Origin: a virus | UHGV virus genome: UHGV-0868109 | Length of the DNA stretch: 38,226 nt | Reading direction: 5' to 3' (one strand) | Part shown: piece after piece, positions 1 through 38,226 of the stretch | Layout: every line of letters starts with the position of its first letter | Position numbering within the stretch: position 1 is the stretch's first letter | Translations under genes and position numbers: made by a program | The notes under the pieces: generated by a model | Seen by the model: only the letters and a program-made list of their open reading frames with translations | Told to the model about the DNA's origin: nothing | Databases searched by the model: none

Positions 1-209
1 TCTCCGCTTACCCATGCATCTCCGTATACCCGTGCATCTCCGCTTACCCATGCATTTCCGTATACCCGTGCATTTTCGCTTACCCGTGCATTTCCGTATA
101 CCCGTGCATTTCCGTATACCCGTGCATTTCCATATACCTGTGCATCTCCGTATACCTGTGCATTTCCGCACACCCGTGCATTTCCGTATACCCATGCATT
201 TCCGCTTTG
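1..209. repeat. Tandem 18-bp repeat (consensus CCCGTGCATTTCCGTATA), at least 11 copies, continuing past the window start
   Basis: Direct reading: units at 12-29, 30-47 and so on to 192-209 with minor variants. Both strands are open across the array (plus-strand ORF 14..214 gives HFRIPV repeats, minus strand gives YGNARV repeats). Confidence 0.9.
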
Positions 210-347
210 GTTGAGATTATCTTCTTTTTCCACGTATCCACCAAGATCGCCCTCTTCCACGTCTGAAAAGCTTTTCAAAGCCTTGATCCGGTGGAGTATT
301 CTGCCACCTACCGTAATAGTGTCATCTGTTAATTCATGTTTTTTCAT
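1..347 (-). CDS. Hexapeptide-repeat (left-handed beta-helix-like) protein, N-terminal part; the gene continues beyond position 1
   Basis: ATG at 347 preceded by AAGGAGAGGAGAAGG. Translation MKKHELTDDTITVGGRILHRIKALKSF...NQSGNAWVYGNARVCGNAQVYGDAQVYGNARVYGNARV with period-6 V-x-G-x-A-x repeats. No stop before the window edge. Confidence 0.6.
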   Translation of the reverse strand, partial: MKKHELTDDTITVGGRILHRIKALKSFSDVEEGDLGGYVEKEDNLNQSGNAWVYGNARVCGNAQVYGDAQVYGNARVYGNARVYGNARVSENARVYGNAWVSGDARVYGDAWVSG

Positions 348-363
348 TTTCCTTCTCCTCTCC

Positions 364-525
364 TTATATCTGCCCAAAAGCTACACAGCAGACCATCAGG
401 GCAATCGAAAAACCAATCACGAACCAAAAGGCTTTCTCAACGACCTTATCATATGTATCCGGCTGTCTTACCGGTCCTTTTGTCTGCTTTCTCTTCCTGA
501 TCTGAATTACCTTTAACTGCTCCAC
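364..525 (-). CDS. Small membrane protein (53 aa, GTG start)
   Basis: GTG at 525 preceded by AAAGGAGGTGAGAGAC. Product ...KAFWFVIGFSIALMVCCVAFGQI has one hydrophobic helix. It is below the ORF-track length cutoff. Confidence 0.4.
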   Translation of the reverse strand: MEQLKVIQIRKRKQTKGPVRQPDTYDKVVEKAFWFVIGFSIALMVCCVAFGQI

Positions 526-588
526 GTCTCTCACCTCCTTTAAGTTTGAGTACCATACATTTTTACATCATTCTCAAACCTGCACCTG

Positions 589-969
589 CTACACGGACTG
601 CTCACTCACTTCTCCCTCCATTTTTCTTACAAGCACCATTGCCTCCAGTGGATCATAAGCAGGAACATATTTTCTGCCTGCTCCCTCCAAATGCTTGAAA
701 AACCGGTTATAATCTGCATACACTGCCTTATCAATAAATCTTTCAATCAATGCACTTTCCGGGTATCTCCCGGATTTGATTTCTCTCCGGATTCCCTCTT
801 TCCTATTCTTCACAGTTCCCATTGACTGCCCGTACATATCACGGAAATAGGAAGTCTTGCCATACTGGTTGATGGGTTTCTTCTCTTCTTTGACTGCTTC
901 TGCTATCAGAGGAAGGATTTCATAAATATGTTCCAATTCTGCAATAGCTTGTGCTTTGGTCATTGGCAT
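589..969 (-). CDS. Hypothetical early protein (126 aa)
   Basis: ORF with GAGGTGA SD 7 nt upstream of the ATG at 969. Tightly packed with its neighbours. Confidence 0.55.
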   Translation of the reverse strand: MPMTKAQAIAELEHIYEILPLIAEAVKEEKKPINQYGKTSYFRDMYGQSMGTVKNRKEGIRREIKSGRYPESALIERFIDKAVYADYNRFFKHLEGAGRKYVPAYDPLEAMVLVRKMEGEVSEQSV

Positions 970-975
970 TCTGTA

Positions 976-1164
976 TCACCTCACTTTCTTAAACTCTTCG
1001 GTAGAAATAGCACTGTCTTTTACACTAACCTCCACCGTTTTGGGCGGCGAACCAATATATTGAATTGTACGTTCTACAATTTCCATCACGCATTCTCCAC
1101 AATGCGGGCAGTAATTTGCATTTTCCGGAAGATCATCAAAACACCTCGGGCAAATTTTTGTCAT
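976..1164 (-). CDS. Zinc-ribbon protein (CPRC...CPHC), about 62 aa
   Basis: ATG at 1164 with GAGGTGAGGAAG SD. Two CxxC pairs. The listed ORF starts three codons earlier at a GTG. Confidence 0.55.
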   Translation of the reverse strand: MTKICPRCFDDLPENANYCPHCGECVMEIVERTIQYIGSPPKTVEVSVKDSAISTEEFKKVR

Positions 1165-1336
1165 CTTCCTCACCTCGCTTTCTCTTCCTTTCAGTATCTC
1201 TGCATTGTTCCTGCTGCCTCAAGAGCAAGGTATTAGCATCCCTTGTCAACAGAATAATGTCCGGCAAATCAATTTGTTCCAAAATTGCCACCATATTGTT
1301 AATTTCCTGTCGTTTCTTTTTTTCAAGATCCAACAT
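1136..1336 (-). CDS. Hypothetical small protein; first gene of the lytic-side operon (start uncertain, 1336 or 1417)
   Basis: ORF 1136..1417. The internal ATG at 1336 has a GGGAGA SD and the 1417 start has none. No HTH recognised. Confidence 0.3.
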   Translation of the reverse strand: MLDLEKKKRQEINNMVAILEQIDLPDIILLTRDANTLLLRQQEQCRDTERKRKRGEEDDKNLPEVF

Positions 1337-1610
1337 GTAACATCTCCCTTCTGCTATAATATTGGTTGCGGACTGCAAATCGCCTCTTTGAAAGGAGGTG
1401 ATATATTGAAAATCCATAAAATTGTAAAATCGGATAAGCTCATCCGAAAATATGAAAAGTTCGGATATGAGCTTCTGTATTTTACTTACACGGGTAATGA
1501 CCTCTCCACAATGTCAGCCCATTTAGAAAAGGAACTTTAATGTTCCGGGTAACTATCAACCTTTCTCCAATGCAGTCCGCTGCTTTCTTAAGCAACTGTT
1601 TGTTGCTTGT

Positions 1611-1645
1611 GAGATTATAATATATCACAAAATCAATATTGTCAA
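1611..1645 (-). promoter_or_regulatory. Sigma-70-like promoter driving leftward (lytic-side) transcription
   Basis: On the minus strand: TTGACA (1645-1640), 17-nt spacer, TATTAT (1622-1617). Confidence 0.4.
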
Positions 1646-1655
1646 TCTCTTTTTC

Positions 1656-1693
1656 ATTGTTTATGAGATATTTTATTGTTTATGAGATATTTT
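1656..1693. promoter_or_regulatory. Perfect tandem 19-bp direct repeat ATTGTTTATGAGATATTTT x2 between the divergent promoters; candidate repressor operators
   Basis: 1656-1674 and 1675-1693 are identical and lie upstream of both -35 elements. Confidence 0.45.
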
Positions 1694-1696
1694 GTA

Positions 1697-1725
1697 TTGA
1701 CGAAAAATGTAACGCTGTGTATAAT
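1697..1725 (+). promoter_or_regulatory. Promoter of the CI-like repressor gene
   Basis: TTGACG (1697-1702), 17-nt spacer, extended -10 TGtTATAAT (1717-1725). Confidence 0.55.
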
Positions 1726-1753
1726 GTAAATCAAGAAAGGCGGTGAGCATTTT

Positions 1754-2140
1754 TTGAAAGATCGTTTAAAAAAATTACGCAAAGAATTAGATTTAACACA
1801 ACAAGCTTTTGCAGATAAAATAGGAATGAAGCAAAACACAATTGCTCAATATGAAATGGGTAGAACAACCCCTAGTGACGCAATTATATTTTCTATATGT
1901 AGAGAATTTGGAGTTAATGAGAAGTGGTTAAGATCTGGTGAAGGCGAAATGTTTGAGGAATTGACTGATCAGCAGAAAATTCTGAAATACACAGCATTAC
2001 TGCTCAAAGATAAAGATTCGGCTGTAGCAGACGCTATTCAAACATTAATTGTTACTTATGAGCAACTGGACGATACAAGTAAAGCAGTATTGGAAAAGAT
2101 TGCTAAGCAATATATTGATAACTTAAAAAAGAGCCAGTAA
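1754..2140 (+). CDS. CI-like XRE-family HTH repressor (128 aa, no S24 peptidase domain)
   Basis: TTG start with AAAGG/GGTGA SD. N-terminal LRKELDLTQQAFADKIGMKQNTIAQYEMGRTTPS is a classic XRE HTH. Divergent from the lytic-side promoter. Confidence 0.8.
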   Translation: MKDRLKKLRKELDLTQQAFADKIGMKQNTIAQYEMGRTTPSDAIIFSICREFGVNEKWLRSGEGEMFEELTDQQKILKYTALLLKDKDSAVADAIQTLIVTYEQLDDTSKAVLEKIAKQYIDNLKKSQ

Positions 2141-2157
2141 GCACTGACTCTCCATGA

Positions 2158-2280
2158 CTACTTCTCAATGTAACTTCGGATAAATACAAGTACTTCTCGT
2201 ATTTTTTCCGGAGATTGTTTTCGAAGCAATTCAACAATGAAGTCGATATCTTGTTGTTTTGTACAATTATCTTTTTCCAT
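2158..2280 (-). CDS. Small ORF (40 aa) downstream of the XRE gene, convergent with the repressor gene
   Basis: ATG at 2280 with GGAGG 8 nt upstream. Below the ORF-track cutoff. Function unknown. Confidence 0.3.
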   Translation of the reverse strand: MEKDNCTKQQDIDFIVELLRKQSPEKIREVLVFIRSYIEK

Positions 2281-2467
2281 ATGTATGACCTCCGTTCTCG
2301 TGCAGAACGCTTGTTCGAAATTCCTTAATCAGATAATACTACATTTCCTGTAGTAAATCAATAGGAAAATCGAACACACGTTCCATTTATTTGTTCCTAC
2401 ATTAATAGAACAATCGAGAACGGAAATACATACGGCATTTTAATCAATCGTCCGGTATACCGGACAC

Positions 2468-2665
2468 TTATTCAGAATCAGGATCAAAAAGGTCTGTAAT
2501 ATCACATTTCAGACCAACAGCAAGCTTTCCGAGCGTCCTGATTCGTGGATTAGAGTCTTCACGCATACATTCCTGTATGGTAGAACGTGGAACTCCTGAC
2601 ATTAAGGAAAGCTGACGTACAGATAGATTTTTTTCATACATGATTTTTTCTAATAATATTTTCAT
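2468..2665 (-). CDS. Small XRE-family HTH regulator (65 aa)
   Basis: LSVRQLSLMSGVPRSTIQECMRE HTH. Followed by a GTCCGGTATACCGGAC palindrome at 2449-2464. Confidence 0.7.
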   Translation of the reverse strand: MKILLEKIMYEKNLSVRQLSLMSGVPRSTIQECMREDSNPRIRTLGKLAVGLKCDITDLFDPDSE

Positions 2666-2773
2666 GCAATTAGTATTGGTAAATGTTTTAAAAATATATC
2701 TGTAAAATTATGGTATATTCGGCTTTGCCGTTTATATACGAAATCTTATGGTGTAACTAAAGGAACGGGGCAA

Positions 2774-3664
2774 ATGAGGAGGAAAAGTTTTATGAAAAAG
2801 ATTTTGACATTCCTTTTAATTGGAATGCTTATACTATCCTGCACAACTCTAACGGGATGTGGCAAAAAAGAAAGTTCAAAGACAGAATATACTATGGATG
2901 AGTTCGCTGATATGTATAACGAAACTCAATCGCTTTTTAAAAAAGAAGCTGAAAAAGCATACCTTACTGATGAGGAGCGTTATTCAGAAAAAGGACAACA
3001 GCTTTATAAAAAATGTTCCGAAAAGACTGGCTTGCCTTTTAACAAGGAGCTCACTCTTCGTGGTGTAAAATATCAGGGATACGGGTGCGTGGATTTGAAA
3101 TCCAATGACGAGAAAACCTCTATTCAATGCCTCTTTGCCCAGTCTGTTGATAACTTTTGGATATTAATACCTGACGGAACTACTGTTTCGATTAAAGGCA
3201 CTTTTTCACCAGAATCAGCTCCAGGAGCTTACGGAACACTATTTGATGTAAGTCTTGTATCTCCTGATATTGACATCAAATATGAACCCACAGACATTAA
3301 AGACGCATTAAAAGTAATCACTAATGAGCAAGGTTATGAGAGCAACATTATTATTGAGGGCGAAATTTCTGAAATCATGACCCGTGATGAAGTGGAAGAA
3401 ATAGTGGGCGGGTATGTTGATATCTCTTCTGCATTGCATGACGATGCCGCACTGATAAAGGGCGAGGATGGGAGTATTATTATCTTTTATGACAAAACCT
3501 TTACTGGTGAACTGACTGCCGGGGATAAAATAGCTGTTCAGGGAGCGTTGCAAAATGGATTCGGATATGAAAATCCTGCTACAAAAAAATATTCCTGCCT
3601 AATAGGTGTGATGCCTGATGTTGATGATTGCTACAACTTCACAGCACATCAAGACGATGAATAA
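2774..3664 (+). CDS. Secreted lipoprotein; candidate superinfection-exclusion protein (alternative start 2792)
   Basis: Signal peptide plus lipobox MKKILTFLLIGMLILSCTTLTGC. GAGGAGG SD before the ATG at 2792. Position between repressor and integrase. Confidence 0.7.
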   Translation: MRRKSFMKKILTFLLIGMLILSCTTLTGCGKKESSKTEYTMDEFADMYNETQSLFKKEAEKAYLTDEERYSEKGQQLYKKCSEKTGLPFNKELTLRGVKYQGYGCVDLKSNDEKTSIQCLFAQSVDNFWILIPDGTTVSIKGTFSPESAPGAYGTLFDVSLVSPDIDIKYEPTDIKDALKVITNEQGYESNIIIEGEISEIMTRDEVEEIVGGYVDISSALHDDAALIKGEDGSIIIFYDKTFTGELTAGDKIAVQGALQNGFGYENPATKKYSCLIGVMPDVDDCYNFTAHQDDE

Positions 3665-3672
3665 TTAAAAAA

Positions 3673-3696
3673 CCGCCCCTTCGCCAAAAGGAGCGG
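3673..3696. terminator. GC-rich hairpin (CCGCCCCTT...AAGGAGCGG) after an A-run; oriented as a minus-strand or bidirectional terminator
   Basis: Stem of 9 bp with one mismatch. The A8 run at 3665-3672 gives a U-tract only on the minus-strand transcript. Confidence 0.35.
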
Positions 3697-3855
3697 TACT
3701 GGAAGAAACACACGCCAATGTGCTTCTTTTGGTAACTCCGAAGAGATACACTAATGCCAATGAATATTGTATCATCTTCGGAGCAGTCACGCAAGAGAAC
3801 AACCGTTCTGTGCTGGCTGTTATTTTTATACTCAAAAACAGAAAGGAAGATGATT

Positions 3856-4950
3856 ATGTGGGTAGAAGAAAGAAAAACCGGATTCAAATTTGTTGAACGC
3901 TACACCGACCCAATGACAGGAAAGACCAGGAGGGTTTCTGTTGTAATGGAGAAAAATACGGCACAGTCGAGAAAGCTGGCTGCCGTTGCACTGTCTGAAA
4001 AGATTGACAAGGCACTGCTGCCACAGGTGGACAAGATCCGCTTGAAAGACCTGGTGGATCTATACAGAAAAGAACAGTTCCGAACGCTTAAGCAGTCAAC
4101 CTATCGCAGAAACAGTGCTGTGTGCAATACGCTAATGAAGATACTGGATCCTGAAATCTATGTTGACAAGCTCACCGCAGGTTACATCCGTGAGCGATTT
4201 CTCAATACTGGTCGGGAACACAGTACATTAAACGAATGGATGATTCGTCTAAAAGCTTTGCTTCGTTGGGGATATCGCAATGACTATATTAAAGACATAT
4301 CCTATCTCAACAAAATAGAAAGATTCAGCGATATTCCGCACCGCCAAAAGATTGAGGATAAGTTTCTTGAATCTGCCGAACTGAAAGAATTGCTCTCCGG
4401 CATGACAATTCTAAAATGGAAACTCCTTACCGAGTTCCTTGCACTATCCGGGTTGCGATTCGGTGAAGCCGCCGCTCTCACGAAGTCTGACGTTGACTTG
4501 AAAAACAGGAAAATCCACGTGACTAAAACCTACGACAGTGTGGCTGATATTACTACAACGCCCAAAACAGCCTGTTCCGTACGTGACGTATATATTCAGG
4601 ATGAATTGCTTACGGTTTGCAGAAACGTGCTTCTAGGCTGTCACAGCGGCACTGTAGTTTCAATCAGTAGCGTATTCTTTCCCGGTACAATCCGGGAGCA
4701 TATTGAATTTGATTGTTATGCAAAATATCTAAGGGAAACATCTCAGAGAGTTATTGGACGCAGGATCACGCCTCATACACTCAGGCACACTCACGCAAGT
4801 TTGCTGATGGAACAGGGAATTGATATTGATAGCATATCCAAAAGACTCGGACATAATGACAGCAGGATTACTAGAGAGATCTATCTGCACGTAACAAAGA
4901 AACTTGAAGAACAGAGAAATGCACAGATCAAAGAATTAAAAATTTTATAG
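3856..4950 (+). CDS. int: Tyrosine recombinase (phage integrase)
   Basis: N-terminal MWVEERKTGFKFVERYTDPMTGK. C-terminal HTLRHTHASLL...LGHNDSRITREIYLHV (R, HxxR and Y catalytic motifs). AGGAAG SD before the ATG at 3856. The listed ORF extends upstream to 3754. Confidence 0.9.
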   Translation: MWVEERKTGFKFVERYTDPMTGKTRRVSVVMEKNTAQSRKLAAVALSEKIDKALLPQVDKIRLKDLVDLYRKEQFRTLKQSTYRRNSAVCNTLMKILDPEIYVDKLTAGYIRERFLNTGREHSTLNEWMIRLKALLRWGYRNDYIKDISYLNKIERFSDIPHRQKIEDKFLESAELKELLSGMTILKWKLLTEFLALSGLRFGEAAALTKSDVDLKNRKIHVTKTYDSVADITTTPKTACSVRDVYIQDELLTVCRNVLLGCHSGTVVSISSVFFPGTIREHIEFDCYAKYLRETSQRVIGRRITPHTLRHTHASLLMEQGIDIDSISKRLGHNDSRITREIYLHVTKKLEEQRNAQIKELKIL

Positions 4951-5215
4951 TTTGCCCCCTTTATGCCCCCTTTTGACAATAAAAAATCTCTGAACCCCTT
5001 GCAAACACTGGATTTACAGGAGATTCAGAGATTCAGTCTAATGCCGCAGACCGGCTACCCTATATATATAAATAGGTATAAACACTGTAAGAATATTTGA
5101 TTTTCACAAATTTCTCACACATTTCAATGCAAGCAAATATAATAACTTGCCCCCTATTTGCCCCCGCTTGAGATGATACGATATTCAGCCCCGGAGTTAC
5201 TGCTCCGGGGTAATC
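4951..5215. other. Predicted attP region: two paired TGCCCCC direct-repeat sites flanking an AT-rich segment with a 9-bp inverted repeat
   Basis: TGCCCCC at 4953 and 4964, and again at 5148 and 5159, each pair 11 bp apart. ATCTCTGAA (4986-4994) and TTCAGAGAT (5024-5032). Lies immediately 3' of int. Confidence 0.35.
5189..5210. terminator. Stem-loop CCCCGGAG-ttactg-CTCCGGGG between convergent int and accessory transcription units
   Basis: Perfect 8-bp GC-rich stem. Weak T-richness follows on the plus strand. Confidence 0.35.
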
Positions 5216-5527
5216 TTATTCCCTTGTGGCATTTGCTTTGTTCTTTCCGATTTCGAGATACAATATCATCTCTTGTGGCATTTGCTTTTTTATCATCTCC
5301 CCCATTTCTTCTATTGTGATCAGATCCATGAGTTCCATCATCTTCCTGTTTAATTTTTCCGGTATTCCTAACGCCACCGCTCTCGGATAGATCATCACAA
5401 GGCACTTCATCGGATATCTGTCTGATATCCAGTTATACGGATCGTGGACACCTCCGTTTAATACTTGCAGTGTTCGCTGATATATTTCTCCGATCAATTC
5501 CACTTTTTCCCTTGTATACATAGCCAT
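5216..5527 (-). CDS. Hypothetical accessory protein (103 aa)
   Basis: ORF 6 nt downstream of the preceding gene, probably co-transcribed from duplicated promoter copy A. Confidence 0.5.
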   Translation of the reverse strand: MAMYTREKVELIGEIYQRTLQVLNGGVHDPYNWISDRYPMKCLVMIYPRAVALGIPEKLNRKMMELMDLITIEEMGEMIKKQMPQEMILYLEIGKNKANATRE

Positions 5528-5532
5528 TCACC

Positions 5533-6036
5533 TCACTTTGTCCAGTTTTCTTTCATTTCAATCACATCTTTCATTACCGTTTCCGGTACGTCTTTCATTT
5601 TTTTTAATTCTTCCTCTGTGTATCCCATCTTGTTAAGTTCTCTTGCTATCATTACCGGTGTTACTTCTTCCGGCTTTGCATTTTCGTTTTCTCCCTTCAG
5701 TTCTTCCAGTGCTGCATTCAGAGCTTTTCCAAACACTTCCCGCGAATCCTCTTCTTTTTCATCCTGTTTAGGAATGTAGACAACGATGGTTTTTTCTTCC
5801 TTGTCATAGCTTCCTGATTTTGTTTTACAGTCTGCATAGTTCTCTTTGTATTCGCTGTATTTCATTTCTACTTCTTCACAGTTTTCTGCTTTTTCTTCGT
5901 TCATTTTCTTTTTATAGCATTCTGGGCAGAGTCCGCTTTTTCCGAAATATTTAATCTTTCTTTCACGTTCTTCTGCTTTTCCGTAGATCTGTACTTCTTG
6001 TGTGTGTCCACAGCTAAACGTTACATCGTACTTCAT
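5533..6036 (-). CDS. Acidic protein with an N-terminal zinc ribbon (167 aa)
   Basis: CGH...CPEC motif and a Glu/Lys-rich tail. AAAGGAG SD before the ATG. Confidence 0.55.
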   Translation of the reverse strand: MKYDVTFSCGHTQEVQIYGKAEERERKIKYFGKSGLCPECYKKKMNEEKAENCEEVEMKYSEYKENYADCKTKSGSYDKEEKTIVVYIPKQDEKEEDSREVFGKALNAALEELKGENENAKPEEVTPVMIARELNKMGYTEEELKKMKDVPETVMKDVIEMKENWTK

Positions 6037-6140
6037 TGCTTCGTTCTCCTTTCTTTCCTCTCTGTAATTATAATATACACCAATTCAGTGTATATGTCAA
6101 TAGTTTTTTCACCGATTTAGTGTATTTTTAAAAAGTGAAT
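6037..6140 (-). promoter_or_regulatory. Promoter-operator unit, copy A: TTGACA-17-TATATT with two CAC-N7-GTG palindromes
   Basis: -35 at 6100-6095, -10 at 6077-6072. Palindromes at 6074-6094 and 6110-6122. About 90% identical to copy B. Confidence 0.5.
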
Positions 6141-6161
6141 GTAGAATCACAACCTTTCAGA

Positions 6162-6581
6162 TTACAGGCAGTACATAATATAATACGTGTTGCCATTATC
6201 TTCGACAATTCCCCAGTCTGGAATTGCTATCTTTTCCTCTAGCATTTTTCTATACTTTTCTTGCTCTTCTTCGTCAACTCCCCATTCTTCCATGTAATCA
6301 TCGAAGTGTCTTTCAAAGTCTTCTCCTTCGAATACTACAGTGCCTCTTTTAAGTTCTTCTTCCGCTTTTCTTTTTGAATATCCATTTTTCATTAATACTT
6401 CGATATCAGTCATCTTTTTTCCTCCTCTCAGAATCTCGGCTACAACTAGCCGTTCTACATAGTCGGGGCATTTGCTAAGCCCCTTCTCCCAATTTTCGAG
6501 ACTCCTGTACGGAATCCCGAGTTTCCGGGACACGTCCTTTCTGGACATCCCCCGTGCCTTGCGAGCTTCTTCAATATTCAT
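6162..6581 (-). CDS. HTH (XRE-like) DNA-binding protein with an acidic C-terminal domain (139 aa)
   Basis: MSRKDVSRKLGIPYRSLENWEKG HTH. First gene after the late terminator, behind promoter copy B. Confidence 0.6.
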   Translation of the reverse strand: MNIEEARKARGMSRKDVSRKLGIPYRSLENWEKGLSKCPDYVERLVVAEILRGGKKMTDIEVLMKNGYSKRKAEEELKRGTVVFEGEDFERHFDDYMEEWGVDEEEQEKYRKMLEEKIAIPDWGIVEDNGNTYYIMYCL

Positions 6582-6682
6582 CGCTTCGCTCTCCTTTCTT
6601 TCCTCTCTGCAATTATAATATACACTAAATTGGTGTATATATCAATGGTTTTTCACTAATTTAGTGTGTTTTAGAGCAAAAA
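6582..6682 (-). promoter_or_regulatory. Promoter-operator unit, copy B: TTGATA-17-TATATT with two CAC-N7-GTG palindromes
   Basis: -35 at 6645-6640. Palindromes TACACTAAATTGGTGTA (6621-6637) and CACTAATTTAGTG (6654-6666). Confidence 0.5.
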
Positions 6683-6707
6683 AATAAGGCCGGAGAAACC
6701 TCCGACC
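6678..6707 (-). terminator. Rho-independent terminator of the late/lysis operon
   Basis: Minus-strand transcript GGUCGGAG-guuu-CUCCGGCC followed by UUAUUUUUUU, immediately after the endolysin stop. Confidence 0.7.
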
Positions 6708-6719
6708 TTGTTAATCATT

Positions 6720-7328
6720 TCAGAACAACTGGAATCTGTCAATTTTCTTTCCGAAGCTACCAGCGTAACCATCCTGTCCACCGCCAGTCTCGTTGTTGTA
6801 CTGCCAGGAGTAATATCCTTTATTGACCGGTGAAACTCTGTACTGTGCTTTCTGACTGCTGCCATCCGGTGCAAGATATATCACCTCGATTGCATCAATC
6901 GGCTTACCGTTTCCGGCATATCCATTTACCGGATCAGCCCAGTTGAACCCGGTCACATATGGCAGCCACTTTCCACCCAGTACATGAACACGGTATTCGA
7001 CTTTTCCCACGTTACACATGATTGCAACGTCTGTGATCGCCTTTCCCCTGACTCCTGCATAATCGGCAAGATTCTTCACGGATGGATACGTCTTTCCGTC
7101 AGCTTTCACGCAGTAGGTGAATACTACTGCCGCATTATAGTGTCCTCCTGATGGTTTGGCAGTCTCTTTCGGACCAGAAGCTGTTCCCTGTCCGTAATCA
7201 ATATCACAGAGCTTCAGAAGATGCGTGAATCCATTCTGTGACAGATTGGCGATCCGCACACCGTAAGCTGATCCATCAGCAGCAATGTACTGATCATTTC
7301 CGAGATAGATTCCAATATGCCCATTCAT
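6720..7328 (-). CDS. Endolysin C-terminal portion (rest of the NlpC/P60 fold beginning HIGIYLGNDQ, plus a putative cell-wall-binding domain). In frame with the upstream ORF across a TGA
   Basis: Same frame as 7338..7631 (7631-7328=303). Starts MNGHIGIYLG, repeating the AHIG that ends the upstream ORF. Confidence 0.6.
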   Translation of the reverse strand: MNGHIGIYLGNDQYIAADGSAYGVRIANLSQNGFTHLLKLCDIDYGQGTASGPKETAKPSGGHYNAAVVFTYCVKADGKTYPSVKNLADYAGVRGKAITDVAIMCNVGKVEYRVHVLGGKWLPYVTGFNWADPVNGYAGNGKPIDAIEVIYLAPDGSSQKAQYRVSPVNKGYYSWQYNNETGGGQDGYAGSFGKKIDRFQLF

Positions 7329-7337
7329 CCATACTGC

Positions 7338-7631
7338 TCAACCGATATGCGCATCAGATCTTTTGCTGATCGGGATCACCTCAACCGCTGTACTCTTATA
7401 CTGTCCTGATCCCCGGACAATGCCGGTATACCAGCTAATCAGACCGGAACAGTCTACGCATACCCTTCCAGCTTTCTTATCATCTGATTCCCATACACAA
7501 TTAGATCCATACATTTTCCGGAGTGCCTGGATCTTTGCCAGACTCATCACTGTACCCTTTGCCCCATATACATAGGGTGTTCCGATCTTACTTTTTGCAA
7601 ATGCGATTAATCCTGCTGCTGTCTTACTCAT
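7338..7631 (-). CDS. Endolysin N-terminal portion, NlpC/P60 peptidase with the catalytic Cys (DCSGLISW); ends at an in-frame TGA
   Basis: GGAAGGGAG SD. NlpC/P60 Cys motif. Stop TGA at 7338-7340. Confidence 0.7.
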   Translation of the reverse strand: MSKTAAGLIAFAKSKIGTPYVYGAKGTVMSLAKIQALRKMYGSNCVWESDDKKAGRVCVDCSGLISWYTGIVRGSGQYKSTAVEVIPISKRSDAHIG

Positions 7632-7661
7632 ATTTTTCTCCCTTCCTGCACCGGTGCAAAC

Positions 7662-7985
7662 TTAGTTCTTCTTATATTTATTGCGATTCCACATTTCCGT
7701 GACACGTTCCCAACCGCCAGTGCTTACCAGATAGACAATAAATGCGGCAATAAATGATGCGAAAATGTAATACCACTCAATTACTACTGTATAATATGTG
7801 CATAGTACGATCACTGACACGGGTGTCAAGATCAGTGCTGTAGCCAGTGCGACTGCATTGGTCTGTACTTTTTTAAGTCCGGGCATTTCCTTAATAACCT
7901 GCACAATCACGCTGACCATGAAAGCCAGTACCCCGATTCCTGCCAATATGTAACTCATATACTGCATTAATATTTCAATGTTCAT
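7662..7985 (-). CDS. Holin (2-3 transmembrane segments, charged C-terminus)
   Basis: Hydrophobic segments AGIGVLAFMVSVIVQVI and LATALILTPVSVIVLCTYY, C-terminal RNKYKKN. AAAGGAG SD. Confidence 0.75.
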   Translation of the reverse strand: MNIEILMQYMSYILAGIGVLAFMVSVIVQVIKEMPGLKKVQTNAVALATALILTPVSVIVLCTYYTVVIEWYYIFASFIAAFIVYLVSTGGWERVTEMWNRNKYKKN

Positions 7986-7997
7986 AGTTAGTCTCCT

Positions 7998-8309
7998 TTA
8001 TTTCAATCCAAATTTCATTGCCGCTGCACCAAGAACAAGACCGAGGGCAGTTGTAAGAACGTATTTTACAGCTGTTCTCCACATATCTCCATCTCGACTT
8101 TCTAATGTTTCCAAGCGTTTCCCTTGCTGCTTCTGCTCGCTTACCATAAGTTCTATACTCTGTGCGAGCTTTTCGACTGACACTGTAAGCGAATTAATCT
8201 GCTGCGTAATCTTTTCCAATACTTCAATCCGCTTGTTCTGACGATGATTTTCGTCCTCGATCCGCTTCTTGAACTCTTCATGTTCTGCCCTTGTAATTAC
8301 GTCATCCAT
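7998..8309 (-). CDS. xhlA: XhlA-like haemolysin/lysis-associated protein (coiled coil plus C-terminal TM)
   Basis: ATG at 8309 with AAAGGAGGTGA SD. Coiled-coil region then a TALGLVLGAAAMKFGLK TM anchor. Confidence 0.65.
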   Translation of the reverse strand: MDDVITRAEHEEFKKRIEDENHRQNKRIEVLEKITQQINSLTVSVEKLAQSIELMVSEQKQQGKRLETLESRDGDMWRTAVKYVLTTALGLVLGAAAMKFGLK

Positions 8310-8342
8310 CTTTCTCACCTCCTTTTGCATTTAAAGTCAAAA

Positions 8343-9476
8343 TCATCCGACTGCAAACACCGGGCGAACCCCATAAGTGCTTGTAGCCATATCACTGCTA
8401 GCATCTCCGTATTGGGATACCAGGGTGTATGTCTGTGATCCTGCTACATTCCGCAGCCAATAGTTTACGCCAACAACCTTCAATTCAGGCACAAGACCAA
8501 ATAGTGCCAGTTGCTGTGTATCAGATGTCTGCTTATTACTGTTGTCGGTGCAAATATAAGTTCCATGCACCATTACTTCGTTCATGAGATCAATAGATGC
8601 CGTTATCCAAGTTCCGTCAGAAAATATCCTATGTGATATCAGTATATTTTTAAATGCGTCCGGCAGCGAGTTAGCTATTTGATTTAACCGCACAGTTTTC
8701 ATCGTCGAACTTTTGTAGCCACCTGATGTACTGTTGCCGGTATTCATTTGACCACTTCCTAATATAGTATCGGGAACTATTAGTACGTGTGGTTTTTGTA
8801 CTTTTTCTGATTCTGGATAACCTACATTTCGCCAATAATTTATGTCTGCTATCCTGTATTTGGTTCCGTTTATCTCCCAGTAGTCGCCGACGTACAGATT
8901 CCGAAAACTGCCCTTCCTGATTGCAATCACCTGTTCTTCTGTAATAGATTCGCCCAGGCACTTACCTCGAAAGACGTTCCGGTGCATTTCCGGTGAAAAT
9001 CCAGCCATATATACGCTGACCGTCTGCTCTACCATCTCAGCGGTAGCCGCAAACTTTCCAGCATCTGCATCGTCCCGCACTGACTGGGCGATCTGTTGTG
9101 TCTCGTCCACCTTATCAAGAATCTTCTGCCATACTGTCGGCTCAGGATCGGATGGAGTGCCACCGCTCAAAGTAGCCGGAACCGTAAAGCTCTTGATATC
9201 GGTCGTGATAATCGTCTCGCCCAGTGTACCGGATACTGATACCCCAACCCGACCAGGTGCGGCAAGAGCTTCTGCTGGCACGATACAGGTATCATCTTTC
9301 AGAAGTTTCGGATGATTTCCCCCATCCGCTCCCCGGAAGAAAGCAGTCTTTACGGTTCCATCCCATTCCTCTGAGAAGCTGAACTCCGCTTTCAGATACT
9401 CCCTCGTCCCCTCTGCTGTCTCAGGCGGCTCAAGATAGAGCCGCTGATTTACTACTTTTTCATGCTTTTTCCTCAT
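8343..9476 (-). CDS. Tail fibre / receptor-binding protein (377 aa)
   Basis: Position between the tail tip genes and the lysis cassette. Gly/Ser/Thr-rich with a C-terminal beta-rich domain. Confidence 0.5.
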   Translation of the reverse strand: MRKKHEKVVNQRLYLEPPETAEGTREYLKAEFSFSEEWDGTVKTAFFRGADGGNHPKLLKDDTCIVPAEALAAPGRVGVSVSGTLGETIITTDIKSFTVPATLSGGTPSDPEPTVWQKILDKVDETQQIAQSVRDDADAGKFAATAEMVEQTVSVYMAGFSPEMHRNVFRGKCLGESITEEQVIAIRKGSFRNLYVGDYWEINGTKYRIADINYWRNVGYPESEKVQKPHVLIVPDTILGSGQMNTGNSTSGGYKSSTMKTVRLNQIANSLPDAFKNILISHRIFSDGTWITASIDLMNEVMVHGTYICTDNSNKQTSDTQQLALFGLVPELKVVGVNYWLRNVAGSQTYTLVSQYGDASSDMATSTYGVRPVFAVG

Positions 9477-9663
9477 CCCCTTTTACAAGCTCCGCCATAC
9501 CGGAATCCTCCAGGATCTCCCGGACTTTCTCTTTGAGCAGTCTCGGGACCTGTCCATATGTCTTTTTTCCTAAGATAATCTGCTGTGCCCATAACATTGC
9601 CATCATTTCTTTACCTCCTGCATTTTGCATTAATATGAATATATTGGTTAATAGAGTTACCAT
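9460..9663 (-). CDS. XkdX-like small phage protein
   Basis: 67 aa, MLWAQQIILGKKTYGQVPRLLKEKV pattern. Canonical position just upstream of XhlA and the holin. Confidence 0.5.
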   Translation of the reverse strand: MVTLLTNIFILMQNAGGKEMMAMLWAQQIILGKKTYGQVPRLLKEKVREILEDSGMAELVKGDEEKA

Positions 9664-9664
9664 T

Positions 9665-10036
9665 TTACTGATACACCTCTTCAGACATTTCCAAGATGCA
9701 TCCTTTCAACATTTCCACCTGTTCTTTTAAATCTGCATTCTCCCGGATCAGTGCGTCCATCTTTTCTGCCACTGTCTCTCCCGGCTTCGACAGAATAATG
9801 CCTATAATACCGGCTGTGTACTTGGTGATTCCCTCAAGAGTCGTATACCCCTCGTACTCTCCGACCGTCTGGCTACGTTCTGATATAACCATTTTCCGGG
9901 TCTTCAGCTCGTCCCCGAACATTCCCCGCAGATCCTCTTCCGTTGCTGATACTGTCTTGATCAGCAGTGTCCCATCCCCCTGGATGGATGCTGACTGGAT
10001 CTGCAGATCTGTGCCATCGTTGTATATAAGTTTCAT
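9665..10036 (-). CDS. Small tail-associated protein (XkdW-like position)
   Basis: 123-aa ORF packed between tail fibre genes. Confidence 0.45.
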   Translation of the reverse strand: MKLIYNDGTDLQIQSASIQGDGTLLIKTVSATEEDLRGMFGDELKTRKMVISERSQTVGEYEGYTTLEGITKYTAGIIGIILSKPGETVAEKMDALIRENADLKEQVEMLKGCILEMSEEVYQ

Positions 10037-10052
10037 TTACACTTTTTCCTCC

Positions 10053-10868
10053 TTAATCTACCAACCACGCAATCTGTGAGCAGATATAGCCGTTATACTG
10101 CATCTGCGCATTGGCTCCACGAAAAAGTCCTACTTTTCCAGTTCCTGCACTAACTGGTGTCACGGAAATGAAAAAATCCGGATAGGTCTGCCCTCTGACT
10201 ATTGCTGGTGCAAAAACATAATTTGCCGGACGATCACTCGCCGCAAGATTAACGATTGTTCCGTCTGCTGCGGAACTGGTGTCCACAAGATTCAGGATTC
10301 TTAACTTTCCCATCCGCTGTAATCGTACTCCTGATTTCAGCGTTTCTGTGGACGGGATCATATCTTGCTGAATTGTATCCATTGACGGCAACACATCCAA
10401 CAACTTTTTCACTCCCGTCACATTGATTCCCTCCAACGTAATCTCAAATACCGGGCAATCATCCACAAGATCACCCTCCTGCAGATTCCCTTTTGTATAT
10501 GCAGGAACTGTAGGTGTCCCGCTCGTTGGCGTTCCCATAATATACAGCCATTCATTTGTCTCGATACCGGTCTCTTTATTCCGGGTATACCGGTTTACGA
10601 CCAGGTCTTTTCTCTTCATTCCCTGCGTTCCGTTCGTGATCGTGACCTCGTCATAAGTACCAATCTTCACAGCTGATACATTCCCGTGATGTGCCATGAT
10701 TCCACTTCGGATCTTAAGCAGATTATTCGATGTTAATTCCGGTTCAAGATTTTCCCCGGAAGTCAGAATGCAGCTCCCCTGCCCGATCGTTCCCTCAAGG
10801 ATCTGACGGAACTGCTGGCTGGTAACGTGAGGACTGCCAGTCTTTCCTGATACTATCTCCATGTTCAA
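10053..10868 (-). CDS. Tail tip / baseplate-associated protein (271 aa)
   Basis: ORF in the tail module, 4-nt overlap with the upstream gene. Confidence 0.5.
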   Translation of the reverse strand: MNMEIVSGKTGSPHVTSQQFRQILEGTIGQGSCILTSGENLEPELTSNNLLKIRSGIMAHHGNVSAVKIGTYDEVTITNGTQGMKRKDLVVNRYTRNKETGIETNEWLYIMGTPTSGTPTVPAYTKGNLQEGDLVDDCPVFEITLEGINVTGVKKLLDVLPSMDTIQQDMIPSTETLKSGVRLQRMGKLRILNLVDTSSAADGTIVNLAASDRPANYVFAPAIVRGQTYPDFFISVTPVSAGTGKVGLFRGANAQMQYNGYICSQIAWLVD

Positions 10869-11842
10869 TCTCCTTCCAATTTATATTCTTTTGATATAAC
10901 TCCATTTGTGACACTGTAAACGATATTTCCGACAGATTTTTTCATCGTCATGCCGGTCAGATAATCTCGTCCACCGATGACATCACCGATTGCCACATCA
11001 ATTCCCAGTTTTTCAATGTCCATATCAAATGTCTTTTTATTGCAGATTTCTTTCAGCTTTTCGCCTGCTTTTGATTTAAGTTCCGCCGTTTCCGTTGACG
11101 TATTTTCGTAAACTTCTGCGATTTCCCCTAGTCCTGTATAGTAAGGCTCTTCCCGAAAAGATCCGTCAGGCCAGACATACAGATGGTATACAGTACGATC
11201 AGCAAGCTCTCCCTTTCCAGCTACGATCAGATGATTGATTCCATTCCGACCATCCTCCATTGTATAATTCAGACTGCAGTCTTTTGACAATTCCACCTGA
11301 TCTGAATAATCTACAGCCGGCACGGCACTGATCAGGATATATCCCGGAATCCCTTCCTCTCGTTTGTGCCGGATATCTAACCTGTACCCCTCACTTGCGA
11401 GCATTTTTACAATTCCATCCAGCAAGGTGCAATATCGGTCAAACTGGTAGTTGCTCACAGACACCCCGGTATTTTCCTGACTGACTACAAAAAGTCCATC
11501 AAATTCCGGGTCGATCAGCGTCTTCAACACTTCATTCAGTTCCCCGGATACTTTTTTATAATCACTTCCGGCTGGTGGCTGGATAATTTTATGCTCCAGC
11601 ATTCCACGCCACGTATAGCCTTTCAGCTCCACGTAGTCCAGAGTTGTATCTGTCAGTACACTTCCTATGATTCCGCCATATTCCGTATCCGGGACGTACA
11701 CCAACGCATCAAATGTCAGCGACTGTGTCCAGTAGCAGCGTGCAATCTGCACTGTAAACATCTTTTTGTTGTTGACATCAAATTCAACATTTGCGTTCTT
11801 CAGACTTCCGATTTCTCTTTGTGCATCTGCCAAAATCACCAT
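10865..11842 (-). CDS. Tail protein (Tal-like / tail-associated), 325 aa
   Basis: Second gene after the TMP, with overlapping junctions. Confidence 0.5.
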   Translation of the reverse strand: MVILADAQREIGSLKNANVEFDVNNKKMFTVQIARCYWTQSLTFDALVYVPDTEYGGIIGSVLTDTTLDYVELKGYTWRGMLEHKIIQPPAGSDYKKVSGELNEVLKTLIDPEFDGLFVVSQENTGVSVSNYQFDRYCTLLDGIVKMLASEGYRLDIRHKREEGIPGYILISAVPAVDYSDQVELSKDCSLNYTMEDGRNGINHLIVAGKGELADRTVYHLYVWPDGSFREEPYYTGLGEIAEVYENTSTETAELKSKAGEKLKEICNKKTFDMDIEKLGIDVAIGDVIGGRDYLTGMTMKKSVGNIVYSVTNGVISKEYKLEGD

Positions 11843-12624
11843 GCTGCTTCCCTCCGTTCCAGAAAGATATCCAAATCTATCCCATACGTTCCCGCCCAGT
11901 TCACCCGGATGAGACCGCTTGGGATCTTTTCAAAAATGGAATATTCATAACCTCGTTCATTAAACAGATTGGATACAGTTCCATTTGTCAGATATTTATA
12001 TACTGTCTGCTCTGCGGATTCAATAATCATGTATTCATTTCGTTCCAGTGTGGCCCTGACTTCGTAAGGGTGTCCGTTGATTAATATCTTCGGATTCGTA
12101 CAAGGTCCATATACCGTCATCTTAAAATCTGATGCAGAGGGATGGTCAATTTTAAATTCGGCCGTCCCCGCCCGAACATCTGCGAAATCAAAAGGGAAAT
12201 CAAAGGGAAAATCCAATCCGCTTGCTGCTGTCAGCTGACTTTGCGGAAAAAGCTGCTGACTTACTACTGTCATCCATGACAAGGACGGAGCTGCAAAAGT
12301 AAGCTCCACTTCTGCCATATCGAACCCTTTCCAGTTCGACTTCTTTGATTTCTCTACATGGCAAGAGAGGAATGTACCGTTCACGCACAATCTTCCATGT
12401 ACTCCAAGATCTGCATCTACGGCAAGCACGCTGTACAGCTTTTCCATATTTTTCGCAAGACCTTCCCCGCTGTCGTATACGTCCACCTGCACCGTCTTCT
12501 GATATCCGCTTGCAGTCTCATCCCATTCGGAATCATACCAGTCTGCTTCTGCCGTATAATACGGATCAACAAGAAAATTCAGGATCACTCCTTTTGAATT
12601 TATGTAATACGCTTCTCTTATCAT
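11836..12624 (-). CDS. Distal tail protein (Dit-like), 262 aa
   Basis: Immediately downstream of the TMP with a 4-nt overlap. Size typical for Dit. Confidence 0.55.
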   Translation of the reverse strand: MIREAYYINSKGVILNFLVDPYYTAEADWYDSEWDETASGYQKTVQVDVYDSGEGLAKNMEKLYSVLAVDADLGVHGRLCVNGTFLSCHVEKSKKSNWKGFDMAEVELTFAAPSLSWMTVVSQQLFPQSQLTAASGLDFPFDFPFDFADVRAGTAEFKIDHPSASDFKMTVYGPCTNPKILINGHPYEVRATLERNEYMIIESAEQTVYKYLTNGTVSNLFNERGYEYSIFEKIPSGLIRVNWAGTYGIDLDIFLERREAAW

Positions 12625-15600
12625 ATTTTCGGCACCGCTCCTTTCGGCAGTTCCCGGTCTAACCGGGTCGTACCCAGGTATACCGGCCTGCTCTGCATCT
12701 TCTTAACACCGGCAGCCGTTGCATTCCCGACTTTCGCTGCCAGTTTCGTCAAATCCTCGTCTGAAATCCTCATAGTACTCTGTACGCTCTGCTGATTTAT
12801 GATCTTTTCTGTACTCTGCAAGGCAAATGAGCTGGTGATCCTGTTTGTATTCACCGCCATCGCCTCCCGTACCCGGGTGGACAGATCTGCCATGTCCAGC
12901 GAGTTCAGTGCCGAACGTGCCATTCGTTCTGAAGCCTTTTTTACAGCCGGTATCTGATCGTCAATTCCAAGTACGAATCCCTCGCCAGAAAAACGCCCCG
13001 CTCCTCGCATTACTTTTGATGGTGAATGAATCCCCAGTACGCTCTTGACTTTTTCATAAGCCGTACTTGCCATCTCTGCCGCTTTTGATGCAGCTTTTCC
13101 AACCCAGTCACCAATTCCACGAACAAATCCTGATCCGAAATTAGACCCGGTATCGTATGAATTAATACTTCCTGCTCCGCTTTTTGCACTGGTAGCAAGG
13201 GATGTTCCTTTTGCCCTTGCATCCCCTGCCTTACTTCCGACAGCAGAAGAATATGCTGTTCCGAACGATTTTCCAGTACTTCCCGGATTCACCGATCCAG
13301 CTCCACGCTTCGCACTGTCTGCCAGTCCTTTTCCTCTTGTCAACAGCTTCCCGACAAAACTGCCGATCGCTGTATCGAAAAATCTTCCAAATGCACTACC
13401 GGTCGAGGTCGGGTCAACAGCCCCTGCTCCTCTTTTTGCAGCTTCTGCATTCGCTTTTCCCTGTTGTTCCGAAACTGACAGCTGTGATCCGATTCCTTCA
13501 TTAAAAGAAGTCATCAACCCTGATCCGATTTCTTTCGTATCTCCTACTGATCCCCGCATAGCTTCAAGCAGCCGGGAGATCACGCCAGTACCGGAAGAAG
13601 TAAGTTCCTCCTGACCTTCGTTCAATCCTTCAACCGCTCCCGGCCAGACATACGAAAAGATTTCTTTCACCGCACGGGACGGACTGTGGACATCAAGAGT
13701 CGTGATCAGGCTTTGCAGGAATGCATCCGCACCTTGCTCTGCCGGATCAACCAGCGTTTCAAACCCTTCCAGTCCTTCCAAAGCTCCATACCACGCCTGT
13801 GACCATGTCTCTTTGGTTTTTTCATCCAGTCCTGAAAAACCTTTCAGAAAGCTTTCCATTCCTGCCTGTGCCTCAGTGCTCAGCGTACCGGATATCTTTG
13901 CCTGTGCCATAGCCGCTACAAGCTCTGCAGAACCATCCTTACCGGCATTTTTTAATATTTCCTTGATCTGATCTGCACCAGTTCCAACCTGATTCAGTGC
14001 AATCCCCATAGCCTCCGTCAAGCCATCTTTGGTCTGCTGGGCTAACTGCATTGCTCCATCTTTTTCAGCGGAAAAAATACTGGTAAGCTTATCTGTCATT
14101 GCACTGGCCTGCTCGATGGCTGCTTCTGATCCAATCTCCAAAGTAGTGTCAATTCCGCTCTGAATTTCTGCCAGTGCAGAGTTGATCGTATCAGTATTTC
14201 CACTCATTGCTGCCTCTGTCAGGCTACTGTAATCGGAGATGACTTTCTGATTATCCTGCATCGCCGCATTGGCAGCGTCAAAGTTTGCCTGCAATTCTTC
14301 CAGTCCACTACCTGCTTTTTCAAGCTTTTCTTTCAGTTCTCCGTACTTTTCAGTATTCCGCACAATAGCTTCGCCCTGGGCATCATACCCCATTACTACA
14401 GCATTTGCCGATTCTGCTTCAAGTTCCTTCTCAAGTTCTGCGATCTTGCTTTTTTTGCTACTAAGCTTTTCGTAAGCGTCTGCCAGTTCAGCTGCCTTGT
14501 CTGCCTGCTCTTTCATTGCATCTGCATAGTCTGACTTCATGGAGTCAAGAACGGCTTCTGCTTTTTTTGCCGCAATCAGATCGTAAACAGATTTTTCCAA
14601 GTCACTGTAATTCTGAATCAGTCCATCATTCAGGCTGATTTCTACGCCTAACGCACTGGACAGCTCACCTGTGATATACGCTGCCCTTGCCTCCTGTCCT
14701 GCCTGCACTTTTCCATTGGCATCAACAATCTTTTGCAGTTCTCCCCACAATGCTTCTGCATTGTCGATCTCAGATGTGGCTGCCTGAATATTTTTCTGCC
14801 TTGCCTCTGCTTTTTCATTAATACTGTCAATTTCATCCTGTGCCGCCCGGATACTTTCCTTTTGTGCCTCCGTCAGCCGATCTGTTGATGCTGCTTCATC
14901 ATCCGTCAGCAGGATCGCTGTTCCGATACAGGCAGCCAGTGCCGCTCCTGCTGTGACAAGCAGACCGATTGGATTTGATGCCATAGCAGCATTCAGGGCT
15001 GTCTGTGCTTTCGTCCACAGTCCAGTCAGGGCAGTTGTGACTCCGATCTGACCGCTATAGACTCCCATCAGCGTTTCCCGGAGCGTCAGACTGCCGTTAG
15101 ATGCTACAACCTGTATAGTATTGGCTTTTTCCATCGCAGTCAGCCTTGCCAGGGCTGCCGCATTCAGGTTCGTCTGATTCTTGCTGACCTTTGTGGCTGT
15201 ATTATACAACTTCAATGCTGTCGTAGCTCCCACCAACAATGGAGCAACAACACCTAGATTTCCACTCAGCAGGTCGATGGCTTTTGTGACCGGTGGGAGT
15301 GCCACTTTCGCAAGCGTTCCTGCCGCTTTGGTCAGATTCTTGAATACAGATACCGCTTTTTTCCCGGCTGATTTCAATCCGCCTGAATTGAGCGACTCTG
15401 ACAAGGCTTCTACTGCATCCTGTGCCGGTTTCTTTAATTCTGCCGGCAGAAGGCTTGCAAGTCCTCCCGCTATTGATTCTGCCACTTCTGCTGCGGCTGT
15501 CAGAAGTCTTCCTTTATTTCCTGACACGCCGGAAATGAAAGATTCAATGAAATCAACCGCTGTATCCACCATTTCCGGTGCGTGGGATGCTGCATCCACA

Positions 15601-16763
15601 GCAAAATCTGCAAAGATGTTTCCGGCTTCTTTTACGGCCGGTTTCAGACCACCATTTTTAAAGGCGTCCGTCATATCGCCTACAGCCTGCGTGGCTTGCA
15701 CGGCCGTATTTTTCAGTGGCGTATCAAGAGATTCATAAATTTCAATTCCAAGACCCTCAAGACTGGATTTCAAAATCGTAACCGCACCTTCAAGGTTGTC
15801 CTGCATTGTCTCTGACATATTCGCAGCCGTTCCGTCAGCGTTCTTTATGGCAGATGCAAGCTTGTCAAAATCACCCTGCGATGCATTTACGATAGCCAGC
15901 AATCCTGACATTGCCTCCTGTCCACCAATAGCTGCTGCCGCTGCCGCCTGCTCGTCTTTTGGCAATCCCTGAAGGGAATCCCTCATATTTTCCATAACCT
16001 CCATCAGGGTTTTCATACTGCCATCGGCATTAGTTAAAGATATATCATATTTATCCAGTGCCTCCGCTGCCTCTGTTGGTGGCTTGGCCAATCTGCTCAG
16101 AATCTGCCTTAAAGATGTTCCTGCTTGCCCTGCCTTAATTCCCGAATTTGCCATCAATCCGATAGCCTGGGACAAATCTTCAATGTTATACCCCAACGCT
16201 CCGGCTACTGGTGCAGCATACTTAAACGTCTCCCCCATCATGCCTACGTTGGTATTTGCATTACTGGACGCTGCCGCAAGGACATTCGCAAAGTGGGTGG
16301 AGTCCGATGCAGCCAGTCCCATCGCTGTCAGTGCATCTGTAACGATATCAGAAGTCGTTGCAAGATCTTCACCGGATGCCGCCGCAAGATCCATGATCCC
16401 CTCAATACCGGACAGCATATCCTGTGTCTTCCATCCCGCCATAGCCATGTATTCCATAGCCTGAGCAGATTCAGAGGCACTGAACTTCGTCTTTGCCCCC
16501 ATTTCCTTTGCCTTATCAGTCAGTTTCTGCAGTTCGTCCCCTGTAGCTCCTGAAATGGCTGATACTTTCGACATCTCAGATTCGAAGCTGGCACCGACCT
16601 TTACAGCTGCCGCTGCTGCACCTCCAAGAGCAGTGGACACTGCACTCACCGCTGTTGCTACGGTTTTCAGACCGGTTTTCGCAAGCTTTCCCATTTTGCT
16701 TAAATCTTTTTCAATACCGGATGTGTCCAGTCCGGTATCAATAATTACTTTTCCGTCTGCCAA
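12621..16763 (-). CDS. Tail tape measure protein (1380 aa)
   Basis: Very long Ala/Gly/coiled-coil protein with HSPS motifs (VHSPSRAV, GIHSPSKV) typical of the TP901-type TMP core. Internal C-terminal triplicated AKRGAGxVxPxSTGxxFG repeat. Confidence 0.9.
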   Translation of the reverse strand: MADGKVIIDTGLDTSGIEKDLSKMGKLAKTGLKTVATAVSAVSTALGGAAAAAVKVGASFESEMSKVSAISGATGDELQKLTDKAKEMGAKTKFSASESAQAMEYMAMAGWKTQDMLSGIEGIMDLAAASGEDLATTSDIVTDALTAMGLAASDSTHFANVLAAASSNANTNVGMMGETFKYAAPVAGALGYNIEDLSQAIGLMANSGIKAGQAGTSLRQILSRLAKPPTEAAEALDKYDISLTNADGSMKTLMEVMENMRDSLQGLPKDEQAAAAAAIGGQEAMSGLLAIVNASQGDFDKLASAIKNADGTAANMSETMQDNLEGAVTILKSSLEGLGIEIYESLDTPLKNTAVQATQAVGDMTDAFKNGGLKPAVKEAGNIFADFAVDAASHAPEMVDTAVDFIESFISGVSGNKGRLLTAAAEVAESIAGGLASLLPAELKKPAQDAVEALSESLNSGGLKSAGKKAVSVFKNLTKAAGTLAKVALPPVTKAIDLLSGNLGVVAPLLVGATTALKLYNTATKVSKNQTNLNAAALARLTAMEKANTIQVVASNGSLTLRETLMGVYSGQIGVTTALTGLWTKAQTALNAAMASNPIGLLVTAGAALAACIGTAILLTDDEAASTDRLTEAQKESIRAAQDEIDSINEKAEARQKNIQAATSEIDNAEALWGELQKIVDANGKVQAGQEARAAYITGELSSALGVEISLNDGLIQNYSDLEKSVYDLIAAKKAEAVLDSMKSDYADAMKEQADKAAELADAYEKLSSKKSKIAELEKELEAESANAVVMGYDAQGEAIVRNTEKYGELKEKLEKAGSGLEELQANFDAANAAMQDNQKVISDYSSLTEAAMSGNTDTINSALAEIQSGIDTTLEIGSEAAIEQASAMTDKLTSIFSAEKDGAMQLAQQTKDGLTEAMGIALNQVGTGADQIKEILKNAGKDGSAELVAAMAQAKISGTLSTEAQAGMESFLKGFSGLDEKTKETWSQAWYGALEGLEGFETLVDPAEQGADAFLQSLITTLDVHSPSRAVKEIFSYVWPGAVEGLNEGQEELTSSGTGVISRLLEAMRGSVGDTKEIGSGLMTSFNEGIGSQLSVSEQQGKANAEAAKRGAGAVDPTSTGSAFGRFFDTAIGSFVGKLLTRGKGLADSAKRGAGSVNPGSTGKSFGTAYSSAVGSKAGDARAKGTSLATSAKSGAGSINSYDTGSNFGSGFVRGIGDWVGKAASKAAEMASTAYEKVKSVLGIHSPSKVMRGAGRFSGEGFVLGIDDQIPAVKKASERMARSALNSLDMADLSTRVREAMAVNTNRITSSFALQSTEKIINQQSVQSTMRISDEDLTKLAAKVGNATAAGVKKMQSRPVYLGTTRLDRELPKGAVPKI

Positions 16764-16768
16764 TCATC

Positions 16769-17386
16769 TCACCATCCTTTTAGCAGCTCGCTTACATCTT
16801 CGCCCCGTTCCAGTGCCTCCTCCAAAGCTTTCAATTTCGCCTTATCCGGTGCTTTTTCTGTATCCAGTCCGTAATATTCCTGCATCGCCTGATAGAATCT
16901 CTTTTGATCCTTTGATAAACCTTTTGCCGAGAGATCCAGTGTCCGGTACTCCATGATCTTCTGGAATCTTGTATCTCCTCCGAGATTTTCCAGTAAAATC
17001 ATAAATTTCCACCAGTGCATCTCCTCTGTCTGCAGGTCGATTCCATACTGCTGGATAAATGCCGCATAGATCAGATCGGCATCTACCTCAAAATCAAACG
17101 CCTGCTTGCTGTTGATCCCGGCAATCTTCCGTGGAAAATGTTTCCGTTCCGGCTCTCTCCCGCAAGAGAAAAACCACAGCATCTTGTCAAAATGTTCTTC
17201 TGTATACCAGGTGTACTGACCGTAAAAAAGCCTGAGCATTCTCGCCATCTCGTCCTCAGTCAGCTCTCTGCCTGCATCCTGGAGGATTTTCTGACAACAC
17301 AAAACGGTGCGAAAATCCCAATGGATCGGACATTCCACACCGCTAATGGTCAGACTTACCGGAAAAGGCTCTGTAAGGGAACTCAT
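16769..17386 (-). CDS. Tail assembly chaperone-like protein (Gp15-like position)
   Basis: 205-aa ORF directly upstream of the TMP. ATGA overlap with the preceding chaperone ORF. Confidence 0.55.
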   Translation of the reverse strand: MSSLTEPFPVSLTISGVECPIHWDFRTVLCCQKILQDAGRELTEDEMARMLRLFYGQYTWYTEEHFDKMLWFFSCGREPERKHFPRKIAGINSKQAFDFEVDADLIYAAFIQQYGIDLQTEEMHWWKFMILLENLGGDTRFQKIMEYRTLDLSAKGLSKDQKRFYQAMQEYYGLDTEKAPDKAKLKALEEALERGEDVSELLKGW

Positions 17387-17733
17387 TCAGCCCCTTTCAT
17401 TCCCAGTCGCTCTTTTACTGCTCTATACCTCTCACACTGTCGGATCTGTTCGTTAAGCAGTGCTTCATAAGCTTCCAGGCATAAGAGGTGATCGTGACCC
17501 GTTCCGCATACTTTTTCCCCTGTGCCTTCTCCGAAGGTTACATCAAAAAGGTGCTTGACCGTATCACACTGCTGTCTGATCGCATCCGGTTCCGTTCCTG
17601 TATCTCCAATCTTTGAAATTTCTTCCAGTTCTTTCAGATATGCCTGTTTACCTTCCTCAAAATCCGGGTCGAAAAATGAAAAATTTAATCTAACTCCGTT
17701 AATCTGCATTGTCTTTTTCCTCCATCTGTTCAT
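17383..17733 (-). CDS. Tail assembly chaperone (116 aa)
   Basis: Position between the major tail protein and the TMP. Confidence 0.5.
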   Translation of the reverse strand: MNRWRKKTMQINGVRLNFSFFDPDFEEGKQAYLKELEEISKIGDTGTEPDAIRQQCDTVKHLFDVTFGEGTGEKVCGTGHDHLLCLEAYEALLNEQIRQCERYRAVKERLGMKGAE

Positions 17734-17796
17734 ATAAATCTTTTTCCGCTTCGTCCGCTACAGCCTCACCAACTGAAGCATTATCAGTGAGGGAGA

Positions 17797-18327
17797 TTAT
17801 TTCCCCTCTGTAAATGCCTTGGTTGCTGTGTTGAACGTACCCTTTACCCAGTCAGTCTTGCCAAGCAGGTTGCCGGACCCCTGGATCTCACCGTCATTGT
17901 CCTTGAATTCTGAAATTTCAACCGCAACTTTTCTCCGCTTTGCCTCATAAGTTCCAGCTGAGCCGCTCACCGGCTTGTCCAGACACACCTTCACATAGAA
18001 CGTATCTGCCTCCACCCCGGTCTTTTCGTTCTCACCGATCTCGGAAATGTAAGCGATTGCCGGCTCACTCTGGATCAGATCAAACTCAAGCGGTGCTGTC
18101 CATTCATAACCGCCAATGCTCTGCGTTGCACTTTTCTGATTGACGTATCTCTTTGACGTAGTCTGTGCAGACGGTGAATCATCCAACTGGGTCACCCCAA
18201 TTCCGAGAAGCTCATATTTAGGGGAATCAGATCCCCCTGTAACGTCAATGTAATCTGCACGCTGGTAACGCTGCGTTACACCAGTGTCTTTTGCTGCTTC
18301 AAAAATCTGTAAATTCATTCTTTTCAT
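17797..18327 (-). CDS. Major tail (tube) protein, 176 aa
   Basis: ATG at 18327 with GGAGG SD, starting MKRMNLQIFEAAKD. The listed ORF extends upstream without an SD. Confidence 0.7.
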   Translation of the reverse strand: MKRMNLQIFEAAKDTGVTQRYQRADYIDVTGGSDSPKYELLGIGVTQLDDSPSAQTTSKRYVNQKSATQSIGGYEWTAPLEFDLIQSEPAIAYISEIGENEKTGVEADTFYVKVCLDKPVSGSAGTYEAKRRKVAVEISEFKDNDGEIQGSGNLLGKTDWVKGTFNTATKAFTEGK

Positions 18328-18331
18328 TGCC

Positions 18332-18760
18332 TTACCTCCGTTTGTAATATAAAAAGCGGCACTGAATGCGGTACTGACATTTCGTGCCTTCGTTATCGTA
18401 TAAATAGCCGCCTGTCGTAGCCTGAATAGACTTACTCGTGAGATTTCCCGACAGTACCGGAAGTCTTCCCTGCTCCGTACATTCATCCAGCCAGTCAGAG
18501 AATTTTTCGTAAAATTCCGCCGTGTCCTTGTTGCTTTCCTCTCCGTACCATTCCCGGGAACAAAGAGAAAATACCATCTGCCGGATCGTATCCCCGTTCG
18601 TATACCGTCTGACAATCGGGTCTGCCGGAGCAAGCTCCAGGCTATACGCTGTTGCATCCTCTCCCAGCAGATCCACGTTCACGATCGGGAACATCTGTTC
18701 AAACTCTTCCAGGAACGGACAGCCGGCTATAAATTCAGCGACTTTTGTTGCTACGCTCAT
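18332..18760 (-). CDS. Tail terminator / tail-component protein (143 aa)
   Basis: ATG at 18760 overlapping the upstream stop (ATGA). Position between the completion protein and the major tail protein. Confidence 0.5.
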   Translation of the reverse strand: MSVATKVAEFIAGCPFLEEFEQMFPIVNVDLLGEDATAYSLELAPADPIVRRYTNGDTIRQMVFSLCSREWYGEESNKDTAEFYEKFSDWLDECTEQGRLPVLSGNLTSKSIQATTGGYLYDNEGTKCQYRIQCRFLYYKRR

Positions 18761-19086
18761 CCTGCTTTCCCTCCACAAAAACTGGCTACTGCCTTTACAA
18801 TCTCCGGTCCTCTGTCTGCCCACATCCGTTCTGCCCAGTGCGGACCACGAAGACCGTCTCCTTTGTGTTCATAATACTGCCGCCTTGCATAAGGTGCATT
18901 GTATGTGATCGTGGAAATTGCTTCTGTGGCATCCGTCTTCAATCGTCCAGTCAGCCGTGGAACATAAGGATCGGACAGCCGCCTGACTTCACTTGTAAAA
19001 AATCTCTGCCCTTTTCCATTCTTGTTCAGGCTTCTCCTGAGCAGGATCTGATCTTTCGGATCCAACTGCATTCTGATTACCATCAC
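18757..19086 (-). CDS. HK97 gp10-family tail completion protein
   Basis: TGRLKTDATEAISTITYNAPYARRQYYEHKGDG matches the gp10-family motif. Confidence 0.6.
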   Translation of the reverse strand: MMVIRMQLDPKDQILLRRSLNKNGKGQRFFTSEVRRLSDPYVPRLTGRLKTDATEAISTITYNAPYARRQYYEHKGDGLRGPHWAERMWADRGPEIVKAVASFCGGKAG

Positions 19087-19487
19087 GCACCTCCACTGAT
19101 TCTGATATGCGGGGATGATCCGATAAAATTCTCGGAATGGCTCTTCACCACCCCGACTACTCCGCTATACTGCTTTTTCAGGTCATCAATCCCTGTGACT
19201 TCTCCACCGCACCATTCTCCCTGGATAAAGAGATCCCCGTTCTGAACAGTCCAGCAAGTCCCTTTCTGCCCTGTCGCAAATTGATCCGCAGATTTCCAGT
19301 CTGCACACTGATCAAATGGGATGCGGATCATATGCTCGTCCGAGCTGATCAGACCACCCTGCGATGGCGTGGTCTTCCGGCTGACGTGATACCATGCCAG
19401 GTCAATCCGGTGCGGCAGATACACTATCTTTTTCTGCTCCTTATCCGGGTAACGGTTAAAGAGCGTGATCACTGCATTTGTAAGCAT
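19083..19487 (-). CDS. Head-tail adaptor / head closure protein
   Basis: ATG at 19487 with GGAAGGTGGG SD. Position after the gp6-like connector. Confidence 0.5.
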   Translation of the reverse strand: MLTNAVITLFNRYPDKEQKKIVYLPHRIDLAWYHVSRKTTPSQGGLISSDEHMIRIPFDQCADWKSADQFATGQKGTCWTVQNGDLFIQGEWCGGEVTGIDDLKKQYSGVVGVVKSHSENFIGSSPHIRISGGA

Positions 19488-19869
19488 TACAATATCCCAC
19501 CTTCCTGGACAACCATCCCAGCGGAAGCAGATACGTCCGTGCAACTTCGTAAGCTTTGCGGGATGCGACCGCTTCTGCCGTCTCTCCGTCCACCTGCTCG
19601 TTTACATAAGTCACACTATATCCATCCGTATTTTCCGACTTTACAAATCCATTTCCCTGCTGATTTTTCAGGTCGCAAGAATAATAAATCTCTGCAACTG
19701 CACATACAGCATCTTTTACGGTATCGTTTTCACAAGCAAAAATATCTCCGTTCACATAAGTCAGATGCCTTATATAGGCTTCTGCTTTTTTTTCTGCTTT
19801 TGCAAATCTTTCAAGTGGAATCAACTCACCACCGTATTCAGACAAATAATAGAAATGATCCGCATACAT
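19456..19869 (-). CDS. Head-tail connector (gp6-like, Phage_connect_1-type)
   Basis: ATG at 19869 with GGAGG SD. MYADHFYYLSEYGGELIPLERFAKAEKKAEAYIRHLTY. Confidence 0.6.
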   Translation of the reverse strand: MYADHFYYLSEYGGELIPLERFAKAEKKAEAYIRHLTYVNGDIFACENDTVKDAVCAVAEIYYSCDLKNQQGNGFVKSENTDGYSVTYVNEQVDGETAEAVASRKAYEVARTYLLPLGWLSRKVGYCNAYKCSDHAL

Positions 19870-19886
19870 ATTGTCTTGCTCCTTCC

Positions 19887-20867
19887 TTATTCTCCCGCTT
19901 TCAGGATCGCAAACGGGCATCTCTTGGTCTTATCTTTTGCAAGAGCATTGATTGGATTCGGGATTTCCCATCCAAGACGCATCACCGCACGAAGAGCAAT
20001 CATATCATTCTGCATCAGGTTGTATGCGATAGTTCCATCGGTGTTCTGAATCACACCTTCCGTGAATAACTTGAATGTAATATCCTGTCTGATGGAATAT
20101 ACAAGCTGAGAGAAGTCTCCTGAAATCATCAGTGCCTTTGATTTGTCAAACGCTCCGTTGTTTGGGAAATTCATCGGAGAGCCATCTAAAGCATACTGCG
20201 TTGTTCCCTGCAGATCCTGTTTGAACAGCGGATCACCATTCGCATTTTTCAATCCCCTGAGCTTTGCCCTCATGGAGATATCTGCCATGTGACCATTTAC
20301 AAAGTAGCCAGATCCCTCAACTTTCGCAATGACGCCATCTTCTGCCATAATCTTGTCGTACAGACTGTCAGATGCTCCGAGTGTTACGACTGCACTCGCC
20401 TTTGTTGCAGTTGCAACCACATCTTCTCTCCATGTTGACGGCTTATTTTCTCCAAAAAGTACCGCTCCATCAATGACTTTTCCAAATGCTTCTGTCACTC
20501 TTGGCCTTACTTCTGCCCAGATATCATATTCCGAATCATCCAATACAGCTTCTGGAACCGGAACAATTACCGCAATTTCTTCCGCAGTGATAAACTTCTT
20601 GTCCCATGCCTGCTTTGCCGTTTTTTTCTGTCCATTGTCGCCATTTACAAAATAAGCGATCGGCAGCATATCCAATACCGGCATCTTGTACTGCTTACTG
20701 GTCATATTTGCAAGCTTACGCCCTCTCGAAAGGACTGCCGACTGTGCGATTGTTCCCTGAATAATCTCGCTTGCTTCCTGCACCGGGATTAAAGACTCCG
20801 CTCCGGTACGATCGATAATGCTTACGTCATTATCAAAAATTCTTAAATTCATTCTGTTTCTGTTCAT
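19887..20867 (-). CDS. Major capsid protein (HK97 fold)
   Basis: 326 aa with GGAGGT SD. MISGDFSQLVYSIRQDITFKLF and LRAVMRLGW motifs. Follows the scaffold. Confidence 0.85.
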   Translation of the reverse strand: MNRNRMNLRIFDNDVSIIDRTGAESLIPVQEASEIIQGTIAQSAVLSRGRKLANMTSKQYKMPVLDMLPIAYFVNGDNGQKKTAKQAWDKKFITAEEIAVIVPVPEAVLDDSEYDIWAEVRPRVTEAFGKVIDGAVLFGENKPSTWREDVVATATKASAVVTLGASDSLYDKIMAEDGVIAKVEGSGYFVNGHMADISMRAKLRGLKNANGDPLFKQDLQGTTQYALDGSPMNFPNNGAFDKSKALMISGDFSQLVYSIRQDITFKLFTEGVIQNTDGTIAYNLMQNDMIALRAVMRLGWEIPNPINALAKDKTKRCPFAILKAGE

Positions 20868-20879
20868 CTTCTACCTCCA

Positions 20880-21485
20880 TCATCTTCTTGCTGCAGCACG
20901 GATACGTTCATTGATAGAAGCATTCATGCTTCCACCGGCTCCCTCCGAAGAGCTTCCTGAAGACGTAGACACCCGATACGTGCCACTGCCTGTATATTTC
21001 GGATTTTCTTTCAAATACTGTTCTGCAGCTTTTTCAAATGTTGTCTTGTCGTTTACAAGTTTCGATACCTTGAACATGACATAATCAAGATCCTCTGTCT
21101 TCACACCTTTACCTGACAGAAATTTCTCATTTTTCATCTGCTGAACTTCCTTCAAAGCGTCATCACGTTCTTTCTGCAGCTTTGCCGTGTCCGGCTGATT
21201 TGCCGCACGTTCTGCCTTGAATTTTGTGATTGCTTCTGTGACTTCTCCCTCTGTCATTCCCTGACCACGGAAAAAGCTTGCAAGAGCTGCACGTTCCGAC
21301 TTGCTTGCCCTGGCACTTGCAATTTCTTCCAGCTGTTCATAGGTATAAGTTCCGGAATTGGAAGCTCCGGATGTGCTTCCAGCGGATTCCCCACCGCCGT
21401 TCCCATTCCCGGCATTTCCACCCTGTCCACCAGAGCCAGCTCCGCTGCCGTCCTCGAAAAGCTGTAACATCATTCTTTTTCTCAT
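20880..21485 (-). CDS. Capsid scaffolding protein
   Basis: Gly-rich N-terminus, acidic coiled-coil centre, position immediately before the capsid gene. Confidence 0.75.
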   Translation of the reverse strand: MRKRMMLQLFEDGSGAGSGGQGGNAGNGNGGGESAGSTSGASNSGTYTYEQLEEIASARASKSERAALASFFRGQGMTEGEVTEAITKFKAERAANQPDTAKLQKERDDALKEVQQMKNEKFLSGKGVKTEDLDYVMFKVSKLVNDKTTFEKAAEQYLKENPKYTGSGTYRVSTSSGSSSEGAGGSMNASINERIRAAARR

Positions 21486-21541
21486 TGTCTACCTCCGTTT
21501 ATGCTTCGTTGAGCTCCCGAGCTTTTAACGCCTTCACGTTT

Positions 21542-21571
21542 TGGGCAAAAGAAAAACACCCCTCAGGGTGT
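21542..21571 (-). terminator. Hairpin plus U-tract between Prp and the scaffold gene (attenuator or processing site)
   Basis: Minus transcript ACACCC-ugag-GGGUGU then UUUUCUUUUG. Confidence 0.4.
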
Positions 21572-21574
21572 CTC

Positions 21575-21862
21575 CTACAAAAATGTTATACAATTATATT
21601 CCCGGTTGATATCTGTTAACCCGAGAAACCACGAATCCAGCAGCAACTTCCCTCTGTCAGAAAGCTGCTCCCATTCGATCACGGTTCTTCCGCTCCCGGT
21701 ATCTGCCCTGATCCGGTCACCTGTCAGATCATTCAGCGAATTGATCAGGTTGCAGGTGAGAGCGGATACAGCTGCACATGCCCGGTCAATACCGTCTGAC
21801 CCTTTTCGGCAGGCATGACCGGTCATGTGTATGCTGTTCGGTGTTATGGTTATCTCAATCAC
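21575..21862 (-). CDS. prp: Prp-like ribosomal-processing cysteine protease homologue (probable scaffold/capsid processing protease)
   Basis: MIEITITPNSIHMTGHACRKGSDGIDRACAAVSALTCNLINSL matches the Prp/DUF464 His-Cys core. GAGGAGGTGA SD. Confidence 0.7.
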   Translation of the reverse strand: MIEITITPNSIHMTGHACRKGSDGIDRACAAVSALTCNLINSLNDLTGDRIRADTGSGRTVIEWEQLSDRGKLLLDSWFLGLTDINREYNCITFL

Positions 21863-21974
21863 TGGATCACCTCCTCTTGAGCCACGTTATAATTACTATC
21901 AGAATCCCATATAGAACAGCCGCCATTTCAACCGCTGTTCTCCATTCAAAATACAACTTCATCCTATTTTTCTC

Positions 21975-22007
21975 CATAAAAATACCACCGGTCAATATGA
22001 CTGGTGG
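21975..22007 (-). terminator. Rho-independent terminator after the small Cys-rich ORF
   Basis: Minus transcript CCACCAGUC-auauu-GACCGGUGG then UAUUUUUAU. Confidence 0.6.
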
Positions 22008-22010
22008 CAG

Positions 22011-22166
22011 TTATTCCATTTCTTTAAATTTAATTCCGTTTTTGCACTCCTCTTCATAACCAGAAAAAATTACATCCTCCGGTATTCCGTCTGGAAATGC
22101 TTTACAAGTCATCTCTTCACTGTTTTCATTGAAATTACTGCACAGCATACACTTTGGTAATGTCAT
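22011..22166 (-). CDS. Small Cys-rich protein (51 aa); candidate immunity protein for the MuF C-terminal domain
   Basis: ATG at 22166 with GGAGGG SD 6 nt upstream, 1 nt after the MuF stop. MTLPKCMLCSNF...TCKAF...ECKNG. Followed by a terminator. Confidence 0.45.
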   Translation of the reverse strand: MTLPKCMLCSNFNENSEEMTCKAFPDGIPEDVIFSGYEEECKNGIKFKEME

Positions 22167-22167
22167 T

Positions 22168-23886
22168 CTAAACCCTCCGCCAATGAAGGATATATTTTCC
22201 GATAAGTTTTCTTGCTTCATCTGGTATGTCTTCTCCATTTCTATATTTAACAAAGGCTTCTGCTAGGCTTTCTCTTCCATCCCTGCATTTATCGGAATAA
22301 CCAGATATTCCAGGAATAAATTTGTTTTTTATTTCTTGCAATTTCTTTGCATAATCAACTTCCCCGACACAGTTCTGGAACGGAATTATATGCGCCGTCT
22401 CATGTGCAATATAATCTTCAAAATTCTTTCCTGCCATATAGCCCTTTTTATACATAATAGCCATTCGTTTTTCAATCTTATTATAGTCTATATTATAGTT
22501 AAATACAATTTCATGTTTCAGCATCCCATCATCATCTATATATCCGCCAGTAACGAAAATATCACCTTTTTTTAGTTTCCCACCGTTTATGGAATCTAAA
22601 TAAATCACATATTCTGAATCCAGCTTCTTTATTGCTTCATTGATTTTCGATTCAATTTCTTTACTTAATCTCGCTTCCTTGGAAACTGTACTTGGAATGG
22701 AAATTCTCATCTTTGAATCATACTGACTCGGTGCCACTCTTCCGCGCCCATCTATATAAATTCTCTCTCTTTCTTCCTTAAGTCCCATCTTACGAGAAAA
22801 TACCGCATATTCATTGAGCTGTCCTTGATATTTTGCTTTTTGGAGCATTACTTCCTGCGGATCAGCCCCGCCCTCTTTCAGGAGCTGCACCTTTTCACGC
22901 TGTGCCCGCATAGCAGTTTCCATTTGACGCTGTCTTTGCTTTGCTTCATACAGTGTATATTCTTTACCACGGAACTCGGTCGGCTCGCTTTCTTTCCGAT
23001 TCTGCTCGTCTAGCCAGTCATCCGTATAAGCTCGTACCGATACACCGGGAACAAAAGGGAAATAGGTATGGTAGCAGTTTGCTCCACACAGTCCGGTTAC
23101 TGTACCGAGTCCACAGACATCATACAGCTGCTGTTGACTCCATACTCTACCCTGCCATATCGTATGCGTTGGCCTTGCTCCTGCGTGCCATTCCACCTCA
23201 AAAAACTCCGTACCGAGCTTTTCTGCATTATATTCCGCAATCTTCCCGGAAAACTGTGTAAGCCCGGTCATAACCGCCCGTCTTGCCGCAACCTCGATCC
23301 GGTTTGCATACCCCGATGAATATTCGATCTGCCGGAGTCCACTATTTGTAAGCTGAGTGACTACCCGCCTAAGAACTGCATTATAATCAAACGCTCCTGT
23401 CACAATGTCCATGCAGGCATTATCAAGATACCCACTGTATACCTGCGACAATGGAGTTAATACCTTTCTGCCGCCATAATCCAAATAAAAGCCCAGAGAT
23501 CTTGTTATATTTTCCAAGTCCTCAAGGCTTTGCTTTTTGATAGCTGATGTCACCTGTATCAGATGTTCATTTTCTTCAAAAGGTATGTATTCCGCATTGA
23601 TCTGTTCATAGACGTCCTTGTTCCTGACATATTCCCAGTTAATTACTTTGTCATACAGCTCAAACATTTCCGGGTAAGAAGTGTTCAGAGTGTCTTTCAA
23701 TGCATTCTCAATGTCCTCCGAAGAATACCCCAGTATTTTTAACCGGTTAATCTGCCAGTCTGCTGTGCTGGTGATCTCGCCCGTCTTTTTGATTCTCCGA
23801 ACAATATCCTGCATGATCCTGACTTCAAGATCTGCGTATCTTGCCGCAATCTTGCTGGCGATCTTTTCCTTATATTCATTTCTCAT
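22168..23886 (-). CDS. MuF/SPP1 gp7-family minor head protein fused to a C-terminal HExxH zincin-like domain
   Basis: WHAGARPTHTIWQGRVW MuF motif at about aa 230-250. After a coiled-coil linker, the C-terminal ~170 aa carry YIAHETAHIIPF (HExxH). Confidence 0.85.
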   Translation of the reverse strand: MRNEYKEKIASKIAARYADLEVRIMQDIVRRIKKTGEITSTADWQINRLKILGYSSEDIENALKDTLNTSYPEMFELYDKVINWEYVRNKDVYEQINAEYIPFEENEHLIQVTSAIKKQSLEDLENITRSLGFYLDYGGRKVLTPLSQVYSGYLDNACMDIVTGAFDYNAVLRRVVTQLTNSGLRQIEYSSGYANRIEVAARRAVMTGLTQFSGKIAEYNAEKLGTEFFEVEWHAGARPTHTIWQGRVWSQQQLYDVCGLGTVTGLCGANCYHTYFPFVPGVSVRAYTDDWLDEQNRKESEPTEFRGKEYTLYEAKQRQRQMETAMRAQREKVQLLKEGGADPQEVMLQKAKYQGQLNEYAVFSRKMGLKEERERIYIDGRGRVAPSQYDSKMRISIPSTVSKEARLSKEIESKINEAIKKLDSEYVIYLDSINGGKLKKGDIFVTGGYIDDDGMLKHEIVFNYNIDYNKIEKRMAIMYKKGYMAGKNFEDYIAHETAHIIPFQNCVGEVDYAKKLQEIKNKFIPGISGYSDKCRDGRESLAEAFVKYRNGEDIPDEARKLIGKYILHWRRV

Positions 23887-23887
23887 A

Positions 23888-25303
23888 TCACTCCATCACC
23901 TGATTTTGCTCGGGAAGATTCTGACGAGCCTGCTCAACCGTTTCTCCATACCACTTTGCCCGATATTCTTCCTGCCTCATCACGCCCATGCTCACATCCT
24001 GCCGATCCTGCTGACGTTCCGAATCCTTATCCTCAATGATGGAATCATCAAAATCTATCGTGATTTCTGTATCAGGATCCAGTACATTCCCCGTGACCTG
24101 ACCAAGCCGGATAATAATTCTGATTAATCTTTTTAACACGTCTTCCAGGATAATTTCATGCTTTTTCAGCATCCGGTACATGTCCGAATTTTCGGAAATG
24201 ATCTCGGTCGCAGTCTTTGCTCCTGCCCCGTCAAACCGGTATCTTTCCGTACCGAACCCGCATTTCAGAGACAGATAATTCAGATCATCATTGATTGCTT
24301 TGCTGTGCTGTTCTACCCGTAGACTCATGTCTACTTCTTTGATCAGGCCTGTCTGGCTCTTATCGTAATCTTCCGGAAGCGAATAGAATACACTGTCATC
24401 TGGATCAAAGGTCGGGGATCCGTCCTCATTCGTCAACATTTCCGGAGCGACAAAAATTCTCTTTCTTCCCAGATCAAACTCATTGCAATAAGAATCATAC
24501 TCCATGTCCAGCTTTTTAAGTGTATCGATGGCATTTGCGAAAATCGCAATTCCCATCGGATTGCACTCATCGGCATTGTTTGTGATATTTAGCCTGTCAA
24601 TGACAAATTGTGGCTCTGCGAACCCTGTCTCTGTTCTGGCTGCCAGATTTGCAAATGGCTTCAGCTTTTTCCATTCCTGTTCTGTCAGCTCACGCCCTTC
24701 TGCACTGCCTTTTATACATTCCAGGACACTGTTCTCAATCACATATACTCCGCCTGACTCAATTCTGTGAAATTGAATCTGCACGTATTTCTTCTGACGG
24801 ACCGTATGCACGAATGTAAAAATACATTCCGTGACTTCTCCATTATTCCAGCTGATCGGATAGATGTTCTTGGCATCCACATAGTTGATTCCGATCTCAC
24901 CTGCAGATATCATCCCATCTTCCTGCACAGCAGCATTGTACAAGTAAGGGATATACGCAACGGTTCCGGAATACGCTTTTCGTTCCTGGTAGTCATTTCC
25001 CATAACCAGAAAATGATTGTTATCCAGAACTTTCTGCACAAATTCCTGTGTCTTTTCATCTTCCAGTGTGATCATAACTCTTTCGTTTAGGAGCAGATCT
25101 GCAATGTCTTCTGACAGCTTCTTCGCCATCCCCATGCTCTTCCTACGGCATCGCTTGCTTGTTCCACGTCCGGTATACACCTTGTAGTACGTAAACTGCC
25201 GAACATTTGAATTGTACCAGCTGCTCCACTCATCAATCTTCCGGTAGAACGAAGCATCCACTGTGTCTATTCCCGCTTTCCTGAAATAACTAAAAATATT
25301 CAC
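23888..25303 (-). CDS. Portal protein (SPP1 gp6-type)
   Basis: 471 aa, located between TerL and MuF, with an acidic C-terminal tail. Confidence 0.85.
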   Translation of the reverse strand: MNIFSYFRKAGIDTVDASFYRKIDEWSSWYNSNVRQFTYYKVYTGRGTSKRCRRKSMGMAKKLSEDIADLLLNERVMITLEDEKTQEFVQKVLDNNHFLVMGNDYQERKAYSGTVAYIPYLYNAAVQEDGMISAGEIGINYVDAKNIYPISWNNGEVTECIFTFVHTVRQKKYVQIQFHRIESGGVYVIENSVLECIKGSAEGRELTEQEWKKLKPFANLAARTETGFAEPQFVIDRLNITNNADECNPMGIAIFANAIDTLKKLDMEYDSYCNEFDLGRKRIFVAPEMLTNEDGSPTFDPDDSVFYSLPEDYDKSQTGLIKEVDMSLRVEQHSKAINDDLNYLSLKCGFGTERYRFDGAGAKTATEIISENSDMYRMLKKHEIILEDVLKRLIRIIIRLGQVTGNVLDPDTEITIDFDDSIIEDKDSERQQDRQDVSMGVMRQEEYRAKWYGETVEQARQNLPEQNQVME

Positions 25304-26661
25304 CTTTCATCACCTCCTTCATCTATTGGCAGCCAATGCTTTATCCTGCTCCATGCTCCCATCACTGCGTACCGGATCGCATCCATGCAGTGATCATCCA
25401 TTTTTACTGGCACTTCCTTACCTCTTTCAATAGATTTTTTATCATATTCATAAGTTCCAAATTCTCGGTCTGCGTTCTCCTGACTGGGATCAATCGACAT
25501 TACTTCAAACGAAAGTGCTTTTTGCACTCTGCTAATGCCAAGAGCAACATCATTTTCCGCATCCCGCAGAAGCACCTGATAGTCCAGTCCGGTTCTGGTG
25601 GCTCTCTTAACCTCTTCTGCCAGACCTTTTGCGGACGGATCCAGAAAAATATAAAAGATCCGGTTCTCATACTGTTCATGCAGCATATCCATGAACTCAA
25701 CCAGATCTCTTGCATACTCGGACGGGCTCTTCTGCCTTCCAGATTCCCGCCCACTGTGATAATATTCTCCAAGTCCGGGGAATTTCTTGCGGTAGGTGTC
25801 TAGACCAAACGATTCAAAGGTTGTCGCATTCTGCTGACCGTAGTCACCTCCAATGTAAATCCGGTCATATCTCCTGTCCGGATCCGGCTTCTGCCTGTGG
25901 CGATTGCCATACATATAGTAGATCAATTCGTCCACACCGATCGCCTCGCCTAGCCAAACCCATCTATACATTTTTGGATCAGATTTCTTCATAGCTTCAG
26001 CAGATGCGATCAGGTCAGGTCCCAGCCATTCCACCGGCACGTCCCGGTAATCTGTATGAATATGGATGCAGTCCTCTCGCTTTTCCATCTTCTTGCACCA
26101 CAAATTGATGGGGGCATTCGGATTCTTTGGAGGATTATAGAGATAGATCATCTGAAATCCCCCTTTATTTCCACGAACGAACGTCGCTTCAATATTGGTC
26201 AGTTCATCTTCTCCCTCTCCATCGTCAAAAAACTCTGTCAGCTCATCCAGCACAACCAACTTGATTGGCTTATCTTCATCAATGATACCTTTTGTATCAT
26301 CGATCCCGTCTGACCCAGCAAAATACATTGTCGTCCCATGCTTTTTATATGTTATTTCCATCGGGGATTTTGTAATCAGGAATTTACTTTTGGGAATTTC
26401 CAACCGATTGATCCCCCTTAGCATTTCTTTGTAGACTGTTTTTCTCAGCTTATTATGGTGTTTTCTTAAAACAACAACCGATCCATTCGCATCTGATACA
26501 AGCTGATAATCCGATCTTACCGCTGCGTAGCTCGACTTCGTTCCGGCTCTTCCGGAAGTCAGTATAATGTGCTTAATATGCCGATTATTAAATATCGGCA
26601 GGTATTTCGGGATTATTATCTCCGATATCTTCACTTGCTTCTTTCGGTGCGTCATTGACAA
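25300..26661 (-). CDS. terL: Terminase large subunit
   Basis: Walker A ILTSGRAGTKS, Walker B LVVLDE, C-terminal nuclease acidic residues. 453 aa. Confidence 0.9.
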   Translation of the reverse strand: MSMTHRKKQVKISEIIIPKYLPIFNNRHIKHIILTSGRAGTKSSYAAVRSDYQLVSDANGSVVVLRKHHNKLRKTVYKEMLRGINRLEIPKSKFLITKSPMEITYKKHGTTMYFAGSDGIDDTKGIIDEDKPIKLVVLDELTEFFDDGEGEDELTNIEATFVRGNKGGFQMIYLYNPPKNPNAPINLWCKKMEKREDCIHIHTDYRDVPVEWLGPDLIASAEAMKKSDPKMYRWVWLGEAIGVDELIYYMYGNRHRQKPDPDRRYDRIYIGGDYGQQNATTFESFGLDTYRKKFPGLGEYYHSGRESGRQKSPSEYARDLVEFMDMLHEQYENRIFYIFLDPSAKGLAEEVKRATRTGLDYQVLLRDAENDVALGISRVQKALSFEVMSIDPSQENADREFGTYEYDKKSIERGKEVPVKMDDHCMDAIRYAVMGAWSRIKHWLPIDEGGDER

Positions 26662-27142
26662 TCTCTACTCCCCCATCTTCATCTCCATCGCCGCCGCTCA
26701 TCCTTGCTGTATTCGCACGGATCTGTTCAATTCTTGCCTGCTGCTCCTCTTCATCCAGTTCTGTCTTTTCCGTCCAACCCTTGAAGTTGTTTCTCAGGCT
26801 GAACTGAGCCCCGCTCGACCCGTCCCGGTCAAAGAGCCGTTCCTCTGCATAGGCCTCTATCATCGTCTTTGCACGCGTAATCGTGTTCATAAACTCCTTT
26901 TTCCCTTGATAGTTCAATAGTGACAGCCTCGTAGAAAATCCAAGGGCTAAAGCTAGTCCTGTGACTGTCGGAGGACGTTGATTGATCACTACCGGACTTC
27001 CGAATTTATTAAATATCGGCTTTCCTTCATCATCTTTCAGAATTTCTCCTTCACATTCTTTAAAATACTCTTCAATCTTTTCTTCAATTTCTTCTTTACT
27101 CTTATACTTTGGCGGTCTTCCAACCACCTTTTTTGTAGCCAT
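26588..27142 (-). CDS. terS: Terminase small subunit
   Basis: MATKKVVGRPPKY and PPTVTGLALALGFSTR HTH, acidic C-terminus. Overlaps the terL start. Confidence 0.7.
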   Translation of the reverse strand: MATKKVVGRPPKYKSKEEIEEKIEEYFKECEGEILKDDEGKPIFNKFGSPVVINQRPPTVTGLALALGFSTRLSLLNYQGKKEFMNTITRAKTMIEAYAEERLFDRDGSSGAQFSLRNNFKGWTEKTELDEEEQQARIEQIRANTARMSGGDGDEDGGVEIVNDAPKEASEDIGDNNPEIPADI

Positions 27143-27160
27143 TTGACCACCTCCATGCTA

Positions 27161-27538
27161 TTAAATGCCTCTACGTCCTCCACGGCGACCTTTCGTAGCT
27201 CTCCTCTGATCTCCACGGTTGCCGCCCATCGATGTGTCTGCCTGGTTAAGAAAATCGTTCGTTGCTTTCCTGTCTGCCTCATATGCCTTCTGTTCTGCTG
27301 CTTTCGCCGCTGCAGTTACCGGCTTTACAGTTGCCCCATTTGCCTGGACTCTTTTTGTAAAATCCCTTACTGTCATATTCAGCGGAGTAGGCTGTGGCGT
27401 TCCTCCCACTCCCCGCTGATAATAATTCATTCCGTTTTTCTCGGAAAAATAATACCTTGTAGTCTCTCCGTTGTGCGTTACATCAACACCACTTCCACCT
27501 CCGCCGCCACCAGATTTACTTCCTCTACCACCCATCAC
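27161..27538 (-). CDS. Gly-rich / RGG-tailed hypothetical protein
   Basis: AAGGAGG SD. MMGGRGSKSGGGGGGSG...GRRGGRRGI. Confidence 0.45.
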   Translation of the reverse strand: MMGGRGSKSGGGGGGSGVDVTHNGETTRYYFSEKNGMNYYQRGVGGTPQPTPLNMTVRDFTKRVQANGATVKPVTAAAKAAEQKAYEADRKATNDFLNQADTSMGGNRGDQRRATKGRRGGRRGI

Positions 27539-28157
27539 ACGATGCCTCCTTAAATTTTTCCTGAAATGCCTTTATTCGTACAATGTTCCCCGTACACTCT
27601 TCCGGGATCTGCCCGTAAAATATAATCTTAGTCGGATGCAACTTCTTAACCATTTCTTTGTATCCGGCAAGAAATAGTTCCCGGCTCTTTTTATTTTGCA
27701 TGCACCCCACACTGGATACTGCCACCGTGCCTCCTGTGGGCTCTCCATCAAAGCACCAGGAATATGAATCCTCTGTACTCCATGCGATCGTTGGGATCAC
27801 TTTTACCCCGTACATCTGCATATAAGCACCAATCCAATGCTTTCGGTAATGATTAAAGATCTGAACAGCTTTCGGAAAATCTGTATAAAGACTAAAATCC
27901 GGAGTAAATACGTACTGAAACTGCTGAAGCATCGGTATATATCTATCCGGATCATTCCATAATCTTATAAATTGATAGTCGTCAATAAAGAAATGAATGC
28001 TTTTCTTTTCTCTATCCTTACTTGTTGCTGCAAAATTGAATGGAATAAACTCTGTATCTCCATCAAAATCTACTGGCTTAAGTGTAGGTATCCCATACTC
28101 GCCCACACCATCAAATACCATACGTTCTAAATTTTCATATCTTTTCGGATCTCGCAA
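27525..28157 (-). CDS. DUF4417-like phage protein
   Basis: 210 aa with HFFIDDYQFIRLWNDP. Recurrent position upstream of the terminase genes. Confidence 0.55.
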   Translation of the reverse strand: MRDPKRYENLERMVFDGVGEYGIPTLKPVDFDGDTEFIPFNFAATSKDREKKSIHFFIDDYQFIRLWNDPDRYIPMLQQFQYVFTPDFSLYTDFPKAVQIFNHYRKHWIGAYMQMYGVKVIPTIAWSTEDSYSWCFDGEPTGGTVAVSSVGCMQNKKSRELFLAGYKEMVKKLHPTKIIFYGQIPEECTGNIVRIKAFQEKFKEASCDGW

Positions 28158-28298
28158 TCATTTCACCACCTCATATCTCACCGCACACAAAAAGACACCC
28201 TTTTCAGAGTGCCTTTGTACGGGGAGAATTTGTCGAAAGTATCCCAAGAAGCTTTTCACTTCTTGCATTATAACTATAACATATTCAAAATATAAATT

Positions 28299-28703
28299 TT
28301 ATAAATCTTTTACGATCTGCGATATCCTTGCCTGTGTATATCCCGTCATCCTCGCCACCTCTTCTTGCGTCATGTCGTCGAGATATATGGATTCCAGTAT
28401 TGTCTTTTCCAATCCTTCCGGCAGTCCGGCTATGTAAGATTCTACGGTATCGATCTCTGCCTGTGCGGCTGTCCTCTGCCGTTCTTTCTCGCTGATCCGC
28501 AGCTTGATCCGTGTCGCTTCTGCTGGTTCCGGCACTTCCACACTGATATGCTCCCGGATGTATGGAAAGTCATCCCCGGATTTTTCCACCTTCCCCGATA
28601 CGGTCGGAACGCTCTCAAGACGGTCATACAGCCGTTCCAGTGACTGCTCAAGAGTCAGCAGTTCTTTCTTTCGCTTTTTGTATCGCCTTAGTAAGCCTTT
28701 CAT
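28299..28703 (-). CDS. Sigma-70 region-4-like late transcriptional regulator (ArpU/RinA-like)
   Basis: C-terminal ILESIYLDDMTQEEVARMTGYTQARISQI HTH. Position just upstream of the packaging genes. Confidence 0.7.
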   Translation of the reverse strand: MKGLLRRYKKRKKELLTLEQSLERLYDRLESVPTVSGKVEKSGDDFPYIREHISVEVPEPAEATRIKLRISEKERQRTAAQAEIDTVESYIAGLPEGLEKTILESIYLDDMTQEEVARMTGYTQARISQIVKDL

Positions 28704-28935
28704 CCTTGTCCACTTCCTTCCGTATCCTGTCTATAATGTAATCACCGTCAACGTCCATATATGCTCCGGCATCCCTCCGAAAGAATCTTTCAATGTTCAT
28801 CTTTTCCCACTGTGCCTGACTGTCTTCAGGATGTCTCTTCAGCTTTTTCAGGACTGCCCGGTAGTCTTTCCCAGCTTTTTCCACGATCGCATGGGCAAGC
28901 CTGACATAGCCATCAATGTTCCGCTCCACCGACAT
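28648..28935 (-). CDS. Hypothetical protein (95 aa); overlaps the late regulator start by 55 nt in another frame
   Basis: AGGAAGGGAG SD directly before the ATG at 28935. Confidence 0.4.
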   Translation of the reverse strand: MSVERNIDGYVRLAHAIVEKAGKDYRAVLKKLKRHPEDSQAQWEKMNIERFFRRDAGAYMDVDGDYIIDRIRKEVDKDERLTKAIQKAKERTADS

Positions 28936-29131
28936 CCACTCCCTTCCTCGTATCTACTCCCCACTTTTTCAGTGCATCCTCCACTGTATAATTCGGGTAT
29001 GCCGGACGGCGGAAGTCCGCACTGGCTTTCCGATCCGGTGGATGCTCTGCCATCCCGGCATAATGTTCTTTCTGATTCTGCCGGATCTCTGCTGGACTCC
29101 AGCGTCTGTCTGTGCTTCGTTTCAAGGAATA

Positions 29132-29431
29132 TCACTCCTTTTCTTTTTCCAACTGCTCCACAATCCTATGGATCGTCTTGCGTGTGCTCCATGCGTCGAT
29201 TGCTTCTTCTATCGAGTTGTATCTCCTCTGGATTCTTCCAATGCATTTTGTATCGATACATCCTACAACATAATGCACCGTACCCATGTATTTTCCGTTA
29301 AAAACTAATCTTTTTGTTGCTCTTACTTCAGCTTTTCCACCGCAGAATGGACACGGAAGTAATTCAATCTCGCTCATCTTCTGGCTGTTGTAGTTCTTCA
29401 CTTTGCTTAATGTCTGAATGATTTCACTCAT
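29132..29431 (-). CDS. Lar-family restriction-alleviation-like zinc-ribbon protein (paralog 1)
   Basis: ATG at 29431 with AGGAGGG SD. ELLPCPFCGGKAEV...EEAIDAWSTR. Confidence 0.6.
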   Translation of the reverse strand: MSEIIQTLSKVKNYNSQKMSEIELLPCPFCGGKAEVRATKRLVFNGKYMGTVHYVVGCIDTKCIGRIQRRYNSIEEAIDAWSTRKTIHRIVEQLEKEKE

Positions 29432-29453
29432 ACTATCCCTCCTAAATTTCAGT

Positions 29454-29729
29454 TTAGTCAATTGCAACGTCATACCATGTTCGCACCCACCTTGCCACAT
29501 TAAGCCTAAATTCGTCATCTTCCAGCAGCTTTTTAACATGGTTATAACAATCAATCGGTCTATGCACAATATAATCATAATTTGATGTTGGAATGGTCTC
29601 TCCTTCTGTGAATACAGGGATGCTCATTCTATAAAATCTCTTTCTCCTGTCTTTTTCGTCATATTGTTCATATACCAAAACACCGTTTCGCAAACAGTAT
29701 TCAGATATGTTTTTCTTTGTCATTTTCAT
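29454..29729 (-). CDS. Hypothetical protein (91 aa)
   Basis: GAGGTGA SD. ORF in a tight array. Confidence 0.5.
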   Translation of the reverse strand: MKMTKKNISEYCLRNGVLVYEQYDEKDRRKRFYRMSIPVFTEGETIPTSNYDYIVHRPIDCYNHVKKLLEDDEFRLNVARWVRTWYDVAID

Positions 29730-29735
29730 TCTTAT

Positions 29736-30011
29736 TCACCTCGTATCTGCCTCGCATTGCTTAGCACCGGATTTCACAATCTCAATACATTTACATATTC
29801 TTTGGTATTCATTAATGCCATGTGCTGGTGTTCCGTCAATCAGTTCCATGTCTTTGAAATCTTCCAACATATCAACAACCTTGTCCACGTCATAGGCTGT
29901 TGGCTGTTCTTTTAGCATATCTTCAATATCGGGAATACAAAACTCGTAGCCTCTCCCTAGATACTTTGCAATTTCACCACTCGTAATCTTGTCAGCATCA
30001 ATTAATCTCAT
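29736..30011 (-). CDS. Hypothetical protein, MRLIDAD-family paralog 1
   Basis: Shares the N-terminal MRLIDAD and the TAYDVDKVV..LE motif with 30452..30820. Confidence 0.5.
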   Translation of the reverse strand: MRLIDADKITSGEIAKYLGRGYEFCIPDIEDMLKEQPTAYDVDKVVDMLEDFKDMELIDGTPAHGINEYQRICKCIEIVKSGAKQCEADTR

Positions 30012-30471
30012 ATTCTTCCACCACCTCTAACTTCTTCAAATCCTCGATAAGCCACGGTTCGGAATCGCTCCATTTGACCATTGGGAAGTCGATGTTGAAC
30101 ATACTCACACAATTATATGTCCCATTCATCCACATCTTAAAGGGCTCAGATTTATTTGGTTTATCATCCCATACCGAAATTGTTCCGTCACCATCTCTTG
30201 TCATCCATTTTGCACATTCTCTAAAACACTCTAAAAACGCTCTATCTCTCCTGCTTATTACTGGCTTTTCAATGTATTCTGATTCTGCCCACTCTCTCAA
30301 GCGTTTTTCCGCACAACCCGGACGTCCAGTATAACGCATACAATCTTCGCAACCGACATTTCCACACCTGTTCGGCTTTCCAGTTGTTTTACTAACAGCA
30401 ATAGCATCTCCATTACAAGCAATTTCTAAAATATCTTTCGCAAACTTCTCTTTATTCTTCATCTCTTCCAC
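29998..30471 (-). CDS. Cys-rich hypothetical protein (157 aa)
   Basis: CGNVGCEDC...PGC cluster. Confidence 0.5.
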   Translation of the reverse strand: MEEMKNKEKFAKDILEIACNGDAIAVSKTTGKPNRCGNVGCEDCMRYTGRPGCAEKRLREWAESEYIEKPVISRRDRAFLECFRECAKWMTRDGDGTISVWDDKPNKSEPFKMWMNGTYNCVSMFNIDFPMVKWSDSEPWLIEDLKKLEVVEEYEIN

Positions 30472-30820
30472 CGCCTTTCACGATCTCAATCGCCTTGTCA
30501 ATGCCATCTCCGAATCCATCATAGTATTGGTACATACCTTTCTCACACACAGACATATCATAATATGCACGGTCGGACAGAACCTCTAGCTGCTTCACAA
30601 CCTTGTCCACATCATAGGCTGTATTATACAATCTCAAAATCTTAATTTCCTTATTGCAGTCAACAATATTTTTTTGTAATTGCACAATTTTTGCTTCAAT
30701 GTCATATAAAGTAGTATCTGCATCTGTTTTTCTCCGTTCCCATCTTGCAATCTCTGCCATTGCTCTAGTCATTTCTTCACTCATTTTTTCAATTTCTGCA
30801 TCAGCATCAATCAGTCTCAT
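30452..30820 (-). CDS. Hypothetical protein, MRLIDAD-family paralog 2 (with an inserted coiled-coil segment)
   Basis: ATG at 30820 with GGGAGTGA SD. MRLIDADAEIEK...NTAYDVDKVVKQLE. Confidence 0.5.
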   Translation of the reverse strand: MRLIDADAEIEKMSEEMTRAMAEIARWERRKTDADTTLYDIEAKIVQLQKNIVDCNKEIKILRLYNTAYDVDKVVKQLEVLSDRAYYDMSVCEKGMYQYYDGFGDGIDKAIEIVKGGGRDEE

Positions 30821-30825
30821 TATCT

Positions 30826-31116
30826 TCACTCCCATTCACTTTTCAACATATCTGCCTTAATCAGTCCGTAGATTATATCCAGTGCTGTTCTTTTGTCACT
30901 GTACCGGCAATTTGCATTTTTATGTATCCGTGGATCACTCTTATCCCAATCCATCATGGCAAAATGTATGTCGCTCACAAATAACATCTTACATCCTCTT
31001 GCCACGCAGAGATAATAGCATTCTGCCTGCTTCGGAAGTCCTCTACACCGTTTGAATCCGAACTTCTCAAACTCACTGGCTTTTACTTTTGGTTTCAGCA
31101 TCTTTTTCTCCTTCAT
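30826..31116 (-). CDS. Cys-rich hypothetical protein (96 aa)
   Basis: ORF in the array. Confidence 0.45.
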   Translation of the reverse strand: MKEKKMLKPKVKASEFEKFGFKRCRGLPKQAECYYLCVARGCKMLFVSDIHFAMMDWDKSDPRIHKNANCRYSDKRTALDIIYGLIKADMLKSEWE

Positions 31117-31134
31117 CTTCGAAACTCTTCGCTT

Positions 31135-31434
31135 TTATCTCAATGAATTCATTTGCATTTCTTCGAAGATTTTCTCATAACCTATCTGCTGATCGCGTTC
31201 TTTCAGATGCTCAACACGGTTATTCCATTTCTCAACAGCTTCTTCTTTGGAATTCGCTCCATGTACCGCATAGCAATCTTCCTCGGCTGTGTCTATTGTT
31301 GTTCCGTGTATTCCATCGTAGTGGCAGTATCTCGGACAGCCAGCCGACCATCCGAAATAAAATCCGTCTGCCACATCTCTTGAAAGATATGCTTTCGCTC
31401 CACATCTAGGGCATGGTTTTAATTCTTCCATCAA
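31135..31434 (-). CDS. Lar-family restriction-alleviation-like zinc-ribbon protein (paralog 2)
   Basis: MMEELKPCPRCGAKAYL...EEAVEKWNNR. Confidence 0.65.
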   Translation of the reverse strand: MMEELKPCPRCGAKAYLSRDVADGFYFGWSAGCPRYCHYDGIHGTTIDTAEEDCYAVHGANSKEEAVEKWNNRVEHLKERDQQIGYEKIFEEMQMNSLR

Positions 31435-31772
31435 TTGTCCTCCTTATACGGTTCCGGCAATGGCATCCAGGCATTGACAAACAATCCATAGCTCGAATAA
31501 GATTTTTCGTCGTCTCCCGGATAAAATGTACCGCTCTCGTCATCTTCTTCGTACCTTGCAATATCTGGCATTGTGCAGTTTTTAAATGATACCAGTATGT
31601 AGCTTTCATCTTCCGGCAGCCTCTCACTGCATGGAATCCATCCCGGATTCCCTAACTCGCCAACCTCTTCTGCCAGTTCATCCAGTTTTGCATGAATAAA
31701 TTCTGATGGAACTCTCGTCAGCGTCCTGATATCTTCCTGTATTTCTTTCAATGTTCTTTTTCTGCTCATCAA
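31431..31772 (-). CDS. DUF551-domain protein
   Basis: WIPCSERLPEDESYILVSF...NAWMPLPEPY. Confidence 0.65.
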   Translation of the reverse strand: MMSRKRTLKEIQEDIRTLTRVPSEFIHAKLDELAEEVGELGNPGWIPCSERLPEDESYILVSFKNCTMPDIARYEEDDESGTFYPGDDEKSYSSYGLFVNAWMPLPEPYKEDN

Positions 31773-32134
31773 TCATTCCTCCTTATCACTATCTGAATCC
31801 CAAGCTCTTCTCTGATCTGCCCGATAAAATCATCCCATGTTACAAGATCATCTACGATGCACTCTGCCTTAAGATTCATCCTTTCTATAAATCGTTGACA
31901 CCTTTTCGCACCAAAATCAAATTCGTCATGCAGTGTAGCGACCGAAAGAGTCATCTCTTTTATTTTGGTGCAAGCCTTATTCAACTCTTTTTTGCTCATT
32001 GCTGTATTAATTCCCTTCGCTCCACGAAATTTAATCTCTTCCCGCAAAGCATCCACCCCGTCTTCCTCTACGATTTTCAATGCTAACAACAAACCGTCAT
32101 TCCTGCCGGATGCGTATTCGTCAATTTTTCCCAT
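31769..32134 (-). CDS. Hypothetical protein (121 aa)
   Basis: ATGA overlap with the downstream gene. Confidence 0.5.
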   Translation of the reverse strand: MGKIDEYASGRNDGLLLALKIVEEDGVDALREEIKFRGAKGINTAMSKKELNKACTKIKEMTLSVATLHDEFDFGAKRCQRFIERMNLKAECIVDDLVTWDDFIGQIREELGIQIVIRRND

Positions 32135-32309
32135 GTTCTTTCTCCCAATACTCCACTACATACTCTTTCTTGCCTTTTGCATTCCCCGGAATCTCCCGGT
32201 ATCCGATCTTTACAGAATAACCAGCTTTGACCAGCAGATTCGCTATCTTAAGCCTGTCCTCTTCATTCAGCCCGGCTGATCCGCCTCTTATGCTCCGTAT
32301 CACTGCCAT
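32121..32309 (-). CDS. Small hypothetical protein (62 aa)
   Basis: AGAGGTG SD. Confidence 0.45.
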   Translation of the reverse strand: MAVIRSIRGGSAGLNEEDRLKIANLLVKAGYSVKIGYREIPGNAKGKKEYVVEYWEKEHGKN

Positions 32310-32312
32310 ATG

Positions 32313-32504
32313 CTACACCTCTTTCGCTTTACAGGTCAGACCTTTATGGAAATACATTTCTGTTCTTCTTCTGGTTTTCACGTAGTCGTAATCCCCAATG
32401 ATCTGTTCGCCACATCTTGCACAGATCAGCACATCCTCTTCCTTTGCCTGCTCTTTTTTCTCAATTCTTTTCTTCTTCACTGTATCCATCCTCCACGATT
32501 GCAT
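32313..32504 (-). CDS. Small zinc-ribbon-like protein (63 aa)
   Basis: CARCG...H..C motif. Weak SD. Confidence 0.35.
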   Translation of the reverse strand: MQSWRMDTVKKKRIEKKEQAKEEDVLICARCGEQIIGDYDYVKTRRRTEMYFHKGLTCKAKEV

Positions 32505-32700
32505 TGATGATCGGTGACCACGAAAGCGTCAGCCAGCTGATAAAGTTATACATCGTCATGCTGATTTTACTGTATTTACTTTCCAGTGCCTTTACAGTGT
32601 CATTGAATCCTCTTGCACTCTTTGTTTCCTGTGTTTCCTTGTATGCTTTCCATATGGCGTTCTGTATGTCTGCCACGTATTCATGCTTAATTTCACTCAT
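32461..32700 (-). CDS. Hypothetical protein (79 aa), first gene after the origin-like region
   Basis: AGGAG SD. Confidence 0.45.
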   Translation of the reverse strand: MSEIKHEYVADIQNAIWKAYKETQETKSARGFNDTVKALESKYSKISMTMYNFISWLTLSWSPIINAIVEDGYSEEEKN

Positions 32701-32912
32701 AGTTACACTTTTCTCCTGTTCGTTACAGTCGGTTACAAACTGGCTTGTAACGCTAAACCCCTTGTATTTACTGGCTTAAATGGCATTTTTAAATATCGGT
32801 TACACGGTTACAACGCTTTTTCCTATATAGGGAGCGGTCTGTGTATATACACACAACACCATATATATATTAAATTCCGTGTGTAACCTTTGTAACTTTG
32901 TAACCGCCCCGC
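32701..32912. repeat. Origin-like intergenic region: GGTTACA / TGTAACC iterons in opposite orientation flanking an AT-rich tract and a GTGTATATACAC palindrome
   Basis: GTTACA-type at 32702, 32722, 32731, 32799 and 32806. TGTAAC-type at 32746, 32882, 32891 and 32899. Palindrome at about 32841-32854. Confidence 0.5.
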
Positions 32913-34760
32913 CTATTTAAACGGCAATTCTTCTTGATCCGCTGGACTGAATCCATCAGAATCCATCGCACTGTCCAGCTTCAGCCACACGCACCGCACC
33001 GCTTTTTTACCCATTTTTTTATTTTTGGTCTGATTCTTCCCGTCCGTCTGAAGCAGTCCGTTCTTATCCGCCCAGTTCATGAAAGCTTTATAAGAATAGC
33101 TGCCACTTTCGCAGAGATCCTTTACTGCCTGAATGTACATGATTGCATATCCCTGGTCGATAATTCCCCACTGCTCTACATTTACAGCCGCATCAAACCG
33201 CTGGCTATTCATACTGATCTTGTCAAGCAGATACCGGTAGCATCGTTCATGCTCTGACACTTCTGACTGGCTCGCAAGAACCTTTTTTGCACTTTCTAAG
33301 TCGATATATCCGCCATCACAAAAGATCCGGTCCGTAGCGATCCGATCGGCTGTCAGGATCACAGACAGGGCTATACTCTGCTTCTGCATGGCATCATCCC
33401 TGTAAATTTCCTTTTGGATCTCTGCCTGCATTTCTCTGATCTGATCCACACCGATCTCTTTTATCGCTTTTACAAATTCTTTCCCCGCAAAACCGTAATT
33501 CTTTTTCAAGAAATTAGCGGTATACTGTGGATCCGCAAAAACCTTTTCTCCGCATTCTACTTCAATGATACGGTTAATTGCACCGCCTTGGGTGACATAA
33601 GAACTTAACGGACGCTCTCCATTCGTCAGAATTGCATTCTTCCACCGATTCTCCTTTCGGATTCCCAGCTCTCTATTTGACCGGCTCTTTCCTTTTCCGG
33701 AACAGAGATCATATACAACCCCCTCGAAGTTATCTTTAATCCTGGCATTGACCTTGCTTGAATCATCCAGCATCAGCGGGAGATTGTTGAGCAGATCAGA
33801 CCGCACCTCCAGCTGCACGTCCGTGGTCTTAAAATCACCGATATACATACTGTCTGCTGGATTCGCCCAAACAGACGCTGCCAGCATCATAGCAACCGTC
33901 TTTCCGCCTTCTGTCTCGCCCCACAGGTCCACGATAAACGGAAGTGCTCCCAGTAATCCGACCAGGACACTGGCAAAGGATGCTGCGAGGAAAAACTTGA
34001 TTTCCATCCGGTCACGTTTCCGAAGTTCGCAGACATGATTCAACCATTCCATATAGCTTCCTTGCTGCCGGATACTTTCATACAACTGCTTGAACTGCAG
34101 ATCTCCATCAAAGAGGATGTCCGTATCGTATGGTATAAAATCTCCACCAATCCATCCCAGCTTTGACGTAGATTTCTGCAATGGGATATCATTATCATTC
34201 AAATTTTCTACATCCGACAGGTATTTAACCAACAGCTTCGCATTCTCCGAAGTTACGGAAACACCAAGCTTTGACAGACTCACAATTTTGCTGGCAGAAG
34301 ATATGATGTCTTTCGGTACCGTAATCTCTGTCCAACGGTGATTCCGCTTGTATGCCAGCTTGATTTGTTCCTCTCCCGTCTCGAGATTTTTTAAACGTCC
34401 GATCGGCAGGATTGGGTGATAGCAGACAATAACCTCGTTGTCGTAATCCTTGTTAAATGTCCTGATCCCGTCGTCTCCTGCAATCCACGACCCACATTTT
34501 ACAGCATCGTATTTTCCCGTAAAATCTGTCCAGTTGGTTAAGGCATTACTGCTCAACCTTTTTTTATTCATTTCCTGCTCGACCTTTTTATAAGCTTTGA
34601 TCATCATGTCAAACCCCTGCTTTACCCCCAGCTCCTTTGCACGCTCCTGAAAAGAAAGCAGCATCTGTGCCTTTTTTATTTCGTCCTCCTGTTCAAAGAT
34701 TTCCGTAAAAACCTCTTCTGCAAGGATACTTTTTTTATCGTATTCACTTAACTTTTTCAT
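32913..34760 (-). CDS. Replicative SF3/P4-type helicase (DUF927/VirE-like)
   Basis: Walker A DLWGETEGGKTVA, Walker B LPLMLDD. 615 aa. Confidence 0.75.
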   Translation of the reverse strand: MKKLSEYDKKSILAEEVFTEIFEQEDEIKKAQMLLSFQERAKELGVKQGFDMMIKAYKKVEQEMNKKRLSSNALTNWTDFTGKYDAVKCGSWIAGDDGIRTFNKDYDNEVIVCYHPILPIGRLKNLETGEEQIKLAYKRNHRWTEITVPKDIISSASKIVSLSKLGVSVTSENAKLLVKYLSDVENLNDNDIPLQKSTSKLGWIGGDFIPYDTDILFDGDLQFKQLYESIRQQGSYMEWLNHVCELRKRDRMEIKFFLAASFASVLVGLLGALPFIVDLWGETEGGKTVAMMLAASVWANPADSMYIGDFKTTDVQLEVRSDLLNNLPLMLDDSSKVNARIKDNFEGVVYDLCSGKGKSRSNRELGIRKENRWKNAILTNGERPLSSYVTQGGAINRIIEVECGEKVFADPQYTANFLKKNYGFAGKEFVKAIKEIGVDQIREMQAEIQKEIYRDDAMQKQSIALSVILTADRIATDRIFCDGGYIDLESAKKVLASQSEVSEHERCYRYLLDKISMNSQRFDAAVNVEQWGIIDQGYAIMYIQAVKDLCESGSYSYKAFMNWADKNGLLQTDGKNQTKNKKMGKKAVRCVWLKLDSAMDSDGFSPADQEELPFK

Positions 34761-35256
34761 CTAATGGCCTGCCCGCCTCCTTTTCATATTCGTCATGCAG
34801 ATACAGCTGATACTGTAGTTTGTTGTAACAATCCGTCCAGACATCAGAAAAAGGCTCTGACCTTTTCCACCAGTCCCGGTAAACATCAATCAGGAGATTG
34901 TTCAACGACCTCCTGTCCTTTTCCCTCCGTTGCTGTTTGTCCCTCATTTTTTTTTGCTGATCTGAACGATATCGTACCAGCTTTGAATGAAATGTAGGTC
35001 TCTTCTCGTACTCTCCGCCAAGCAGATGAAAGGCATCTTTAAAGTCGCAGCACTCCATCTGCATGACAAACGAAAAGATATCCCCGTGGGCTCCGCAGGC
35101 GAAGCAGTGGAAATCCCGATCATAAATCTTCATGGATGCGTCCCGGTCGCCCTGATGGAATGGACAGTGGATGAACCCTTTCCTGTTTGGCTGCAATCCG
35201 TAACGGATCAATATATCCCGCATGCTATATATTTCTTTGATCTCACCACTCGTCAT
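34744..35256 (-). CDS. CHC2 zinc-finger (primase-type) protein
   Basis: CPFHQGDRDASMKIY...FHCFACGAHGDIFSFV. Confidence 0.7.
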   Translation of the reverse strand: MTSGEIKEIYSMRDILIRYGLQPNRKGFIHCPFHQGDRDASMKIYDRDFHCFACGAHGDIFSFVMQMECCDFKDAFHLLGGEYEKRPTFHSKLVRYRSDQQKKMRDKQQRREKDRRSLNNLLIDVYRDWWKRSEPFSDVWTDCYNKLQYQLYLHDEYEKEAGRPLDEKVK

Positions 35257-35759
35257 AAGTCATCACTCAATATCTCTATGATTCTTTTCCCGGTATCCTT
35301 CTTGTTGCAAAATTCAAACCGGACGTTGTAGCGATCCCGGATGGTACAGAGCGATTTATATAACTGCTCTCCGTCCACAGCTTTGGCTGACACCACATAC
35401 CGCTCCTTTTTTCCATTCACCATTCTCCATCTGACTTCATGCTTTCTCGGGTTTTTCCAAAACCACACATCTTCCAGCGACTGGATATCCGGACCATGTT
35501 CCACAAGGATCACAAGCCGGATTCCTGCGTCAATCGCCCGGATCAGTTCCCTTTTAAACCTCTCATGCTGCTGGCAGACGTTCCCACACAGCTCCTGCAG
35601 GTTCTGCTTTCGGTCGATGATGAGCCGGGGATTATCCAGGCTCATGTAATCCCCGACCAGCAGCTTGCTGGAAAAATGCCTGATGCCGTTCTCGTCAAAT
35701 GTCTTGACGATCTTCTTGATCGCCCTCGCCTTTTCCCTGCTGTCTATCTGTATATCCAT
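35253..35759 (-). CDS. ERCC4-type (XPF/Hef-like) nuclease
   Basis: IDSREKA...LLVGDYMS...IIDRKQNLQELCGNV motifs. ATG at 35759, with an alternative upstream start at 35804. Confidence 0.6.
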   Translation of the reverse strand: MDIQIDSREKARAIKKIVKTFDENGIRHFSSKLLVGDYMSLDNPRLIIDRKQNLQELCGNVCQQHERFKRELIRAIDAGIRLVILVEHGPDIQSLEDVWFWKNPRKHEVRWRMVNGKKERYVVSAKAVDGEQLYKSLCTIRDRYNVRFEFCNKKDTGKRIIEILSDDL

Positions 35760-35772
35760 TACGATCACGCTC

Positions 35773-36384
35773 CTAATTGAATGGCAGCATCTCATCCAGT
35801 CCATCCGGCACGTTCATGAATCCATCCCCTGCCGGAACTACATTGACCGGACAGTTGTCGATATGGTTTTTATAAGCCTGCGTTTCCGCAATATCCGGGA
35901 CCGCTGCATCTGCTACTTTGTCGATCGACGTGAACCACCTCAGGACACGCTTCTCCAACTCCCTACCATTGTAATAGTCCATCTGAGGGCCATACACTCC
36001 ACCGACCAGCTTATTCTTGATTCCATTGAAATCAAGCGTATCGTCCGCTTTCCAACAGCTGAATCCCTTATTGGAATGCTCGACACAGGTCACGAATGTC
36101 TTGAATGATCTGCTGCAGTTCCCGTTATCATCCTCTGTCAGAATGTACTGTGTGGCCTGATTTGGCCATTTCTTCTCCGGTCGGATATCATTTTTGAATG
36201 CTTCCGTGAAATATCCTGCCTGCTTATCTCCCTGGGCGAAGTCAAAAAATACCACAAGCATCGGCTTGTTAGTCTTCGACATTCGCTCCTCTACACTCTT
36301 AATAACCAGTCTGTGTCCTCCAAGCTCTACAGGGGCAAATTCCCCCTGAGCCTGTGTATTTTCATAATTCTTAGGTTTCTGCAT
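35773..36384 (-). CDS. DUF669-like protein (ssDNA-binding partner of Sak4)
   Basis: Position downstream of the Sak4-like ATPase. 203 aa. Confidence 0.5.
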   Translation of the reverse strand: MQKPKNYENTQAQGEFAPVELGGHRLVIKSVEERMSKTNKPMLVVFFDFAQGDKQAGYFTEAFKNDIRPEKKWPNQATQYILTEDDNGNCSRSFKTFVTCVEHSNKGFSCWKADDTLDFNGIKNKLVGGVYGPQMDYYNGRELEKRVLRWFTSIDKVADAAVPDIAETQAYKNHIDNCPVNVVPAGDGFMNVPDGLDEMLPFN

Positions 36385-36385
36385 G

Positions 36386-37027
36386 TTAAAAATCCTCCAA
36401 TGCTTTAAGTACTTCTACAATATCGTTATCAATTTCCATCTGATCAAATGCCCCCATCGGTGACTTGGCTGTACTGTTGTTTGCCTGAGTCTCAAATTTA
36501 TAGTGACCATCTACGCATTTGCTCAGGAGAACCGTGGTGAATTTACTTTCAAGCACGATCTTGTCCAGCTTTTTTCCCGATGTCTTAATTCGTGTGAACA
36601 TATATCCGTTCTCATCATGATCCGTCTGGGTGTGAGCTGTGAAGATAATCGTCAGATCATCCCTGTATGTATAGCACTCGCACACGAGATCCCACACGCA
36701 CGCTGCAAGATCCACCCACTTGTCATATCCTTTTTCTTTGCTTCGACGCATCTCATCCGCAACCATAAGACCGTTGATCGTATCAACCACAATCACCTTT
36801 ACACTCGGGCAAGCTTCTGCAATACGCTTGATGTACTGGCGGACTATAGTTGCCTCATCGCACGCAAAATAATTCTTATTTTCCTGGCTGTACTGCTTTC
36901 GCCATCCCTTCCAGGACAGTCCTTTTCCGTCAGCATCAATATAATATGTAGTCTTTGGATCCAGATTTCTCATGGATGTTGTTTTTCCAGAGCCCGATTC
37001 TCCCGCAATACAAATAACTTTTGACAT
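36386..37027 (-). CDS. Sak4-like RecA-fold ATPase (AAA_24)
   Basis: ATG at 37027 with AAGGAGAAG SD. Walker A IAGESGSGKTT, Walker B VIVVD. Confidence 0.8.
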   Translation of the reverse strand: MSKVICIAGESGSGKTTSMRNLDPKTTYYIDADGKGLSWKGWRKQYSQENKNYFACDEATIVRQYIKRIAEACPSVKVIVVDTINGLMVADEMRRSKEKGYDKWVDLAACVWDLVCECYTYRDDLTIIFTAHTQTDHDENGYMFTRIKTSGKKLDKIVLESKFTTVLLSKCVDGHYKFETQANNSTAKSPMGAFDQMEIDNDIVEVLKALEDF

Positions 37028-37040
37028 ATTTTTCTTCTCC

Positions 37041-37235
37041 TTATCTATCAAATTCAATCAGATTCTGCTCGATAGCCTGCAAGATGATTTCGCTCGCAAC
37101 TGCTCTAAGGCTTAATCTCGATTCATTTACTACTTCCGCTAATGCACTATAAGCTTCTGGTGTAATTTTGATTACTCCCTGCTGATTTGGTGCAACTGCT
37201 TTTCCAGGAATATGTATCTTTCCGTCCTTCTGCAT
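37041..37235 (-). CDS. Small hypothetical protein (64 aa)
   Basis: AGGAGGA SD 6 nt upstream. Confidence 0.45.
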   Translation of the reverse strand: MQKDGKIHIPGKAVAPNQQGVIKITPEAYSALAEVVNESRLSLRAVASEIILQAIEQNLIEFDR

Positions 37236-37245
37236 CTCTGTCCTC

Positions 37246-37743
37246 CTATCTGATCCTTAAGCTCTCGCCCTGTTCCAGGTGAGCAAAGTCTGCCTTGTTG
37301 TCTTTGAGCCACTTTTTAAGAGCTGTCTTATCCAACTTCGGCTGCTGTGCAATCCAGTACTCTTCCGGAATATCTTCCTTCCGGTCAATCACTACACTTG
37401 GTGGGTTTTTCTGAATGTTAAATCCAAACAGGTCTGTCTTGAATTTCTTCTTTCCGGTTGCGATCATCGCAGATTCGATGTACTTTTTAAGGTTCTGTGC
37501 ATTGCTTATAAGTGCATCCCTCCTTTTCTCCAGGCGGTCAATTTCTGCATCGAGGGTGCTGACTGATCCGTTCAGCTCCTGAATGAGTTTTGCACAGTTA
37601 TCTGCTTTCACTTCGATTTCGCCACCGACACCTTCCAAGGTATCGTTTACAACTTCCTGATCCACAGAATCATCCTCAAGCAGATCTAAAAGCTCCAAAT
37701 ATTCCTCTGTTAATTTATACAATGTTGCCATTTCTCTCTCCAT
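37246..37743 (-). CDS. Siphovirus Gp157-family protein
   Basis: MATLYKLTEEYLELLDLLED N-terminus typical of Gp157. Confidence 0.75.
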   Translation of the reverse strand: MEREMATLYKLTEEYLELLDLLEDDSVDQEVVNDTLEGVGGEIEVKADNCAKLIQELNGSVSTLDAEIDRLEKRRDALISNAQNLKKYIESAMIATGKKKFKTDLFGFNIQKNPPSVVIDRKEDIPEEYWIAQQPKLDKTALKKWLKDNKADFAHLEQGESLRIR

Positions 37744-37751
37744 CCTTTCCT

Positions 37752-37924
37752 TATTCGTCGTACATTCCGATGATTACTTTTATAACTTCTCTGTCCGAAT
37801 ACGTGGACGTGCAATTTTTGTCTTCCTGTCTCATGAAAGCGATCAGCGAATCCATCTTGCCGTCCTGCCGGCACAGTCGGGCGTATTCTTCTGCGTCAAC
37901 GTAAATCTTGTCCTTTTCTGCCAT
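37752..37924 (-). CDS. Small ORF (57 aa)
   Basis: MAEKDKIYVDAEEYARLCRQDGK..., moderate SD. Below the ORF-track cutoff. Confidence 0.3.
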
Positions 37925-38009
37925 TGCATTTCTTTCCTTTCTTTTTTATAATGTAGTTGACTAATTTTCTAAGTGCCTGAGAGGTTGCCGCCTCGCTATG
38001 GCACTTTTC

Positions 38010-38226
38010 TTATTCATTTTTAAACTTATACTCCATCAGATCGGCAAGCATAAGGTACTCTTTCCCCAACTTGCTTTCTTTGTGAGTTTCTTTGACTTTT
38101 TTCCTGAACTCATCAAGCGTTCCGTAAAAGCATCCGCATCGAACGCCAATTCCCCCGTCTTTCAGCCTGAAAAAAGTAGTAGTCCTATACTCACGTCCAA
38201 ATCCTTTTGCCGTAGTGTAATCATTC
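38010..38226 (-). CDS. C-terminal 72 codons of an early gene entering from beyond the window
   Basis: Open frame from the window edge to the TAA at 38010-38012: ...GFGREYRTTTFFRLKDGGIGVRCGCFYGTLDEF... Confidence 0.4.
   Translation of the reverse strand, partial: NDYTTAKGFGREYRTTTFFRLKDGGIGVRCGCFYGTLDEFRKKVKETHKESKLGKEYLMLADLMEYKFKNE

Follow-up and report, generated by a model that had tools for sequence, protein, structure and literature searches.

The present study asks why two similar stretches of about 100 bp, each with a promoter and two palindromes, stand in front of two unrelated genes between the lysis genes and the integrase of a viral genome (UHGV-0868109; its whole 38,226-nt stretch, as analyzed here, is called the window). 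Patterns detected are consistent with a self-contained accessory cassette operating as a two-promoter negative-feedback regulon, a reading to which we assign a probability of about 0.65 because of the anatomy of the units, their recurrence, the constraint on their half-sites, their linkage to an HTH gene, and the existence of homologous HTH genes with the same promoter design.

Anatomy of the cassette and its two promoter-operator units

The features concerned, with the two units delimited by repeat finder, MAFFT alignment, promoter scan and motif search, are the following.

3754-4950, integrase (PF00589)
4951..5187, strand not assigned, putative attP region between int and the cassette
5188..5211, strand not assigned, GC-rich hairpin at the cassette end, scored as a terminator on the plus strand
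5216..5527, minus strand, 103-aa ORF (89% identity to L014 5058-5363)
5533..6036, minus strand, 167-aa acidic zinc-ribbon protein, pI 5.05
6032..6135, minus strand, promoter-operator unit A: distal predicted operator 6110-6122, -35 TTGACA 6100..6095, proximal predicted operator 6073-6095, -10 TATATT 6077..6072, SD 6052..6046, ATG 6036..6034
6162..6581, minus strand, 139-aa regulator with a basic XRE HTH and an acidic alpha/beta C-domain
6577..6679, minus strand, promoter-operator unit B: distal predicted operator 6654-6666, -35 TTGATA 6645..6640, proximal predicted operator 6618-6640, -10 TATATT 6622..6617, SD AAAGGAG 6597..6591, ATG 6581..6579
6686..6709, minus strand, intrinsic terminator with a 10-bp stem (6 GC pairs), then ATTTTTTTGC

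In each unit a distal CAC-N7-GTG palindrome is followed by an A-tract, TTGACA or TTGATA, a 17-nt spacer, TATATT, a common leader, AAAGGAG and the ATG. The spacer is occupied by ATATACAC-N7-GTGTATAT, reported by the repeat finder as a 23-nt palindrome at 6073-6095 in A and 6618-6640 in B, and each unit is predicted to be a near-consensus housekeeping-sigma promoter (TTGACA-17-TATATT) with an operator in its spacer. The distal palindrome is a weaker copy of the proximal one, 31-32 bp upstream in the window, or about three helical turns, across the A-tract. The initial annotation had described the two stretches as near-identical; the repeat is present but the wording is a mild overstatement for 84-88% identity. 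The repeat finder paired 6032-6108 with 6577-6653 (77 nt, 88%) and 6105-6128 with 6649-6672 (24 nt, 88%), the two pairs being offset by a 1-nt indel, and MAFFT alignment of the minus strands gave 84% mean column identity over a wider stretch, with a match almost without break from the distal palindrome to the ATG. The promoter hexamers and the two palindromes per copy that had been proposed were all recovered. Within 4800-7400, where the promoter scan found 12 sites against 5.9 +/- 2.4 in shuffles, the best promoter was that of unit A (TTGACA-17-TATATT, 6100..6072, score 11/12), and unit B also scored (TTGATA-17-TATATT, 6645..6617, 10/12). ATACAC-N7-GTGTAT with at most two mismatches matched four times in the whole 38-kb window, a count reached by 0 of 100 shuffles; three matches lie within units A and B, the distal palindrome of copy B at 6654-6666 exceeding the mismatch limit, and the fourth, at 29273-29291, is unrelated to the units. 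ACAC-N7-GTGT occurred in the window at the two proximal sites only, versus 0.22 expected.

Motif searches of the window did not find the unit palindrome in the cI/early intergenic region, the main immunity region of the phage, which bears different repeats (19-bp direct repeats at 1652-1693). Operators held in common with the main immunity switch were rejected because the motif is confined to the units and the cI/early region has repeats of its own. The apparent inversion of the operator centre from one copy to the other was likewise rejected as a special event, the difference representing tolerated Y/R variation at the innermost half-site positions. For the leader and intergenic regions, Rfam at E<=1 returned no known RNA element, giving only a sub-threshold chance match to MicC.

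The terminator at 6709..6686 closes the lysis operon immediately upstream of unit B, as had been proposed, and is kept in all relatives. At the other end, similarity to ssrA-integrating relatives stops about 15-20 nt past the 5188..5211 hairpin, with the breakpoint after ...GTATCATCT, so that the hairpin marks the cassette boundary. In the putative attP region the repeat finder placed an imperfect inverted repeat (4985-5005/5013-5033) between two direct repeats TTGCCCCCTnTnTGCCCCC (4940-4976/5135-5171). The moron position claimed at the outset, after the lysis terminator, is borne out by the adjacent int and putative attP and by integrated relatives, in which no other prophage block separates the cassette from host genes. 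GC content is 0.39-0.41 in the cassette versus 0.43-0.50 in structural genes.

The ORF list agrees with the reading frames described at 5216..6036 and 6162..6581, and a match to PF01381 (HTH_3) above the Pfam gathering score confirms the latter as an XRE-HTH protein. Its HTH comprises residues 1-56 (pI 9.9). Residues 57-139 (pI 4.4) had been called an acidic tail but are instead a folded, autonomous domain with relatives that exist as a solo gene in other mobile elements. This C-domain had no match to any known family or fold. A conserved neighbour or toxin-like partner was sought for the solo form and none was found, which argues against a fixed toxin partner. In one 1.1-kb, low-coverage contig (L210) the C-domain is replaced by LPD11, a domain found in the polyvalent proteins of phages and conjugative elements; resting on a single short contig, this chimera may be a misassembly. 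The identical regulator protein occurred on 643 contigs and close variants on several hundred more, with [Ruminococcus] lactaris and Dorea as source names. The regulator and 167-aa genes are 125 nt apart, and the gap holds a second complete promoter. The 167-aa protein has a conserved N-terminal region of about 95 aa, with C9, H11, C37 and C40 invariant, and a helical, variable C-terminus; it is mostly helical overall, with no enzyme-like conserved polar residues beyond the Cys3His cluster, and its family is fast-evolving and variable between relatives, with full-length identity down to 55%. The 103-aa ORF is predicted to be co-transcribed with it, and relatives of this ORF start at the third codon and are 101 aa long. 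Neither protein matched a known family, fold or solved structure.

Recurrence and constraint among relatives

The initial annotation had asked whether the duplication might be an assembly artefact. This was rejected, as more than 12 independent assemblies, both viral and metagenome contigs, carry the two units in tandem (L001, L002, L005, L006, L007, L010, L012-L017, L040). Comparison of 25 distinct units from 19 loci and the window showed no polymorphic columns (minor allele >=2) among 18 in the half-sites versus 8 of 14 in the centre (Fisher p=2.9e-4). Invariance among these units extended to the SD, the -35 and the greater part of the -10, TTGACA occurring in 24 of the 25 and TTGATA solely in unit B of this window. 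The half-sites thus are the constrained part of the operator, which is comparative support for the repressible-promoter signature suggested earlier, and units A and B are look-alikes of repressible promoters on this comparative evidence. Conservation alone is of limited weight because all relatives are closely related phages, and within the family neither the half-sites nor the HTH domain vary enough for protein and operator to be compared by covariation.

Every full-length unit found, at the 19 loci and in the window, shares its cassette with an HTH gene, so that the XRE-HTH protein, on this comparative evidence, is the natural candidate repressor of the units. At one locus (L018) a single unit heads the HTH gene there, HTH-137, and four unrelated small genes, with an IS30-like transposase downstream and not lysis genes. 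In six others (L006, L014-L017, L040) a third unrelated gene, of 101 aa, lies directly behind unit B and before the HTH gene; it is present in some relatives and absent in others. The HTH/167/103 core was in every relative retrieved, retrieval being by the unit or the HTH protein itself. Among viral contigs, nhmmer with the unit profile retained this phage lineage, L018 and L040 and nothing else, and scans with the leader or the operator only gave mostly chance matches. Blastn against 50,697 GenBank phage records gave one match (154 nt, 71%), to an unannotated faecal phage, and a search of the literature on this prophage or on duplicated moron promoters found nothing specific.

The 83-nt core of unit A is identical to the B-position unit of five relatives (L001, L002, L005, L013, L015), so that the same core allele occurs at either position in different genomes, which shows recombination between copies. 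This exchange speaks for the repeat being a mere scar of duplication or recombination, or an assembly artefact, with no regulatory role, and so does the extension of the duplicated stretch across leader, SD and ATG, as expected of a copied whole 5' gene end. We consider this explanation highly improbable, as it would not account for the pair being present in so many independent assemblies, for a near-consensus promoter, for substitutions that avoid half-sites and hexamers, or for a single-copy version heading the L018 operon.

Regulation and possible function

In the proposed regulon, dimers of the 139-aa protein would bind the proximal site and block RNA polymerase, and the distal site would aid by cooperative binding. 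The A-tract between the palindromes differs in length by +/-1 nt among relatives, which changes helical phasing and weakens the cooperativity argument. Unit B would drive the regulator's own gene and unit A the 167-aa and 103-aa genes, with read-through from B probably feeding the cargo also, since there is no good terminator between the two transcription units. When the DNA enters a repressor-free cell both promoters are predicted to fire, and as the regulator accumulates both would be throttled to a low steady level lasting in the lysogen. The acidic C-domain may be a co-expressed effector or else a surface for dimerisation or a partner.

A GTDB-wide scan with the pattern TTGAYA-N-ATACAC-N7-GTGTATA found more than 120 loci, 95 with a callable downstream ORF; 48 of the 95 head HicA/HicB operons and eight head HigB/HigA operons, which encode their own DNA-binding antitoxin. 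The same arms at promoters of unrelated regulators (HicB, HigA) indicate that the motif is not specific to the 139-aa protein and that another regulator could use it, and the outer arms (TATAC.../...GTATA) are partly set by symmetry with the -10 box. It is conceivable, then, that a host factor, a HicB/HigA-type protein or the phage main repressor owns the operators, with the 139-aa protein acting elsewhere or solely via its C-domain. The occurrence of the arms at many unrelated promoters in Clostridia favors such an arrangement, but we think it unlikely, given that the phage has no copy of the motif outside the units, cI/early switch region included, that units and HTH gene are always linked, even in the transposase-flanked L018, and that homologous HTH genes bear the palindrome in their own promoters. 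The latter are L246 and L294, which are phmmer matches to the N-domain of the 139-aa regulator (HTH-139; E 6e-9 and 6.5e-8), and L295, with 37% identity to it over 52 aa by BLASTP; the palindrome is inside the promoter of each, and the L294 gene precedes an AbiEii toxin gene (PF08843). At a further locus (L208) a palindrome lies upstream of a regulator gene and a second palindrome-bearing promoter lies between regulator and cargo; the layout is alike but HTH and operator differ, and a C-domain homologue is within the cargo. Across HicAB, HigBA and AbiE-like operons of Clostridia the promoter with ATACAC-N7-GTGTAT in its spacer turns up repeatedly as a module, which makes it useful in searches for autoregulated conflict systems.

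Judged by its context, the cargo probably serves in conflict between hosts and mobile elements, as anti-defence or exclusion. The initial annotation had raised a possible defence or exclusion module, but anti-defence of the Aca/AcrIIA1 type fits the evidence at least as well. Such an anti-defence locus, in which the regulator is a bifunctional HTH-effector fusion and the small acidic proteins inhibit host immunity, would specify the function of the regulon and not replace its mechanism: the C-domain and the 167-, 101- and 103-aa proteins would be inhibitors produced in a pulse at entry and switched off thereafter. We put this forward tentatively, as possible but well short of probable. It is consistent with a promoter design and two-inverted-repeat layout that match published acr-aca promoters, with the fusion of the HTH to an acidic domain of about 80 aa that also occurs solo in mobile elements with no conserved neighbour, with the exchange of this domain for LPD11 in L210, and with cargo that is small, acidic, fast-evolving and variable between relatives. 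Weighing on the other side, phmmer against PDB (E<=10) and profile searches showed no similarity to AcrIIA1 or any other solved Acr, the LPD11 chimera is the doubtful short contig noted above, and nothing ties the cargo to any specific defence system. A bolder version, that this is a novel anti-defence locus of a very common gut Lachnospiraceae prophage, is more doubtful still. In it an Aca-like HTH, joined to a mobile acidic inhibitor domain, would act through a portable promoter-operator-leader unit on small inhibitors that change from element to element (the 167-aa zinc-ribbon, 103-aa and 101-aa proteins), and the duplicated unit would also offer a homology patch for swapping cargo genes between positions and elements.

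The earlier suggestion, which we rate a little below the general anti-defence proposal, was a defence, exclusion or toxin-antitoxin-like moron, in which the HTH protein would repress its own gene in the manner of an antitoxin, and the 167-aa protein, the 103-aa protein or both would protect the lysogen as toxin or exclusion factor. More than half of the same-design promoters in GTDB genomes do belong to HicAB or HigBA operons, an AbiEii toxin gene follows the nearest relatives of the HTH domain outside the family, and the classical moron position, the prophage-edge location in integrated relatives and the slightly lower GC all agree with it. Yet PADLOC, Pfam, NCBIfam and PHROGs detected no toxin, Abi or defence domain in any cargo protein (167-, 103- or 101-aa), separate promoters across the 125-nt gap set the cassette apart from bicistronic TA operons, no partner is conserved beside the solo C-domain, and the acidic, mostly helical 167-aa protein offers no enzyme-like residues outside its Cys3His cluster.

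The logic proposed for the regulon, in which an XRE regulator represses itself from operators embedded in a strong promoter, is already familiar. Interest lies in the orphan cargo proteins of a mobile cassette that would be under tight regulation. Regulator-guided "guilt by association" has led to the discovery of many anti-CRISPR and defence genes, and this precedent makes concrete candidates of the 167-, 103- and 101-aa proteins and of the solo C-domain family, whose functions in anti-defence or exclusion would be new and would belong to a poorly studied host group.

Comparison with known systems

Like phage morons and lysogenic-conversion cassettes, the cassette is a self-standing block of promoter, gene(s) and hairpin that follows the lysis terminator beside attP/int, with its own promoters, the 6709-6686 terminator and the 5188-5211 hairpin between lysis genes and int, gene content that differs among close relatives, and slightly lower GC. 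Classical morons are usually single genes with no dedicated repressor, whereas this cassette has its own regulator and two promoters bearing predicted operators. Unlike restriction-modification C-protein loci, it contains neither a restriction nor a methylase gene. Its geometry, with the operator in the spacer, predicts repression only, whereas a C-box typically brings activation first and repression afterwards.

With HicAB and HigBA loci the cassette shares the promoter design TTGACA-N-ATACAC-N7-GTGTATAAT, the palindrome, a predicted operator, lying within the promoter as at the 56 HicAB/HigBA loci of the GTDB scan. With AbiE it shares HTH N-domain relatives (37% identity) that precede an AbiEii gene, and paired palindromes; AbiEi autoregulates by cooperative binding to paired inverted repeats (PMC7319586). 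Unlike all three, the cassette has variable cargo, a solo C-domain relative with no conserved partner, and a regulator that comes first, in its own transcription unit. Pfam, NCBIfam and PADLOC gave no toxin domain beside the regulator in the 167-, 103- or 101-aa proteins, and in place of a bicistronic operon with one promoter, regulator and cargo are split by 125 nt containing a second promoter.

In contrast to Aca/AcrIIA1 loci, the cassette has no known acr gene, its duplicated unit drives a second transcription unit, and its regulator shows no sequence relationship to AcrIIA1 or a solved Aca or Acr beyond the generic HTH fold. Searches against all PDB chains (phmmer E<=10, profiles E<=0.1), which cover families with a solved structure, matched no Acr or Aca entry, and the cargo had no homologue of any family or solved structure, hence no linked anti-CRISPR homologue was found. 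Promoters of the Aca and AcrIIA1 type lie close to consensus and contain one inverted repeat in their core, frequently with another of similar sequence close by (PMC9410906), and at the acr promoter of Listeria phage phiA006, AACTATTGAC-palindrome-TAATG, the repressor is the N-terminal HTH of AcrIIA1, a two-domain protein (bioRxiv 10.1101/787200). The cassette resembles these loci, including those of Aca1 and Aca2, in its near-consensus promoter with a spacer-filling inverted repeat inside the core and a second similar repeat nearby, in its XRE-type HTH, an autorepressor there and a candidate one here, and in small downstream genes of varied identity. AcrIIA1 is a protein of about 150 aa whose N-terminal half is the HTH and whose C-domain is the effector, and the regulator of the cassette is likewise a two-domain protein.

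Anatomy and variation of the promoter-operator units

The repeat finder recovered the two units as a 77-nt match between 6032-6108 and 6577-6653 and a 24-nt match between 6105-6128 and 6649-6672, both at 88% identity, the latter with a one-base shift relative to the longer match. In minus-strand alignment the copies match nearly unbroken over the stretch that begins with the distal palindrome and reaches the ATG, beyond which lies unrelated coding sequence, and each reads CAC-N7-GTG, A-tract, -35 box, 17-nt spacer, TATATT, ATAATT(A/G)CAGAGAGGAAAGAAAGGAGA, 8 nt and ATG. The -35 box is TTGACA in copy A and TTGATA in copy B, and the promoter scan ranked copy A top in the region (11/12) and also listed copy B (10/12). 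Repeats, promoters, palindromes and terminator were as described in the initial annotation, except that "near-identical" overstates 88% in the repeat finder.

Operators of the two units and the adjoining terminator
6073-6095 and 6618-6640: proximal palindrome, 23 nt, ATATACAC-N7-GTGTATAT, filling the whole spacer and overlapping the -10 box
6110-6122 (A) and 6654-6666 (B): distal palindrome
6709-6686: terminator after the endolysin gene

The distal palindrome ends 12 nt upstream of the -35 box in copy A and 11 nt in copy B, with centre-to-centre palindrome spacings of 32 and 31 bp. Allowing up to two mismatches, ATACAC-N7-GTGTAT matched four times in the window, three of them inside the units (the distal palindrome of copy B lies outside this threshold), and 0 of 100 shuffles reached four; ACAC-N7-GTGT occurs in the window at the two proximal sites only.

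Searching IMG/VR by exact pattern and by profile, together with looking up contigs that encode HTH homologues, yielded 35 unit instances in 19 loci and the window, 25 of them distinct, a count made without the deletion variant L008.

Variation among the 25 distinct units
Half-sites (CAC, GTG, ATACAC, GTGTAT), 18 columns: no variation beyond two singleton changes
Palindrome centres, 14 columns: common alternative bases in 8
-35 hexamer, 6 columns: one change, the TTGATA of the window
Shine-Dalgarno sequence AAAGGAGA, 8 columns: invariant

This site-specific constraint is seen in a significant contrast between half-sites and centres (Fisher p=2.9e-4). Behind the centre variants lie Y/R alternatives at the innermost positions of the half-sites, for a consensus of ATACACYRA, and some copies form a perfect 19-bp palindrome, ATACACTAA-A-TTAGTGTAT. 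One 83-nt core allele occupies position A in the window and position B in five related loci (L001, L002, L005, L013, L015), so units A and B exchange sequence through recombination or gene conversion. In the alignment the A-tract that separates the distal operator from the -35 box is 5 to 7 A long (L002, L005 and L040 versus the others), moving operator spacing by 1 bp either way around the 31-32 bp of the window; this looks like homopolymer slippage and could affect cooperativity or promoter strength.

The cassette in its phage and in related loci

By ORF layout and Pfam and PHROG matches, the window is a temperate siphovirus-like genome of about 38 kb.

Genes around the cassette
1754-2140, plus: cI-like HTH
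2468-2665, minus: HTH ORF, 65 aa, convergent with the cI-like gene
2774-3664, plus: predicted lipoprotein, 296 aa, signal peptide carrying an LTGC lipobox, located after the cI-like gene and before int
3754-4950, plus: tyrosine integrase
about 37.7 kb down to 6.7 kb, minus: replication, packaging, structural and lysis genes

Integrase and cassette point towards one another with 265 bp in between, and the window therefore shows the excised or circular arrangement. In this interval a putative attP (4940-5171) has TTGCCCCCTnTnTGCCCCC-containing direct repeats at 4940-4976 and 5135-5171 enclosing an imperfect inverted repeat (4985-5005/5013-5033), likely the arm-type sites and core of the integrase. 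The predicted lipoprotein has weak PHROG matches only, to entries of unknown function, and is a second moron-like gene, with a possible role in superinfection exclusion. At the window start, adjoining early genes, an 18-bp unit TACCCGTGCATTTCCGTA stands in tandem (9-204, 10.9 copies, 85% matches) and could represent replication-origin iterons or a partition/centromere-like site. Slightly more than two copies of a 19-bp unit TTTTATTGTTTATGAGATA lie in tandem (1652-1693) in the gap that separates the cI-like gene from the divergent early genes; they probably serve the main lysis-lysogeny switch as operators and are unrelated to the cassette palindromes. The NlpC/P60-type endolysin is broken by an in-frame TGA at 7338-7340 (minus) into ORFs 7338-7631 and 6720-7328; 14 related contigs have TGG (Trp) at this position, and the intact protein of locus L006 has 303 aa. 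No tRNA genes were found in the window, hence no suppressor tRNA for this TGA. Either the codon is a sequencing error or it is a nonsense mutation, in which case lysis would be defective and the prophage decaying. The genome with the split endolysin also holds the sole -35 down-mutation of the 25 distinct units.

The exact regulator sequence is recorded on 643 contigs, with [Ruminococcus] lactaris and Dorea as source names. The order unit, HTH gene, unit, 167-aa gene, ~101-aa gene was seen repeatedly across the retrieved loci, and because it recurs in independent assemblies the duplication is genuine, not the assembly artefact that had been considered. In L014-L017, four integrated prophages, no phage block follows the cassette. 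It gives way (about 5360-6170) to a different att module with repeats TTTCGTGTTGCAT, then to sequence that, read by eye, resembles a tmRNA (ssrA) 3' end, and then to host genes for phospholipase C and an ABC transporter. Similarity to the window ends about 15-20 nt beyond the hairpin at 5188-5211, and the cassette boundary lies just beyond that hairpin. The cassette thus travels among phages whose integration modules differ. Immediately behind unit B, loci L006, L014-L017 and L040 have an unrelated 101-aa gene, with the HTH gene next under its own SD, so that the unit would drive at least three unrelated first genes. L018 has one unit, ahead of an operon comprising HTH-137 (71% identical) plus four small genes unrelated to the rest, with an IS30-like transposase downstream and no lysis gene upstream. 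Locus L008 (4207-4730) holds a degenerate cassette, possibly naturally derepressed or decaying, in which the HTH protein has 108 aa after in-frame deletion of residues ~44-74 and unit A lacks the distal operator and -35 box.

The acidic C-domain of the regulator is an autonomous module, also occurring as stand-alone proteins of 81-119 aa (P0114-P0117) in other elements; no conserved neighbour of the solo domain was found. In L210 (209-682, protein P0113) regulator residues 1-73, behind a normal unit B, run in frame into LPD11 (PF18824, E=3e-32), the single instance of LPD11 replacing the C-domain, on a 1.1-kb low-coverage contig; in P0112 the HTH is fused with the C-terminal portion of the 167-aa protein. 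Either such proteins are genuine recombinants, by domain swap or deletion, or the assemblies are chimeric. LPDs are described as domains found in conflict proteins of phages and conjugative elements (Iyer et al., PMC5512222).

A candidate repressor and feedback model

Outer arms TATAC/GTATA are partly dictated by symmetry with the -10 box. A scan of 185,579 GTDB species genomes with TTGAYA-N-ATACAC-N7-GTGTATA found over 120 loci (set L211-L330). An ORF could be called downstream in 95 of them, of which 48 were HicA/HicB and 8 HigB/HigA operons. TTGACA-N-ATACAC-N7-GTGTATAAT promoters are strikingly frequent ahead of both, in Clostridia and beyond; the inner palindrome is ACACA-N5-TGTGT in HicAB and ACACG-N5-CGTGT in HigBA, and several HicAB loci have a second upstream copy, e.g. 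ATACACAAAAAATGTGTA. Because the arms are common to promoters of unrelated regulators, the motif alone is insufficient to name the binder.

Gene-site linkage, motif confinement, the promoters of homologues and the wiring of one further locus together tie HTH-139 to the operators. The HTH gene is present in every cassette found with a full-length unit (19 loci plus the window), and the motif was not found elsewhere in the phage, the cI/early switch region having different 19-bp direct repeats. The HTH-139 N-domain is matched at L246 (phmmer E 6e-9), L294 (6.5e-8) and L295 (37% identity over 52 aa, BLASTP), all sharing IPxRxxxNWE...P(D/E)Y and with the palindrome inside their own promoters; at L294 an AbiEii toxin gene (PF08843) lies downstream. 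At L208 an unrelated 82-aa HTH gene has ATCACTA-N4-TAGTGAT upstream, a second palindrome fills the spacer of the promoter between it and the cargo, and that cargo includes a solo C-domain homologue; this is the same two-promoter wiring with another protein-operator pair. The initial interpretation is supported in part: autoregulation is likely given the linkage, the constrained half-sites and these homologues of like promoter design, and prophage expression and a defence role are hypotheses.

We consider the cassette a two-promoter negative-feedback regulon with a probability of about 65%. HTH-139 dimers on the proximal operator would exclude RNA polymerase, and the distal operator, some three helical turns further upstream, would support cooperative binding. 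The regulator gene would be under unit B, and the cargo under unit A plus read-through from B, since no good terminator was found in 6136-6161. In a naive cell both promoters would fire, and expression would fall to a low steady level as regulator builds up.

Comparison with known systems

Structurally the cassette corresponds to a moron. Aca/AcrIIA1 promoters are near-consensus and have an inverted repeat within the core, often with a second of similar kind close by (PMC9410906), features that the units share. AcrIIA1, a two-domain protein, binds the phiA006 acr promoter, AACTATTGAC-palindrome-TAATG, through its N-terminal HTH (10.1101/787200). No sequence link was found between the cassette proteins and AcrIIA1 or solved Aca/Acr proteins. 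An anti-defence function has a low probability. Autoregulated toxin-antitoxin operons (AbiE, HicAB, HigBA) have a similar promoter-operator design, AbiEi binding cooperatively to paired inverted repeats (PMC7319586), but the cassette has neither a toxin domain nor the bicistronic layout. A function in defence, exclusion or toxin-antitoxin activity has a similarly low probability, the evidence favouring neither of the two readings. Lacking these links, domains and layout, the cassette falls outside both families. Its value is as a prevalent, mobile, tightly controlled cassette marked by a reusable promoter-operator unit: the regulatory wiring is of an ordinary, known sort, and the cargo consists of orphan proteins.

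Follow-up and report, generated by a model that had tools for sequence, protein, structure and literature searches.

Hydrolases of the NlpC/P60 family (PF00877, MEROPS C40), such as RipA and RipB of M. tuberculosis and CwlO of B. subtilis, are peptidoglycan endopeptidases with a catalytic cysteine and, after it, a catalytic histidine in conserved motifs. Single-base premature stops in genomes that are otherwise intact are familiar from amber and opal mutants of lysis genes and from decaying prophage genes. When the stop is UGA, translation can leak through it, as in E. coli, in B. subtilis and in the A1 read-through protein of Q-beta, with Trp as the expected residue. In wild-type E. coli reporters, UGA is read by Trp-tRNA(Trp), with RF2 as its competitor, at about 2-4% (PMC10570021), and read-through of UGA in B. 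subtilis has been reported to be strongest with A after the stop and weakest with U (PMC5289835). In stop-recoded phages and in code-4 organisms, TGA stands for Trp.

We have analysed a stretch of 38,226 nt, the UHGV virus genome UHGV-0868109 (hereafter the window), in which two ORFs on the minus strand are separated by a TGA. We conclude that these ORFs are one NlpC/P60 endolysin gene, which carries a premature opal codon in place of Trp98, and not two genes. The endolysin belongs to a known family, and the lesion is an opal nonsense mutation of the ordinary kind. On the one hand, the DCSG motif at the catalytic Cys and the H-x-x-x-Y-L-G-N-x-Q motif at the catalytic His of the product align with RipA and RipB. 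On the other hand, the product differs from these enzymes in belonging to a phage lysis cassette and in having another C-terminal domain, for which there is no Pfam family, and it differs from RipA in having Ala at the third catalytic position, while the window gene is in addition cut by a nonsense codon. In its single-base premature stop, the locus resembles nonsense mutants of lysis genes and decaying prophage genes. However, unlike laboratory nonsense mutants and degraded prophages, it comes from a complete circular genome in natural faecal virus-particle DNA. The positions of the features are collected in Table 1.

Table 1. Features of the interrupted endolysin gene and of the adjoining lysis genes in the window.
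Feature	Position	Strand	Description
Endolysin gene	6720..7631	-	Catalytic NlpC/P60 domain at the N-terminus (approximately residues 1-145), beta-rich domain at the C-terminus (approximately residues 160-303); interrupted at codon 98
Upstream ORF, including stop	7338..7631	-	97-aa N-terminal fragment with Cys61
Downstream ORF	6720..7328	-	202 aa from the native Met102; holds His105 and the C-terminal domain
Premature TGA, codon 98	7340..7338	-	Trp (TGG) in relatives; altered base 7338
"Quasi-duplication"	7311..7352	-	Two (A/G)HIG-coding 12-mers; native strand-turn-strand AHIGWAVWMNGHIG
Putative holin	7662..7985	-	107 aa, small, hydrophobic, directly upstream of the endolysin gene; full-length match to phrog_18218 (function not annotated)
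XhlA-like "hemolysin" lysis-cassette protein	7998..8330	-	phrog_937, E = 6.7e-19; 103 aa from 8309 in related loci

The ORF translation gives an endolysin gene that runs from 7631 to 6720 on the minus strand, with 303 codons and its own TGA terminator (6722..6720). Over the junction the translation reads ...KRSDAHIG*AVWMNGHIGIYLGNDQ, and the same frame is open on both sides of the single TGA, in agreement with an earlier note, made from the sequence without database searches, which had described two ORFs in one frame split by an in-frame TGA. A strong ribosome-binding site, GGAAGGGAG, lies 6 nt before the ATG at 7631 that starts the 97-aa ORF. The internal ATG of Met102 sits in the same frame 9 nt past the stop and has no Shine-Dalgarno sequence upstream, whereas the neighbouring genes show GGAGG-like sites.

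The read-through product matched Pfam NLPC_P60 with 29.2 bits over residues 19-136, above the gathering threshold of this family (23 bits), and the intact orthologue P0001 matched it with 27.6 bits over profile positions 3-97. When the two pieces were taken separately, the 97-aa N-terminal fragment gave no Pfam match, and the 202-aa C-terminal fragment reached 18.3 bits against NLPC_P60, under the cutoff. The catalytic Cys61 (codon 7451..7449, minus strand) belongs to the motif DCSGLISW, and VDCSGLI aligns with DCSGLV of RipB (PDB 3pbi). The catalytic His105 (codon 7319..7317, minus strand) belongs to the motif HIGIYLG, and GHIGIYLGNDQ aligns with QHVTLYLGNGQ of RipB. Both residues are invariant among the aligned orthologues, and in the window the stop falls between them. 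The alignments and the Pfam score thus agree with the earlier note both in the family assignment and in the placing of the Cys motif upstream, and of the His motif and C-terminal domain downstream, of the stop. From its sequence, the gene product is an NlpC/P60-type phage endolysin, predicted to be a peptidoglycan endopeptidase.

The native spacing between Cys and His is 44. In RipA and MepS it is usually about 49-51, which is consistent with the RipB/RipA alignment obtained here. In the same alignment, Ala117 (codon 7281..7283) occupies the slot of the third catalytic residue, the Glu of "LEASGS" in RipB; in the family this residue is polar (His, Glu, Asp, Asn or Gln) and follows the His at a distance of about 12 residues. 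Two residues past it, Asp119 (codon 7275..7277) is invariant and may replace the third catalytic residue. The AlphaFold model, built with 26 close sequences only, had a pLDDT below 50 in residues 1-165, a level too low for placing Trp98 or the third catalytic residue.

The C-terminal domain (about residues 160-303; window 6720..7150) was modelled by AlphaFold with a pLDDT of about 90 and is beta-rich. It showed no Pfam family at E up to 10 and no significant match to the PDB in Foldseek. It matches the C-terminal parts of the PHROG endolysin families 3393 and 22474, and further lysins of gut siphoviruses, one of them annotated as a lysozyme, carry it at their C-terminal ends (BFVD, E 1e-4 to 8e-16). 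This domain is probably an undescribed modular module with a putative role in wall binding.

The endolysin gene follows the genes of an XhlA-like protein (phrog_937) and of the putative holin (phrog_18218), and the cassette that it closes is the last part of a siphovirus late operon. This operon also encodes the large and small terminase subunits, an SPP1-type portal, a capsid protein and a scaffold, together with a 1,380-aa tape measure, Dit and minor tail proteins. In adjoining holin-type genes and in having a modular architecture of catalytic and C-terminal domains, the endolysin has the features of a lysis-cassette enzyme. Position and sequence suggest the holin role of the 107-aa protein. 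Among the proteins scanned, which included part of the small ORFs, no second peptidoglycan hydrolase domain was found. The three lysis-cassette genes (6720..8330, minus strand) all lie in one reading frame, with TAA stops and short spacers between them, and this shared frame is probably a coincidence.

An integrated prophage copy of the same region was found in another locus, L001. Its match to the window ends at window position 5038, at ...GGCATTAG, which represents the attachment-site junction (L001 4621 onward). Past this junction, L001 continues into host genes (an Ogt-type methyltransferase, MatE and a fab/fatty-acid synthesis cluster), and the window continues into an integrase gene (3754..4950). 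In addition, the window corresponds to an ENA contig in rotated form, and both ends of the window lie inside a tandem repeat. Considering the rotation, the ends that join in the repeat and the integrase in place of host genes, the window is the excised or packaged circular form, and the circular genome of a temperate siphovirus is the best explanation. The tandem repeat at window 9..204 has a period of 18 nt with 10.9 copies and 85% matches, and the observation also covers L009 (12890..12990). Compared with the window, the ENA contig from this sample contains an additional 36-nt unit, and the repeat copy number is uncertain.

The sample of the window is SRR4295175, a human faecal virome. According to citing papers, SRR4295172-175 belong to Manrique et al. 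2016, "Healthy human gut phageome", and a review describes the Manrique viromes as four, made without amplification (PMC5656937). A close orthologue of the endolysin, with 96% identity, is the NCBI-named NlpC/P60 protein of [Ruminococcus] lactaris, which points to a Lachnospiraceae gut host.

The nature of the lesion becomes clear from the comparison with relatives. With the joined sequence as query, 2,440 protein matches were obtained, and the best of these, about 60, were all exactly 303 aa, which is the read-through length. In orthologue alignments of 24 and 26 sequences (99%-74% identity) there is no gap near the junction, and Trp98 is invariant, HIGWAVWMNGHIGIYLG. Its context in orthologues is HIGWAVWMNGHIGIY and is conserved down to 57% identity. 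None of the aligned orthologues, which are 303-311 aa long, has a gap at residues 95-105. The GTDB representative genomes yielded only two distant orthologues, from Roseburia porci (75% identity) and Sporofaciens musculi (57% identity); both keep GWAVWM-GHIG, and they are informative on conservation but not on the host. Among INPHARED phage records, we found only a 330-nt partial match and no annotated counterpart. The earlier note had itself named orthologous endolysins as a check, and this comparison found no relative with two ORFs; all have Trp98 without a gap.

At the nucleotide level, the sole difference between the window and L001 in 4,621 nt is position 7338, and the same position is the sole difference from a further locus, L007, in 2,754 nt. 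This base is A on the coding strand (T on the plus strand) in the window and G in all eight intact-allele loci, and P0001 equals the product of the window except at Trp98. The lesion is a point substitution of TGG (Trp) to TGA, that is, a G-to-A transition on the coding strand. A recent nonsense mutation is the best reading of these data.

The TGA allele is private to one sample. In a census of codon 98, TGG was found at 42 of 44 loci, and the two TGA loci both come from the sample of the window. This census used a degenerate 38-nt pattern over the codon, independent of gene calling, which added 11 IMG/VR and 21 metagenome loci, all with TGG. When the 97-aa and the 202-aa product were looked up as exact sequences, they were present only on ENA ERZ505311 NODE_39 (38,389 nt, metaSPAdes, about 17x according to the record name) and on the Logan contig of SRR4295175, and each of these contigs matches the window at 100% identity. 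Probably, one set of reads underlies all of the TGA assemblies. A candidate for a second TGA allele on another background, the 97-aa protein P0123, which ends in AHIG, was rejected. In its contig of 516 nt (L011, ena:ERZ27310070:k141_127327), the sequence ...GGC TG runs into the Illumina adapter AGATCGGAAG (495..516), and this adapter read-through at the contig end creates a false TGA. Adapter artefacts can therefore pass for truncated proteins in large protein collections from metagenomes. Two further loci carry independent 1-nt frameshifts in the same endolysin, namely L012 at about 2100 (equivalent to window 7369) and L015 (3001..3899, coverage 2.9x). These represent either sporadic prophage decay or low-coverage errors and indicate that sporadic lesions or errors do occur in the endolysin gene.

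Several other explanations of the interruption have to be weighed against a genuine nonsense allele. The earlier note had proposed that a 30-nt insertion by duplication broke the gene and that its removal would restore a canonical enzyme. The near-repeat on which this proposal was based does exist, as the 12-mers GCGCATATCGGT (7352..7341) and GGGCATATTGGA (7322..7311) are identical at 9 of 12 positions and lie 30 nt apart, and this similarity is the only point in favour of a duplication. However, it is at chance level, because the window holds 63 pairs of 12-mers with at least 9/12 identity at offset 30, and 2,255 over offsets 12-60. Every intact orthologue, at 303 aa or longer, keeps the 30 nt, and a single base is the only lesion. 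HIGWAVWMNGH pairs with LIFYGPGGGQH of RipB, the strand and turn ahead of the catalytic His, and accordingly the 30 nt encode a native core element; the upstream "HIG" of the supposed repeat varies in distant orthologues (YIG, MRG). When the 30 nt are deleted, the match to NLPC_P60 worsens from the 27.6 bits of the native protein to 24.0 bits over profile positions 63-97 only, the strand aligned with "LIFYG" of RipB is lost, and the Cys-His spacing would shrink from 44 to 34. The duplication is refuted as the cause. The broader options of the earlier note, a pseudogene, a sequencing error or read-through, are all still live. Among these, a read or consensus artefact comes next in likelihood after a genuine nonsense allele but is improbable; the sample population would then really have TGG, and the assemblers would have taken up an erroneous A at 7338 or one from a minority variant. 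The confinement of the allele to one sample, assemblies that plausibly share reads, and the adapter read-through of P0123, which shows that such artefacts occur in these collections, would fit an artefact. Against it, the same base is found in the ENA metaSPAdes contig, in the Logan contig and in the window, which is rotated and has one 36-nt repeat copy fewer; furthermore, the contigs are long and hold the site in their interior, away from any adapter, and the library was unamplified.

Another explanation is that the stop is maintained, with UGA read as Trp through a code-4-like reassignment, a suppressor tRNA or programmed read-through, by which the amount of endolysin would be lowered or its production delayed. 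The stop replaces Trp, exactly the residue that UGA misreading inserts, so that codon and expected residue are the same as in the leaky UGA of E. coli, B. subtilis and Q-beta, and the otherwise intact circle came from a virus-particle preparation. On the other hand, no terminator is used more often in the window than TGA, which closes 26 of 57 crude ORFs (several with ATGA stop/start overlaps), and the endolysin itself ends with TGA after the conserved ...DRFQLF terminus. A scan of same-frame ORF pairs in the window revealed no other interrupted gene; its one further coding-strand candidate, at 29736 (29454..30011, minus strand; two 91-aa ORFs with TGA and two codons between them), was rejected as a split gene and represents two genuine genes, the upstream ORF matching phrog_20593 end to end. 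No tRNA, including a suppressor, was detected in the window by ARAGORN, and no Rfam element, including SECIS or a stimulatory RNA, was matched. The flanks of the stop are identical to those of the TGG alleles, which indicates that no read-through signal has evolved. The base after the premature stop is G, and the most leaky context reported is A (PMC5289835). Unlike natural UGA read-through systems, the endolysin stop is not conserved, with TGG in all 42 loci from other samples, and shows neither evidence of selection nor a special context. The locus shares an in-frame TGA at a Trp position with stop-recoded phages and code-4 organisms, but it has only one such TGA, uses TGA as its top terminator, lacks a suppressor tRNA and has relatives with TGG. 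TGA recoding is excluded, and a stop that is maintained in any of these ways is very unlikely. It is also highly improbable that the 97-aa Cys fragment and the 202-aa His and binding fragment are both made, by termination-reinitiation, and assemble into an active hydrolase. An in-frame ATG lies close behind the stop, and termination-reinitiation across such distances is known in bacteria. However, this ATG has no Shine-Dalgarno sequence, residues 98-101 (WAVW), an invariant core strand, are missing from both pieces, and the two-ORF arrangement occurs in no relative.

We consider it probable, accordingly, that the window carries a genuine nonsense allele, TGG to TGA, with a null or strongly weakened endolysin, since termination at this codon gives a fragment that has the Cys but lacks the His and the C-terminal domain. 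At codon 98, the TGA would stop translation after 97 residues and thereby cut Cys61 from His105 and the C-terminal domain, and the 97-aa product would presumably be inactive. The downstream ORF is not a separate gene and could be reached only by read-through or termination-reinitiation. If any activity is left, its only plausible source would be that Trp-tRNA(Trp), against RF2, misreads the UGA at a low level, as happens in bacterial translation in general. Since this position originally coded for Trp, such misreading would restore the exact wild-type enzyme of 303 aa, at a small fraction of the normal yield; the junction peptide of the read-through product is SDAHIGWAVWMNGHIGIYLGNDQYIAADGSAYGVR. 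A complete circle from virus particles is unexpected for a strictly lysis-null phage, and therefore the allele may retain more function than a null allele would. However, recovery from virus particles fits residual release and fits equally well complementation by wild-type genomes, host autolysins, other or helper phages, or sample handling. That the UGA-for-Trp allele is alive, with misreading yielding a few percent of endolysin, enough for delayed lysis and virion release, appears unlikely.

In summary, our analysis is mainly a correction, in that the annotation of the locus should be a single endolysin gene that contains a premature opal codon, and neither two genes nor a gene disrupted by a duplication. 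For users of phage catalogues, it is a warning that a lysis gene of this "complete, circular" virome genome is probably defective. If the reads confirm the nonsense allele, its presence in an endolysin gene from virus particles raises the question of how the phage leaves its host. If the allele is leaky, this would explain the complete circular genome in an unamplified faecal virus-particle preparation, and the allele would be a natural case of a "self-healing" nonsense mutation by which a gut phage tunes the timing of its lysis.

Follow-up and report, generated by a model that had tools for sequence, protein, structure and literature searches.

A phage minor head protein carries, as its C-terminal 180 aa, a zincin fold with a mixed β-sheet, an HExxH active-site helix and a Glu-ligand helix, and its gene is followed by that of a 51-aa Cys-rich protein. 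Together, the two genes probably make up a polymorphic effector cassette of the MuF type, encoding a predicted peptidase and its predicted inhibitor, and belong to a temperate siphovirus that infects gut Lachnospiraceae or Ruminococcaceae. They lie in UHGV virus genome UHGV-0868109, a stretch of 38,226 nucleotides (the window) that also encodes terminase, capsid, tape-measure and integrase (Table 1). A toxin/immunity-type architecture had been put forward in a preliminary description of this DNA, and the comparative evidence set out below (tail polymorphism, partner linkage and orphan cassettes) supports that reading.

Table 1 Features of the MuF2–zincin cassette and its flanks (window coordinates).
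Feature	Position	Strand	Basis or remark
SPP1-type portal gene, directly preceding the MuF gene	23888..25303	-	PF05133 SPP1_portal, E 4.3e-24
MuF2–zincin fusion ORF, 572 aa + stop	22168..23886	-	ORF list, PF06152, phrog_581
MuF2 (Phage_min_cap2) head-morphogenesis domain, residues 2–360	22807..23883	-	Pfam PF06152 match
Junction IYIDGRGRVAPSQYDSK, residues 376–392, point of tail divergence	22711..22761	-	Shared start of all tail classes
Zincin domain of 180 aa (M34-like gluzincin), predicted effector, residues 393–572	22171..22710	-	
HETAH zinc-binding/catalytic motif (H495, E496, H499)	22390..22404	-	Invariant in 89/89 divergent members
Y530...E539-S-L-A-E543-A-F, predicted catalytic Tyr followed by the helix with the predicted third zinc ligand	22252..22299	-	Conservation
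GGAGGG Shine–Dalgarno for the 51-aa ORF	22173..22178	-	Inside the zincin's conserved W-R-R codons
51-aa CxxC..C..C(H) mini-protein, predicted cognate inhibitor/immunity	22011..22166	-	ORF, conservation, linkage
Hairpin + U-run, plausible intrinsic terminator, 3' edge of cassette	21975..22009	-	dG −16.1 kcal/mol, z −2.96
36-aa predicted membrane mini-ORF (MEKNRMKLYFEW...)	21867..21977	-	Conserved flank, outside variable cassette
Prp-like cysteine protease, likely capsid-maturation protease	21575..21862	-	NCBIfam Prp, E 1.2e-9, below cut-off

The 572-aa ORF, with the MuF motif WHAGARPTHTIWQGRVW beginning at residue 233, is present as first described, and its ATG follows the portal stop by 1 nt. 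It matched the PHROG minor head protein phrog_581 (E 2.5e-105), and residues 2–360 matched Pfam PF06152 (Phage_min_cap2, E 3e-106), which is ‘MuF2’ in the nomenclature of Jamet et al. 2017 (PMC5576092). The MuF-type N-terminal core recognized earlier thus belongs to the MuF superfamily, but its family is PF06152, not PF04233. The stretch at about 300–360, previously taken for a coiled-coil linker, falls within the PF06152 profile, and the real junction lies further on, at IYIDGRGRVAPSQYDSK. All tail classes open there with IY(I/L)D..G..A (here IYIDGRGRVA...) and then diverge. Megablast of positions 21500–25400 against GenBank phages (50,697 records) gave no match, and comparison of the full 572-aa protein with PDB sequences gave spurious matches only (dynein light chain, WDHD1 type).

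The HExxH signature noted in the C-terminal extension is real rather than a chance occurrence: it lies in a domain that folds as a zincin, within YIAHETAHIIPF, which begins at residue 492 (HETAH, 495–499). Among 89 zincin sequences at ≤50% identity, H495, E496, H499, Y530 and E539 were invariant and E543 was kept in 88, so that the predicted catalytic set is HExxH...Y...ExxAExF. The third zinc ligand is likely to lie within RESLAEAF, which holds the invariant acids E539 and E543, and not in GEVDY or QEIKN as first suggested, as E509 and E518 vary among homologues. The family comprises 208 clusters at 50% identity and, like that of the small ORF, occurs chiefly in phages and prophages from human-gut Lachnospiraceae. 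Each of the ten long members tested has a MuF1 or MuF2 domain at its N-terminus. Rare members combine MuF, ART-like or SprT-like domains and the zincin.

Profile searches, which the preliminary description had called for, found no Pfam or NCBIfam family above threshold for either the tail or the 51-aa ORF. Residues 393–572 matched no Pfam, NCBIfam or toxin-domain model, and Pfam gave nothing at E≤1, PF07737 (ATLF) included. The zincin-family profile gave spurious matches only against PDB sequences, Foldseek against the PDB returned nothing below E 0.4, and tblastn against the 50,697 GenBank phage records gave no match, so that no cultured phage in that set has the domain. Alignment of the zincin with PF07737-positive tails by hhalign (probability 21%, E 0.001) paired the Y530...ESLAEAF stretch with ISEYA..EREFFAECF of these ATLF-type tails. 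Lethal factor has EFFAEAF where the zincin here has ESLAEAF.

The 51-aa Cys-rich ORF was found where it had been reported: the zincin stop (TAG, 22170–22168) is separated by 1 base from the ATG (22166–22164), the ORF ends at 22011, and GGAGGG stands 6 nt upstream of the start. The placing of this Shine–Dalgarno within the zincin W-R-R codons is repeated in relatives. C6, C9, C21 and P29 of the small protein are invariant, P25 is invariant or nearly so, and an AFPxGIP loop is invariant across the family, which comprises 2203 homologous clusters at 90% identity (46–117 aa among the matches listed). The protein matched a PHROG entry with no assigned function (phrog_33375, E 2.5e-5); against Pfam it gave only a sub-threshold HPIP_like match (E 0.011), with no Imm*, SUKH or SuFu match, in NCBIfam it matched nothing, and its profile found no true match among PDB sequences. 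Modelled alone, it forms one hairpin and two short helices; the quality of this model is only moderate (pLDDT 72) and we therefore kept it out of the fold assignment.

Linkage of the small ORF to the zincin is close. Of 100 zincin loci, 98 have the ORF behind the zincin and the remaining two are contig ends; none of 60 close MuF2 relatives with non-zincin C-termini has it. This bears out the expectation that it would be kept in relatives. Divergence of the two proteins is correlated (r = 0.66, Mantel 0/5000), with occasional partner swaps between zincin subtypes in which the zincins are 69–76% identical and the small ORFs 35–39%. This pairing is looser than that of many toxin–immunity pairs. 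Many homologues have no start codon beside LPKC while the +1 frame is open. We considered whether a programmed +1 frameshift joins the two products and rejected this on three grounds: the frame relation varies by lineage (+1, −1, TAATG overlaps), there is no conserved slippery site, and the zincin ends 0–21 residues from the C-terminus in 88 representative proteins, so that none of these is a natural in-frame fusion to the small domain of about 50 aa.

The tail itself is polymorphic. The MuF2 domain is 77–96% identical across 80 IMG/VR loci, and 77 loci with cores in this range formed our close-relative set. The zincin is present in 15 of these, and two more are interrupted within it by contig ends; the other 60 are tail-less or have at least seven unrelated tails (an ATLF peptidase, a toxin-deaminase and five unknowns), giving at least eight unrelated tail classes with the zincin included. 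The ATLF tail matches PF07737 (E 1.8e-6) and the toxin-deaminase tail PF14424 (E 4e-20). Behind every one of the seven alternative tails examined lies a different, coupled small ORF, and short, tail-less MuFs have none. C-terminal domain and downstream ORF therefore swap as a cassette, as had been predicted, and the zincin is not a structural domain common to all close MuF homologues. Mosaicism runs both ways: MuF identity of 87–92% accompanies zincin identity of 45%, and MuF identity of 43% accompanies zincin identity of 69%.

Parts of the cassette also occur apart. Orphan cassettes headed by MuF gene fragments are found in one locus (L062), and chromosomes carry orphan small ORFs without a zincin. 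In the split variants (L001-4 and L174), the zincin is a gene separate from MuF, so covalent attachment is not always kept. Met393, at the zincin boundary, is highly conserved, and split zincins start exactly there. In L001, the split is a CAG-to-TAG nonsense change at the junction, giving an in-frame TAG at Gln388; recoding of TAG to Gln was considered, and no other sign of recoding was found in that locus.

At its 3' edge, the cassette is bounded by a hairpin (21983–22009) with a U-run (21975–21982). The rho-independent terminator proposed here is plausible from these elements but was negative in a strict terminator scan, which missed the hairpin because of a 1x1 internal loop. Translation of the hairpin region (MTGGIF) recurs behind unrelated cassettes. 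PF04327 is recorded for genes syntenic to the Prp-like protease in relatives, and the scaffold and capsid N-termini have a common Prp-type leader. Between the MuF cassette and Prp, relatives carry genes of the anti-defence type, for example Tad2-like ones.

In the mechanism that we propose, the MuF2 head-morphogenesis domain (residues 1–375) would be the constant ‘delivery’ part, and the payload after the junction an exchangeable 180-aa gluzincin endopeptidase, predicted to be active and distantly related to M34 (anthrax lethal factor/Pro-Pro endopeptidase). Zinc would be bound by H495, H499 and E539, with E496 as general base and Y530 as oxyanion stabilizer. The translationally coupled 51-aa gene would give a zinc-stabilized mini-protein with a Cys3-Cys/His site that binds and blocks the peptidase in the producing cell, serving there as its inhibitor or as an immunity protein. 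If the fusion behaves like SPP1 gp7, Mu F and other MuF proteins (biology cited in PMC5576092 and PMC5512222), a few copies of it may be incorporated in the capsid near the portal and pass into the next host together with the DNA; free of its inhibitor, the peptidase would there cut a host protein in the cytoplasm. Toxicity of the zincin and its neutralization by the small protein are likewise suggested by analogy. Three observations count against this scheme: the split variants, the comparatively loose pairing of zincin and small ORF, and the place of the small gene among late genes with no significant promoter of its own from which a lysogen could express it. A bolder version, which we think unlikely, makes the mini-protein a new miniature zinc-stabilized gluzincin inhibitor whose AFPxGIP loop may be a pseudo-substrate for a Pro-directed, PPEP-like site; the peptidase would then cut a specific host protein of defence or regulation as the DNA enters, and chromosomal orphans would be an antidote to incoming phage effectors.

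The strongest competitor, which we hold possible though clearly less probable than the toxin/immunity-type cassette, is that the zincin is an injected counter-defence or host-takeover effector rather than an interbacterial toxin, with the small protein a packaging-stage inhibitor or chaperone rather than a population-level immunity factor. Consistent with this, the small gene is part of the late operon, coupled to the zincin, with no promoter-like site before it above shuffled background; the neighbouring Tad2-like genes of relatives point the same way, and the architectures with ART or SprT-like domains resemble ‘polyvalent’ injected proteins (PMC5512222). Jamet et al. also suggest that peptidase tails of low toxicity may influence how an infection ends (PMC5576092). 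Against it, the cassette is exchanged with genuine toxin domains (toxin-deaminase) and occurs in orphan arrays, typical of toxin/immunity diversification, and the chromosomal orphan small ORFs fit an immunity role. The two readings overlap, and computation alone cannot tell them apart. That the small ORF encodes not an inhibitor but a subunit which the peptidase needs for activity, a chaperone supplying it with zinc, or a hitch-hiking regulatory zinc-ribbon protein, seems to us quite unlikely: linkage alone fits inhibitor and activator alike, the protein is itself predicted to bind metal (invariant CxxC..C) and partners are partly interchangeable among zincin subtypes, but it occupies the canonical immunity slot, as small ORFs do behind other tail types including the deaminase toxin, and orphans persist without any zincin. 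Hitch-hiking is disfavoured because the small ORF is missing wherever the zincin is missing.

A morphogenetic role, in which the zincin would process MuF, scaffold or capsid during head maturation with the Cys protein as cofactor, is suggested by the position of the gene within the head-assembly module, by the conserved Met393 boundary at which split zincins start, and by the proposal that zincin-like peptidases process multidomain phage proteins (PMC5512222). We consider it very improbable: the 60 close relatives that lack the zincin, some of them tail-less, share their portal, scaffold, capsid and Prp genes with this phage, so the zincin is dispensable for assembly, and the dedicated Prp-like gene just downstream, with its leader on scaffold and capsid, leads to the same conclusion. 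Least credible of all is a zincin fold that has lost catalysis and serves only for protein–protein contacts in the capsid, comparable to the PA-binding N-domain of lethal factor. Dead zincin folds lose HExxH-type catalytic residues, whereas here HExxH, Y530 and E539 are fully conserved in the divergent set.

Temperate phages of the gut often encode MuF polymorphic toxins. To our knowledge, only their (p)ppApp-synthetase tails have been characterized so far, and we know of no MuF peptidase tail that has been tested experimentally. The analysis defines a discrete zincin family lacking a Pfam or NCBIfam model, together with an obligate 51-aa partner. It overturns no concept and fills one ‘unknown C-terminal extension’ box of an established framework. 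The pair is small and cloneable, offering a direct way to ask whether active proteases are delivered by phage heads, a means of finding the host target and possibly a new minimal protease-inhibitor scaffold.

Among known systems, the closest are the MuF polymorphic toxins, a class with variable tails and a small downstream ORF already described by Jamet et al. 2017, in whose survey metallopeptidase tails make up 20% of 191 MuF toxins (PMC5576092); Apk2/IapK are validated MuF toxin/immunity pairs (PMC12226406). With that class, whose N-terminal domains are PF04233, PF06152, MuF3 or MuF4, the cassette shares a MuF-superfamily N-terminus encoded next to the portal gene in a temperate phage, a tail that varies among close relatives in a slot common with recognized toxin domains, and a small (<150 aa), tail-specific ORF immediately downstream; it differs in a tail that lacks any domain model. 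The M34/PF07737 ATLF group (anthrax lethal factor; PPEP-1/2/3) seems to have the same catalytic order, HExxH, Tyr, ExxAExF, and a genuine PF07737 tail occupies the same slot in close MuF2 relatives, but the zincin has no significant match to the family profile, is smaller (180 aa), does not have the insert of about 50 residues between the catalytic helices of ATLF-type tails, and is phage-borne and, as predicted, cytoplasmic rather than a secreted toxin. Zincin-like modules of phage and plasmid ‘polyvalent proteins’ (Iyer et al. 2017, PMC5512222) are a zincin fold on virion-delivered proteins, as is predicted for the fusion here; theirs is an internal processing module, whereas the zincin here is a swappable terminal cassette, normally the sole payload, with a dedicated partner gene. 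Unlike a prohead maturation protease, it is not indispensable, being absent from 60/77 close-relative loci. Small co-inherited genes beside a zincin, predicted to neutralize it, recur in the serralysin inhibitor Inh and in Imm-SuFu with ALF-metallopeptidase toxins (Zhang et al. 2012, PMC3482391), but the predicted 51-aa metal-binding knuckle with its AFPxGIP loop has no sequence or detectable structural relation to either. The combination had been thought possibly unreported. Set against the part of Jamet et al. used here, the MuF metallopeptidase-tail class is already published (PMC5576092), and what appears to be new is only this zincin family and its Cys4 partner family.

The best-supported reading of the 572-aa fusion and the 51-aa Cys-rich ORF directly downstream is that they form a MuF polymorphic effector/immunity cassette, set in a minus-strand late module of the typical siphovirus type. 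The element is temperate, as it carries a tyrosine integrase; the hosts belong to the gut Clostridia (Dorea, Lachnoclostridium, Lachnospiraceae and Ruminococcaceae).

Features of the late module and other landmarks in the window
Feature	Coordinates	Strand	Detail
Large terminase	25300-26661	-	PF04466/PF17288
SPP1-type portal	23888-25303	-	PF05133
MuF2–zincin ORF	22168-23886	-	572 aa
Small ORF	22011-22166	-	51 aa
Hairpin, then U-run AUUUUUAU	21983-22009	-	after small ORF
Membrane-like ORF	21867-21977	-	36 aa; one hydrophobic helix
Prp-like cysteine protease	21575-21862	-	
Scaffold-like protein	20880-21485	-	N-terminus MRKRMMLQLFED...
Major capsid protein	19887-20867	-	HK97-fold; PF05065; N-terminus MNRNRMNLRIFDND...
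Tape-measure protein		-	1380 aa; further along late module
Tyrosine integrase	3754-4950	+	
DUF927 + Cch-HTH protein	32913-34760	-	615 aa; primase/helicase-like; replication module

Residues 2–360 of the fusion matched PF06152 (Phage_min_cap2; E = 3e-106) in a Pfam search, a family named MuF2 and placed in one superfamily with PF04233 by Jamet et al. (PMC5576092). The helical stretch that the preliminary description took for a coiled-coil linker falls within this profile. Residues 393–572, the zincin, had no match in Pfam, NCBIfam or PDB sequences. All strings quoted in that description were found in place, and the HExxH it noticed (HETAH, residues 495–499) was invariant in an alignment of relatives from a homology search, as was a (D)G.ESLAEAF block; its candidate Glu ligands, E509 and E518, were variable. 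The AlphaFold2 model from this alignment was confident (pLDDT 91.3, pTM 0.87) and of zincin type, with three strands followed by helices bearing HExxH and the Glu-rich motif.

Foldseek searches with the model were negative against the PDB; among predicted viral structures they recovered the same domain in uncultured siphovirus ‘minor capsid proteins’ (TM 0.84–0.90) and, more weakly, proteins of phages that bear the names ‘Lethal factor’ or ‘endopeptidase family M34’. In profile–profile comparison with PF07737-positive tails of sister phages, HExxH paired with HExxH and ISGYAD..GRESLAEAF with ISEYAYKNEREFFAECF, at a probability of only 21%. Because of these matches and this alignment, the domain is probably a gluzincin working like the M34 peptidases and distantly related to them; membership of PF07737 cannot be demonstrated. 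Searched exhaustively with a profile, 1.84 billion representatives yielded 208 zincin clusters. Across 88 members at ≤50% identity plus the window sequence, H495, E496, H499, Y530 and E539 were kept in 89/89 and E543 in 88/89, and the domain ended 0–21 residues from the C-terminus, a pattern of conservation and position that argues for an active enzyme.

We sampled 80 IMG/VR loci with a MuF2 core 77–96% identical to that of the window, 77 of which were examined after the junction IY(I/L)D..G..A. The tails beyond it comprised the window's zincin (15 loci; no Pfam model); tails without annotation of 180 aa (23 loci), 199 aa (10), 178 aa (2) and 191 aa (1); a 257–258-aa tail matching PF07737 (ATLF; E = 1.8e-6, over the gathering score; 14 loci); a 175-aa tail containing HEFKH (5); a 241-aa PF14424 toxin-deaminase (E = 4e-20; 2); and 22–32 residues in tail-less (‘short’) MuFs (2). 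Identities were discordant between phages (MuF 87–92% with zincin only 45%; MuF 43% with zincin 69%), and the same zincin was found on PF04233-type MuF1 proteins.

The small ORF followed the zincin in 15/15 of these close relatives and occurred in 0/60 loci with other tails; all seven alternative tails examined had their own unrelated, translationally coupled small ORF, and no coupled ORF followed tail-less MuFs. Domain and downstream ORF do swap as a cassette, as had been suggested. The partner is also retained more widely, lying within 80 nt in 98/100 full-match zincin loci, the other two stopping at a contig edge. Divergence of the two proteins was correlated (r = 0.66; Mantel 0/5000), with a few partner swaps between zincin subtypes.

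Small-ORF homologues (2203 clusters at 90% identity; 120 members among the matches listed, all 46–117 aa and stand-alone) kept C6, C9, C21 and P29 invariant and P25 invariant or nearly so, usually with a fourth Cys or His; modelled alone, the protein scored moderately (pLDDT 72). The described linkage (stop, one base, ATG, with GGAGGG 6 nt upstream) was confirmed, as was the hairpin (−16.1 kcal/mol, z = −2.96), which a strict consensus terminator scan missed because of one internal mismatch. Many relatives (L021, L023, L031, L037, L043, L053, L005) lack ATG/GTG/TTG beside the small ORF's conserved LPKC, just past the zincin stop; there the +1 frame is open over the last ~25 zincin codons, and upstream ATGs arise from conserved zincin codons.

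The 36-aa mini-ORF (MEKNRMKLYFEWRTAVEMAxVLYGILIVII...) starts right at the hairpin U-run. Since it recurs after unrelated cassettes (L062, 1951-2106 and 4134-4304; L098, 4877-5032), it marks where the variable region gives way to conserved sequence on its 3′ side. MuF1–zincin phages (L083-L088, 4200-5300; L174, 3750-4950) carry accessory genes between cassette and Prp/scaffold genes (thioredoxin, retropepsin-like Asp_protease_2, Tad2-like of the anti-Thoeris family, DUF6275), a hint that this slot is a hot spot for accessory or anti-defence genes. The phage has its own Prp-like ribosomal-processing cysteine protease, and its scaffold-like and major capsid proteins share an N-terminal leader, MxRxRMxLxxF[ED], which resembles the L27-type Prp cleavage motif of Staphylococcus phage 80alpha.

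Another tail class (L166, 191 aa; L062 2375-2851, 158 aa) reads by eye as JAMM/MPN+ metalloprotease-like (H-N-H-P-S-x6-S-x-A-D), with no Pfam match for that reading. Rare proteins insert an extra payload between MuF1 and zincin, ADP-ribosyltransferase-like in P0285 (758 aa; weak PF03496/PF01129 matches) and SprT-like in P0150 (919 aa; weak match).

By analogy with SPP1 gp7 and Mu F (PMC5512222 and PMC5576092), the fusion would be packaged in the capsid and injected. The small protein may act as its inhibitor, given its position, strict linkage and the precedent of MuF immunity proteins that have been validated, IapK among them (PMC12226406). The effector may be a competitor-killing toxin or an infection-promoting or anti-defence tool, and we give the second reading substantial weight. 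That the zincin is instead a maturation protease is improbable: it is missing from sister phages that share the capsid module, and the scaffold and capsid proteins bear Prp-type leaders alongside a separate Prp-like protease.

MuF was already listed as a toxin-delivery scaffold by Zhang et al. 2012 (PMC3482391), and MuF polymorphic toxins are a published kind of system. The earlier suggestion that this combination may be unreported applies only to this one family of zincins and to the Cys-rich partner, of which we found no description in Pfam, NCBIfam, annotated PHROG models or the literature.

Split variants, and a small ORF with no evident promoter of its own, complicate the effector/immunity cassette reading. 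In L001-L004 TAG stands in place of the codon for Gln388 (CAG->TAG in L001, 5986-6003) and the zincin restarts at conserved Met393; a MuF1-lineage locus (L174, 2029-3537) is independently split into MuF1 (321 aa) and zincin (178 aa). Both split types keep the small ORF. A MuF1 fragment, zincin and small ORF are stranded in a bacterial chromosome in L005-L007 (6001-6994), such remnants adjoining cas1/cas2/cas4/cas7/csd1 on >20 contigs, and an orphan 60-aa small-ORF homologue lies amid metabolic genes (L089, 4001-4183; L090, 442-624), with no zincin detectable nearby.

Contig L062 (3300014963_000790, IMGVR_UViG_3300014963_000790; 75-5695) carries a complete MuF2 gene whose tail is the 175-aa HEFKH type, with a partner ORF of 106 aa. 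Three orphan tail/partner cassettes come after it. Every one of them is headed by a MuF-gene fragment (residues 363-387, 151-255 and 187-375), and the final one is zincin plus Cys-rich ORF. Such arrays also occur in L065, L068, L070 and L071, and their arrangement is the same as that of orphan cdiA-CT and rhs-CT modules.
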